Origin: Stegostoma tigrinum | Lineage: Eukaryota | DNA length: 64,000 nucleotides | Assembly (NCBI RefSeq): GCF_030684315.1 | Contig: NC_081392.1 | Location: 2,689,387-2,753,386, forward strand | Direction of reading: 5' to 3' | In this document: piece by piece, positions 1-64,000 of the stretch | Layout of the letters: every line of letters starts with the position of its first letter | How positions within the stretch are numbered: the stretch's first letter is position 1 | Notes under the pieces: model-generated | Databases searched by the model: none | What the model was told of the DNA's origin: nothing | Seen by the model: only the letters and a program-made list of their open reading frames with translations | Translations under genes and position numbers: made by a program

Positions 1-177
1 TTAAGAGTGAGTGAGTGCAGTACATGACTGCCTGAGTGTGTTTGTGAGAACATGAGTGCCTTTACGTGACATTGAGTATATGGGTTGGGAAGAATAATCT
101 GAGCTCATTGGGTGCAATTTATTGAAACATTCACTATTCCTGCATTAAAATATTCATAAACTTAAAGTAAATAGCTA

Positions 178-1361
178 TGTTGATGAGGGTCGAGCTGTGG
201 ATGTGGTGTATATGGACTTCAGTAAGGCATTTGATAAGGTTCCCCATGGAAGGCTCATTCAGAAGGTCAGGAGGAATGGGATACAGGGGAACTTAGCTGC
301 TTGGATACAGAATTGGCTGGCCAACAGAAGACAGCGAGTGGTAGTAGAAGGAAAATATTCTGCCTGGAAGTCAGTGGTGAGTGGGGTTCCACAGGGCTCT
401 GTCCTTGGGCCTCTACTGTTTGTAATTTTTATTAATGACTTGGACGAGGGAATTGAAGGATGGGTCAGCAAGTTTGCAGACGACACAAAGGTCGGAGGTG
501 TCGTTGACAGTGTAGAGGGCTGTTGTAGGCTGCAGCGGGACATTGACAGGATGCAGAGATGGGCTGAGAGGTGGCAGATGGAGTTCAACCTGGATAAATG
601 CGAGGTGATGCATTTTGGAAGGTCGAATTTGAAAGCTGAGTACAGGATTAAGGATAGGATTCTTGGCAGCGTGGAGGAACAGAGGGATCTTGGTGTGCAG
701 ATACATAGATCCCTTAAAATGGCCACCCAAGTGGACAGGGTTGTTAAGAAAGCATATGGTGTTTTGGCTTTCATTAACAGGGGGATTGAGTTTAAGAGTC
801 GTGAGATCTTGTTGCAGCTCTATAAAACTTTGGTTAGACCGCACTTGGAATACTGCGTCCAGTTCTGGGCGCCCTATTATAGGAAAGATGTGGATGCTTT
901 GGAGAGGGTTCAGAGGAGGTTTACCAGGATGCTGCCTGGACTGGAGGGCTTATCTTATGAAGAGAGGTTGACTGAGCTCGGTCTCTTTTCATTGGAGAAA
1001 AGGAGGAGGAGAGGTGACCTAATTGAGGTATACAAGATAATGAGAGGCATGGATAGAGTTGATAGCCAGAGACTATTTCCCAGGGCAGAAATGGCTAGCA
1101 CGAGGGGTCATAGTTTTAAGCTGGTTGGTGGAAAGTATAGAGGGGATGTCAGAGGCAGGTTCTTTACGCAGAGAGTTGTGAGAGCATGGAATGCGTTGCC
1201 AGCAGCAGTTGTGGAAGCAAGGTCATTGGGGTCATTTAAGAGACTGCTGGACATGCATATGGTCACAGAAATTTGAGGGTGCATACATGAGGATCAATGG
1301 TCGGCACAACATTGTGGGCTGAAGGGCCTGTTCTGTGCTGTACTGTTCTATGTTCTATGTT
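178..1361 (+). mobile_element. Young 5'-truncated CR1 LINE with intact RT ORF2 C-terminus (197-1276)
   Basis: DFSKAFDKVPH, GVPQGSVLGP, KFADD, WNALP motifs; no stops; (TTCTATG)n tail. Confidence 0.95.
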
Positions 1362-2782
1362 TAGCCAATTTGTTTGCTTATTCAGGAACTGTCAGCCTAA
1401 TCTCTAGTAATTACTTGTGGTCTGTGCATCAGGAAGCATTTCTGTTAATTTCAACATACTCTGTCACTTTTTTCAGCAGCAAATAAATCCCATTTTCCTG
1501 ACTAAAATTTCTAGGCTCTGTAAACTCTTTAGTATAACACTTCAATTTTCTCCTCCAAACTACCTCTGTCCTCCAACTGCCATAACATTCTTGACTGCTC
1601 TGTTTAAGACGTTGCAGCTTTTTGGGTTGCAAGATCACAAGCATTCGGGATTTTAGCTGGGTATTGTTCTTCAATAGGTGATCCTATGTATCAAGCGTTG
1701 AAATGCACTGCAGAATTTCACCAAGGTTTTTTAGGGCTTGTTTCAAACCTATAATGGCTACTATCTAGAAGGAGAAGGGTAGCAGATACATGGAAACACC
1801 GCTACCAACATGTTCTCTTCCAAGCCTCTCAAACTTATAACTGAGTTGGAAATATATCGCCCTTCCTTCAGTGTCACTCAGTAAAAATTGCAGAATTTCT
1901 TCCCTAGTGGGATTGTGAGGGAAACCTACACCAAATGTACTGCAATGGTTCAAGAAGACCTTCATCACCACCTTCTCATGTTGATTAAGGATTGGCAATA
2001 CATGCTAGCAAAACCAATGACACTCATATCCTATATATGAATAAAATAAAAGATTATCACTTGGACTGTAATGTGCCTTACACATGATAGAAGCTGCATT
2101 ATATTTGTTTGCAGGGATTCGTCCTCTGGATACAAAAGGAACATATTCAGGCACTTCACTTCTACTGGATTAAACAGAAGTATAGGTGACAATAATCTAC
2201 TGGTATATTCTCCATGGTAATGGCTTGACCACTTTCCTGTCCGTAACCCCTAACTCTGGACTCCATTCTTGAAAGAAAATCTGTGCTACTGAACCTTGAG
2301 TACATTCAATGACCTAGCCTTCACTGATCATGGCTGAAAAGAATTCCACAAACCGATGGCTATCTCAGAGCCAACATTAATTGCCCGTCCCTAGTTGTAC
2401 TTGATGAGCTACCTTCGTGAACTGCTGCAGTCCATTTGGTTTACGTAGCCCCACAATGCTGTTCTGGATGGAGTTCCAGGTCTTTGACCCAGCAACAGTG
2501 AAGGAACAGCAATATATTTTGAAGTCAGAATGGTAAGTGACTTGGATGGGAACTTGCAGGTTTTGCTGTTCTCATGTGTCTGCTGCCCTGGTCCTTCTGG
2601 ATGGTAGTGGTCATGGGTCTGAAAAAGTAGTATCTGAGAAGCTTTGGTGGGTTGCTACAGTTCATCTTGTCGATGGTACACACGGCTGCTGAGCACGTGA
2701 AGCATGAAGATAGGCCGAATGGCCTGTTGCATCATTGTCACCTGATGTTACACATCTCTTTTGCTGGTGGCAGGATCTTCCT

Positions 2783-3090
2783 GGGTGGCATGGTGACTCA
2801 GTGGTTAGCACTGCTGCCTCACAGCACTTGGGACCTGGGTTCAATTCCACCCTTGGGTAACTGTGTGGAGTTTGCATATTCTCCTCCATGTTGCTATGGG
2901 TTTCCTTCCATAGTCCAAAAGATGTGCAGGCTGGGTGGATTGGCCATGCTAAATTGTCCATAGTGTTCAGGGATGTGTAGATTAGGCGGGTTATAGGGGG
3001 ATGGGGATGGGTCTGGATTGGATGCTCCAAGTGTTGGTGTGGACATATTGGGCTGAAGGGCCTGTTTCAGCACAGTAGAGGTTCTATGAT
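2783..3090 (+). mobile_element. HE1-type V-SINE
   Basis: tRNA-like head (gtggttagcactgctgcctcacagc...gggttcaattcc), V-domain ccaaaagatgtgcagg, CR1-derived tail. Confidence 0.85.
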
Positions 3091-4866
3091 AGATCTCAGC
3101 AGCCAGTTTATCTGTATAACCAGGATATCCACACTTCAAAAGCAATTAGGCATAGGAGGTTCACACAGAGAGGAATGACAGGAACTAGTACAAATTATGA
3201 GTACTTTTTATTTTTCAATAGAAAAAAAATGTCAACAAAACTGACAGAGCCTTGTCGACAGGACAGCAATTAAATAAATACAAAGATTTAAGAAAATGTT
3301 TTCAGTGTTGGCATAAACTTTTATTGACCATATTGAAACTTTAAAACAAAACATACACAAACAAAAAGGGGATTAATAAGGTTTGTGGATAATTCAGAAA
3401 TGCACGAGGAGAATTGCAGCAGATGCCAGTGGTTGAAACAAAGATTAATGAATGATTTCTGGATGAATGGGAGGGGGAATTAGAATTGATAAGTAACTGT
3501 TGCAGACAAGAAGCGAAAAAATATATAAATAAAAAAATAGCTGGGCAGAATGTGTTTAATTCGCCAATCACCTGTCACTGAGGAACAATTAGAATGAACA
3601 AGGTCACCGAGGTTGGCCTGTACGACTCCCAGCAGGTTGCCTATTCAATTTACCACCTGCCTGTCTCGAGAGACGGGTCAGACGGACTAGCTCCATTCAA
3701 GGGACTGCTAATAATTCCATTGAGGTCCTCCCTCCTCCCTAAATCCAGCACAAAAGGAAGCTTCAAGCTAAAGGTACTGGAAAATAACCAGTTTATCCTA
3801 TTAATAAATCTGAAGTTCGTTGATCTCCGGGAATGGAGAGGGATGTGATATCGAGAATACATCAAACGTTCAGATTTTGCATTGCAGTGAATTATATGTG
3901 GTGATGTTCCGAATGACAGGCAGAATTAAGCAACGATACATGCTTTTTTCCCCAGCTTTTGAAGCTTGGTCGATTTGGATTACTATCCTCATTCAACTTT
4001 TCTGTAACTTTAACTTAATTTGCTGAATAATATCCCGCAGTGGAAAACAATCGAACTGCAAATGTGTTCAGATTTTCTTTTCTCTTCTCTCCAATGCACT
4101 TAAGCAGACGACTGTAATTCGTCTCCAGCTGGTTTATCTCGCAGTCTGGGGCCAAGGCAATCCAGTCTCCTTTTCATCCTGAGTCCTCATTAAAGGAGGC
4201 AGGCTTAATCCATAATCATTTACCTGCCTGGTGTGAGTTAGTCGCAACTATACTTTCTTGAGGGAGAGAGAAAAAATGCTTTTCATACTGGCCCTCAAGT
4301 TTACAACTATCTCATTTCCACCATTCACAGAACAGTGATGTTCTTTACATCTGTTGTCGATACACATGAAGCAGGAGCAGGTATAGGCCATTTGGCCCCT
4401 TCGAGATTGTTGCGTCATTCAATACATCGTGAATGCTTACACTGCAGCCTCACATCCCCATTCCTGGCTGTCCTTCATACTCCTTGATTCCCTCATTAGT
4501 CATTAATCTAGCCACCTCTGCTTTAAAATACTCAATGATTCTGCCTCCACTGCTTTCTAGGGAAGAACTCCAGAGACTCGGTACCCTGAAGAAAAAAAAA
4601 TCCACCTCATCTCCATTTTAAATCGGAGGCCCCTAGTTTCGAAACTGCGTCCTTGCATTCTAGTCTGTTCCACAAGGGGAAACAGCCTTTCAGTATCTGA
4701 AAATGTATCCAGTCAAATTGTTACTGTGCTGTACACATCCTCTGGCTATATGTTGTCCGTAGTCACACTGAACAATAAACAATAAGTGCTCACTGTAAAC
4801 ACATTCCTTAATGTTCTCAAACAAACTTGCTTGCTGTATTTATAAATTAATCAGCAATAACCTGAG

Positions 4867-4997
4867 ATAGTAGGAACTGCGGATGCCGGCGAATCTGAGA
4901 TAACAAGGTGTAGAGCTGGATGAACACAGCAGGCCATGCAGCATCAGAGGAGCAGGAAGGCTGAAGTTTCAGGCCTATACCCTTCTTCAGAAAAAAT
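4867..4997 (-). mobile_element. Solo PLE terminus (subfamily 1); other solo arms ~7892-7986, 9334-9440, 15278-15407, 22922-23054, 26952-27045
   Basis: Same sequence as the palindrome arms; TSD ataacctgag/atgacctgag. Confidence 0.8.
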
Positions 4998-6914
4998 ATG
5001 ACCTGAGGCAGCTTACTGAAAACTTGCAAGATATCAGAAATATTCTCAAAGCATGGTCAAAATTAATCACAATAGAAAGGTTTTCATCAAGTAACTAGGG
5101 AAAATCTGTTTCAATTGACAGGATAGTCAGTAACACAAAGTTATGATGATTGCCAAAAGAAGATGGTAAAAGTGAAGAGAATATTTTGAATTTTTAAGAT
5201 CTGCAGCCTCAAGTAGTGGTGGAAGCAAATTCATCACCAACTTGCAAAACGGGATTAGATAAATACTTGGGGGAAGGATGCCGGAGTGCTTTCAGGGTTG
5301 TTATAGGGCAGGACTATGTGAACACTTCCCCCAAAAGCCAGCACAGGCATGATGGGCTGAATGGCCTCCCTCTGTGTGTTATGATTCCATAGTTCCATGA
5401 TTAGGTTTGGTCTGGAAAATCATGACAGAAGTCTGGAGGGTAGTGTTTAAAGGCAACCACGCTCTTTTGAATAAATTAGACTTTTTTCCTGAAAACAAAG
5501 CTTTCAAAGCAGATGAGATATTTTAAAATTTGGGTAAGAAGTTCAGTAAATGCAGTTAGGTTGGTGTTTAGATGACAATCAATCATCGTATTTGTCAATT
5601 ATTGTCAATTATTACCAATACAGGTCATTAGTTGGGGCTTTGAAACTTAATCTGCAGAACTCCCCTGAGCCTTATTGAGCAATGTTGCATTGGAACTGCA
5701 CGTCCCTAAGCAGACTGTTGACAAATCAGCACTGTATTCTGTCTGTCATTAAGACTTGCATATTCCCACCGTGTATTGCCTTTCTCTGAGCCCTGCCTCT
5801 GCTGTTGAAAGGTATCCATGCCTTGACCTAACTTTATAAAGCCAGAGCTCATCCAAAGTTGGCAGTCACATAATTAACAGCCTAAGTTCCATTCTCATGT
5901 AGGTATCCTGTTCACTGACTTGTACTGGCTCTTGGTTTTTCGGTGCCTCCAATTCTACACTAAATCTTTTGTTTTAAAATTCCTTCCCCATCTTTGTAAA
6001 CTGTTCCACTTGATTGTTCTGTTCCCAAGTCTGGCCTCTCAGACCTTCTCCAATTTCCATTCCTCCATCATTGCTGGCCATGCCTTCAGCTGCCCAGGCC
6101 CCAGGCTCTGGGACCCTCTCCCTGAACCCTTCTACCCTCCATCTTTAAGGCGCACCTTAAAACCTACCAAGATATTGCCATATCTCCTCATAAATCCTTG
6201 TGTGTTAGACTTTGGCAGTTTGCACACTTGTTAAGTACTGTGGGACATGTCTGACATTCAAGGTGCTACATAAATGTGGCTTGTTCTAGTTCAAAAAAAT
6301 TGGTATCCACTTTAGGATTCATCCACCAATGAGAAAGCAATGCCAAAAACTGCACCCCCCCCCCACCACTCCCCCCTCAAATCTTTCAGGTTCATAAAAT
6401 GAACAGGATAAAGTAATGAGAAACAGGACTGAGTAAGGTGAATTTACAGAATGCAATTGTCAGAATTTGAGTGAAAAACACTGCCCTTTGAGTGGAGGGT
6501 TAACTGAGCAGGCACTGTTGTTTGCTAACTGTTTCTGAAGCACTGCTGACTGCAGCATCACGGCCCAGTTTCCTTCCTTGCTACGTCAGGATGGGGAGGC
6601 TGAATGCCAAGTGTCCTAGATTTGGAGGAAACTAAGAAAATTAAATTCAAAGCAAAAGTCCACTGTACAGAGAGAGAGTGCAGGTCTACTTATTGTCTTC
6701 AGTTCTGACCCCTTCTGCCATCTAAAGCTATAGCTTTATTTATGAATCTAGACTGTATGATCTTACCCAGCTACTAGATAGGGGGAGATGTGTAATGTCA
6801 CAGGAAAGTATATCCAGAGGGCCTATGCTAGTGGTCACAACATTAGTTCAAATCCCACCACAAATTTAATTTTAATTAGTTGGAATATAAATTGAATTGA
6901 AAGCTAGTATCACT

Positions 6915-7051
6915 CAACATTCTTTTTAGCCGCTCAGCTGTGTGTGCATGCAGTTGCACCGATGCTCCACAAACAGCAATTGGCATTGACTTCTGATTCT
7001 GGAAGCTGTTGCTGCAGACTGCCAGTAGAAAAAAACTTAGAGGGAACACTG
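6915..7051. mobile_element. Small non-autonomous hAT element inserted in a SINE
   Basis: Right TIR ttagagggaacactg (rc CAGTGTTCCCTCTAA); decayed left TIR caacattctttttag (differences are all transitions); 8-bp TSD gtatcact/gtctcaat. Confidence 0.55.
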
Positions 7052-8241
7052 GTCTCAATCATGGTAAACATATCATTGATTGTTTAAAAAAAAAACCCAC
7101 CTGGCTCAAAAGGAAATCTACACTCCCTATCCAGACTCCAGATCAATTGCAATCTGGTTGATTCTTAAATGTCCTCTGAAATGCCCTAGCAAGCTGCTCG
7201 TTTCAAGGCAATTGAGGTCAAGAAACAAATTATAAAAATTCAACAACATGGCTGAGCCCAACAACTTCCTCCTCTTCTCAAAGTTGGAAATTTTCAGACT
7301 CACTGAATAATGATCAGAAGCTTTTGTTCAGCTGCAACACATCCCTCGTTGACAAGTATTGAGTCCAAATGTACCACATTTACCTCTTGCCCTAATCAAC
7401 ATTCATTGTAAACCTGGAATCTCGCTGGTCTGTACCAAACTTCTGTAATCATTAACCCATTATATTTGTTATTTTTCCTCTCTCACTAACGATCTCTCCT
7501 CTCCAATTCCTTTGCAGGATTGATTCCATTTCCATTTTCACTTACCGGAACCAGGCTGCAGGAATGGTCATGGGCTCTCATCTAATGCCAGGGAGATACC
7601 AGCTAATGCCAAGGCATTTAAGGGGCTAGTAATTGAGCTTGATCTTGAGAGACATTCAAAAAAAGAGCAGACAAAATTGAGGTGTTTAGGAAATGGGATC
7701 CCGAGCATTAGGGTATCAACAGCAGGTCTGTGGGACAGAGAAACAGGCACTGATGACTATTGCCTTGAAAGTTGCAAGAAAGGCATGTACTTTTAGACAA
7801 TATTTCTCATTAACTCAGAATATCTTAAAGCATTTTACAGCCAGTGAAGTAATTTTGAAATGCATTCAGCAAGAAACACAGCAGCCACTTTTCTGAAGAA
7901 GGGTCCAGAACCAAAACATCAACTTTCCTGCTCTTCTGATGCTGCTTGGCCTGCTGTGTTCATCCAGTTTTACACCTTGTTATCTTAGCCAAATTTTTTA
8001 TAGCAAGCTCCCACAAGTAACAACATGATAAGCACTGGATAACCGGATTTCATGCATTTTTCAGAGAAAGGACTGAACAATTTACACTTATGTAGCACCT
8101 CTAATATTGTAGGAACTTTCAAAAGTGCCTCACAGTACACAGAATACAATCAAAGTGTTTAACACCAGTATTAGGACAGGTATCCAAAAGCTTGATCAAA
8201 TAAGTTAATTTTAAGGAGCGTCTGAACAATGAAGACAGAAA

Positions 8242-8261
8242 TAGAGAGAGAGAGAGAGAGA
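8242..8261. repeat. (GA)n microsatellite
   Basis: Direct observation. Confidence 0.9.
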
Positions 8262-9839
8262 CAGGTTTTGGAAGGGAATTCCAGAGCACAGCTGCCAAGT
8301 TGTGGAGCAGGTAGAGAAAGCGTTACAGAATAGATGGAGCACAGATACCTTAAAAGGTCGTTAAAAGGTACATTTTATTTGGGCAGTGGTCTCAGCCATA
8401 AATTTGAACTCAAAAACATTAAAAGTTGATCAGAGGCATGTCAAATTCTTGTTTAATTTTTTTGTGATTTATTGAAATTGTGTTTGCCATTACATAATGT
8501 TTCACTATCCGTAATTTGTGAGGGGAGAAGAGGAGCATGTGAGGAAAGGATTGGGGGCTGCATGAGGGAGCAAAACGTGAAGGGAGAGAGGGAGGGCTGA
8601 ATTTTACAGTTGATCCCTTTCGCACATTTAGTAACAGAAAGGGACATAACTGTCCCACCCAGGGGATATAAAGACACTCTGTTGAACACAGGCCCCTTTC
8701 TTCCTCACCCTCAATGGAAAAAACGTGGCGACAAACTGAAACGGCTCGGCCTGTGGCAGAGCTAGTGAGTTTTTCAAGGTGGGGAAGAGGTTGGATAAAA
8801 CCTAACAGGTGCCTCTGCCTTGTCGTTAGTCTAGCGGCCGGCGGAAGCGTGTGGAGTCAGCCAGGCCCGGGATCCGATTTGAAACCACGTTCATGCTGTC
8901 TCCGTCGCCGCCATCGGCCTTGGCAGATGGACACAGTGGCTTTTATTACCATCAAAACAGACGGCTGTCAGCTGGGGCCTCAGCAACAAGCTCCGAGTGC
9001 GGCATTCTGCTGCATTAAGAGAGCGGCCGGATCGAGTGAAGTGTGTATTTTTCCCTGTAGGCCGCCTTCCCGCCAGAGAGGAACATGGTGGGGGAGTGAA
9101 TTTTCACAGCAGCCCGCTTCTCCCAGCCCCACGCTCCCCTGAAATAAAACTTCTTATGAACCAGATGAAGGGCTTTCTAAAGCAAAAAAATCAAAGTTAT
9201 CCCATGGGAAACGTGGTTGGGACTTGTTGCGCAGCAAGATCCCATGTCCCACAGTTTATTTTGGGGGTGAAGATTAAAAATATAATGTTTGGGAATAAAC
9301 GTACCGGTGCTTCATTTTGAAGTATACGACTAATCAGACCAGTGCGCGAATTCTTCCGCTTCAAAGATGCTGCCCGACCTGAGGAGCTTTTCCAACAATT
9401 TTTGTTTGTTTCTGATTTTCAGCATGCGCAGTTCTTGAGTTCCCCCACCCCCGACAATTTTATTTTTTTCCTCGTGTAGGAATTGAAGACTTATACATTT
9501 CCCCACAAAAACCCAACTTCCCACTCTCAAGCAGCCGTGAACCCTGCTTTCATCCGTGCTTGTGGATTATTCAAGTCCCTGTTTTGGAGAGGCCAGTAGA
9601 AAATGACTGACAGACATTGCAGCGTGGAGCTTAGAGAGTGCAGCACTGACAGGGGCATGGTCATTCTAGCTGAGGTGCTAAACTGTGATCTCTTAAGGTG
9701 GTGTAAAATTTGATAATATGTCTTGTGGTGTCCAAATTGTTTCCCAGGTCAATAACCATGATTTCACTCAGAAAAGAGTCAGTTTAACTAAGAGTGCATT
9801 GCGAAATCTTGAGGTCATTAAGTCTAATCCTAAATGCTT

Positions 9840-10860
9840 ATGGGCACAAAGCGGGAGAGAGACAAAGGTGAGTAACTGTTGGCCAATTAGCCTAATGTCA
9901 ATTGTTGGAAAAGTATTTGGAATCAATTGTTAAGGAAGTAATAGCAAAACATTTAGAAAATCACAATCTAACCAAGCAGAGTCAGCATGGCTTCGGGAAG
10001 AGAGAGATTGCCTCTGAATAATTTAGTAGAGTTTTTCAAGGAAATCTCAATCAGAGTGGATGGAGGGGAACCAGTAGATGTGGTTGGACTTCCAGAAGGT
10101 GGTTGACAAGGTACTGCACAAATGTCAAGCCATGAGTGCCCACAGTATTGGAGGTAGTATAATTCTATGGGTAAAGAATTGGCCAATGGGCAGGAAACAG
10201 TGAATGAGGATAAGGGCTTCTTGTTGAGTATGGTGACCACTGGAGTTCCACAGTGATCAATGCTGGGACCTCCTCTTTGAAAGAAGATGGACGTACTGTA
10301 GCCAAATTTGTAGGTGTCACAAAAGTAGGTGGAAAGAGGAAAACAAACAATAATGTTAAGTAAGTGGGCAAAAATTTGGCAAATATGACCTGTTCATTTT
10401 GGAAGGGAGAACAAAAATTTTTAAATGGACAAAAACTGCAGAAAGCTGAATCACAAGCTAGCACAGAGGCACAGCAGATACACTAATGATTGTGGGGTTT
10501 GGAGTATAAGAGAAGGGAAGTCCTACTGCAACCATACAAGGTACTGGGTAGACAACATCTGAAGTACAGTGAATACTTTTGGTTCCCTTATTTAAGGAAA
10601 GATATTTCATTGAATGCATTTCAGCAACAGTTCATTAGGATGGTTCCTGGTATGGAGGAATTGTCTTCTGAGCAAAGGCTAAACAGGCTGGAACTCTATT
10701 CACTAGAGTTAGATGAATGAGAGGTGATCACATTGAAACATATGGAATTCTTAAGGGACTTGACTGGGTAAATACTGAGAGGATCTTTCCCTTCATGGGA
10801 GAATCTTGGACCAGAGGGCATAGTCCCAGAATAAAGGGACACTGAACAGCCTACTCTTGT
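9840..10860 (+). mobile_element. Decayed CR1 ORF2/3' fragment
   Basis: PISLMSIVGKV, PYLRKDI, LELYSLE remnants; deletions. Confidence 0.8.
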
Positions 10861-12154
10861 TTCTATTTGTTATTGTTTCATATTACTCATCCAAAGGCCT
10901 AAGCTAATTGTCTAAGAAGTGTGTGCTGAAATCCTCAAAATACCGGTTTAAACATTTAATGCAGTTGGAAACAATATTTCTGGAAATAGAAGTTGTGTTT
11001 TTAGTAATGGTGACTTGGTGATTTGTATCAAACCAAACTGGTTCACTAACCTTATTTTAGGGAAAGAAACCAACCAAATCCATCAATATCAGTTTCTCAA
11101 AAAAGCCGTGCGCATGAGCGGAACATGCCATGTTTGCGGGTGATGTCCTGCCTATGGATGAACATTAAAAATATTCGAATTGGGACATCTTACTGTTGAA
11201 TCATAGGAATATCTGGTGTAAGCTTAAGTCCCTCCTTGTCTCTGTCTATATCCCACATTGGAAGATCTACCCACTCACAATAAAAAGTAAGAACTTACAA
11301 TTTTTCAACATTTTTGGAGACCTTAGAACATTGGGGCATCTTTCAAAGCACTTTTGAAAAATAGTTCCTGTTTTAAGATTGGAAACACGTAAGCCAATTT
11401 GTGCACAGCAAGCTCCCACAAATAGCAATGTGATATCTTTTTGTGTTGTTGGTTGAGAGATAATTATGGCCCATGGGATGCTTTACATTTGTCATAGAGG
11501 TTGGATGGGGCTGTTAGCTTAACATCTCCTGCAAAAGACTGCACCACTGACAAAGCAATGTTTTGCTCACGAGTGGCAGCCTGGATCTTTGTGCTTGGAT
11601 TTCTTGAGCATTATATCACCGTACAGCCTTCAGATTCAGAAAGAGACTGACACCAGCTCAGCTTGGGTTGTGAGAAAGTTTGATGATAGTCACGATCTCT
11701 GTTACAGAAGCTTTTCGATTCCACTGTTGCAATGATGGGATTTGAACTCATGGCCCAGAGGATGGGGCTCTGGGTTACTGGTTTAGTGACATGACCACTA
11801 TGCCAAGGGCATTGTTTGATCTTTGCATCCACCCAATTCGGGGAGATGGGGGCCACGGTTTAACATCTCATCTGAAAGACTGACCCTCTGACATTGCAAC
11901 TTCCCCTCAATACTGCATTGGCCATCAAGTATTTGTGTGCAAGCCTTTTTTCAGGACTTGAATGCAAAACTTCGAGAACCAGCTAAATCACAATTACATG
12001 CATCACTTGATGGAGTTGAAGGAATAGATAGATGAGTTTTTAGGGTTAGTTGAAGATAGGAAGAGGCCTCTGTGAAGTGCCAAGACAGATGAGGACCTGA
12101 TGGACAGAGATTCTGAGTTGTGAATTTCCATGTAGCAAGTTCTGTTTCACCCAA

Positions 12155-12815
12155 TTTTTATTTTATTTTGTCACAGGATGACGGCATTGCTGACTAGGCC
12201 AGCATTTAATACCCATCCCTAATTGCCCAGAGGGCAGTTATGAGTTAACTACATTTCTGTGGGTCTATAGTCGGCACAGTGGCACAGTGGTTAGCACTGC
12301 TGCCTCAGCGCCAGAGACCCGGGTTCAATTCCAACGTCGGGCGACTGTCTGTGTGGAATTTGCACATTCTCCCTATGTCTGAGTGGGTTTCCTCCCACAG
12401 TCCAAAGATGTGCCGGGTTAGGTAGACTGGCCATGCTAACTTGCCCTTAGTGTTCAGGGATGTGTAGACTAGGTGGGTCACGGGGAATGGGTCCAGGTGG
12501 GATGCTCTGAGGTTCGGTGCGGACTTGTTAGGGCTGAAGGGCTTGTTTCCAAACTGTAGAGACTCTAATTCTAATTCTAGTCACAAGTTGGCCAAACCAG
12601 GTAAGGACGGCAGCTTTCTTTCCCTAAAGAACATCAGTGAACCAGATGGATTTTTCCAATAATCATCAACCATTTCATGACCATCATTAGACTCTTATTT
12701 CCAGATTTTAATTGAATTAAAGTTTCACCATCTGCCAGGATTTGAACCTGGAGTCTTCAGGTATTACCTGGATCTCTGGGTTAGCAGGCTAATGATGATA
12801 CCACTATCCCATTGC
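12155..12815 (-). mobile_element. tRNA-derived SINE of a second family, interrupted by HE1. Other copies ~6790-7230, 20885-21115, 23440-23850, 44470-44720, 45000-45330, 49545-49740, 63480-63820
   Basis: Recurring core ccatctggttcactaatgtcc..aggaaatct..gtgactccagac and a 3' tail shared with the 24930-25460 LINE family. Confidence 0.65.
12273..12577 (+). mobile_element. HE1-type V-SINE inserted into another SINE
   Basis: Same architecture; (TCTAAT)n tail; flanked by a tagtc repeat. Confidence 0.85.
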
Positions 12816-13639
12816 CTCCTCATATACAAATTTGTTCAACGTGAGGGAAAGTGAAAATCTCAGAGTCATTTAACAAACAGCTAGACGCTGATGGGAATTT
12901 TAGGGCTTTCTTAGAATAATTGACCTTTAAGCTGGATGGTCTCCCACAGTCATGATGATCTTATCATCTCTAGTATCACATGACATTATTTGTTAAAGGC
13001 CAGGGAATCACCTACTGTCCTCCCTTCATGCATGTCCCCAAAACAAAAACAGATGCACATGTTCTTCCCGTCAAAGATCCTGCTTTGTTCTGTGAATTTA
13101 GTGGATCCACTATCAAGGTCTTGTTCGGGCTACACACTTTTTGTCTCCAACAGAAATGCCTTATGCCTGTGTGTTAAACATTCACTGTGAAGGAAAGCTG
13201 TGGGAGAACCAGGAGAAGCTGAATTAAAACCAACTTGGATTAGCAGTGATCCATTTTGCCTTTTCTTCATGAAGGAAGTAACATTTGATATTAGTACAAC
13301 TCAAAAGCCTTCACACATGTACTGGATCTTTGAAAGCACAATCAAATTAGTCCCATTCTTCCCATGTAGTCCTGCCTACTTCTTCAGGCATTTAACCCAG
13401 GGCTTCCCAAAATGTGACCCCCTAATGAGATTGTGGGTCAGGATTTTAGAATTGTGACCACCAGATCAGCTTGGACTGAGTTTGAGAGCTGCAAGGCTCC
13501 TTTAAACATTTGTGATTTATTTTTGTCAATGGGTGTGAGATGATTTTCTATTCCATAAGGACAGAATGCTGATGTGAGTGTAGCCTGTAAAAAGAAAATG
13601 GGCCTTTGGTATTTTTTCGTGGCAAATGCAGGTATTTTA

Positions 13640-14630
13640 AACAAAAACAGAAGTTGCTGGAAAAGTTCAGCAGATCTGGCAGCATCTTTGAAGAGAAAGC
13701 AGAGTTAATGTTTCGGGTCCAGTGATCCTTCCTCAGAACTGGTGGTAGCGAGGAGAATGTTGGTTTATACACAGAAGATAGGGTGGGGGAAGCAGGATCA
13801 GGAGTAAACGACAGGTGGGGGTAGGGCCCAAAGAGAGAGTAGGACAGTTGGACAGACAAAAGAGTGGCTAGGAGGGTGAATAGCTGTTACTGGAAACTGT
13901 TAGTAGCTAACATTAGGCAGTGTGTAATGGCAGGCTGTATGATAACAAGGCCTGGTGTTTGGGGCAGGAGGCTAATACATTGGAGAGTTCAGGCCCTAAA
14001 ATTATTGAGTCCGAAGGCCTGCAGAGTCCTCAAGTGCGAAATGAGGTGGTGTTCGTCTTGCTTGCACTGAGCTTCACTGGATGACCGCAGCAAGCCTGAG
14101 ACAGAGATGTTGGCCAGGCAACAGGTTGGTGTGCAAATGTGGCAGGCAACTGAAAATTCAGGGTTTTTCTTTTGCGGACAGAACACAGATGTTCTGTGAT
14201 GCGGTCATTTAGTTTATGCTTTGTTTCCCCAATGTAGAGGAGACCATATTGTGAGCAGCAAATGCAATAGACTATATTGTGAGAAGTGCAGGTAAAGTGC
14301 TGTTTCAACTGGAAGGTTTGCTGAGGAGGGAGGAAGTAAATGGGCAGGTATTACACCTTTGGCAGTTGCAAGAGAAGGTGCTGTGGGGCTGTGAGGGTGT
14401 GTTGGGAGTGGACCAAGGTGTCCTGGAGGGAACAGTCTCTGCAGAAGGTTGTCTATGGAAGGGAGGGGAGGGGAATACGTGTCTAGTGGTGGCATCTCGC
14501 TGGAGGTTCTGAGGTAGGGTCACCAGAAAAGAAACATTAACTCTGATTTTGCTTCATAGATGGTGCCAGACTGCTGAGCTTTTCCAGCAATTTCTGTTTT
14601 TGTTTCAGATTTACAGTATTCACAGTTCTT
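13640..14630 (-). mobile_element. Penelope-like element (subfamily 2), 5'-truncated, GIY-YIG remnant with inverted terminal pLTR
   Basis: FTCTSHNIVYCICCSQYGLLYIGETKHKLNDRITEHLCSV; inverted termini 13641-13740 and 14507-14630. Confidence 0.85.
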
Positions 14631-16660
14631 CCTGTTCACAGGTTTAATCAGTTTTTCTCTAAATTTTGCTCTGTTTCCTTTGCAAGTTATGATTTACCTG
14701 TTTTTGTTTTAGTATGAGGTTCGATTGATCAGATAATCACCGGCCAGACCTCAAGGTGTTTCTTCAAGCAGGACTGTTAACAAAATATACATGCATGCAT
14801 GCACAAACACCTACAACCACCCCGAGACACACAACCACACCCACACCATCCCTGCCTTACGCGGTCCCATTTCGAACCCACTAGCAGGGGCTCTACCATA
14901 GGACCAGTGGGGTCACTGTTATATTATGGCATCCCTCAACAGCTCATTGGCATATAAATGACACCTACCTCTACAGTTTTCCATTTGGGCAGTGCATTCT
15001 AAGCTGGAACAGCTCTGTCCCATCATTCACCGTGATGACGTTTTCAGACTGATGAGTAGGCATTGGAGAGGGTGCAGAAAATATTCACAGGAATGAGTGG
15101 TTTTGAGGATGAAGATCTTCACTTCCATAGTTAGAATGAGTGGGACGACTACACTCTGTTGTAGGGGACACTGTCAGCTGGCTCCTGGTTTTGCAAGGAT
15201 CTTCTTGAGTACCTTTCGAGTTGGGGCCCTTCTTTAGAAAAAAAAGTTATGATTATGATAGGTGAATCATAACTTTTTTCTGAAGAAGGGTCCGGACCTG
15301 AAACGTCAGCTTTCCTGCTCCTCTGATGCTGCTTGGCCTGCTGTGTTCCTCCAGCTCCACACTGTGTTATCTCAGACTCCAGCATCGGCAGTTCTTACTA
15401 TCTCTTCTTTGGACACATTGCAGCCACTACTGTTATTTTATATTTACAGGCCTTACTAGAAATGGTAGTTAAGGACTCACAACTAATATTATCTTCAACA
15501 GAAGAGTCATATACATGAGTAACACTTGAGTTTGATACTTAATGGGAAGATAACAGGTTATCTTAAATTCAGTGGTTCATTACAATAGCACTGGGTAAGA
15601 GACATTGTTATTTCACTTAGTTGATGACAATGTCTTTGCTACATGTATGTTAACTGTTAAACTGACTAGCTTAGAGCTGATCTGGATCTGACCAGTTCCT
15701 CCATCTACATGTCAGTAGGTGGAGCTATTCCTAAAGCTTCTGAGTTAACCCTTTCAGGCCAAATGCCTTTTGCAATGATATCCTTAGAAAAGAGGAGATT
15801 GAGAAGAATTGACAGGTATTCAAAGTCATGAGGATCCTGGACAGAGTAGATAGGGAAAAGTGTTCCCATTGGTGAAAAGATCAAAGCAAGAAGACCAGAT
15901 TGGCAAAAGAATAAACCACCTTCATGAGGGGACATGAGAAAAATACATTTTATGCAGTTGCTGCTAGTATTTGGTTTGAGCTGCCTGAGAGCAAGGGGGA
16001 GACAGAATCAATTGTTGAGGACCTGAAGAGAAAAGATTTGTAGAGTAATGAAGATAAAACCGAGAGTAGGAGTGGGGAATGTTGTCACCATTTTGTGATG
16101 CTACTTTGTGAGCCATTCAGACTCTTCTGTCAGTTATGTTCAGACAGGAAAAAAGACTTTCAACTCCTGTAAATATTGTTTGTGTTCCTATTTGGCATTC
16201 TTATCTCAGTTCTTTTCAAAAGTAAACATCCTCTATTTGATCAGAAATTTGAGAGTTTGAGCCCCGTAGAATGGGTCATGCAGCATTAGGAATGTAATGA
16301 ATTGCCCCAGGCACTGCTGTCTGGATGAGATATTAAACCAAGGCCTGTACGCCCATTTATGGGAGGGTTAAGAATACCCCGGTCGTAGAAGAACAGGTTT
16401 GTTCTTTGTTAATCCAGTGCCACCAAAAATCAGCTGAACAAGTTGCCTTTTGTCGGAACTTGATGTTGCAAAAACTTTCCTATGTAATACTGTCACTGCA
16501 CTGCAAGTTCAAACAATTTATTGCCCATGGAGTGCTTGGCATGGTTATTAAGACACTGTGTAGAAAACCAGGTGTTTACAGTGATTAATGTATTCTGATA
16601 TTATATTAACTGTTGTTATGTTTCATTAAAGGTTAGTACATGATAACGACTCCTAACAAT

Positions 16661-16875
16661 AAGGTGTAGAGCTGGGTGAACACAGCAGGCCAAGCAGCAT
16701 CAGAGGAGCAGGAAAAGTGACGTTTCAGGTCTAGACCCTTCTTCTGAAATTTCAGAAGAAGGTTCTAGACCTGAAACGTCAGTTTTCCTGTTCCTCTGAT
16801 GCTACTTGGCCTGCTGTGTTCATCCAGCTCTACAGCTTGTTGCCTCAGATTCCCCAGCATCAGCAGTTCCTACTA
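16661..16875. mobile_element. PLE-derived palindromic mini-element (subfamily 1)
   Basis: Fold-back centred at ~16749; 12-bp TSD actcctaacaat (16649-16660, 16876-16887). Confidence 0.88.
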
Positions 16876-17473
16876 ACTCCTAACAATGGTTGATTTCCTA
16901 TTCCATCCCTGTTCCCTTCCCTCAGCAGACGTTGGCACCTTGCTTTGGTTCACCTCCCTTTAAAATAAAGCAAAAGCATGTAAGTAGACCATTTGATCTG
17001 TTGGGCCAGCTCTGCCATTCAGTATGATCATGGCTGATTTTGGGTCTCGACCCCATCTTTGCATCCATTCTTGTATCCCTTGATTCCCTGAAAAAGCAAA
17101 ATCTGTCTGTCCCAGCCTTCAGTATGTTCACAATAGAACAGTCATAACACTCTGAGATAGAGAATTCCAAAGATTCACTACCCTTTAAGTGAACAAACTG
17201 CTCTTCATTTCAATTCTAAACAATTGGCTCCTAATCCTGAGACTGTGGCCTCATATTTTCTCTGCCACTCTGAAACCAACATTTAGTTCAGCTACTCTTT
17301 CCCTTTTCATGCACTCGTAAGAACTCATAATCTGTTCTTGTATTCCTGGCTAGTTTTCTCATCTTTCGTTTTTTACCCCTTTTGTCAACTTTCAGGGGGC
17401 CTTTGCTTGTTTCTAAAACACAATTATTAAGCTTTCGACTGGTCTTTGAAACATTAATTCAATACTACCTTAA

Positions 17474-17700
17474 AACAAAGCAGAACTGCAGATGCTGTGA
17501 GTGTAAAACCCGAAAACAGAAAGTGCTGGAGAAACTTAACAAGTCTGGCTATATCTGCAAGAAGAAAAACAGAGCTAACATTTTTGAGACCAGTCGCAAA
17601 AGGTTACTGGACTCAAAATTAACTCGTTTTCTTTTTCCTCTGTCTACAGATGCTGCCAGACATGCCAAGTTTCTCCAGCACTTTCTGTTTTTGTTTCAAA
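17474..17700. mobile_element. PLE-derived palindromic mini-element (subfamily 2); similar copies at ~34927-35175 and ~50448-50668
   Basis: aaacagaaagtgctggagaaact... and its reverse complement ...agtttctccagcactttctgttt. Confidence 0.78.
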
Positions 17701-17799
17701 CTATCATAAACTTCCCATGTAATCCAGTCAGTAAAGGCTGGCCAGGTTAATGCTGAACTGATGTCACCTGTATATCAGGATCGTGTAGGTCCTTTTGTG

Positions 17800-18192
17800 A
17801 TAGAGATCATAGATTCAAGACCAATTCCAGAGTCTTGATCACAATATGAAAGCTAACACTTTGGTGCAATGCAGAGAGAGTGCAGCACGGTCTGCGGTGC
17901 CGTGTTTCCACTTTCAGTTAAACCAAGACTTTGCTTGTCCTTTCGAATGAACGCTATGGCCACTCTTATGTGAAGAAGACTAGGGTATTCTGCCTCTTGA
18001 CCTGAATCAATATCTATTCTTCCATCAGCATCTATAAAATACATTATTGCGTCACTGTTCGTGGAAGTTTGCTACTAGTAAATGAGTTGATGAATTTTCT
18101 ACACGATAGCAGTGACTATACTTCATTGGCTGTCAAAACACTGACATGCTCCAAGAGAGTAATGGTGCTATAGAAGTGCAGGTTTTTCTTTC
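17800..18192 (+). mobile_element. Deu-domain SINE (SacSINE1/AmnSINE-like). Other copies ~11300-11600 (-), 16300-16560, 27060-27300, 48120-48270 (-)
   Basis: gagtgcagcac..ttaaaccaag..gaagaag..cattggctg..gctata..tgca.gt.tttcttt pattern recalled for Deu-SINEs. Confidence 0.55.
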
Positions 18193-21100
18193 ATTATTGG
18201 CTCCTTGTTGAAGTATGGTTCCACCAGAGCTGGTTACCTTCCCAGCAGATTATTATTGATGCAGTGTCCAGGTTATGTTTGCTGTTACCTGTTTGGCAAT
18301 CGAGGGTAAGCATCACAGCAGGGTTTGATCCTTTTCCCAAACTCTTAAACTCACAGGAAAGCCGTTGCTGCTCTGTCAGCCTCCTAGATGAGAATAGTTA
18401 AAACAATGGGGTTAAAATTGGGATCTTCAGGGCAGCATGTTAGCCACATCATGTTAGCTACCTTTTCCTTCTCCTGTGTCGCCATATTGGACCTGTAAAC
18501 TTTAGATTTTGATAAAAGTCATTGTGACCTTGTATCACTACAACACACAAAACTGGATCCAGCTCCCAATATTTTGTCAATTGTCATCACTCGTTGCCTT
18601 GACTGGCCATCATTTAAACATGGCCATACTTAACAGTTAATTCCCTTGCATCACTTCCCACACCAGAAGTAGTCTATGTGGTAGTGATAATGGTTGTCAC
18701 TCTGTTTTTGATGCTATTCCGCCCCCAAACCACTTCCGAAATCTTTAACTATCATTGTTTCCTGAATCTGTGCCTTTGTTTTGCAAAACTTCATGTTTGC
18801 ATCTTTGGTTGGCTCTCCCTGCTAGAACCCTAAAATGGCTAGAATAAAAGTCACTTGAATAGAATGCTCTGTGATTGTGGCACATTACATCCCTTCACTT
18901 CCTCCTCTCTGCAGCTGTTGAAATGGTTGAAAACCTTGTCCTCCTCTGATGCTGCTTCTCTTGCTTCATGACCATGCTGTAATCTTTGGCTCTACTTTTA
19001 GTTCTGGGTTATTCCCAAGCTGTGAACAGGTTGAAAAGGGAACAAGTTGAGGGGGGAGAAGGACTGAGCTGAAAAGAAATTGAGAAAGGAGCGAGTTCGT
19101 TGCTTCTCATTAGGCAGTTTCCATGAGAACCGTTGACTCCAGTGTGCAGCCTTTATCAGGGCTGTTGCTTAGCTTATCAGTGATGGAGCAGGTATTGGGC
19201 CAGATTTTATGAGTAGTGGCAGTCATAGTCAGATTGCTGCTCTCCCACTTTTTCACATTAAGCAAGACCTCTGCATTTGTAGGAGAATGTTCTGATCGTG
19301 GATGTGCAGAATGTATCTTAAATCCAATTGTGTATGTCCTTATAGTGCAGGATGGTCGGGGTGGACAAATTGTACCCTCATTTACACGGTGTTAATTGCT
19401 ATATTCTGTGATTTAAATGTCCAGCAACACAACCAGCTATTTTGACAGTACCTGTGAAAAGTGAAGGAAGTATTTTATGTTAAGGTTAGGGTGTCAGATA
19501 GGTAGGGTGCAAGGGAGCAAGGTGGGAAGATGACTAGGAGAGTGATTGAATGGCTAAGCTATGTCAGGTAGAAAGGAGGGGAGGTTTCAGGACTTAGGAC
19601 CCCAATGGAGAGGTGTTCCTAGGTTCTGGGATATTGTGGGGAATCATCTTGTGGCAAGTGAGGTGGAAATGTTGGGGTGCGGGTTATTTTAGGTCCAATG
19701 GATGTCAGGTCTGACAGCATGAGAGGTGGGATATCATGTCTAGCCTAGTCATGGGCTAGAAGGGATATTGGGTTCTGCAGAGGAAGAGCATATCAAATGC
19801 AGTGGTGGGGAAATATGGTGTGCAGTCATGTCCTGGGGAGAAGGTAGGTGTCAAGTCCGAGAGTGGGCAGGAAGGTGTAAGAATTCTGGGAGTGGTGTAG
19901 TTTGGTGTGTAGTAAGTTGGGTGGTGAATTTAATGATTGCCCAGGAGTTAGACAAATAAAAACCCAGTCGAATGCTTCCTGGGTAACTATTTATTTTAGA
20001 GAACTCTCTGATGTCTTCAGTTTAAATGTAAGCTTGTGAAGGATTCCAGGTGTGAGGGGATTACCCAGTGGAATGTTCAGTTTACCAGGCAGTTTGTCTC
20101 AGGGTCTGCTACAGTATTAGTTTGGCAGGATTCATACATGAAACTCCTACCAATGCCTCGGAAATGGCAATCTATCCATTGGAAATCTGGGCCATTATTA
20201 TTGAGCATACAGTTGATGATTGCCTGATATTTGTGCATGGTGATCAGTAGCAGGAGCCTTGTCTGACTTTTCACTTCCTAATGATGTGCTATAGACCATG
20301 TGGTTACTGTGCACTTACTCCACTTTATCCAAGAGATCTATTGCATTCATATAGGTTGGGGATTCAACCAGAGAACTTGATGCTCTGCATAGCAACATCC
20401 ATTCAGAAATGCTGGGAGCTGGAAATAAATTTCTTTTTGAGGGAAGCATCACATTGAATGTAAGGTGCGGGGAGAAGCTATTAAGTTACTTCTCCATCTC
20501 TTTCTGTTCTCTGACCGAGAGTACAATAACACCTACCAGGCTTAGGGCAAGGAGGAAGGTTCCAAATCAACACCATCAGAAAAAGGATTGAACCTTGTGC
20601 TTTTGGCACGAAACCTGTCCACACCGGTTGTCTCACCAGTTGAGTCCAAGTTGCCATGTCATCATACACTTGTACATGCAGGTTGTAGCCTGGACCCTTG
20701 GATAGTAATGAAAGAGGATTCCAATTTATTTTTGTTACATGGATGACCAGTAATCTCTCCATCTCTGAACACCTGCTATCAGAAAGATTTGTAGGTCAAT
20801 ATCCAATGCGCTGTGTATGCACTTTCCTGAATTGTCAAATCTGTGAACTGGCTCTCAGACAGGTGAAATACCGATTGAAATAGGATGTGGTGGTAATATC
20901 ACTGGATTAGCAATCCAGAATGGCAGAGTGATGTTTGGATACAAGTTTGAATCTCACCGTGTCAGATGGTAGAATTTGGATTCACTAAAAAAAATCTACA
21001 TGTGACTCGGCTCCACGGCATCATGGTTGACTCTTAACTGCCCTCTGGCAATTAGGGATGGGCAATAAATGCTGGCCTAACAAATAGTACCCAAGTCCCA

Positions 21101-21999
21101 AGAATAAATAAAACAAGAACCAAACGATCTCCTCAGGATAGGCTAATGCCAACTGCTAAAACTTGGAGTTAGTCAATTCAAGAAGGAACTGAAAAACCTG
21201 CCATTTTAAATGATTAAAGAGGTGTGAAGAGGTTTCATAGTACAGTGGGTAGAGACCCTAACAGAAACTGTGCATTTAAATACTTCTCTAGGACATGATG
21301 TCCAAGGAAGATGCATTCATAATGTGGCTAAACAGGTTAAAGATCAACTTATAAATTCTTCCAGCACATGGAAATGGCAGGTGGTAAAGTAGGAAAAATT
21401 CCTGGTCAGCTATGGGATTGTTAGAACAGTGAAACCTCCTTCTGTTACTGTTCACAAGTTCAGGTTATGACCCATGCCTGAGAAAGTGGGCTCCCTGTGT
21501 GAAGTGTACCAGATCAGAGGGATACAGAGACAGGAAGTTGGACTGAGGCTAAACTATGAGTTGAATGAATTAGTCTATCTTTCTCTCCAAACAGCAAATA
21601 ACCTTCAAAAATACACACAATATTTCATTGGCTGCAAAGTGCTTTGACTCATCTCAAAATCACGGCGGGTGCTACTGAAAGGCAAATTTGTACTTTATTT
21701 TAAAAAAGTTCACCTAACAGGAGAATTACTAAATCATCGCTGCTGACTGATAATTAGAGAGGGAAGTTTGAACTTGAGGGGAAAAGATTGAGCCCTGTTA
21801 CTTCACAATATTTATATGTGAAGCTAAACTAGCAACGGTACATATTGAATAAATAGCAATAATTCCCCCATTTGTTCCTTGTTTGTTTATCTGAATCTGT
21901 CATCATTCATAAACTAAGGATGCAATTTATAAATAACCCCCAGGTTCCAGATACTATCAAAACACTTTTAGTTTTAGTTCCTCATTAATGATCGAACCT

Positions 22000-22750
22000 C
22001 AGTGTACAGTCAAATTTCAAACTTGTGGATGACAAGAAACTTGGAAGGATTGTAAACTATGAGAAGGATAGCGTACAACTGAAAAAGACAAGCAGCAGTT
22101 GAAGTATGATGCGATGAAATATGAAGAGAAAAGATAAAATACAGAGTGACAAAACAAAATAAAGGTTTCAATACTAAAGAGTCTGCAAGAGCAAAGGGAC
22201 TTGGGTGTAATCACGGTGGAATGTCTGGGTAAAGTGTATAGGGAGAAACTGTTCCCATTGTTGGAAGGATCGAGAACCAGAGAGCATAGATTTAAGGTAA
22301 TTGGCAAAAGACGTAATGAAACATGAGGTGAATTTTTTCACGCAGCAAGTGGTTAGCATCTGGAATGCATTGCCTAAGAATGAGATGTAAGTTCAGTTGA
22401 AACATTTGTAGAGTTGTACAGTGATACAACATAGAAACAGACAGTTCAATTCATTCATGTCGACCAAATTTACCAAACGAAAGTAGTCCCGTTTGTCTGC
22501 ATTTGGCCCATATCCATCTAAACCTTTCCTATTCATGTACCTTTCCTTTTAAATGTTGTAACTGTACTTGCATTCTCCACTTCCTCTATGAGTTCATGCC
22601 ACATGTGAACCAGTTGGATCAATCTCTGAAAAGGAAAAATCTGCAGGGCTTTGGGGAAAAGGCAGTGAAGTGGCCTTTATTAGGTGAATTGTTGCTTCAG
22701 AGGGTCAGCACAAATGTTACGGGTCGAATCCCTCTTTCTGTACTGTAATC
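22000..22750 (+). mobile_element. Decayed CR1 3' fragment with a nested antisense CR1 tail (~22400-22610)
   Basis: Similar to the 3' half of the CR1 at 178-1361. Confidence 0.65.
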
Positions 22751-23576
22751 ATGTTGAAATTTCATGATTCATTATAACTTTGCTGCACTGATCCATTTCC
22801 TGACATTAAGTGCTGGATTGTGAATCGGGGGGCAGGGACCAGAAATGCTATCTACCTTGGGATTCCCAAGTCTACACAGCAAGCTTTAGGCATCTTCAAT
22901 GAAATTTTGAATATTGCATAAAAACCAAAAGAACTGTGGATGCTGTAAATCAGAAACAAAAACAAAGTGGCTGGAAAAGCTCAGCAGGTCTGGCAGCATC
23001 TGTGAAGGAGAAAACAGAGTTAACGTTTCGGGTCCAGTGACCCTTCCTCAGAAATCAGTGAATACTGCAACCAATTTAAAACCAAGGAAGGTCAGACCAT
23101 CCATCTGCTCAGGGCTGGTGGGAGGGGACTGCTCCCACCCCAAGAGAATCAATAGGAGGGCCTAGGTCACTGAGAGATTGGCTGCCAAGACTACAAGGGA
23201 CTTAGAGCCACTCTAATTGACAACGTTTTGGGATTGTGGCTGGGAACTAGCTTCCAAGCCAAAACTGACACATTTAAAAATCCAGCTGAAGGCCTGCTCA
23301 GCTGTCATCAATGTGCTGCCTTGGATTCCTGACCCTGAAGACTTTGCACTAAAAATTATCTTCCTTGAGTTTGTATCCCTTTTTCTTCAGCAGACCAACA
23401 TTCACTGTTTTGCTCAGCTATTTCAGCAGCTAGTTAAAAGTCAACCACATTGCTGTGTGTCTGGAGTCAAATTTATGCCAGACTAGGTAAGGATTTCCCT
23501 TCCTAAAGGGCATGAATGAACCAGATAGAATCATCTGTAGATGTTGTTACTGAAACCAGTTTTCAATTCCAGACAT

Positions 23577-23749
23577 GAGGTAATGGGGACTGCAGATGCT
23601 GGAGAATCCAAGATAACAAAGTGTGAAGCTGGATGAACACAGCAGGCCAAGCAGCATCTCAGGAGCACAAAAGCTGACGTTTCGGGCCTAGACCCTTCAT
23701 CCTGAAGAGCTTGGCCTGCTGCATTCATCCAGCTTCACACTTTGTTATC
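23577..23749. mobile_element. PLE-derived palindromic mini-element with an internally deleted arm
   Basis: 15-bp TSD ttcaattccagacat (23562-23576, 23750-23764). Confidence 0.88.
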
Positions 23750-24929
23750 TTCAATTCCAGACATTTTGTTTCATCTACTAATTGGATTGCTACAATGGGA
23801 TTTGACACCGTTTCCCCTGAACCTCTGGATTACTAATCCAGTTATATTACCACCATGCCACCCCCTTCCTGTAATCTCTAAGTCTCATGTGCCCTGAGCA
23901 TATAATTTTAATGGTCTTAATAAGGAACCTGTGCAAGATTCTTAGCCTAACCTTTTCAAGGCAACAACCTCCAAAATCTTACAGAAGCAAATGTAGCAGA
24001 TGCATGGGAGCACCACTATTTCAAAGTTCCTGTCCCAAGTAATACATTATTGCAACTCGGAAATACATTACTGTTCCTTCTCCATTGTTGGGTTAGGATC
24101 CTGGAGCTCACTACCTAACTTATATTGCACTCCCATGTAGCAACATGTGCAAAGATGCATCACAGGGAAATCCTCAATCAAATTTTAAAACTGGGCCACA
24201 TGACAAGATAGTAAGAGAAGTGAAATTTTTTATTTTATCATTTCATGAGCTTTACTCTAGTAATTAGAATACAAACATTTCAAACTGTCTGTTTCTCTCT
24301 CTCACCATTGCCAGGGTGGAGTTGGTCACTAATGAACAGAGTTTACCATGCACACTGCAGACAGTGGCTTTGGTCCTTCCAGTAGAAAATGAAGGAAACT
24401 TTTGTTGGATGTTGGACAAGCTATTTGAGAGATAATCAGTTAGAACTAATTGTCATTAATGACGCATTAATGGATAATGTCTCTGCGGGTAAGAATGTAA
24501 ATGTGGAATAGGAGGGGACCAAGGATGTTGGAACCAAAGCTGTGCTGAGTTCAGAGATTATACTGGGGTCAGAAGCTGAATGGGTTTATCAAAGTCCAGT
24601 TGAGCACGAGTCAGCAGGTTATTGTAAAGCATGCGCTGCTTGACAGCACTGTTGATTGGCCCTTCCATCACTTTTCTAACCATAAACTTACTTTGGCAAT
24701 ACTCCATATTGTCAAGTGGATGCCAGTGTTGTAGATGTGCTAGAACGGCTTGGCTCGGGCATAGTAAATTCTGGAGTGCTTGTTTTCAGTACAATTGCCA
24801 GAATGCTATCAAGGACCATACCCAGTGCAGAATCCCATGATTTCACCCATTTTGTGGTATAATGTGGAGTAAATCAAATTGTCTGAAAACCAGCATCTGT
24901 GATTTTGGGAATCTCCAGAGGTGGCTAAA

Positions 24930-25460
24930 TTTTTTTTTATTCATTCATGGGATGTAGGCTTAGCTGGCTTTTATTGCCCATCCCTAGTTATCCTTGAGAA
25001 GGTGGTGGCGAGCTGCTTTCTTGGATTGCTGCAGTCTATGTGCTGTAGGTTGACCCGCAGTGCCATTAGGGAGAGGATTCCAGGATTCCACATGACCCAG
25101 TGACAGTGAAGGAACGGCAATATATTTCCAAGTCAGTGTGATGATTGGCTTGGAGGGGAACTTGCAGAGGGTGGTTTTCCAAGTATCTGCTGACCTTGTT
25201 GTTGTAGATGGAAGTGGTCGTGGGTATCCAACATGCTGTTTGAGGATCTTTGGTGAATTTCTGCAATGTATCTTGGAGATGGTACACACTGCTATGACTG
25301 AGCTTTGTAATGGAGGGAGTGGTTGTCTGTAAATGTGGTGCCAGTCAAGTTGGCTGCCTTGTCCTAGATGGTGTCGAGCTTCTTGCATGTTTTTGGAGCT
25401 GGACTCGCCCAAGTAAGTGGGGAGTATTCCATCACACTCCTATCTTGGGCCTTGTAAATG
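24930..25460 (-). mobile_element. 3' end of a second LINE family (CR1/L2 clade); related pieces at ~1760-2050 (+), ~2370-2700 (-), ~36430-37100 (+), ~41730-41980 (+)
   Basis: WKYIAVPS..SWNPLPN motif and a shared gggatgggcaataaa...catcccatgaatgaataaaa tail. Confidence 0.65.
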
Positions 25461-26033
25461 GATTATCCACTCAACATTTCTGACTAAAAATGTTTGCAGA
25501 TGCTTAAAATTAACTTTGAACCAACAGCAATGTAGTTGATTCTTAAATGGCCTAGCAAAGCGAATCAGTTGTAGATGGCTCTCCACCCTGATCAAGGCCA
25601 GTTAGGGATAGATAATAACTGGCCTTTGCCAGCAGTTCTTATGTCCAAATAACAACTTACAAAAAATGAAATAAGCATCAGGCAAAATTTGACAAAGAAC
25701 CACCTCAATAATATTGGTGCAGGCAACATAAGAGCTCAATTTTAAGAAGCATCTTAAGGAGGCTATGTATGGTAATTGAAATGTTTGTGATTGGAATTTC
25801 AGAGCTCAGGGCCACAAATGGCAAGTTGATGGAAATCAGGATGCTGAAGTAGCCAACGTTGTGTCTGCAGAGCTTTCAGAGGATTGCCTGCAGGCCTGTA
25901 GGTTTTACTGAGCTAGGAAGGTCTAGGAGAGTTTTCAACAGAGGTTGAGAACTTAGTTGAATATGAATGCCATGTCCCACAACAGCACGTTTACTCGGCC
26001 AACCTGCATTACAACCATCATAGCTCTGGAAAT

Positions 26034-26876
26034 ATAACAAAGTGTGGACCTGGATGAACACAGCAGGCCAAGCAGCAACTTAGGAGCAGGAAAGCTGATG
26101 TTTTGGGCCTAGACCCTTCATCAGAAATTTGGGCTGTGGGGGTTGGAGTGGTGAAGAGGGTTCTGAAATAAATAGGGAGAGAGGGGGAGGTGGATCGAAG
26201 ATGGATAGAGGATAAGATAGGTGGAGAGGAGACAGACAAGTTAAAGAGACAGGGTTGGAGTCAGCAAAGGTGAGTGTAGGGGGGAGGTAGGGAGGAAATG
26301 GGTCCATCCAGGGAGGAAGGACAGGTCAAGGGGGTGGGATGAGGTTAGTAGGTAGGAAGTGGGGGTGCGGCTTGACGTGGGAGGAGGGATAGGTGAGAGG
26401 AAGAACAGGTTAGGGAGGCAGGGACGAGCTTGGCTGGTTTTGGGATGCAGTTAGGGGAGGGGAGATTTTGAAACTTGTGAAGTCCACATTGATGCCATTG
26501 GACTGCAGGGTTCCCCAGCGGAATATGAGTCAACCCTCAGGTGGCATTGTTGTGACACTGCAGGAGGCCCAGGATGGACGTGTCATCTGAGGAATGGGAA
26601 GGGGAGTTGAAATGTTTCGCGACTGGGAGGTGCAGCTGTTTATTGCAAACCAAGTGAAGGTATTTTGCAAAGCAGTCCCCAAGCTTCCGCTTGGTTTCCC
26701 TGATGTAGAGGACGCCACAACAGGTACAGCAGATGCAGTATGCCGCCCACTTGCTGGAATGTGCAGGTGAACCTCTGCTTGATGTGGAAAGTCTTCTTGA
26801 GGCCTGGGATGGGGGTGAGAGAGGAGGTGTGAGGGCAGGTCTAGCACTTCCTGCGGTTGCAGGGAAGAGTGCTGGC
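26034..26876 (-). mobile_element. Penelope-like element (subfamily 1), 5'-truncated, GIY-YIG remnant plus pLTR
   Basis: YCICCTCCGVLYIRETKRKLGDCFAKYL..PVAKHFNSPSHS; TSD agctctggaaat/agctttggaaat (26022-26033, 26877-26888). Confidence 0.88.
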
Positions 26877-27846
26877 AGCTTTGGAAATGATTTGTTGTGT
26901 GAATGTGTGAGGTGATATTTACAAGATGAAACCAAAACCATGTCTGCCCTCAAAAACAGAAATTGCTGGAGAACCCCAGTAGTTCTGGCAATATCTGGGG
27001 AGAGAAAGCAGAGTTAACATTTTGATTCCAATGACCCTTCTTCAAATCTGCTGTAAGAGCTGGGTATGAAAATTCCGTGGCACGATTTTGAAAAAGAGCA
27101 TGGAGTTCTCACTGGTCATCTGGCCAATATTTTAATCCGTCTCTAAAACGGGTTATCGGTTGTTAACATGGCTTTTGTAGGAGTTTGTTATGTACAAGGT
27201 GAGTGCTGTGTTTTATAACAGTGACCACACTTAAAATATTTCACTGGGTGTGAAACAATTTGGGACATTGAGATTGTAAAAGTATGTCTTTTGCTTTTCT
27301 TTGAATGTTATAGCAGTACGATCTCAACCATTTGAATGCAAAAATCTGCTGCAAATCCTATGTAAGTGTTCTTATTCACTGAAAGGACATTTTATTGCAG
27401 AGAGATAGCCAAGATAGTTTTGTGATACATGGCAAAAACTTGATTTTCTTTAATTGGCTGCAAATTGCTTTGGGATATCCTGAGAAAGCGAAAGGTACCA
27501 TATAAATGCCAATCTACTCTTTGTTAACCAGGGTTTATTGCTGCCAAAGCAGACACTGTAGTATCACCAACAGCTCTGCATGATACCTTCCATTTGATCA
27601 CACTGCCCTTGGGGCAACTACTGATGTCTGTACAAACTGATAATTTCACAATGCAGACATCGTACAACCTTGAATCCCCACATCTTTACAGTTAATTTTG
27701 CAGTCAACTCCTTCTCATCTGCCCAATCTAGCTGGCCTCTTATGTAAATTGGAATATTGAACATCCAGAACTTCAATGATTTGAGGAACAGGCGCCAGCA
27801 GGGTCTGCAAATCAAGTCTGCAGACCTATTTTTGTTAGCCACAGTT

Positions 27847-28148
27847 CATAAATCATAGAATCCCTACAGTGTGGAAACAGGCCCTTCAGCCCAACTAGTC
27901 CTCACTGTTAGAGCATTGCATCCAGACCCATCCACCTAATCAATACATCCCTAAACACTATGGGCAATTTAGCATGGTCAATCCACCTAGCCTGCACACC
28001 TTTGGACTGCAGGAGGATACCAGAGCACCCAGAGGAAACCCCCACAGACACAGGGAGAATGTGCAAAATCCACACAGTCGCCCAAGGGTGGAATCGAACC
28101 TGGGTCCCTGGCACTGTGAGGCAACAGTGCTAGCCACTGTGCTGCCCA
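27847..28148 (-). mobile_element. HE1-type V-SINE
   Basis: Reverse complement of the 2783-3090 family. Confidence 0.85.
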
Positions 28149-28188
28149 CTTGCTGGAGTGTGTTTTTAGAAGGCAACATAAAACATCA

Positions 28189-28494
<306 letters not shown>

Positions 28495-30132
28495 TTAATC
28501 CATTGTGGACTTTTTGCCAATCAATCATGGACTTATCCTATTCAGTCATTTTCTTATCTCCTATTCGCTATAGATTAGCAAAGTCTGTTCAGTTAGTGAT
28601 GGATCTGGTGCTGAGGGGCAAAGCCAAATATTTTTGAGAATCATCCTTGACTCTGTGCTGAATTAAGTATTTGTAGTTGCATTGGCAGTTGGGAAATTTG
28701 CTAAAATAGACTTCAGTATATCCGTGTTAGGTGGTGTCTTGTGCCACTGCGGTATTGTCCCTACCTCAGGGCCAGAGACTCTTGCTTTAAATTCCACCTG
28801 CAGAGGTGTGATATAACATTGTCCAAACATGTAGATTAAAAACATATTTAGGAGAGGAATAGGGAAACAGTGAAGTGGGATTCCTCTGCTCACCATTATC
28901 CAGATACCCTGCAGGAAAGTATTATTCTATTAGACTAGATACAGGACAGAATTAGTCTGAATACGCTTTGTCAGATGGCCACTCATGGAGAAGTCCAAAT
29001 AAAAAACAGGCCCCTTGGTTCATTTAATCTGTCAGCCTTTACTTTCCATACAGCTGAAGGTCTTCATCACTTTTAGTTGCCCTGTTACCATTATCACATT
29101 TTTCTGGGTTTTCTTTATTCTTCCCAGTGGCATCACTGCCAAAGCCCACAGTTGTTGCCCATCCCCAGTTGCTATTGACCTGAGTTGCTAAACGGATCAG
29201 AGGGTATTTAATAGTCAACATTGTTTTGGGTCTGGGATCAAATGTAGAGCAAAGAAAGGTAGGGATAGCCAGCTTATGTTGAGGACATTAGTGAACCAGA
29301 AGGATTTTTACAAGAATTGATGATAGTGGTCAGAGTCACCATTGCTGAGGTCAGCTTTCAGTATTAATTGTAAAGTCACCATAATCCCAGAGGGCTGCTC
29401 ACTGATTAGAGAGAGACGACTGATGGTTGTTTTAACCTCAGAGTCACCACACCTTAGCTAAGGAGAAAGATAAAGAAGGGAAGTCCTTTTATAGTAATCT
29501 CAGCTGGTGCGATAATTGAACACATGCTGTTGACATCACTCTGCATCACAAACCAGCCATTCAACCAAATGAAGTAGCTAATCAAGATATTTGTAGTGTG
29601 CAGCAAGTTTGATTTCAAGCCAAAGATCAGGCAGTGTGGGGTGAATAGTCTTCTCCTGCTCCTGTTTCTTGTGTTCAATCCTCATTTTGTAGCAGAATTT
29701 AGTTTGGATTCTATTAGCTGCTGTGGAGGGATTGGAACCCTTGTTCACAAAATATTAAGCTTGACCACGCCTTACTAGTCCAGTGATATTGCAGAGCTTG
29801 CTGAAAGGACAGAATGGCCTATCCTGCTTCAATACCATATTGTATTATCTCTCCACTAGTTTACCTGTTTAGTTGAATCTGTGTTTACATTGGGAATGTC
29901 TTTACAGTTGTAAAATTTCCATTGGAATTGGTAAAATCAGGTATGAAAAATTGGCATCACCCATGGATTCTATCCAGAGAGGATTACTGTTTTGAGGAAA
30001 ACAGAGGGCAATAGGGAAAGCACCAAATTTGTGCACTGAGAGCTGATGTCATGTGCATTCAGTTACCTTATTAATGTTACATTAATTCACTAAATTCCCC
30101 CCAAAAAAACAAAGATATTAGAATTATTTTCA

Positions 30133-30138
30133 TTTATT
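30133..30138 (-). terminator. Polyadenylation signal AATAAA of dlc
   Basis: tttatt on + strand, followed on - strand by a GT/T-rich stretch (~30114-30096). Confidence 0.65.
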
Positions 30139-31011
30139 TTTGGAAAAAAATAAATTTGAACCTCTTTTCAACAGAAAAGACATATATAAAACATAATAGA
30201 TAAACATATGTACAATTCTCTTAAATATACACTATATACAAAATAAAATTAGAAAAAGTATATTTCATTTTGTATGTATATCAAAAATTCTTAAATTATA
30301 AAATATTAAAATAACATTGGTTTGACTTTGAAACAGAACTGCAATAATCTTTCATGTTTTACTAATAAAAAGTCCTTCATAATAGACACAATACATTCCC
30401 ATATTTGACTATATATCTATATATATATAGAATAATAAATGGGCAGGCAGCATTTTCCATTGACAAATGCAAAAAGATGTCCTGGATCACAGTTTCTCAA
30501 ACAGAATTTGTTAAAGCCAGAACTGTGAGAATGGACAACTGCCTTCAGATCAATGCTCCACACTTTTGTCATCTGTAATGTATACTGTACTAGGCTGGTG
30601 TTCTACTCATTAAAATAGGCTCCTCTGCAAATGTTGGTCATATGGAGGAGACACAAGGCCGATGCAGAGAACAGCAGTGACCTGAAGCAAAACAGCCCTG
30701 CCAGGCTAGGGGTGAACTGTCACGATTACTCTGCCACCTGGATTCACTGCTTATTGCAGAGGAAAACCGCACACATTACAATATAGATCCTGCGGAGAAT
30801 TCTTCAGCACTGGTTCAAAAGGTCCTGCCTTTTCTCATTCCACCTGCTCCCATCCCATCCCACCCACCCCATCTTCAGTACTTGGCATGCAGATATTTAT
30901 CAGGATGACTTCGCCATTGAAAATAGTGCAAAGATTTCGCAGCTTTCAGAGAGATGTCAGCAGGCATTCTTCATTATCCAGACGCCAGGTACAAAAGTTT
31001 TTTTAATTCAT

Positions 31012-31013
<2 letters not shown>

Positions 31014-31047
<34 letters not shown>
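31014..31047. repeat. (CA)17 microsatellite in the dlc 3' UTR
   Basis: Direct observation. Confidence 0.95.
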
Positions 31048-31049
<2 letters not shown>

Positions 31050-31203
31050 TTAAAAAAAACACAGTAAGAGGTTATCCATTCCAAAACAAAAAGAGCAGCA
31101 TGAATAAATATTAAATACAGGAATATAAACCCCGTAATGTCCATTAAATCTGTAAACATTCAGAGACAGGAAGCTTGAACATCTACACCTGAGGAGATGG
31201 AGT

Positions 31204-31209
31204 TCATAC
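31204..31209 (-). CDS. dlc: dlc exon 10 coding part (Val-stop completing ATEV)
   Basis: Polypyrimidine tract then ttgcag|GTA TGA; a second acceptor ctcag|GTG TAG lies at 31188-31183. Confidence 0.85.
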   Translation of the reverse strand, partial: V

Positions 31210-34200
31210 CTGCAAAAGAGGAGGAAAGGATAAAGTGATTAGACTATGCAATGCCAGCTTTTTGCAAGTCTCGCTAGAGATTCTTGCTTGACCTCATTTC
31301 TCTTACCTCAAAGTCCAGGAGCAGCTGAAGACTTACCTCAGTTGCAAATATGCAAGGTTCCACTCGTTCAGACATAATATACATTGGATGGTACAATCCC
31401 TCCTTCGGAAATGGTATTGACGGTTTGGAGGATGTCAGGCATTCAGATTTCTTACTAAAATGGAGAAATTGAGAAAAGGGATTGGAAAAGATGGAGACAT
31501 TAGATTTCTGCTGGCTGCGACTGTAGAAATCCTTCGACATTATAAGCATCAGGAATAATGCTGGAGAGTATTTAAGTGCAGCACTCACTTTACAACGTTC
31601 TTCCGAGAAGCCTCCTGTTCCTTCAGTTCCCCAGCCAGATTGTAATCCATTGGATGAAGTTTCTGTTTGCAGTTAAACTTATCACTCAAACAATCACTGC
31701 TGAGTTCAGCATCTTTGTTGGAGACCTTGAACTGTCCAGTGGAGATGATGAAGGCTTCCTTCTCCTTCTGGTAATCCGACAAGTTGTTGATGGTCTCCAG
31801 ATCATTGCGCACAGCATTCTGACTCTCCTGGCTTTTCCGGAGATGCTTCAGTATCACCAAGGCAGCAAACACCACCAGGGTGAGGGTGACAAGGCCCAAA
31901 GCAAAAGAGATGGCAAGGGCCACGGGGAACGGGTTCTCCACATCAGACGGGCTAGTGGGCTTCACACGAAACTCACAGTTGGAGCCCATAAATCCAGCTG
32001 GGCATTTGCATACATGGCCAGTGTAGTGCGTGTAACAGACACCTTTATTTCTGCATGGGTTGCTGCTACAGGCATCCATGCGAATGCTGCAGTCCTTCCC
32101 ACCGTAGCCAAGAGTGCAGGTACAACTGAAGGAGTTGACGCCATCAATACAGGTGCCACCATTGGCACATGGGTTCTTGGCACAATCGTCCATGTTGATC
32201 TTGCACCTCGGGCCAGTGAACCCTGTCCGGCAACGGCAGATGATACTCCGGCCGATGTCCGAGCAGTATCCTTTTTAACAGGAAGCGTGAGTTAGAGCAA
32301 CAAAAACACAAAGCAGGTAGAGATGGATATGTGAAAGGGTATAGAGTAGGAATGGGGGAAACAAATGATCGATTCCAGCACTTACCATTCGCGCATGGAT
32401 TATTGGTACAACGATCAATCTTCTTCTCGCAGTTGGAACCAGTGAAGCCAACTGGGCAATGGCAGCTATAGCCCCCACGTGATTTCTCCGTGCAGGAGCC
32501 ACCATTAAAACACGGTGCATCAGCACATGTCATAGCACTAATCCCACAGTTCTTGCCATAGAATCCTTGGGGGCAGGTGCAAGTATAATTGTTCTCTAGG
32601 TCCTACAAGATTTCCATAAACAGAGAGAGAGAATATAACTAAACCATTCATTTCAAAATGCAATATATTTGGGCAGGTGATTTCATTCCAATTCAGCACT
32701 TGGGGAAAGAACGAGGCAGGAAGCCATTTGATTCATGTTTAACTCAAGGATGCAAAGTGACCTTACTAGAAACAGCAATTGAGCAGGTTGGGGTGCTGGT
32801 ACCATCAGCTGTGGCATAGTTTGGCACAACACAAAACTGCCACCTTTTGTCAATCTCAAGCTTCCACCATATGACTCATTGGCAAAGTCATTTGTAGGAA
32901 GACAGAGCCAATAGGACTTAAAAGGTCCTGAGTACAATTGTGGGTTAGTGCTGAATTATTTGATTGATCGTTAGAAATACTAATACAGCAGAGTGAGAAC
33001 TGGAGGGGACATTAGAAGAAGGAAAGATCATTTATGTTTATAGAAGGCAGAAGAGAGGATTGGAAATGGTTGTGTCCCAGTGATACTCCAGGTCAGGGCT
33101 CACAGGGAGTTGGCGATGAAATTCAAAGTGTAGTCTTATGTACATGCTTAGAAAAGAAAGATCCAGAATTTCAATATAAATAGGAAACAAAGGAGATATT
33201 TCTCAATGTCTAGGCAGAGAACAGAGACCCAAAACATGCATCAACCACATGCTATACATTACCTGGTATCTTTAAGTCACGTAATCAACAACCTGTGGCC
33301 CTTTAATTGATCACAGATCCTTAGGTCAAGGTATAGCCAAATGGGAGCTATTACCCTTCCTGTATCATAACTGACTAGGATCCTTCCCTAACTATACCAA
33401 ACCTTGGAGGACATCGATCATTCCTGAGCCTGATCTGGGGTTATTTAACCCTTCCTGTAAACAATCTGGGATCATTAACCCTTCTTGTACTGTTCATGTT
33501 GTGCAATCATTAACACTCACTGTACCTAATATGGAGCCTTTAAATCTTTCTCTACCCACTGCCGGGTCATTAATCCTTCCTATGCCTGACTTAGGGTCGG
33601 CAACACTGCCTCTACTTGACGTGGGTTGCTAACCCTTCCTGTGCCTGATCCGGCATCATTACTCTTTCCTATGCCCAATTCATGATCATTGACTCTTCCT
33701 GTACCCAACGAGAGCTCATTAACCCTTCCTGTGCCTGATCCAGGCCTATTCGCCTTCCTTGTGTCTGATTTGGGATTATTAAGACAGTCTGTACCCAAAC
33801 CAGGAATCATTAATCCACCCTGCACCCGATCCAAGTTCATCAACCCTGCCTGTATTTGACCCGAGATGCTTAACTCAGTCTCGTCCTTGCAATGGTTGTT
33901 GTGGACAATTGATGCCTACAGCAGGATCATATCCGCTTCCCATCAGCAATGTTCGTCATCTTGGCAGCCAAAAAAAGGAAAATCAGCAGATCTAAAAAGA
34001 TTTTTGTTAATAAGGGACCTGTGATCAGAAAGCTACAGCATGTTAAACATTCAGTAGACTTTATCACACTGATCACTGATTTTGAATGTTAGCTTCCCAT
34101 GAATATATGTTTGCGTGAGGAGAGTGAGCAGGAATTTTTAAAATATAATTTACAAATCTCAATGAATTAGACATCGAAGAATAAAGTCTGATGTTTCGAT

Positions 34201-37200
34201 TAGAAACCACACAAACATTTTACTAAGCCATGGAGAACAATAGTTGAGTCACTGCTGAATTAAGCGATGATTCCCACGTCAAAAATAAGATCAGTAAAAT
34301 TAGTCTCAACCTCTAAAATAGGGGTGTTGTCAAAAAAATAAAGTTCCTAATCTAGATTCTATTTAGACGTTGCTGCTGAAAAATGCCACCAAATGCAGAT
34401 GTTTATGCTTGGCTGTGATGAACTAAATGGTTGATGGGCACAGAATGTATCAAGCTGAAACATGGAGGATAGTTATTTGGGTGAAGTATGGAAAGGGGCT
34501 GCTCATGACTTTAACTACATACTTTTATTTCCCTCTTTTCTCAACAGCCAAGAGACACAGTAGAGAAAATAGAGAAATTAAAGTGTGCAGTTAAACAAAG
34601 TTAGTAAATAGCATTGCTCTGCATTTGTATTTATGGTGGCCCAGCAATGACTGTTTTTTTGTTCCCTTCAATCCAAATATCACATCTGTAATCATGATAG
34701 GCAGATAATAATGATATTGCACTAAACTGGAGTGTAACTAAGAAAGATCAGTGTATGGTGGCAAAGTCGTGGTTCCAGGCCTGGTAAATCATAAACCTGG
34801 AGAGATAAATTCAAATCTCACTAGGGCATTTGGGGAATTTAAATTCAATTAATTAAGTGAATCTGGAATCAAAGCCTATTGTCAATTAATGAACATACAA
34901 CTAGTCTATTGTAAAAATTCAAGCAAAATACTGCAGGTGATGGAAACCAGAAATAAAATCAAAGTGTTGTCGAGATTTGGAGATCTGGTAGCATTGGTGG
35001 ACACAGAAAAGAGAACTAATGTTGCAGTTAATGGAACTAAAGAGAGAGGTGGAAATATATGAAACCCGTCAGGTTTCCAACTCTAGTACCAAGGAAGAGT
35101 CATTTAGATTTAACTGTTAACTCTTTCTCTACACTGACGCTGCTGGGACTGCTAAGCTTCTCCAGCGCTTTCTGTCACAAAAATTAACCTGGTTCATTGT
35201 GAAAGGATAGCTGCCGTCTTTACCCAGTCTTTGCCCTTTAACTTGCCCTCTGAAATGACCTGTCAAGACACTGTCATATTTAATTGCTACAACATTATAG
35301 TGTAGCTTTATTACTATGTAAATCATCAAAAGACCAAGGCATCACATTCAGACGTGACAAAGGCGTAGCATGTCCAGTCAACGCTGCATCATCCTCCTTA
35401 TTACCAGAATAGGTCATAGAATGCCTACAGTAAATTAGTTTCTTAAGTCTGTTCTGGCTCTCTATGAGAGATCAGCTGCTTACATTACCTTTTCAGAGTC
35501 CTGCTGTTTGTTTTTATTGAGATAATGATCTAATTCTCTTTTAAAAGCCATAATTGAATCTGCCTTCAGCACACTCTCGGGTAATGCATCCTAACAACAC
35601 ACTGTGGAGAAAGAAATTCCAGTCACTTTTGGCTTTTTTGCCGTTAACCTTCAATTGTTGTCTTTTAGTTGTCAATCCTTCAGTATTTCTCTATTCTGTA
35701 CACCTAATAATTTTGAACACCTCTGTCAAATCTCCTCAAACTTTTCCAAAGGGAAAAACCTCAAGTTCTCCAATCTATCAAAGTAACTGAAGTCCCTCAT
35801 CACTGGAACCATCTTTCTGCACCCTTGCTAATGCCTTTAAAATCATCCAAAAGTGTGGTGCCAAAAACTAGACATAATACCACAGTTGAGGCTGATACAG
35901 TGTTCAGTACAGGTTCATAGTGACTTTGTTTATAAATGTAAATAATGTCTCTAATTCATTAGTGATTCCTAACTGCTTTTTCAACTTGACTTGCTTTTTT
36001 CAATGATTGGTACAATATGTTCCCAAGATCCCACTCTTCCTCTTGTTAGAATTCTCCTTTATTCCAAATATTTGCCCATTCTGCCACTTTGTTTAAATCA
36101 GTGCACCAATCTCTTCACAGTTCACAATGCTTCCACGTTTTGTGTCATCAGAAAATTCTGAAACTGTGCTCTGCACACCCAAGACAAGATTGTTAACATA
36201 GATCGAATACAGACCTAAGCCAAACTTCTGCAAGCTGTCCTACAGACCAGTCAAGCAACAGCCGAATAGTCATGCTCTCAGAATCATTGAGAACTACAAC
36301 ACAGAAAACAGCCCTTTGGCCCTTCAAATCTGTGCCAGTCAAAAATGACCACCTGACTATTATAATCCCATAGCGGTCACCCATTCCCTTTCTGCCTGCA
36401 CTCTTTACCTGTGGTAAGACTACCTCACTATCAGCAATGCTTACCACAAAGCACTTGACATCACTATCCTTGGGTTTGCTCTGTCTACACAAGAGGTGAT
36501 GACAGTGGTATGCAGTCTGGTGATCCAAGAGTGACCGTCTTGACATCAAAACAGCATTTGACCAAGTATGATATCTGGAGGCCCTAGAAAAATCTGGGGT
36601 GGGGAGAATCTCTCCACTGGTTGGCACAATGTCTAGCACAAAGGAAGATGATTGTTGTTGTTTTCAAAGATTATAAGGACACCTCTGCAAGAGTTCTTCA
36701 GGATTGTGTTCTAGCCAACCATTTTCACCTATTCAACAATGGTCTTCCACTCCCTGACACTGAAGCAGCCTATGTACAGAAGCAGCAAGACTAAGACAAC
36801 ATTCAAGAATGGGCTGATAAATAGCAAGCAACATTTGTGCCCACAGTGCCCGTCAATGATTATCTCCAATAAGGCATGCATTGTGGTAGGTCAAGAAAGC
36901 AGCTCACCACCACCTCCTCAGGGGCAAGTAGTGATAGGCAATAAATGCAGATTGAGCTAGTCACATCCATATTCCACAAGTGAAAAATTAGAAAAGACAG
37001 TCTTGTAATCAGCATTCTTTGATATTCAATGGCATGATTGTAGTTGAATTGTCTGTCAACAACATCCTGGGAGTCACTGATCAGAAGCTTAACTGAACCA
37101 GCTGTATGGTTACTACAGAAATAAGAGTCATACAGTATGGAAATGGACTCTTCAATCCAACAAGTCCATGCTGAACATAATCCTAAATTAAACTAGTCCC

Positions 37201-40200
37201 ACCTCCCTTCTTTGGGCCATATCCCTCAAAACCTTTCCTATTCATGTATCCACCCAGATCCACCACTTCCTCAGGAAGCTCATTCCACATGCGAAACACC
37301 CTCTATGTAAAAAGAAAGCCTCCTGCATTTTTAAAAATCTCTCCTCTGACCTTAAAAATGTGCCCCGCACCACGTCTTGAAATTCCCCGTCTTAGGTAAA
37401 AGGACAACTACCATCGATTATCTATACCTCTCACTGTTTTATACACTTCTGTCAGGTCACTTCTCAACCTGCTACGCTCCAGTGAAAAAGTCCCAGCTTA
37501 TCCAGCCTTTTGTTATAACTCAAATCTTCCATTCCCAGCAACATCCTGATAAATTTCTTCTGAACTCTCTCCAGCTTGATAGTATCCTTCCTATAACTGG
37601 GCAACCAGAACTGGACAGAGTATTCAGAAGAGCCTCATCAGTACAACCTCAACATAATGTCCCAACTCCTAGACTCAGAGGACTGAGCAATGAATGCAAG
37701 TGTGCCAAATGCCTTTTTAACCATCCTGTCCATATGTAACACAAGCTTCAAAGAATTATGTCCCTGTGCTCTGCAACATTTCCCAAGGCCCTACCATTAA
37801 TTATATAAGCCCTACCCTTGTTTGTTGTACAAAAATACAATACCTTGCATTTATGCAGATTGAACGCCATCTGCCATTTTTCAACCCATTGTCCCAGTTG
37901 ATCAAGATCCATTGTAATCTTAGAAAACGTTCTTCACTGCCTACAATGCCACCAATGTTGATGGAATCCGCAAACTTACTAACGATGTCTTCTGTATCCT
38001 CATCCAAATCATTTATATATGTGTGAAACAAAAGGGGAGCCAGAACTGATCTCTATAGAACACCACTGGTGGCAGGACTCCAGTCTGAAAAGCAAAACTC
38101 CACCATTACTCTGTCTTCTGCATTGAGTCAATCACACATCCAATTGGCAAGTTCACCCTGAATCCCATATGACCTAACTTTACTAATTATCCTACCATGT
38201 AGAACCTTGTCAAAGGCTTTATTAAAATCCAAGTGAACAACGTATACTGTTCTGCCATCACTCTTTTTGGTAATTGCCTCAAACAGTTCAATCAAGTTTG
38301 AGAGACATGATTTTCCTTACACAAAACCATGCTGACAATCCCTAATCATTTTTTTGCCTCTTTGAATGTCCATAAATCCTATATTTTATGATCACCTCCA
38401 ACAATTTACCCACAACTGAAGTCAGATGTCCAGGCATAGTAGGAACTGATGCTGGAGAATCTGAGATAACACAGTGTGAAGCTGGATGAACGCAGCAGGC
38501 CAAGCAGCATCAGAGGAGCAGGAAAGTTTGACGTTTCAGGTCGAGACCCTTCTTAAGGGTCTCGACCTGAAACGTCAAACTTTCCTGCTCCTCTGATGCT
38601 GCTTGGCCTGCTGTATTCATCCAGCTTCACACCGTGTTATCTCAGATGTCCAGGCCGATGGTTCTGATTTCTCCTTACAACCTTTATTAAATAAAGGTAC
38701 AACATTAGCCACCCTCCAGTTATCAGACACCTCACCCATAGTTATAGATGATGCACATATTTCTGCAAGGGATCTTGTAATTTCCTCCCTTCTCAACATT
38801 TGGGGTACATTAGATCAGGTGCTGGAGATATATCCAACTTTGTATTCTAAGATCTTACAAACTCCTCTTCTGTAATGTGAACTATTTTTAAAACAAAGTT
38901 TATTTCTCTGCCTTCTCTAGACTCCATTTCTTTCTTCACTGTAAAAACTGATGCAAAATAGTCATTTAGTAGCTCTCCCATCTCCTCGGGATCAACAAAG
39001 ATGACATCCTTGGTCATTAAGAGGCCCAACCCCCTCTAGTTACCCTCTTGTCCTTAATATATTTGTACAATCTTTGGATTATCTTTGACTTTATCTGCCA
39101 ATACTAACTCATAATCCCCTATTTGCCTTCCTGATTTCTCTTGAGAATGCCTCTATGCTCTTTATATTCATTAAGAGATTCAATTGAACCAAGTTGTCCA
39201 TATCTTTTAAAAAATATATTTATTCTTGACTAGAACGCAACATCTTTATTCATCCATTGTTCTTTAATCCTACCAGTCTTACCCTTCACTCTGACAGAGT
39301 AAAATACCTCTGAACTTTCACCATCACACTCATGAATGCCTCCCACTTGTCTGACGTCCTTTTTACCTGCTCCAGCTAACTTTTGAAAGTTCTTGTCTCA
39401 CCATTAAAATTTGCCTTACTACAATTAAAACCTATAACTTTTATGGAAGGCTTATCCCTTTCCATAACCATTTTGACAGAATTATGATCACTAGACCCAA
39501 AGTGTTCCCCACTTTTACTTCACTCACCTGCCCTGCCTTATTGCCCAAAAGAGAGCCTAGTTTAATTCCTTTTCTAGTAAGAGCATCCATATATTAATTT
39601 TAAAAAATTATCTTGAGCATATTTGACAAATCCTTTACCATCCAAACCTTTAACACTATGGTGAGTCCCAGTCAATGTTTGGAAAATAAAAATCCCCCAC
39701 TATTACAACCTTGTTGTACTTACTAATATCGGAGATCTCCCTACATACTTGTTTCTCAATTTCTGTCTTACTACTGGGGGGCTACAGTGCGATTCCATCA
39801 CAGTGATCTTTCCTTTCTTATTTGTAACTTCTACCCATATACTTTCACTGAACGATTTTTTTCCAGAGATGTCTTCTCTAGTTAGAGCAGTAATGTATTC
39901 CTTAACCAAAAGCACCAGCCCCACCCCCTCCTTTCTTGCCTCTTTTTCTATCCTTCCTATAGCATCAAAACCCAGAACACTGGGCTGTAAGTCTTGTCCA
40001 TTTCTCAGCCAAGTTTCTGTATTAGCTATGACACTCCAATCCCCTGTTCTTAAACAGGCCCTGAGTTCATCAGCCTTACCAATAAGACCCCTTGCATTGA
40101 AATAAATGCAGTTTAGTTCTTCAGAGTTACTACAGTCTAACACTGTCTTGTCATTTTTTTTCTAATTTATGTGTTGTCTTCACATTGAGAGCTTAACCCA

Positions 40201-43200
40201 TCAATCCTTCCATTTACACTGCCACTCTGAATTCCTCCATTTCCCTTCTTTATCGGTATAAAGTCTCCCACAATAGAATGAGCAAATCTCCCTTTATTGG
40301 TTCCTCTCCAGTTTAGGTTAGACCCATCCTTTTCAACAGGTCTTTTCTATCCCAAAAGACATTCCAATTGTCCAAAATCCTGAATCCCTGGACAATACAC
40401 CAGCTCTTCAATTATTGATTTATCTCCTTTAACCTTTTGTTCCTTCCCTTGAGTTTGGTATTGGGAGTAAACCTGAAATTAATACTTAAGGTTTTATTTT
40501 TTAATCTTCTACCTAACCTCTTAAATTCACTCTGTACTGCTTTAATCCTTTCCTTAACAATGTCATTCCTGTCAGTGTACAGTAATTTCTGACTTCTCAA
40601 CCTCAACTGTAACAATATACTTAAAACATTTAGAAATGTCCTTAACCCTAGCACCAGGAAAGCAACAAACCATCCTAAATTTACGCTCACTGCCACAGAG
40701 TAGTCTGTCTGTGCACCTGATGAGAGAGTCTCCTATAACAATAATTCTATTAAATCTTGCCAACACTGCCTAACATAAGAATCATTCCAAGTGTCCAGCT
40801 GGGTGGCACAGAGGCTCAGTGGTTAGCACTGCTACACCAGGGACCCAGGTTTAATTTTGCCCTCAGGCAATTGTCTGTATTCTTCCGTAGATTATTCTAT
40901 TCTAACTGACTGGCCTTTCCATTTTCCTCAGAGAGACTATCCCCTTCAACTGTTCCAAAAACTGAATATCTATTTGATAGAGGGATATCCAGCAGAGACT
41001 TTAAAACCACTTTCTTAACTTTCCTGACAATAACCCATCTATCTGACTGATCCAGCTGGGTAATAACTCTAAATCTTCTAGCTGTTTCACTCTGTACCTT
41101 TACATATGGCTTTAATAGTATTAAGAATAAAAAGAAAGGATTTTTCAATATCACATTATATATAAATAAGCTACATTTCACTTCCTGGAGAAAATAATGT
41201 TAAATTGGAAAAAACATTTTAAAAATATACATATCAAACCTATAAAAATTAAATAAAATCATCCATTAAATTATTTAACTGAATATAGACAATTCCTCTT
41301 CAATAAATTTCTTGAAAAAATCTTCTTTAGAGCTGACCACATGTGGAAATCCCCAGAAGGAAAGCTCAACTCCTTATTTAAAAAAGACTGTTCACTTCTT
41401 TTCAAAAAATCCTTTGCAATGTAAAAAACCTCTAAAAACACAGACATTTAATTTCTGAATTAAGAATGAAAAAACCTAAGCCATTCACTGCAGACCCTTT
41501 AAAAAATAATTTATTAAAAAGTCCATTTGAAAAATGAGATTTTTTTCATTTTGTTTTGCTTTTTTTTAATGCTAATAAAGAGGCAAAATGGAAAAAAGTC
41601 TTATTATTAAACTATAATGGCTATGATAAATGTAAAAAGTATAATAAATCTTTAATTAAGCCTGCAATCCCAGGAGCAGCTGCAAGATCCATGCTGCTCC
41701 TACTTACTGATTGAGGCTTTGAATTCTGGAATAAGTGACTCACCTGATACCTCCCCAAAGATGTTCTCAAGTTGGGAGTGTAATAGAATACTCCTCACTT
41801 GTCAGGATGAAAATAGCTCCAATAAAACTCAAGAATCTGAGCATTATCCATGACTTGGCGTCCCACTTGATCAGCACCCCATCCACTACCTTAAACGGTC
41901 ACTTGCTCAACCATTGGGCATAGTGGTAGTTGTGTGGACATCTACAAGGTGCACTCATTAACCTCCTTTGACAGCATATTTCACCCCCATTATCCAAAGC
42001 ACTAATTAGAGATGGCAGTAAATGCTGAACCACCCAGCAACACGTAAATTCCATAAAGGATTAAAAGACAATAAAATTCACTTTTACTTCTGGAAGTTCA
42101 ACTTGTTGACCAGTACTTCAGTGCATCAACCTGTAAAGTACAAGTTTGATCTTCCATTGCCATGGAGTTCCTGATCTAAATCACAAAGAACAAAGGTACA
42201 GATAAAAAATACTTCTCTGAAAGGAATAGTGATGAACTAGATAAATGGCAGACTGTTCTCCTGAGGCACTTACTGAGCTTGCAGAGGCATCGGCCTGAAC
42301 CATGGAAATAGTGTCAGACTAGCTAGTTGTGAGGAATCTGCATAGGGGCAGAATGAGCTTCAGGCCCATCACAGAATATGCACAGCACAGAAAGAGGCCT
42401 TTCAGCCTATCAAATCTCCACCAACGCTCCTAAGAATGTTCCAAACAGTCACCCCTCTACTGCATCCCTAATATCCAACATGGGGTTTTTACAATTGCTA
42501 ACACACCTAACCCACACATCCCTAGATACTGTAGGTCAATTTTTAGCATGGCCCAATCCACCTAAGCTGCCATTCCCCATCCACAACCTTCGATTTCCAA
42601 CTCCCCCAGATTTGCTGCAAATCTCCAACAGTGGCACCTATGGTGAGGAAGTGGCCTTAAATGAGGGCTAGGTCTGTAGGCAAGTACTAAGATTGCTCCA
42701 TCCCAGATGGAAACATTAAAAGTGGTGAATCCGACATACTGTTCTGACTCATCTAGCATATTTGGAGCTCCAGTACAGCCACTTCATTCATCCCCAAGTA
42801 CCACATTTTTTTCCTTCTGGAATGAAAGATTGCCAGGAAGATAAAAGTGCACAACAAAAGACAGATTACAGCAACAATGTATCTCTTCATTACTTCTACA
42901 ACAATTAGCACCATATGGCAGTTTTAGCCTCCACAAAACTTTCAAGGATGTTACATGGTTGGCACGAAAAGAAAATAGAGAGCATCCTATGAAGGAGACA
43001 ATTTAGCAGTGACCATGAGCATAGTTCAACAACTGAGTTTTGGAGAAGACAAAGCTAGAAAAATAGAAGGGAACTCCAGAGAGTGTGCATTAACCAGCTG
43101 TGGTCGTGACTGCTAATGGAAGCAGACAGGGACAGGCAGTATACAAATAGTTAGGAAATAAGCAGAATTGGCAAGTTGCTTGAGCATTAAAGGTGGTTAC

Positions 43201-46200
43201 ACAGAGCGGGGTATGACATCTTAGAAAAATTCAGAAAGATGTTTATGTCCGTGGAAGACAGGTATAAATGTAGGTTAGTGGGAACAAGGAAGTTGTGCGA
43301 AGCATTGTGTAATATAGGATTGGGTAGCACAGTTTTGGATAAATGGAAGGGAAAGAGTATGTGTGGGGAGTCTAAGGCAACATTGGAGTTGATGAATCTG
43401 GAGTTGCAAAGGGATAAATGAGGATTTTGAGTGAAATTAAGAGTAGGAGTGAACCATGCAGTATCTCTGGCTTGTACTGCCATTCAGTAGGCATCTGATA
43501 ACTCATCTAATTATGGTCTCAACTCAGTATTCCTGCTGACCCTGATAACCCTTTGAGTTCCTCAATAGTCAAGGATTTATTAATCCCTGCCTTACAAGTA
43601 TTCAGTGATCCTGCCTCTCTGGGGAAGGGAGTCCCCCAAGAGATAACTGGATAAAGGGGGAATGTGAATGCTGAGAATTATGAAGAAAAGAGTAAGGTAA
43701 GTGTAGTAATAAGATGAAATGTCTCAGAGTCAACCTTAGGTCTGTCCTAAAGACACTTCAGATGCCGGAATGATCACGTATTACATATTCAAAACCAGTT
43801 AATCATCAGTTGTACAACCCAGGCAGTTGTAAAACTTCTGGTGAGTGTGGAGTCAAATAGATGCCAGACCAGCCGGTAATAGTGAGTTCCCTTCCCTGAA
43901 AGCCAATAGTCAATCAAACAGATTCTTATGGCAATCCAATAGTTTTCCCATGAAGTCGGTATCAGGTCTGAGGTCAAAACCACAGGGCTGCTAGCCATCA
44001 CCAACATCACTAGGTACAGGGAGATTTCCTTGCCCAATCATTGTGTAGTTAACCTCAGCTGAAAGTTGAGTGAGCACAGGAACAAGCTCAGGATATTGTT
44101 CACCCCTTGAGCTAGGTACTTGCCAACATTCGCCTTCCTGGCACAAGGTGCTAAGTTTGTGGAATTAACTTTGCTCATGGTAAAGTCAAAAGCACTTAAA
44201 ATTAAAATCTTAAAATTAGAACAATACAATTTAAACCCAAAATTAGGAAGCACTTTTATTTATGCAGAAGGTGTTAGATATCTTCAAAGAGCTAGAAGTC
44301 AATTGGGGCTTTCAGGACTGAGTTTGATAGACTTTTGTTGCCTAAAAATATTGACAGATATTAAGGGGAAGTGAGATTGAGATTCAGATCTCTTGGGATC
44401 TAATTGAAAGGCAGAGCAGCCTCCATAAATGGACTGGTCTATTTCTATACTTTTACTTAATTCTTTCATATTATGTGGGCATAGCTAGCAAGACTAGCAT
44501 TTATTCCCCTGGATCTGAGTGGGTCACTGGACTATATCTGTGGACATTTAGGAGTCAACCACATCACAGTTGGTCTGGAGTCACATGTCAGCCAGATCAG
44601 ATAAGTGTGGTAGATTTCTTTCTCTAAAGGACATTAGTGAAACAGATGGTTTTTAACAACAATCAACAAATGGTTTCATGGCCACCATTACTAATATTGG
44701 CTTTCAATTTCAGATTTGCTAATTTATTAATTTTTGCATTATTACATAGAATCAAGGAAAATAGGAGTAGGAGTAGCCCCGTTTGGCACATCGAGTCTTC
44801 TGCACCATTCAGTGTGATCGTAACTGTACCTATGGACCCCAAGTGCAGGATAGGCCGAGAGTAAATGTGAGAAAATAATTGAAAAAGTATCACAAATGGT
44901 AATTGGGGATCAAAGCAAAGTCGATTTTTCATGAAAAATAATTAGTTAATTGTGTCTCAAGGGTGACGTTTTATATCTTACTGTTGTCTGCAATTTGGCA
45001 GTGTGGTGGTTGTGTTTTTGGATGAATGATCTAGAGGCATGAACTAGAAATAACAAGTTAAAATCCCACCACAACATCTTGAGAATTAATTTCAGTTAAT
45101 GCAACAAACAGCTAGAATCAGTAATGATAACCATAATATTACTGGACTGTCATACAGACTCATCAGGTTTATTAATGTCCTTTTGGAAATGAAATCTGCC
45201 TAACACTGTCTGACCTACAGGTGAATTTACACCAACATGGAATTCTTAACTGCCCTCTGCAATGGCCTAGAAAATAATTTTGTCATATTCAAGGTGATTC
45301 ACCATTATCTGTTGAGGGCATTTAGGAATGGGCAACAGATATTGGGGTTGTGGAGTTGAAGTCACAATCAGATCAGCCGTGATTTTATCAAATGGCAGCA
45401 CAGGCTCAAGGGGCCAAATGGCTTGCTCTTGCTTCTAAATCACAGGCTCATGTGTATGTGCAGATCTCATTAATAATGGCAACTTGCACCTGTATAGTGT
45501 CGTTAATGCAAAGAATGACCCAATATGCTTCACAGTTGCAGGTTCAGATATAAAATGGCACCAAGCCAAAGAAAGGGACAGCAGTGGGACAACAAGGAGG
45601 AGAGACCACAATTTTGGTTGATCTCAAGCAACAACTTACCGAGATGAACAAAAGGTGGAGAAGTTTAGGGAAGGAATTCTACAGCTTACAAAATGTCATA
45701 GCCAGCAATAGTGAGGCAAAGAAAGGGGCCCATGCAGAAAAGGCCGGAGTCAGGAGAGTGTACTGTTCCTAAAAGGTTGCACGACTGTAGGTGATTCTGT
45801 GAACTGGGGAGTTGTGAATGGATTTGAATTTGTGAATGACACCTTTCAATTGCATGCATCTTTGAACCAGGAGAAATGTAGATCAGTGAGAACAGGGTTG
45901 CATGGAACTTGGTAAAAGGAACGGTACAGAGAAACAGAGGATAAGCTAATGAGCCTCTAAAGCCTATTCTGCCCAGTTTGAAGAGATCATGGCTGATCTG
46001 TCACCTAACTTCACAACGCATTTTTGCCACTTATCCCTACATTCCTTAAATTAACACAAACTATCACCCTTTGATTTAAAATTGACAGTTGATCAAGAAT
46101 TAATTGACATTTGTGGGAGACAGTTCCAAACAGCAACGATCATTATATGTAGAAAGTTTTCCTGACAGGTCTGGTTCTATACTAATTTTTCTGATCATGT

Positions 46201-49200
46201 CCTACAGTCCTAGCCTTTCCAAACAGCACAAATGGTTTCTACTCTTTCTGTTCTTCATAAGATCTTGAAAATTGCAATAAAATCAGTTGTGTCTTCTAAA
46301 TTTCCAGGAGGACCACCCTGTTTGTGTAATTGCATCTCAAATTAACTTTTGAAGTTCAGATATTACCAAAAGTGGAGATACCGTTGCAAGTGTGGTGCCC
46401 AGAATGCTCTCAATTCTCCAGGTGTGGTGTACCCAAGGCTTTGCATAATGGGAGCATTAATTTTATCCTCTTGTATTCTAATCTTCTTGTATTCTAATCC
46501 CCGACAATTCCATTAAGCTTTTTCATTATTTTCAGAAGCTCTTCATGACATTTTATAATTAGCCCACCTAGACTGAATCTCAATGTTCCTCTGTCAGTTC
46601 TAGGTTTTCTAGGATCCTGTTCTCTATCATTTTTAAGGTTCAAAGTGGGCAGAGGTAGCAGAGTTTTGGATGAACTGAAGTTTAGAAATACACTGGAAAA
46701 GTTGAGCCAGGATCACAGAGGGAAATATGGGATCAGTAGCTCAGCTAGGGATCAAATAAGATGCCACTAAAGAGTTGGATCTCTGAGAAGTAGACTCCAA
46801 GTGAAGCAGTGGTCAGAGGGGGATGGAATCAGTGATGATGATAGAGTTACTGATCTTCTTGATGCCGGATGAGAAAATTTCATTGGAAAATGCAAGCACA
46901 AGAAATGTCGCTTCTGTCAAACTAAAATTGCTAGAGATAAGGAATAATTTGCTTTTTGATTATAACAGTTCATTTATTTTGTACAGTAATTTACTTTATC
47001 ATCTGATCTTATCTGAGTGTTGCTGGGCAAACCAGGATTTCCAGTCAACAGTCTAGAAGAGAAAAAAGGCCATGGCTTCCCATGTAACATGCGGTCGTTA
47101 ATACATCAGTCAGGAGGCCCAAGGTTTGAGTTTGAGCTCTGATCTATCTTGAGTCATCTGATTTCAGCCAGAGTGGCAACAGCAAAGCTACATGTTCATA
47201 AAGACGTACAGGCAATATGAAGTTTCTCTTCACTTTCTACAAGGACATGTTCAGTTCCACAGGTAAAAATCAAACTCTAACATTTTGGTGAAGTTTGACC
47301 ATGGTCCAAGCTTGGTCCAACCTAATCTGACATCCACACACCTATTTTCAGAATACAATGCTTGAGCCAACAAGGTATGGAGCTGGACGAACACAGCAGG
47401 CCAAGCAGCATCTTAAGAGCAGGAAAGCTGACGCTTCGGGCCCATACCCTTCATCAGAAAAAGGGTTTTGGCCTGAAGCATCAGCTTTCCTGCTCCGAAG
47501 GTGCTGCTTGGCCTGCTGTGTTCATCCAGCTCCATATCTTGTTATCTCAGATTCTCCAGCATCTGCAGTTCCTATTATCTCTGATGCTTGAGTCAAGGTG
47601 GCCATGGCTAGGGTTCCCCTCATCCTACCAGGGGGGTGGATGTCAATGGTGTCACTATCCAGCTTCAATCTCCAGTCTGAATTGTTGAAGATTTACTCCG
47701 AGAGTAGTAAGGGAATGGAACGCTTTGCCTGCAACGGTTGTAGATTTGCCAACTTTAGGTACATTTAAGTCATCATTGGATGAGCATATGGACGTACATG
47801 GAATAGTGTAGGTTAGATGGGCTTCAGATCGGTATGGCAGGTCGACACAACATCAAGGGCCGAAGGGCCTGTACTGTGCTGTAATGTTGTATGTTCTATG
47901 TTCTATTAAAGTCAGACCTTCACTGATCTTAACCAACCAAAACTTCAATATGTCTTCAAGAGAGCCTATAGGACTTATTATACATAGCAATAACCTCCAG
48001 GCTTGCAGTGAGATCAATGGCAAACTGTAGGAATCCAGTACTGGAGAAAACAGACTCAAATACCAAACTATTGCAAGCCTATAAGGAATTCTATCAGACA
48101 TGGTCACAGCAAAAGAAAAGATAAATCTGCATTCCTATAAACTCTCAGAATAGACCATAACACTTCACAGCAAAATGAAGTGGGAATCTAGTCCTTGTTG
48201 TAATGTAGAAAAATGTGGCAGCTAATTCGCACAAAGCAAGCTTCCACTAATTGCAATGTGATAATTAGGGTCTGTTTGTAAACAATACCGCAATATATTT
48301 GGGAGTATTAACAGGAGAGAGGAAAATATAAACAAATCAAAGGAATTGGTCATGAGGGATGAGTCAACACTGAACCAGACAGAATGACAACTCTCTCAAT
48401 GGATACATACCGTGCAGCTCCCTCCATTTTTACAAGGATTGCTCTCACACTCATTGACTTCAGTCTCACAGTTGGTCCCACTGAAGCCCGGTTTGCACGT
48501 ACAGGTGTAGCTGCCTTGACCAGTGTTGGTGCATGTTGCTCCATTCTTGCATGGCTTGTGGTTGGTGCAGTAGTTGAGATCTTGGTTGCAGAAGAGGCCA
48601 CCCCAGCCTTCCTGGCAATTACACTGCCAAGGCTGCTGGCATGTGCCATGAAGACAACCTGGGTAACGAATACACTGATCGCAGAAACGGCCCTGCCAAC
48701 CAATACGACACCTAGAGGCAAAATAAACAAAATGACTTTAGAACGTCTAACAGAAAGTTTGGGAAAGTGGGAATACTATAAAAGAAAGATTTTTTTTTAG
48801 AAATGAAAATCACCCTCACTGGTGTAAAACAACGTGAAGTAATGATGGGCATTGTTAAAACCTGTACACCTACTGGAAGATATATACTGTCTTCCAAAAA
48901 AGTTAGGGTAACTTAATTCTTATGTTGATTTGTAAACTGGATTTATAATCCAGAGAATGAATTGTAAAAGACACTGGTTAGACCTCAGCTGGAGTATTAT
49001 GAACATTTCTGGGTACCACAATAAAAGAAGGATGTAAACACATTGGAGAGAGTGCAGATGTTTGTGAGAATGGTTCTAGACATGAGAAACTTCGGTTACG
49101 AAGAGAGATTGGAGAAGTTGGGATTGTTTTCCGCAGAGAGAACTCTAACAGGAGATTTGACAGAAATTTCAAAATCGTGAGGGGTCTGAACAGAATAAAT

Positions 49201-52200
49201 TGGGGAGAAGCAAATGTGAGATGAGAGAAAACATTTTCACACAGCAAATAGTTGTGGTCTGGAATGCACATGTATGGAATTGTCATGGAGGTAGAGTCAA
49301 TAAGGTAGAGTGAAAGAGAGTATTAGATATTTATTTAACAAGAAAAAGGGAAGAGAGTAGGAGAATGGCAATAAGTCATAATACTTATTCAGAGAGCCAT
49401 TGCAGACAAAATGTCTCTTCCGCTCTGTAAAAGTTCTGTGATTCTGTTTTGAGAATCTGATTTCCACTTTAAACATTTGGAAATGAAAAATCAGCAAAAA
49501 CGATCATGAAGTAGTCACGCAGCCAAGAAAACGAAACAAACAGTTCACCAATGTCTTTCAGGAAAGGAAATTAGCCATCCTTACCCCGATCTGGGCTCTG
49601 TGACTCCAGTCCCACACAATGCATGGTTGCCACTTTAAGTGCCCTCTGAATTTATCCAGAAAGCTACTCAGTTGTGTCAAGTTGAGGGCTACTTGGGGTA
49701 GGCTGTTAATGCTGGACTTGCCTGTGATGTCCACACCATGACTGATTTTTTTTTTAGTAAATAAAGAGAAAATTACCAATTGAATCTTAACTCACTTGCA
49801 TTCCCCTGGTCTTTCACAGTATCCGTAATTATCGTTGCACTGCAGCAAACAAATCGCTGTGAAACATTTTTTTGCAGCAGGAAAGGGAGAGAGAAAAAGA
49901 AAACTTTTTAAACACAGACACGTAAATGCATTACTTGTCAAGTTCTTTGGCATTTTAAGGGCAGCTGGCTCCACCCAGACAGTGATCCTGAACAATAACA
50001 CATGGTAGCTGTCTGGCTGCCTGTACGTGTAAAGACTTGGGACGCGTGTCCCTATTAAATCCACTCTCTCGCTCTCTGTGTGGACACTGAGTAACAGAGA
50101 ATAATAAAAGACCTTAAACAAGGAGACACCAAAGCAAAGTCAAAGCCCCCTGCACTAACAACTGCGACTGAGGAGTGAAGTTTCTATGGCAACATATCCT
50201 TCCACTCGCGTGTTTCCCTATGCAATGAGACCCTTTCAGAAGTGCTGAAATTTATTCAAATTTTATTCCTCAGCTGCCGGCTGTCAGATGGCTTTGTGTA
50301 GCCCAACAAGAGGAGGGTTGGGTCTGTGTTAACACACTTGAGCAAGTTAACCAGGCCTACCATATGCTTGCTTTCATATCGATTCACCCCCTCCTGCACC
50401 CATTCTATCGTCGCTGCTTCCCACATACTCAGTATTAACATTTCCCAAACCAGAACAGAAAATGCTGGAGAAACTCAGCAGGTCCTAGTAGCATCTCTGG
50501 AGAGAAGAAGAAACAGATTTAACGTTTCGAGTCAGGATGACTTCTTTGGAACACGAGGAAAAGTCATAGTGGACTGAAAACATAAACCTTGTTTCTGCCG
50601 TTACCGCTGAAATTCTCCAGTATTTTCTGTTTTTACTTCAGATCTCCAGCATTCGCTGTCCATTGTTGTTATTTTCCAAACCCAACTTGGAGCTAAATTT
50701 AATATCAAATATCCCCTCCGAAGAACACTAACAGGGATGACAGTTGCAAAGAATCTGATTTCAAATGGATGAAATGAAATGTATTAAGATATTTTAATAA
50801 GTATCCAAATGCCGTTTGCAACAGTTTGAATTTTTTTGAAAAATGAAACTTTTATTGTTTGATTATATATGAGTAGCCTTTATGCTGCCAACTCAAATCC
50901 AGATTTGGGGCAAATTAGAAATATCACCCAAGGGGGCGCTCCCCTGGGGTTGGGGTCGTGGGGGCTCCGGTCTTACGTTCCGAGCAGTAGTTGCCTTTCC
51001 AGCCGGCCAGGCAGACTCTGCGGCCGCTCTCGTCGCAGCTGTAGTGCCCGAAGGTGTCGTCCCGGGGCCGGCAGTAGTCAGAGCAGCCCTCTCCGTAGTA
51101 ATGCTCCTCGCAGACCACATGGTAAGAATAGCGCAGCTCACTGAGCTCGCCGGCCTGCACATCCTGAGACCAGTCCTCCCCGATGGCCAGGCGGCGGCCG
51201 GTGGCCAGGCGGCTGATCAGATTCCGGGGGTCATCTGGAGAAGGAGGGGAAAATAAAGAGAGTGAGGGAAATGTGGGTGGGATGTTGCTTAGCGAACGTT
51301 ACATTGCCCACCAGCAGCAGTCCACTGGGGTTAAATACATTGCTGGCTGCTATTTTTTCAGTACACTGCGCCCTCTAGTAAAAAGATTCAGAACTGCTAT
51401 TACCAATACTGGTCTCGTCGGATTCTGCATTCCAAACCTCGATAATGAGTGAGAAAGTGCCCTACAAACAGAAAGAGAAAAATGGACAACGTTGTCACTT
51501 TAGTACCGACAAGTCAGAACCAAATGTCTCTTGCACACACAAACATGTACTTCGCAGTGATTGCTAAAACTTTGCTGCATCCTCTACTCTCAACTTTACA
51601 AAGAAGTTGCGATTTGAAAACAATTTCTGAAACAAAAGCTTCTCAATCCCACATTTTTAAAAAATAGTTCCAAACATTTCTATTTTCCTGCCTAAAATAA
51701 TTTCGGTTTTATTACTTTATTTGCCACCGCTTGTTTTGTTTAATAATTTGCAAGTGCTCTGCTCCGCCCCTTTAAAAGAAACAGTAGGAGCTGCTGGTGA
51801 TACTTGCCGGCCATGTGAAGTGGAAGGGGATGCGGATGGGCTCGCTGTCCCGCACGGAGTCACTGCCTGGCCTCAGGACCGGGGTGGTGCCAGCGCCGTA
51901 CGTGCAGGGAGGCTCCGAGGAAATGTTCACCTGGTAATGCTTGAGGCACACCCGGAAGAAGCGGCCACACGGCGGCCCCCTCTGGCAGCCCTGGGCCAAC
52001 TCCGGTTGGCGGCTGCTGAACGAGTGAACTTTCAGTTCGAAAATACCTGTCGAGGAGATCTGGAAAAATAGAAGAAAAGAAAAATATCAAGTTAAAACGG
52101 AGAGCGGGAGAAGGCAGAAACGTCGGGAAGTCACACACAAAGTTGGAATCAATCAGGAGATTAGCTTACCTGGGCAAAGGGCAGCAGAGAAACGATGCAA

Positions 52201-52220
52201 AAGAGCAGGATTGGAACCAT
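31204..52220 (-). CDS. dlc: Delta-like protein C (deltaC / X-Delta-2 type Notch ligand), 10 coding exons, 2004 nt, 667 aa
   Basis: Manually spliced exons 52220-52170, 52059-51808, 51461-51404, 51234-50977, 49856-49796, 48711-48411, 32602-32386, 32270-31589, 31454-31337, 31209-31204 join in frame. Domain order is signal peptide, MNNL, DSL, 8 EGF, TM, ICD. The short MNNL and the tail (..[35 protein letters not shown]) resemble zebrafish DeltaC, as I recall it, more than DLL1/DLL4. Confidence 0.92.
31337..31454 (-). CDS. dlc: dlc exon 9 (..[24 protein letters not shown])
   Basis: 118 nt, ttttag|T ... GAG|gtaagt. Confidence 0.93.
31589..32270 (-). CDS. dlc: dlc exon 8 (EGF6-8, transmembrane helix, intracellular domain)
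   Basis: 682 nt. Branch point ctaac, acceptor aaaag|[29 protein letters not shown], donor AA|gtgagt. Confidence 0.93.
32386..32602 (-). CDS. dlc: dlc exon 7 ([19 protein letters not shown]...[13 protein letters not shown])
   Basis: 217 nt, ttgtag|GAC ... AATG|gtaag. Confidence 0.95.
33345..33885. repeat. Degenerate 30-bp minisatellite, ~18 units (attaacccttcctgtgcctgatccaggatc-like)
   Basis: Motif taacccttcctgt recurs at 30-nt spacing (e.g. 33446, 33476; 33630, 33720). Confidence 0.8.
35420..36210 (-). mobile_element. Decayed CR1 3' fragment
   Basis: Reverse-complement similarity to the CR1 RT C-terminus and tail. Confidence 0.6.
37120..41100 (-). mobile_element. Near full-length decayed CR1 LINE in dlc intron 6 (ORF1 esterase, APE endonuclease, RT)
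   Basis: [19 protein letters not shown] (40572-40766), [12 protein letters not shown] (39703-40143), YINDLD..SKFAD (37801-38031); many stops and frameshifts. Confidence 0.85.
38436..38641. mobile_element. PLE-derived palindromic mini-element inside CR1, dlc intron 6
   Basis: Near-perfect ~90-bp arms with a 3-nt loop; 14-bp TSD tcagatgtccaggc. Confidence 0.9.
47371..47583. mobile_element. PLE-derived palindromic mini-element, dlc intron 6
   Basis: Fold-back; TSD atgcttgag(c/t)caa. Confidence 0.85.
47690..47906 (+). mobile_element. Short CR1 3' end
   Basis: WNALPA motif, gggccgaagggcctgtactgtgctg, tgttctatgttctat tail. Confidence 0.8.
48411..48711 (-). CDS. dlc: dlc exon 6 (end of EGF1 to start of EGF4, [22 protein letters not shown]...[14 protein letters not shown]...NGGSCT)
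   Basis: 301 nt, ctctag|G ... ACG|gtatgt. Confidence 0.95.
48960..49445 (+). mobile_element. Decayed CR1 3' fragment (dlc intron 5)
   Basis: LVRPQLEY / LERVQ / [10 protein letters not shown]-like remnants. Confidence 0.7.
49796..49856 (-). CDS. dlc: dlc exon 5 (EGF1 start, [21 protein letters not shown])
   Basis: 61 nt, tcacag|CG ... AA|gtgag. Confidence 0.93.
50977..51234 (-). CDS. dlc: dlc exon 4 (DSL domain, ..[53 protein letters not shown])
   Basis: 258 nt, ctccag|AT ... GAAC|gtaag, canonical DSL cysteine spacing. Confidence 0.95.
51404..51461 (-). CDS. dlc: dlc exon 3 ([19 protein letters not shown])
   Basis: 58 nt, tttgtag|GGC ... G|gtaata, ends in phase 1. Confidence 0.92.
51808..52059 (-). 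CDS. dlc: dlc exon 2 (MNNL domain, [14 protein letters not shown]...[10 protein letters not shown]...PFHFTWP)
   Basis: 252 nt. Acceptor ttccag|ATC; non-canonical donor CCG|gcaagt at the conserved FTWP|GTF boundary. Confidence 0.92.
52170..52220 (-). CDS. dlc: dlc exon 1 coding part (signal peptide [17 protein letters not shown])
   Basis: ATG at 52220, 17 mostly hydrophobic codons, donor CAG|gtaagc. Confidence 0.88.
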
Positions 52221-52480
52221 CCTGACTGCAAATCCCGAGCGTCAAACGATAGTAGGCAGGAGACAGGGAAATAATATCCAAAGCGTCTGGGATTTAGAGA
52301 AAATAATACACACACTGATTTTATTAAAGAATACTCCAAAGCGTCTAGAAAATGAGACTCGTCTTCTCTTCCTAATATTTTTTGCGCTTTAAAAAACTTG
52401 AAATTCCCTCTTCTTTTCGTCCTGTTGCTGACTCCGGGAACTAACATAAGCTCCTCTCTCTCTATCTCTCTGCTGTGTAT

Positions 52481-52547
52481 GAATGAAGCTCAGTTCAGCC
52501 CTTTTCGCCTTTATATACTTCCGCAGTGTGTGAGTTTCCGTCAATCA
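52481..52547 (-). promoter_or_regulatory. dlc core promoter: TATATAAA (52517-52510), Inr-like TCATTC (~52486-52481), TGATTGAC Pbx-type motif (52547-52540)
   Basis: TATA lies ~30 nt upstream of an initiator-like element, ~265 nt before the ATG. Confidence 0.6.
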
Positions 52548-54007
52548 CGGTGACAAGGGGCCTCTGTGATCCCAGTCGACAAAAGCTCCTGACACCTTCA
52601 GAACGAGCAAATGGGTCCAGGAGAGAGAGCAACGAGAAAAAAGCAAGCAGTGAAGTAGCATAATGTTACATCCTAAAACTTTAACTAATGAAGCAGTTTG
52701 TTTAAATTGCTTCAGTCCAGTAACTAACATTTCACTTTATTGCATTAATTTTGTCGAAAACTATTTCACAAGCAAACAGGTTTCCATTATTATATCTTTG
52801 CACCTCAGCGTTACACGGATTTAGCAAATGCTGTACTTCAAATAATTAGCTTTTTTATTGATCATTTTTTGAGGAGATGAATTCAAGATTTTTGTTTCAC
52901 AACCAATGTTTTCATCGAAATTCATTTGCTATTATCTGATAAATCGGCGGTAAATCTCGCCTCATTGAGGTTTTTGGACGAAATCTTTCAAACCACAACA
53001 AAAGGCAACTGCACCAAAAATGAACCAGATCTCAGTTATGCGCAAACTAAGATAAATCACTTGTTTATTTTAAAGAGCTTTTCTTTGACTTTTGCCTGTA
53101 ATCTGTTCAAAGCTGACGCGTGTGACTCGGTTTTTTTTGTTCAGAGGGTAAGCGAGGTGGTTTAGAAAAAATCAGGTTTAATTGCTGAAACGCGTGCCCC
53201 CTGATTCCGCTCCACTGCCTGTGTGTGCGTTTTGTTGAGAGGGGAATTATTGTGGGGATACTAGGGGTATTTTGTCTCTCTCTAGAGGGAGGGAGGAGAG
53301 GGTGGGGGTTGGTAGTTTAGGTTATTATAGTGGTGCTGCCCCGAGTCAGCTGTATGTTAATCCTGAAACACCTGCCCCATCCAAGGAATAAACAGTTCTT
53401 TCTCTCTCAGCTTCCCCTCCCTCCCTCTGCCACCCTCTTCAAACCATATAGTGTGTCCGAACGTCGCCTTTAGCATCTGCGCCGATTCAACAACATTGCA
53501 ACGCATCGGCCCGCACACTGGAACAAGTCTTGGTGTCAAATACCCCCGCCCCTCTTCACCTGCCTACTCCATTCGCTTCAAAAATGGTGTGGGGTGTTTT
53601 ACTTTTGCAGAGGAGATGGTGTTAGACAGATCCGAATGATTTTCCTCTCCATACATAAGTGCATGGATGGGCCGTTCCGAGTCCAGCTCGCTTGGAACCA
53701 AACCTGCTCAGAAATACGGATCAGGGTTTATCAGCCTGTGGCAATGAGTTTAGATTCAGACGTGAGGCCAGCCATCTGTTTGTACCCTCTCCAACGCCCT
53801 CTTCCCTCTCCAGCACCAACACACTCTCCTCAAATAGACCGTGCTCTCTCGCATGGTATTTTTTTTATCTCTGTCTCTTTCTCTGTAAATGATTTCAAAA
53901 CTTTCAGCATCAGACAGGAGACAATGGAATGTTGAACTCATTTGCGTATCTCAGAAGGTATTGTTCCATTCCCAGCTCTTCAAACATCCCAAAAGTTAGA
54001 GCATCTG

Positions 54008-54026
54008 CCCCCCCCCCCCCCCCCCC
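54008..54026. repeat. Poly-C tract (19 nt)
   Basis: Direct observation. Confidence 0.9.
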
Positions 54027-56739
54027 GCCATCCAACAATTGATTCGTTCGTTTTAAAGTTTCTTTAAGTACCAATGTCCTTAGGTATTTCGTACCACTCT
54101 GTAAACTTCTCTGGGAGTGATTTATCCTGATCAGCACTCCCCTCATCCCAGCTTTCTGGAAAGTGTTGGAGAAAGAGGGGAATTTAGTTAAAGACCTGGA
54201 AAAAAACATCCGATAAAAATCGAAACGAATGAATTGCTTCAATATATCTGAAGAAACAATTTTAACTTTTGAAAATCAATTTGTTAATTAACCCCAGTTT
54301 GAGCAATGTTCGAACGTCTGTTTTTGTATGAGCTAGTATCGCTAATTTTAACATTTAACTTTTTGAATAGTATCTTAAAGAATTATTGATTCTGACATGG
54401 TTCTTTTTTAATGGGGTGGGGGGAACATTTGGTGGACGCCACATGTTCCGTCAGATAGGCTGGAACATGACAGAGGGAGCAGATTTGCAAACTGTTGCTC
54501 TCCCTCTCCCACTCTCTCTCTCTCTCTCTCTTCCCCTCTCGGCCCCTCTGGTATTGTCATTGTAATGAGACAGACGCGTGCCTCATCTGCCGCTCTGCTT
54601 CACATATTTCCATGGATTGAGGAGGGAAGGGGGTGGTGGGGGATGGTGTGGTGTGGGGAGAAACAACCGGCCACGCTTCAAGACCAGCGACACTAGAGCG
54701 GGGTTTGGTGGTGGGGGAGGGCGGAGGGAAGTGGACAGAAAGAGCCAAACCTTCATTGTCATCTCCACATCTCTCTCTCGCATCTCAGAGATGGGCTAGG
54801 CGTGTGCAAGCAGGTCAATTCAACCCAAATGCTACTGCTGCCATCGAGGCAACATTGGAACCTCCAGCCCATTTCTGAAGCGATGACATTTTCATTGCAC
54901 CTAGACCGATGGTTCCCGCGCTATTTGTGGGCAGGAGTTGCAGTTTAATTAAGAATAAAACTGCTTCTTTTTCAAAACAAAATTGCTTAAAGTTTCACAT
55001 TCCCAACTTTGGATCATCTAAGCATAGTTAATTGAATGACGTGCAGAGAATTTTTTTAAAGCGGGATTCCAGCAGACAATGAAAACAGATATGCGTATCT
55101 GGAGAGGGAGCAAAACTGTTAGATATCTAATGAAGTTGGCACGGCAGGTAGCTATTTGCAAATAGCCTTGTGACTAATGTAGGGCAGAATACATGACTGC
55201 GCACAGTTATATTTCACCCTGAAGATTTCACAGAAAAGAAAACAATGATTTGTTAATGGCGGATTAATTCTGTAGATTTATTGAAATTTATAATGTCTGT
55301 GCAAGTTTCAGGCTTGCAGTGAGAAAGTGGTAGTTCCTTTCTGTCTAATGGCTCCAGGCTGTATTTCCTTTAATTATATTATTGCGTTGTTAATGAGTTT
55401 TTTAACACTTGCGGCGTCTCGCCCGTTTATTGCGGGCGGAATGCATTTCTTCCTGTGAGCGCTGGCCCCTGTAAATAACCATTTGTGCTTCAAGTCTGTC
55501 GATCCGCTGTTTCAGTATCAGCGCCTCCGGTATTTTAACATCCTGCCAGCAAATGTTTGGGCCCTTGCCCTGGCCCCAGGACCTGGGCTTTTGCCCAAAT
55601 GCTCCCCTGACTCCCACGAGCGGGAAGGGTTGTACCGGAAAATTCCGAGCGGCAATTCCCCGAATTCAGGAGCCTTGCAAATCCGTCCGCATCTTCGCAA
55701 ATCACCCAGGAAATGGTGTTGAAGCGGGCGCCACTAAATACTAAGCATTACTTAACAAGTCGCTGCATAGATGGATGGATGAGTAGGTAGATAGATAGAT
55801 AGATAGGTAAACAGAAACTGAATTTTAGGTAGACACAAATAAATTCATATGTGCAGATATATAGAAACACATGGAGGCATATATAGATGCCAGGAGCATG
55901 GGAAGGCATGGACCGTGATGATCATGGGTGTAATGCCCACTTCATTGAATGACTGACATGGTGATCAGCCAGTCTGTATTGAAAAATGATGTGAAAGAGA
56001 TGGTGAAGGAACATTGGAGGTAGAGAGGAGAAAGATCTGACAGAGGAGTGGGGAGGGTCAATGCAAGTGGAGTGAAGGGAGCAAATGGAAAGTTCAGAGA
56101 AGAGGATGGAGGACAGTGAAGGAGAGGAAAGGAAAGGTCAGTCTGCAAAGCTGCTACTGTGTGGCTTGGGTCAGTAGCTGGCACTAGGGCACAGCTCAGC
56201 ACTGAGGAATCTGCTGTCTGGCACTAGTACCACTATTCAATCTCCCAGTGAAGGCAGACGGGACTGCAGAAACTAGAACAGCCACTTGGAATGTCCAGAA
56301 GCACAAAGTATCCTCCAACCAATTAATCAATGGACCCAAGTCAAAAATCCCCTTTAAAAACATTATTTGTAAATGCTGATTCTCTCAGCAAGTGGTCAGT
56401 ACACAGTGGTAATGGTTCAGGTTGCATTAGTATGGGCAAAGGGTGGAGAGAGATGTACGGATGTCAGTAGATTTTAAGTAGCTAGATTATCTAACTGGAG
56501 ACAAGAAGGAAATCTGAAATGGAAATGGAGGTACAAACAGAGATGAATAATACTCAAACCCTAACTGGACGATCTATCATACAGGGAGGATGATTTGAAC
56601 AGAGATCAGAGGTCACTTAGATTTGCAGCATCACTGAGACAACAACATGACTAAATTTATCCATTCTAGTTTATAAAGTTTTATTGTACATAGATCAAAT
56701 TAAAGGTAGCAAGTCTGTAGAGATATAATGGAGTAATAT

Positions 56740-57135
56740 GTTTATTTATCAACTAACTAAAGATAATGACTTGGATGAGGGAAGTGAATGTACTATCGCA
56801 ATGACACATGTAAAAATTGGGAAGACAAGTGGTGAGGTTGACACATATAGTGAAGGGCTATAGACAGGTTAAAAGAATTAACAAAACTTAGTAGATGGAC
56901 TATAGTTTGGGAAAATGTGGAGTTATTCACTTTGGCAGGAAAATTAGAGGAGCTGAATATTATTTAAATGGAGAATGACTGTTGAAAGCTATAACACCGA
57001 AAACTTTGGAGGTCGTTGTGCATAAATCAAAAACAAAAAGCTAGCATCTGAGTTCAGCAGGTAATAGGGAAGGCGAGTATGCTGTTAGTCATTCTGTCAA
57101 AGGGAATAAAGTACAAAAATAGTGAAGTTTCGCTA
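56740..57135 (+). mobile_element. Decayed CR1 RT fragment
   Basis: aatgacttggatgaggga..., aaatgtggagttattcactttgg similar to the CR1 RT region. Confidence 0.65.
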
Positions 57136-57649
57136 AGATGTGTGTACAGAGTTAGTGTATCATGTGATTATAACTATGTGCATATTATATTCATCGTATC
57201 CAGCAGAGTGAGGCATGGTGGAGGGGAAAGGTGGGGTTCCACTGCCACAAACAACTATAATTCAGCAAGGTAGTTCAGCTCTGTTTTTCTGGAAACACCG
57301 CCTTCACAGCATTTCAACAACATGATGGATGTGGAGGACCCAGAAGGAGTGATTCTCTCCCAGGACACAGCCAAGGCAAATATGAGATACCCCTCTGTCA
57401 AGGCCATAGGCAGCAGAGAACACCACAGCTTCAGAGCACAAAAGGGCAATATCCTCTACTGATCTGACACAACATTTGGGAGTCCCTCCAATTTTCTGAT
57501 TTCTCAATTGTAAATTTAGTCAGGGCAATGGGAATAGATCAAATGCTAATTAATTTCAGGACAATGTGGTACTTCATATCAAGGAAAGAACAGTGATAGG
57601 AAGAGAGAATTTGAGGCTTTTAAACAACACTATGTGAAAAACTGAGCAA

Positions 57650-60600
57650 TTTCAAGGGTGAATTAGATAGATTTTTAATTTACAAGGAAGGTCAAATATT
57701 ATGGGAGGAGCAGACCAGAAATTGAAATCTGGTCTCAGTAATGACTATGGAATTATCATCAATTGTTATGAAAACCCATCCAATTCACTAATATCCTTTT
57801 GAGAGTCCAATGTGCTGTTCTTACCCAATCTGATCAACATGTGGCTCCAGGTCCATAGCAATGTATTTGACCTCTAACTGCCCTGTGAACTGGCCTTGCA
57901 AGCCACTCAAAGAATCATACAGAATGGAAACCCCTTGGTCCAACTCGACCAAGTTGACCAGACGTCTCAATCTGAACTAATCCCATTTGCCAGCATTTTG
58001 CCCCTATCCCTGTAAACCTTTTTTTATTTATATTCCTATCCAAATGCCTTTTAAATTTTATAATTGTACCAGCCTCCACCACTTCCTCTGGCAGATTGTT
58101 CCATACACACACCACCCACTTGCATGGAAAAGTTACTGTGAGGTCCTTTTCAAATATTTCCCCTCTCACTTTAAACCTCTAGTTATCATTTTAAGGACAG
58201 TTAAGGTTGGGCACATGGCTGTAACAATCAAGTCCCATGAAAGAATAAAAAATAGCCTAATTTTAGGACCTGTACGTTCTAGCTTCATTTTGCCAAATAG
58301 CTCTGCTGAAATATTCTGACCATTTCCCAATGTCTTTGTCTTATTTTGACATTGATTAATACAATTTCTAAGATATTAGATTTATTTTTTAACTGCAAAT
58401 GACTGTGGCGAGTGTGTAAAATATAAGCCTGCCACTGTAAATGCATCTGGATGATTGTAGAATTAATAGTTCCTATGTTGCCTAACATTTCCAAACACTG
58501 GCACATTGCTGTTAGATAGATATATTTCTTGCCTTTATGTGAGTTGTTTTTAATTTCCCTTGTACCAGAGGTAGACACAAGGTCTGACCCTAAAAATGTT
58601 GCCCTTACCCAGCTCTCAAGGGGTATTAACTAAATATTACATCCTTTTATTCCAGCCACAGGTCTGCTGTTCACACAGTGGGACATCCTTAAGTAATGTG
58701 TTGATGATTTTGTTAATAATTCTGACATGTTTTTCACTATAATCATACCTTACAGCTACACATGGGAGTTCTAATCTAATATCCAGGCACGTGTGTCTCT
58801 CTTTGTGAAATTATAACACAGCAGTTAGTGAGTAAAGATTGCAATTACATTAATACGTCAAGTAATTGAAAGGGTATGCGCATATGATTTTATATTCATG
58901 GAGCTGGAGGTAGACACACACACATAAATACAGATATATACATGCACAATCACACCCACATGCATATACTCACATACGCACCCTGACACTCATTTATACA
59001 CATATTCACACACTCTTACAGACACACATAAGAACAGACCGTACACACATATAAACATAAAACACATTTAAAGGTCGACACACACATTACACAGAGATAC
59101 AGACAAATATAAATGCAGATACACACCTATTAAGCCTAAGGTATACACACAGACATATATGTAAATCCACACATAAAGACACAGACTCATACATATAAAT
59201 ATATGCATAATAAGGCCAGGATGCCATTTGTATTCTAAGGAATTGCTTTCTCTGCGTGCTAATTTTCAGTGTTCCTTGGGTGTGCTCAGATAGAATCATA
59301 CAGTGGTTACCACACAGAGCAGGCCATTCAGTTTGTTTTAGCTGTGCCAACTTTCTACAAGAGTAATTCACCTAATCCTACTCTAGCCTTTTCCCTGTAT
59401 TCCTGCATTATTTTCTTTCGTTGGAGTTGATAAGACTGAAATGATATATTTTTTTAAACAAATCAGATCTTGAGGAGGAGACAACAAAACTGCAAATGCT
59501 AGAATCCAAGGTAGACAAACAGGAAGCCAGAAGAACACAGCAGGCCAGGCAGCATGTGGAGGAAAGGAGCAATCAATATTTCGGGAATTACGTTCTTGAA
59601 GCTCCTTTCCTCCAGATGGCTAGAGTAAGATTAGGTGAATTAAACTTGTTGGCACAGCTAAAACAAACTGAATGGTCTGCTCTGTGTGGTAACCACTGTA
59701 TGATTCTATCTGAGCACACCCAAGGAACACAGAAAATTAGCACGCAGAGAAAGCAATTCCTTAGAATACAAATGGCATCCTGGCCTTATTATGCATACAT
59801 TTATATCTTTATGTGTGGATTTATATATATATGTGTCTGTGTGTACACCTTAGGCTTAATAGATATGTATCTGCATTTATATGTGTCTGTATTTCTGTGT
59901 AATGTGTGTAACGACCTTTAAATGTGTTTTGTGCTTATATGTGTGTGCAGTCTGTTCTTATGCGTGTCTGTTAGAGTGTGTGAATATGTGTATATATGGG
60001 TGACAGCGTGTGATTGTGCATGGGAGTGTGATTGTGTGTGTGTGTACATCTGGGTGTGTGTATGTGAGTGTTTGCATGTGGGTGTGATTGTGGATGTATA
60101 TATCCGTATTTATGTGTGTGTGTCTACCCCCAGGTCCATGAATATCAAATCACATGTGCACACCCTTTCAATTACTTGACGTATAAATGTAATTGCAATC
60201 TTTATTCACTAACCGCTGCGTTATAATTTCACAAAGAGAGACACACATGCCTGGATATTAGATTAGAATTCCCATGTGTAACCACAAGGTACGTTTATAG
60301 TGAAAATCATGTCAGGATTATCAACAAAATCATCAACACATTAGTTAAAGTTGTCCCATTGTGAGAACAACAGACCTGTGGCTGGAATAAATGGATGTCA
60401 TGTTTAGTTAATACCCGTTGGAAGCTGGACAAGAGCAACATTTCAGGCTCAGACCCTGTGCCTATCTCTGGTACAAGGGAAATTGAAAAAAAACACACAC
60501 AAAGGCAAGAAAATGTATCTGTCTGAGAGGATTGAGACCAAAGTGCCAGAGTTTGGAAATGTTAGGCAACATAGAAACTATTAATTCTACAATCATTCAG

Positions 60601-61400
60601 ATGCCGTTTGCAGTGACAGGGTTATATTTTACACATTCACTGCAGTCATTTCCAGTTAAAAAATAAATCTATTGTCTTAGAAATTGTATTAAGCAATGTC
60701 AAAATAAGACAAATACATTGGGAAATGGCCAGTATATTTCAGCAGAGCTATTTGGCAAAATGTCCCTAGAATGTACCGACCTTAAAATTAAGCTGTTTAT
60801 TTTTATTCTTCCACAGGACATGATTGTCATAGCCATGTGCCCAACCCTAACTCTCCTTAAATTGAAAACTAGGGGGCATAGGTTTAAAGTGAGAAGGGAA
60901 ATATTTTAAAAAAGACCTCACTGTAACTTTTCCACGCAAGCGGGTGGTATGTGTATGGAACGAGCTGCCAGACGAAGTGATGGAGGCTGGTACAATTACA
61001 ACATTTAAAAGGCATTTGGATAGGAATATGAAGAGGCGGGCTTACAGAGATAGGGACAAAATGCTGGCAAATGGGACTAGGTCAGATTGAGATGCCTGCT
61101 CGGTATGGATGAGTTGGACCAAAGAGTCTATTTCCATGCTGTAAGACTCTTTGAGTGGCTTGCAAGGCCAGTTCAGTGGGCACTTAAGGGTCAGATACAC
61201 TGCTGTGGACCTGGAGCCACATGTTGATCAGTCTGGGTAAGAACAGCACTTTGGAATTCCTAAAGGACATTACTGAATCGGATAGGTTTTCACAACAATT
61301 GATGATAGTTCTATATACACTGAGATTAGATTTCAATTTCTGGTCTGCTCCTCCCACCTTCCTTGTACATTAAAAATCTATCTAACTCAACCTTGAACTT
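57650..61400. repeat. Large inverted duplication, arms ~57650-59388 and 59618-~61400, spacer 229 bp
   Basis: Colinear reverse-complement match across SINE, CR1, unique and (CA)-rich segments; the ORF track shows the same peptide on opposite strands (59087- and 59496+). Confidence 0.95.
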
Positions 61401-61478
61401 ATACCCGAAACGTTGACTGCTTTTTTCCTCCAGATGCTGCCCACCTGCTGTTTTCTTCCAGCCTCCTGTTTGTCTACC
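59475..61478. mobile_element. PLE-type fold-back element (subfamily 3) split by a captured inverted copy of flanking DNA
   Basis: Left arm 59479-59617, return arm 61401-61479; degenerate TSD tcagatcttgag/tcacattttgag. Confidence 0.75.
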
Positions 61479-62268
61479 TCACATTTTGAGAGGTTTGACA
61501 GACTGGACACGGCAAGGATGTTTCTTCTTGTGGAGGAACTGGAGCTAAGGAGCTCCATTTCAAAATAAGGGTTCTGCAGTTTATGGTAGAAATGAGATGG
61601 TAGAGATGCTTGCAGAGCATTATTAGTATGTGAAATTCACTTCACTGGACAGCAATGTAGGCTTGGCTATTGTATATGTTTGAATCTGAGTTAGATTTAG
61701 TTATCAATAAGAGAGTCAAAGGTTTTGAGAAACAGAGTGGAATTGAGACCAGAACCAGATCATAAATGATGGAACAGACTCGATGGGTCTTATAAGATGA
61801 TCTTATTTCTTAAGTTCTAAAGCAGTCATTATTTTTATGCTTTTAATTCCCTTGTGTTAAGAGTGCAGTATAGTAAGTGGTGTATTGAAGTTCATATGAC
61901 TTTGCTTCTGTATTCTAGCGGGGAATTGCAGAGTGTGCCTGCTTCATTTGATGAACTGCTGGTTGTTGTCTGGGTAGACAGCATGGCTGAAGTTGATACA
62001 AGGACAGCTTTCCTTTGAAAATGTTTCTAGGCTTTCACCTTAATTCTGGTGCTCACCAGGGAGTGATTGTAATCCTCCTGTTATCTGCATCATATCAGTG
62101 CTGTGATAGCTGTGTGTATTGATAGAGCTGTTCTGAAAGTCTTGGGTGATGAGTCAATACAGCTGGTGCCAATGCCCTGATCTTGAATGTCCCCAGGGCA
62201 CCTTGTGGCTATGGTTTGTTCTGAAGTTACATTTGCTTATAGTAACAGCAAGTCTTAAGTAGTTTCTG

Positions 62269-63309
62269 AGATAATGGGAACTGCAGATGCTGGAGAATTC
62301 CAAGATAATGAAATGTGAGGCTGGATGAACACAGCAGGCCAAGAAGCATCTCAGGAGCACAAAAGCTGACGTTTCGGGCCTTGACCCTTCATCAGAGAGA
62401 GGGATGGGGAGAGCGAACTGGAATAAATAGGGAGAGAGGGGGAGGCGGACCGAAGATGGAGAGAAAAGAAGATAGGTGGAGAGAGTGTAGGTGGGGAGGT
62501 AGGGAGGGGATAGGTCAGTCCAGGGAAGACGGACAGGTCAAGGAGGTGGGATGAGGTTAGTAGGTAGATGGGGGTGCGGCTTGGGGTGGGAGGAAGGGAT
62601 GGGTGAGAGGAAGAACCGGTTAGGGAGGCAGAGACAGGTTGGACTGGTTTTGGGATGCAGTGGGTGGGGGGGAAGAGCTGGGCTGGTTGCGTGGTGCAGT
62701 GGGGGGAGGGGACGAACTGGGAACTCTAGATGACATGTCCATCATGGGCCTCCTGCACTGCCACAATGATGCCACCCGAAGGTTGCAGGAACAGCAACTC
62801 ATATTCCGCCTGGGAACCCTGCAGCCATATGGTATCAATGTGGACTTCACCAGTTTCAAAATCTCCCCTTCCCCTACTGCATCCCTAAACCAGCCCAGTT
62901 CGTCCCCTCCCCCCACTGCACCACGCAACCAGCCCAGCTCTTCCCCCCCACCCACTGCATCCCAAAACCAGTCCAACCTGTCTCTGCCTCCCTAACCGGT
63001 TCTTCCTCTCACCCATCCCTTCCTCCCACCCCAAGCCGCACCCCCATCTACCTACTAACCTCATCCCACCTCCTTGACCTGTCCGTCTTCCCTGGACTGA
63101 CCTATCCCCTCCCTACCTCCCCACCTATACTCTCTCCACCTATCTTCTTTACTCTCCATCTTCAGTCCGCCTCCCCCTCTCTCCCTATTTATTCCAGTTC
63201 CCTCTCCCCATCCCCCTCTCTGATGAAGGGTCCAGGCCCGAAACGTCAGCTTTTGTGCTCCTGAGATGCTGCTTGGCCTGCTGTGTTCATCCAGCCTCAC
63301 ATTTCATTA
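62269..63309 (+). mobile_element. Young Penelope-like fold-back element with 420-bp inverted arms
   Basis: Arms 62302-62721 and 62894-63313; centre encodes the PLE C-terminus (..RRLQEQQLIFRLGTLQPYGINVDF); 16-bp TSD tcttaagtagtttctg. Confidence 0.92.
63220..63247 (+). ncRNA. Minimal type I hammerhead ribozyme motif in a PLE pLTR (mirror copy on - strand at 62368-62395)
   Basis: CTGATGA-a-GGG tccagg CCC-GAAA-C-GTC; stem III reduced to the ACGT palindrome. Confidence 0.7.
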
Positions 63310-64000
63310 TCTTAAGTAGTTTCTGTCCATTTTAGATTATCTTTCCTGTGCCCGGATGCCCAAGGAAGGAGAATCATGCCTCACGATCCATAATTACACT
63401 TGCAACAAATTTCCCTTGGGGTCCAAATTTTCTGATTCAGGGATTTGTTCCTTTATATATTTGCCATTAATTGGTAACCCACATACATCTAATAATCCAG
63501 AAATCCACACAGTGATGACATGGGTTCAAATCCACCTCAATAGCTAATAGAATTGGAAGTTTGGTCTCCCCAAGTAAGTCTATGAAATTATCACAGTTTA
63601 TTTCTAAAAAGCCATCTGGTCCACTAATGTTTTAATGGGAAAGAAATCTACCATCCTTACCTGGTCTGACCTACCTGTGACTCCAGACTCACTGCAATAT
63701 GATTGACTCCTAACTGTTCTCTGAATTGGTTCAGCATGTGACTCAAAGCAAGGACCATTAGGAATGAGCAATAAATGCTGGGTTTGCCAGTGACAACCAC
63801 GTCCCACAAAAGAATAAAGGAAAGTAACTCATATTATCCCAATAAGGTAATAGTTATTTGAGTGTTTCTTACTTCTGAACCAATTAGATTCTTTCCATGA
63901 CTCCCTTAGGTCACCTTGTTTATTTATCACTGCAATTTTTTAATCAATAAAGCTACCTCACCTCCTTTCTTTCCTTATTTTATCTCCTGAATATCTTAAA

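What the first reader, a model, noticed from the sequence alone, without database searches (positions are those of the whole stretch)
57650..61490. A Penelope-type hairpin insertion appears to have copied 1.75 kb of its own flank in inverted orientation
Seen, in order: (1) a 12-bp degenerate TSD copy (tcagatcttgag, 59463-59474); (2) the outgoing arm of a PLE-terminus hairpin (59479-59600); (3) only ~18 nt of the fold-back arm (gctcctttcctccagatg, rc of 59553-59570 with one mismatch); (4) an abrupt switch at 59618 into a reverse-complement copy of upstream genomic DNA, 59388 back to ~57650; (5) a switch back, near a CTTGAA microhomology shared with the hairpin centre, into the return arm (61401-61479); (6) the second TSD copy (tcacattttgag, 61479-61490). 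The interrupted CR1 continues after it. Inference: during integration or second-strand synthesis the polymerase template-switched onto neighbouring chromosomal DNA, so these elements can generate kb-scale local inverted duplications. Here that made a ~3.75 kb quasi-palindrome 5-9 kb upstream of dlc. I know of no description of PLE-driven flank duplication of this form.
Basis: partly seen in the sequence, partly recalled or inferred. Interest (0 to 1): 0.8.

Follow-up and report, generated by a model that had tools for sequence, protein, structure and literature searches.

The report
Penelope insertion with mirrored flank copy
An old jumping-gene insertion carries, between its two halves, a backwards copy of 1.74 kb of the DNA next to it; this repair scar is known from human L1 elements, and here it is a real but rare fossil in a different element class.

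Summary
The structure is real. 59618-61400 is an inverted copy of 57648-59388 (10.8% mismatches). It lies between the tailed and tailless arms of a Penelope-like (PLE) insertion whose degenerate target duplication splits a CR1-like fragment. Same-species contigs bridge every junction without a mismatch. A related species about 5% diverged has both insertion ends and both copies, so no empty site is available. Best reading (about 0.6): the element primed cDNA from both target strands; before the ends were joined, the left 3' end folded back on its own strand, copied 18 nt of element and 1.74 kb of flank, and was joined to the right cDNA. A later break at the hairpin centre (about 0.27) gives the same anatomy. 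New here: the inner 240 bp are only 3.4% apart against 12% outside, which points to later arm-to-arm conversion. Generality is not shown: 0 of 152 other arm pairs in 0.9 Mb had a TSD-bounded flank copy; there was one partial case and eight local inverted copies away from PLE inner ends. L1 elements make the same scar; I found no PLE report. New variant of a known kind.

The parts
57648..59388 (+). Source copy of the duplicated flank (A); contains a dispersed repeat fragment at about 57905-58180
59130..59388 (+). Inner part of arm A, 8 mismatches in 238 columns against the copy (outer part 176 in 1,466); likely homogenised later
59389..59462 (+). Flank not copied; its right part belongs to the interrupted CR1-like fragment
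59463..59474 (+). Left TSD copy (may extend to 59478 with a 1-nt indel)
59478..59600 (-). Tailed PLE terminal arm: 31-nt tail (59478-59508) plus pLTR end up to the hammerhead-like core; element sense is the minus strand
59601..59618 (+). 18-nt fold-back piece of element, reverse complement of 59553-59570, identical to the subfamily consensus
59618..61400 (-). Inverted copy of 57648-59388 (A')
61399..61479 (+). Tailless PLE terminal arm, element sense on the plus strand
61479..61490 (+). Right TSD copy (may extend to 61493)
61491..61580 (+). Continuation of the interrupted repeat (CR1-like 3' ORF region; the name CR1 is recalled, not from a library search)

Best explanation
One integration event. 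Step 1 (shown in vitro for a related element; supported here by copy anatomy): the PLE protein cut both target strands 12-15 nt apart and made a cDNA from each 3' end, one with the tail and one without. Step 2 (inferred): the two cDNA-extended ends were not joined at once, and the bottom strand of the left end was resected, leaving the top strand single-stranded. Step 3 (inferred from the order of templates, 59570 to 59553, then 59388 to 57648, all on one strand and in one direction): the left 3' end folded back on itself and was extended, either in two hops or in one run followed by a later 165-nt loss at the centre. Step 4 (inferred): the extended end was joined to the right cDNA with 0-2 nt of overlap, as ordinary arm joints are. 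The copying was probably done by host repair polymerases rather than by the RT. Step 5 (divergence drop shown, cause inferred): the inner ~240 bp of the arms were later homogenised by arm-to-arm conversion. The result is fixed, old and most likely neutral.
For: Both ends of the copy abut element sequence inside one TSD pair. Ages agree: outer duplicate arms 12.0% (CI 10.4-13.8), element arm against arm 13/79 = 16.5% (CI 9-26), Fisher p 0.22; arms against consensus 8.7% at non-CpG sites (CI 5.2-13.6) versus 6.5% per lineage for the duplicate. A relative has both insertion ends and both copies. In young copies the arms mostly join directly, with 0-5 nt overlap, and the tailless arm is the longer in 4 of 13. 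PAc nicks and extends both strands, and its two start sites differ by the tail (PMC11167929). L1 insertions with an inverted duplication primed by a self-annealed 3' end are described (bioRxiv 2024.12.14.628481 section 9; PMC10191854).
Against: No empty or element-only orthologue exists to time the steps. The point estimate makes the duplicate younger than the element (6.5% against 9.3% after correction). No second clean case among 152 other arm pairs. Eight local inverted copies lie away from PLE inner ends, so the host makes such scars without PLEs. In the L1 examples the duplication is on the end without cDNA and measured 52-220 bp in normal cells; here it starts in the cDNA and is 1.74 kb.
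Confidence: 0.6

Rival explanations
1. Two steps: an ordinary two-armed hairpin inserted first. Later its centre broke (cruciform cleavage or fork stalling), and host repair folded the left end back and copied the flank before rejoining. The PLE supplied only the fragile site.
For: It gives the same anatomy. The duplicate's point estimate is younger than the element's. At L192 a 102-bp inverted copy (34 nt of element, 68 nt of flank) at a PLE centre is 99% identical, while the element arms differ at 3 of 47 sites and there is no TSD. At L031 four flank segments 99-100% identical to their sources sit inside an old PLE.
Against: The confidence intervals of the ages overlap (p 0.22). The event predates the split from the relative, so it must have come early. 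Hairpin centres that later acquired such a copy are as rare in the screen as insertion-time ones.
Confidence: 0.27
2. One reading: a single polymerase made the outgoing arm, switched to the flank, and switched back to the outgoing arm near a CTTGAA microhomology to make the return arm.
For: The return arm (61399-61479) lies wholly within the span of the outgoing arm, so it could have been copied from it. Self-priming was proposed for PLE inverted structures (PMC3846280 passages).
Against: The consensus lacks CTTGAA at that place. Tailless arms longer than the tailed arm (4 of 13) cannot be copies of it. It needs three switches instead of two plus an ordinary joint.
Confidence: 0.1
3. Coincidence, RNA-borne capture of the flank, or an assembly error.
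For: Local inverted copies are fairly common here, 8 in about 0.8 Mb of non-satellite DNA. PLE termini can frame host DNA (PMC3846280).
Against: 12% divergence between the copies, and junction-bridging contigs with no mismatch in a run of the same species, exclude an assembly error. The source lies 74 nt from the TSD and is inverted, which an RNA made before insertion would not explain. Both junctions fall exactly on element inner ends.
Confidence: 0.03

Closest known systems
L1 insertions with inverted duplication (fold-back inversion) of flanking DNA (PMC10191854; bioRxiv 10.1101/2024.12.14.628481, Fig. 4)
   Same: Retroelement insertion with a TSD, an inverted copy of the adjacent genomic DNA next to the insert, minimal microhomology at the fold-back, and a model of self-annealing of a resected 3' end.
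   Different: Here the element is a PLE with cDNA on both ends, the fold-back starts inside the cDNA, the copy is 1.74 kb (52-220 bp in the normal-cell L1 cases), and it is fixed in the germline of two species.
Canonical EN+ PLE insertion: inverted 5'-truncated pLTR, 30-40 bp tail on one end, TSD (PMC3846280, PMC8557442, PMC11167929)
   Same: [quoted passage not shown]
   Different: The arms are normally adjacent (108 of 153 pairs have at most 10 nt of filler); here 1.8 kb of flank copy separates them.
Host DNA framed by Penelope pLTRs and a TSD in Adineta vaga (PMC3846280)
   Same: Non-element DNA between pLTRs inside a TSD.
   Different: There a gene was moved in trans between direct pLTRs; here the source is the immediate flank, inverted.
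Snap-back templated insertions in end joining (SD-MMEJ, polymerase theta) and Ac/Ds composite insertions in maize (PMC4270019); seen as search listings only
   Same: Locally templated copies made at a break or during transposition.
   Different: Polymerase theta inserts are usually much shorter (recalled); composite insertions need two DNA-transposon ends and re-replication.

Membership tests
EN+ Penelope-like element insertion | Family encodes RT followed by a C-terminal GIY-YIG endonuclease | tested here: met
   A longer copy of the same subfamily (L024) translates, with stops, to an RT region with YIDD, 32/45 identical to the young family ORF (E 1e-20). That ORF hits Pfam GIY-YIG at E 0.0012, below the gathering cut-off. 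The L024 fragment alone had no Pfam hit.
EN+ Penelope-like element insertion | Inverted 5'-truncated terminal copy and a 30-40 bp tail on one end | tested here: met
   Tailed arm 59478-59600 and tailless arm 61399-61479; tail 31 nt.
EN+ Penelope-like element insertion | Target-site duplication | tested here: met
   10/12, possibly 15 nt with an indel; the interrupted repeat is continuous in 3 of 3 other copies. Young copies mostly have 13-15 nt TSDs.
EN+ Penelope-like element insertion | Hammerhead ribozyme motif in the pLTR | tested here: inconclusive
   A recalled core pattern matches the subfamily consensus once; Rfam gave no hammerhead hit in 57000-64000.
EN+ Penelope-like element insertion | Clade (Penelope/Poseidon, Neptune, Nematis) by RT phylogeny | not tested
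   No tree was built.
TPRT-linked inverted duplication (L1 type) | Inverted copy of adjacent flank next to a TSD-bearing retroelement insert | tested here: met
TPRT-linked inverted duplication (L1 type) | Small hairpin with 1-2 nt microhomology at the fold-back | tested here: met
   30-nt loop at the first fold-back; 1 nt shared at 59618.
TPRT-linked inverted duplication (L1 type) | Duplication arises on the reciprocal end that carries no cDNA | tested here: not met
   The fold-back starts in element sequence, and both ends carry element arms.
TPRT-linked inverted duplication (L1 type) | Duplication and insertion arose in one event | tested here: inconclusive
   Ages overlap; the relative has both; no empty or element-only site is available.
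Host DNA mobilised in trans between pLTRs | Captured DNA comes from another locus | tested here: not met
   The only full-length source in the genome is the adjacent flank.

The most novel reading that the evidence does not exclude
PLE integration passes through a free double-strand break with cDNA on both ends. At a low rate (up to about 2% of insertions) host repair turns this into germline-fixed, kb-scale inverted duplications. At roughly one two-armed insertion per 15 kb (25 in 364 kb of non-satellite blocks), this genome could hold hundreds of them, each then homogenised from the centre outwards. They would be a datable record of the unsolved joining step of PLE integration and a source of local duplication near genes.
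Probability: 0.3. Interest if true: 0.62.

Novelty: new variant of a known kind. Interest (0 to 1): 0.36.

Why it matters
How PLEs join their two arms is an open step: the in vitro paper leaves second-strand synthesis and repair unvalidated. An insertion in which the joint went wrong shows that an end was free and could be extended on its own strand for 1.7 kb, which argues for a repair-type joint. It extends a scar known from somatic L1 activity to another retroelement class and to the germline. As one old case with no shown enrichment or function, it is an illustration rather than a new system.

Tried and rejected
Empty-site orthologue: none found; the only related species among the runs shares the insertion. 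No listed contig of that species covers 59523-60544, so the two inner junctions are unresolved there. L026 looked like a second case but is a nested insertion into an older PLE hairpin. L103 is a tandem of element sequence, not host DNA. L117, L118, L062, L054 and three block hits have inverted copies that do not touch PLE inner ends. L003/L031 is a recent multi-segment templated insertion inside an old element. Short flank matches next to arm inner ends (27 of 114 tested) were mostly 12-19 nt and included TSDs; the control at outer ends gave 32 of 311; I drew nothing from them. One 100-kb block (C5) was satellite with no PLE and added nothing. Rfam found no family above threshold. Constraint as the cause of the similar inner arms: the relative differs by 4.6% there, against 5.1% averaged over eight stretches, so it is not favoured. 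The 158-aa stop-free frame at 59445-59921 crosses the junctions and was not treated as a gene. The screen stopped at 0.9 Mb, so the frequency bound is loose.

Full report
Observation. A self-comparison of the window shows one long inverted match, 57648-59388 against 61400-59618 (1,820 columns, 83.5% with gaps), with 184 mismatches in 1,704 aligned columns. In the genome, the tested part (57650-58900) matches full length only at these two places; 39 of 41 matches concern a dispersed repeat inside it. The order on the plus strand is: source A, 74 nt of uncopied flank, left TSD (59463-59474), tailed arm (59478-59600), an 18-nt piece of element in the opposite orientation (59601-59618), the inverted copy A', tailless arm (61399-61479) and right TSD (61479-61490). 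The TSD copies match at 10 of 12 positions (P=6e-5 at a fixed register) and may be 15 nt with one indel. My automatic caller missed this TSD. Independent support comes from the interrupted repeat: with the insert removed in silico, the flanks align across the joint in all 3 other copies that the search returned.

The element. A search with the tailed arm returned subfamily copies at 86-91% identity. Against a consensus of 29 of them, the arms differ by 8.3% and 8.9% and the 18-nt piece not at all. A longer copy carries a decayed RT region that is 32/45 identical to the ORF of a young subfamily, whose C-terminal part hits Pfam GIY-YIG weakly (E 0.0012, below cut-off). Head-to-head arms, a 31-nt tail and a TSD match the published PLE layout (PMC8557442 and PMC3846280, passages). 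In 13 young two-armed copies most arms join with 0-5 nt of overlap, and in 4 the tailless arm reaches further into the element than the tailed arm. Those arms cannot be copies of the first cDNA. This fits the finding that PAc nicks and extends both strands from two start sites separated by the tail (PMC11167929, parts 1 and 2 of 4 read).

Junctions. The first fold-back leaves a 30-nt loop. The hop from the 18-nt piece to 59388 shares 1 nt. The joint to the return arm shares 0-2 nt. All templates before the last joint lie on the top strand and are read in one direction, as expected of a 3' end folding back on its own strand. Whether the 165 nt between 59552 and 59389 were skipped or lost later cannot be told.

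Reality and age. Four runs labelled as one species hold 95-97% of the sampled words; one may be the source sample. In the one I laid, contigs bridge the left TSD, both inner junctions, the third junction and the right end with no differing letter. These are short-read contigs, not long reads. Three runs of a second species from three studies were laid too. They differ from the window by about 5%. Two of them show the left insertion junction and the right end. One of them (X4) holds both partners of one duplicated stretch: 58324-58502 with 3 differences and 60545-60724 with 6, while the window's two copies differ at 16 of 179. Insertion and duplication therefore both predate the split, and no empty site is at hand. 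The outer duplicate arms differ by 12.0% and the element arms by 16.5% (13/79; p 0.22); per lineage the values are 6.5% against 9.3% from consensus, with overlapping intervals. This fits one event, or a second event soon after.

The inner 238 columns have 8 mismatches against 176 in the outer 1,466 (permutation p 0.003 for the best split). In the second species, contig depth is raised over 59166-59347 and low over 59712-59893, as if its two inner arms collapsed into one, and its divergence from the window there is ordinary (4.6%). Arm-to-arm conversion near the spacer is the simplest reading. The depth evidence is weak, and conversion in large palindromes I saw only as search listings.

Is it general? 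I screened 145 regions, 904,466 bases, of which 100 kb was satellite without PLEs. They hold 420 terminal arms and 153 head-to-head pairs within 2.5 kb. Non-element filler was at most 10 nt in 108 pairs, 11-40 in 16, 41-200 in 4 and over 200 in 25; most of the last group appear to be unrelated neighbours. Apart from the finding, 0 of 152 had a TSD-bounded inverted flank copy (95% upper bound about 2%). Most loci reach only 1.5 kb to each side, and the sample is biased to the best matches of five queries. One partial case, L192, has a 102-bp inverted copy that runs from the element into 68 nt of flank at an element centre; it is 99% identical and has no TSD, so it may be a later event. Eight local inverted copies do not touch PLE inner ends (L003/L031, L054, L062, L117, L118 and three in the blocks). 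With one unselected hit among nine events, enrichment is not shown. An earlier unchecked note from another genome (e1-7789279) reports 236 bp of upstream DNA between two PLE arms; it is a lead only.

What is known. For L1, short fold-back inversions (inverted duplications) of 52-220 bp upstream of the target site were seen in 3 + 1 somatic insertions (0.3% + 0.1%; PMC10191854, one passage). A preprint explains L1 insertions with inverted duplications by self-annealing of a resected 3' end (10.1101/2024.12.14.628481, passages and section 9). Host DNA between pLTRs inside a TSD is known from Adineta (PMC3846280, abstract and passages). Five searches of the open-access library listed no paper on a PLE-linked inverted flank duplication; I judged most listings by title and abstract start, subscription journals are not covered, and I read no supplements.

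Verdict. The structure is real, old and shared by two species. It works like the L1 fold-back scar, on the two-ended chassis of a PLE insertion. Origin at insertion is the likeliest reading (0.6), later repair at the hairpin centre is the main rival (0.27), and generality is unproven. No function near the Delta-like gene was tested or is suggested by the divergence. New variant of a known kind; interest 0.36.

Noticed in passing
L031 (G000:C24:35329500-35339400), 5167-6034: Four segments copied from the preceding 1.6 kb (315 bp direct; 248, 74 and 238 bp inverted; 99-100% identical) sit inside an old PLE copy: a recent multi-switch templated insertion.
   Followed up: partly
L192 (G000:C44:5968047-5971173), 837-1311: 102-bp inverted copy (34 nt element plus 68 nt flank, 99%) at a PLE centre, with no TSD; the nearest thing to a second case.
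   Followed up: partly
L103 (G000:C11:50796244-50799375), about 1244-1973: Young PLE insertion with a 15-nt TSD: three tandem tailed units, the first two each followed by about 114 nt of other element sequence (253-nt monomer), then one tailless arm.
   Followed up: no
window 62266-63313: Young 1-kb two-armed PLE palindrome (420-nt arms, 98% complementary) with a TSD, 0.8 kb from the finding.
   Followed up: partly
window 15211-15306: PLE arm followed by a small hairpin that includes about 20 nt of non-element sequence in inverted repeat.
   Followed up: no
G000:C20:30081929-30086121: 445-bp inverted copy (92%) of unique DNA 3.3 kb away, with no PLE at its junctions.
   Followed up: partly
G000:C5:60000001-60100000: 100 kb of satellite-like DNA (97% of 16-mers repeated) with no PLE match.
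   Followed up: no
window about 48400-52500, minus strand: Exons of a Delta-like Notch ligand gene, 5-9 kb from the duplication.
   Followed up: partly
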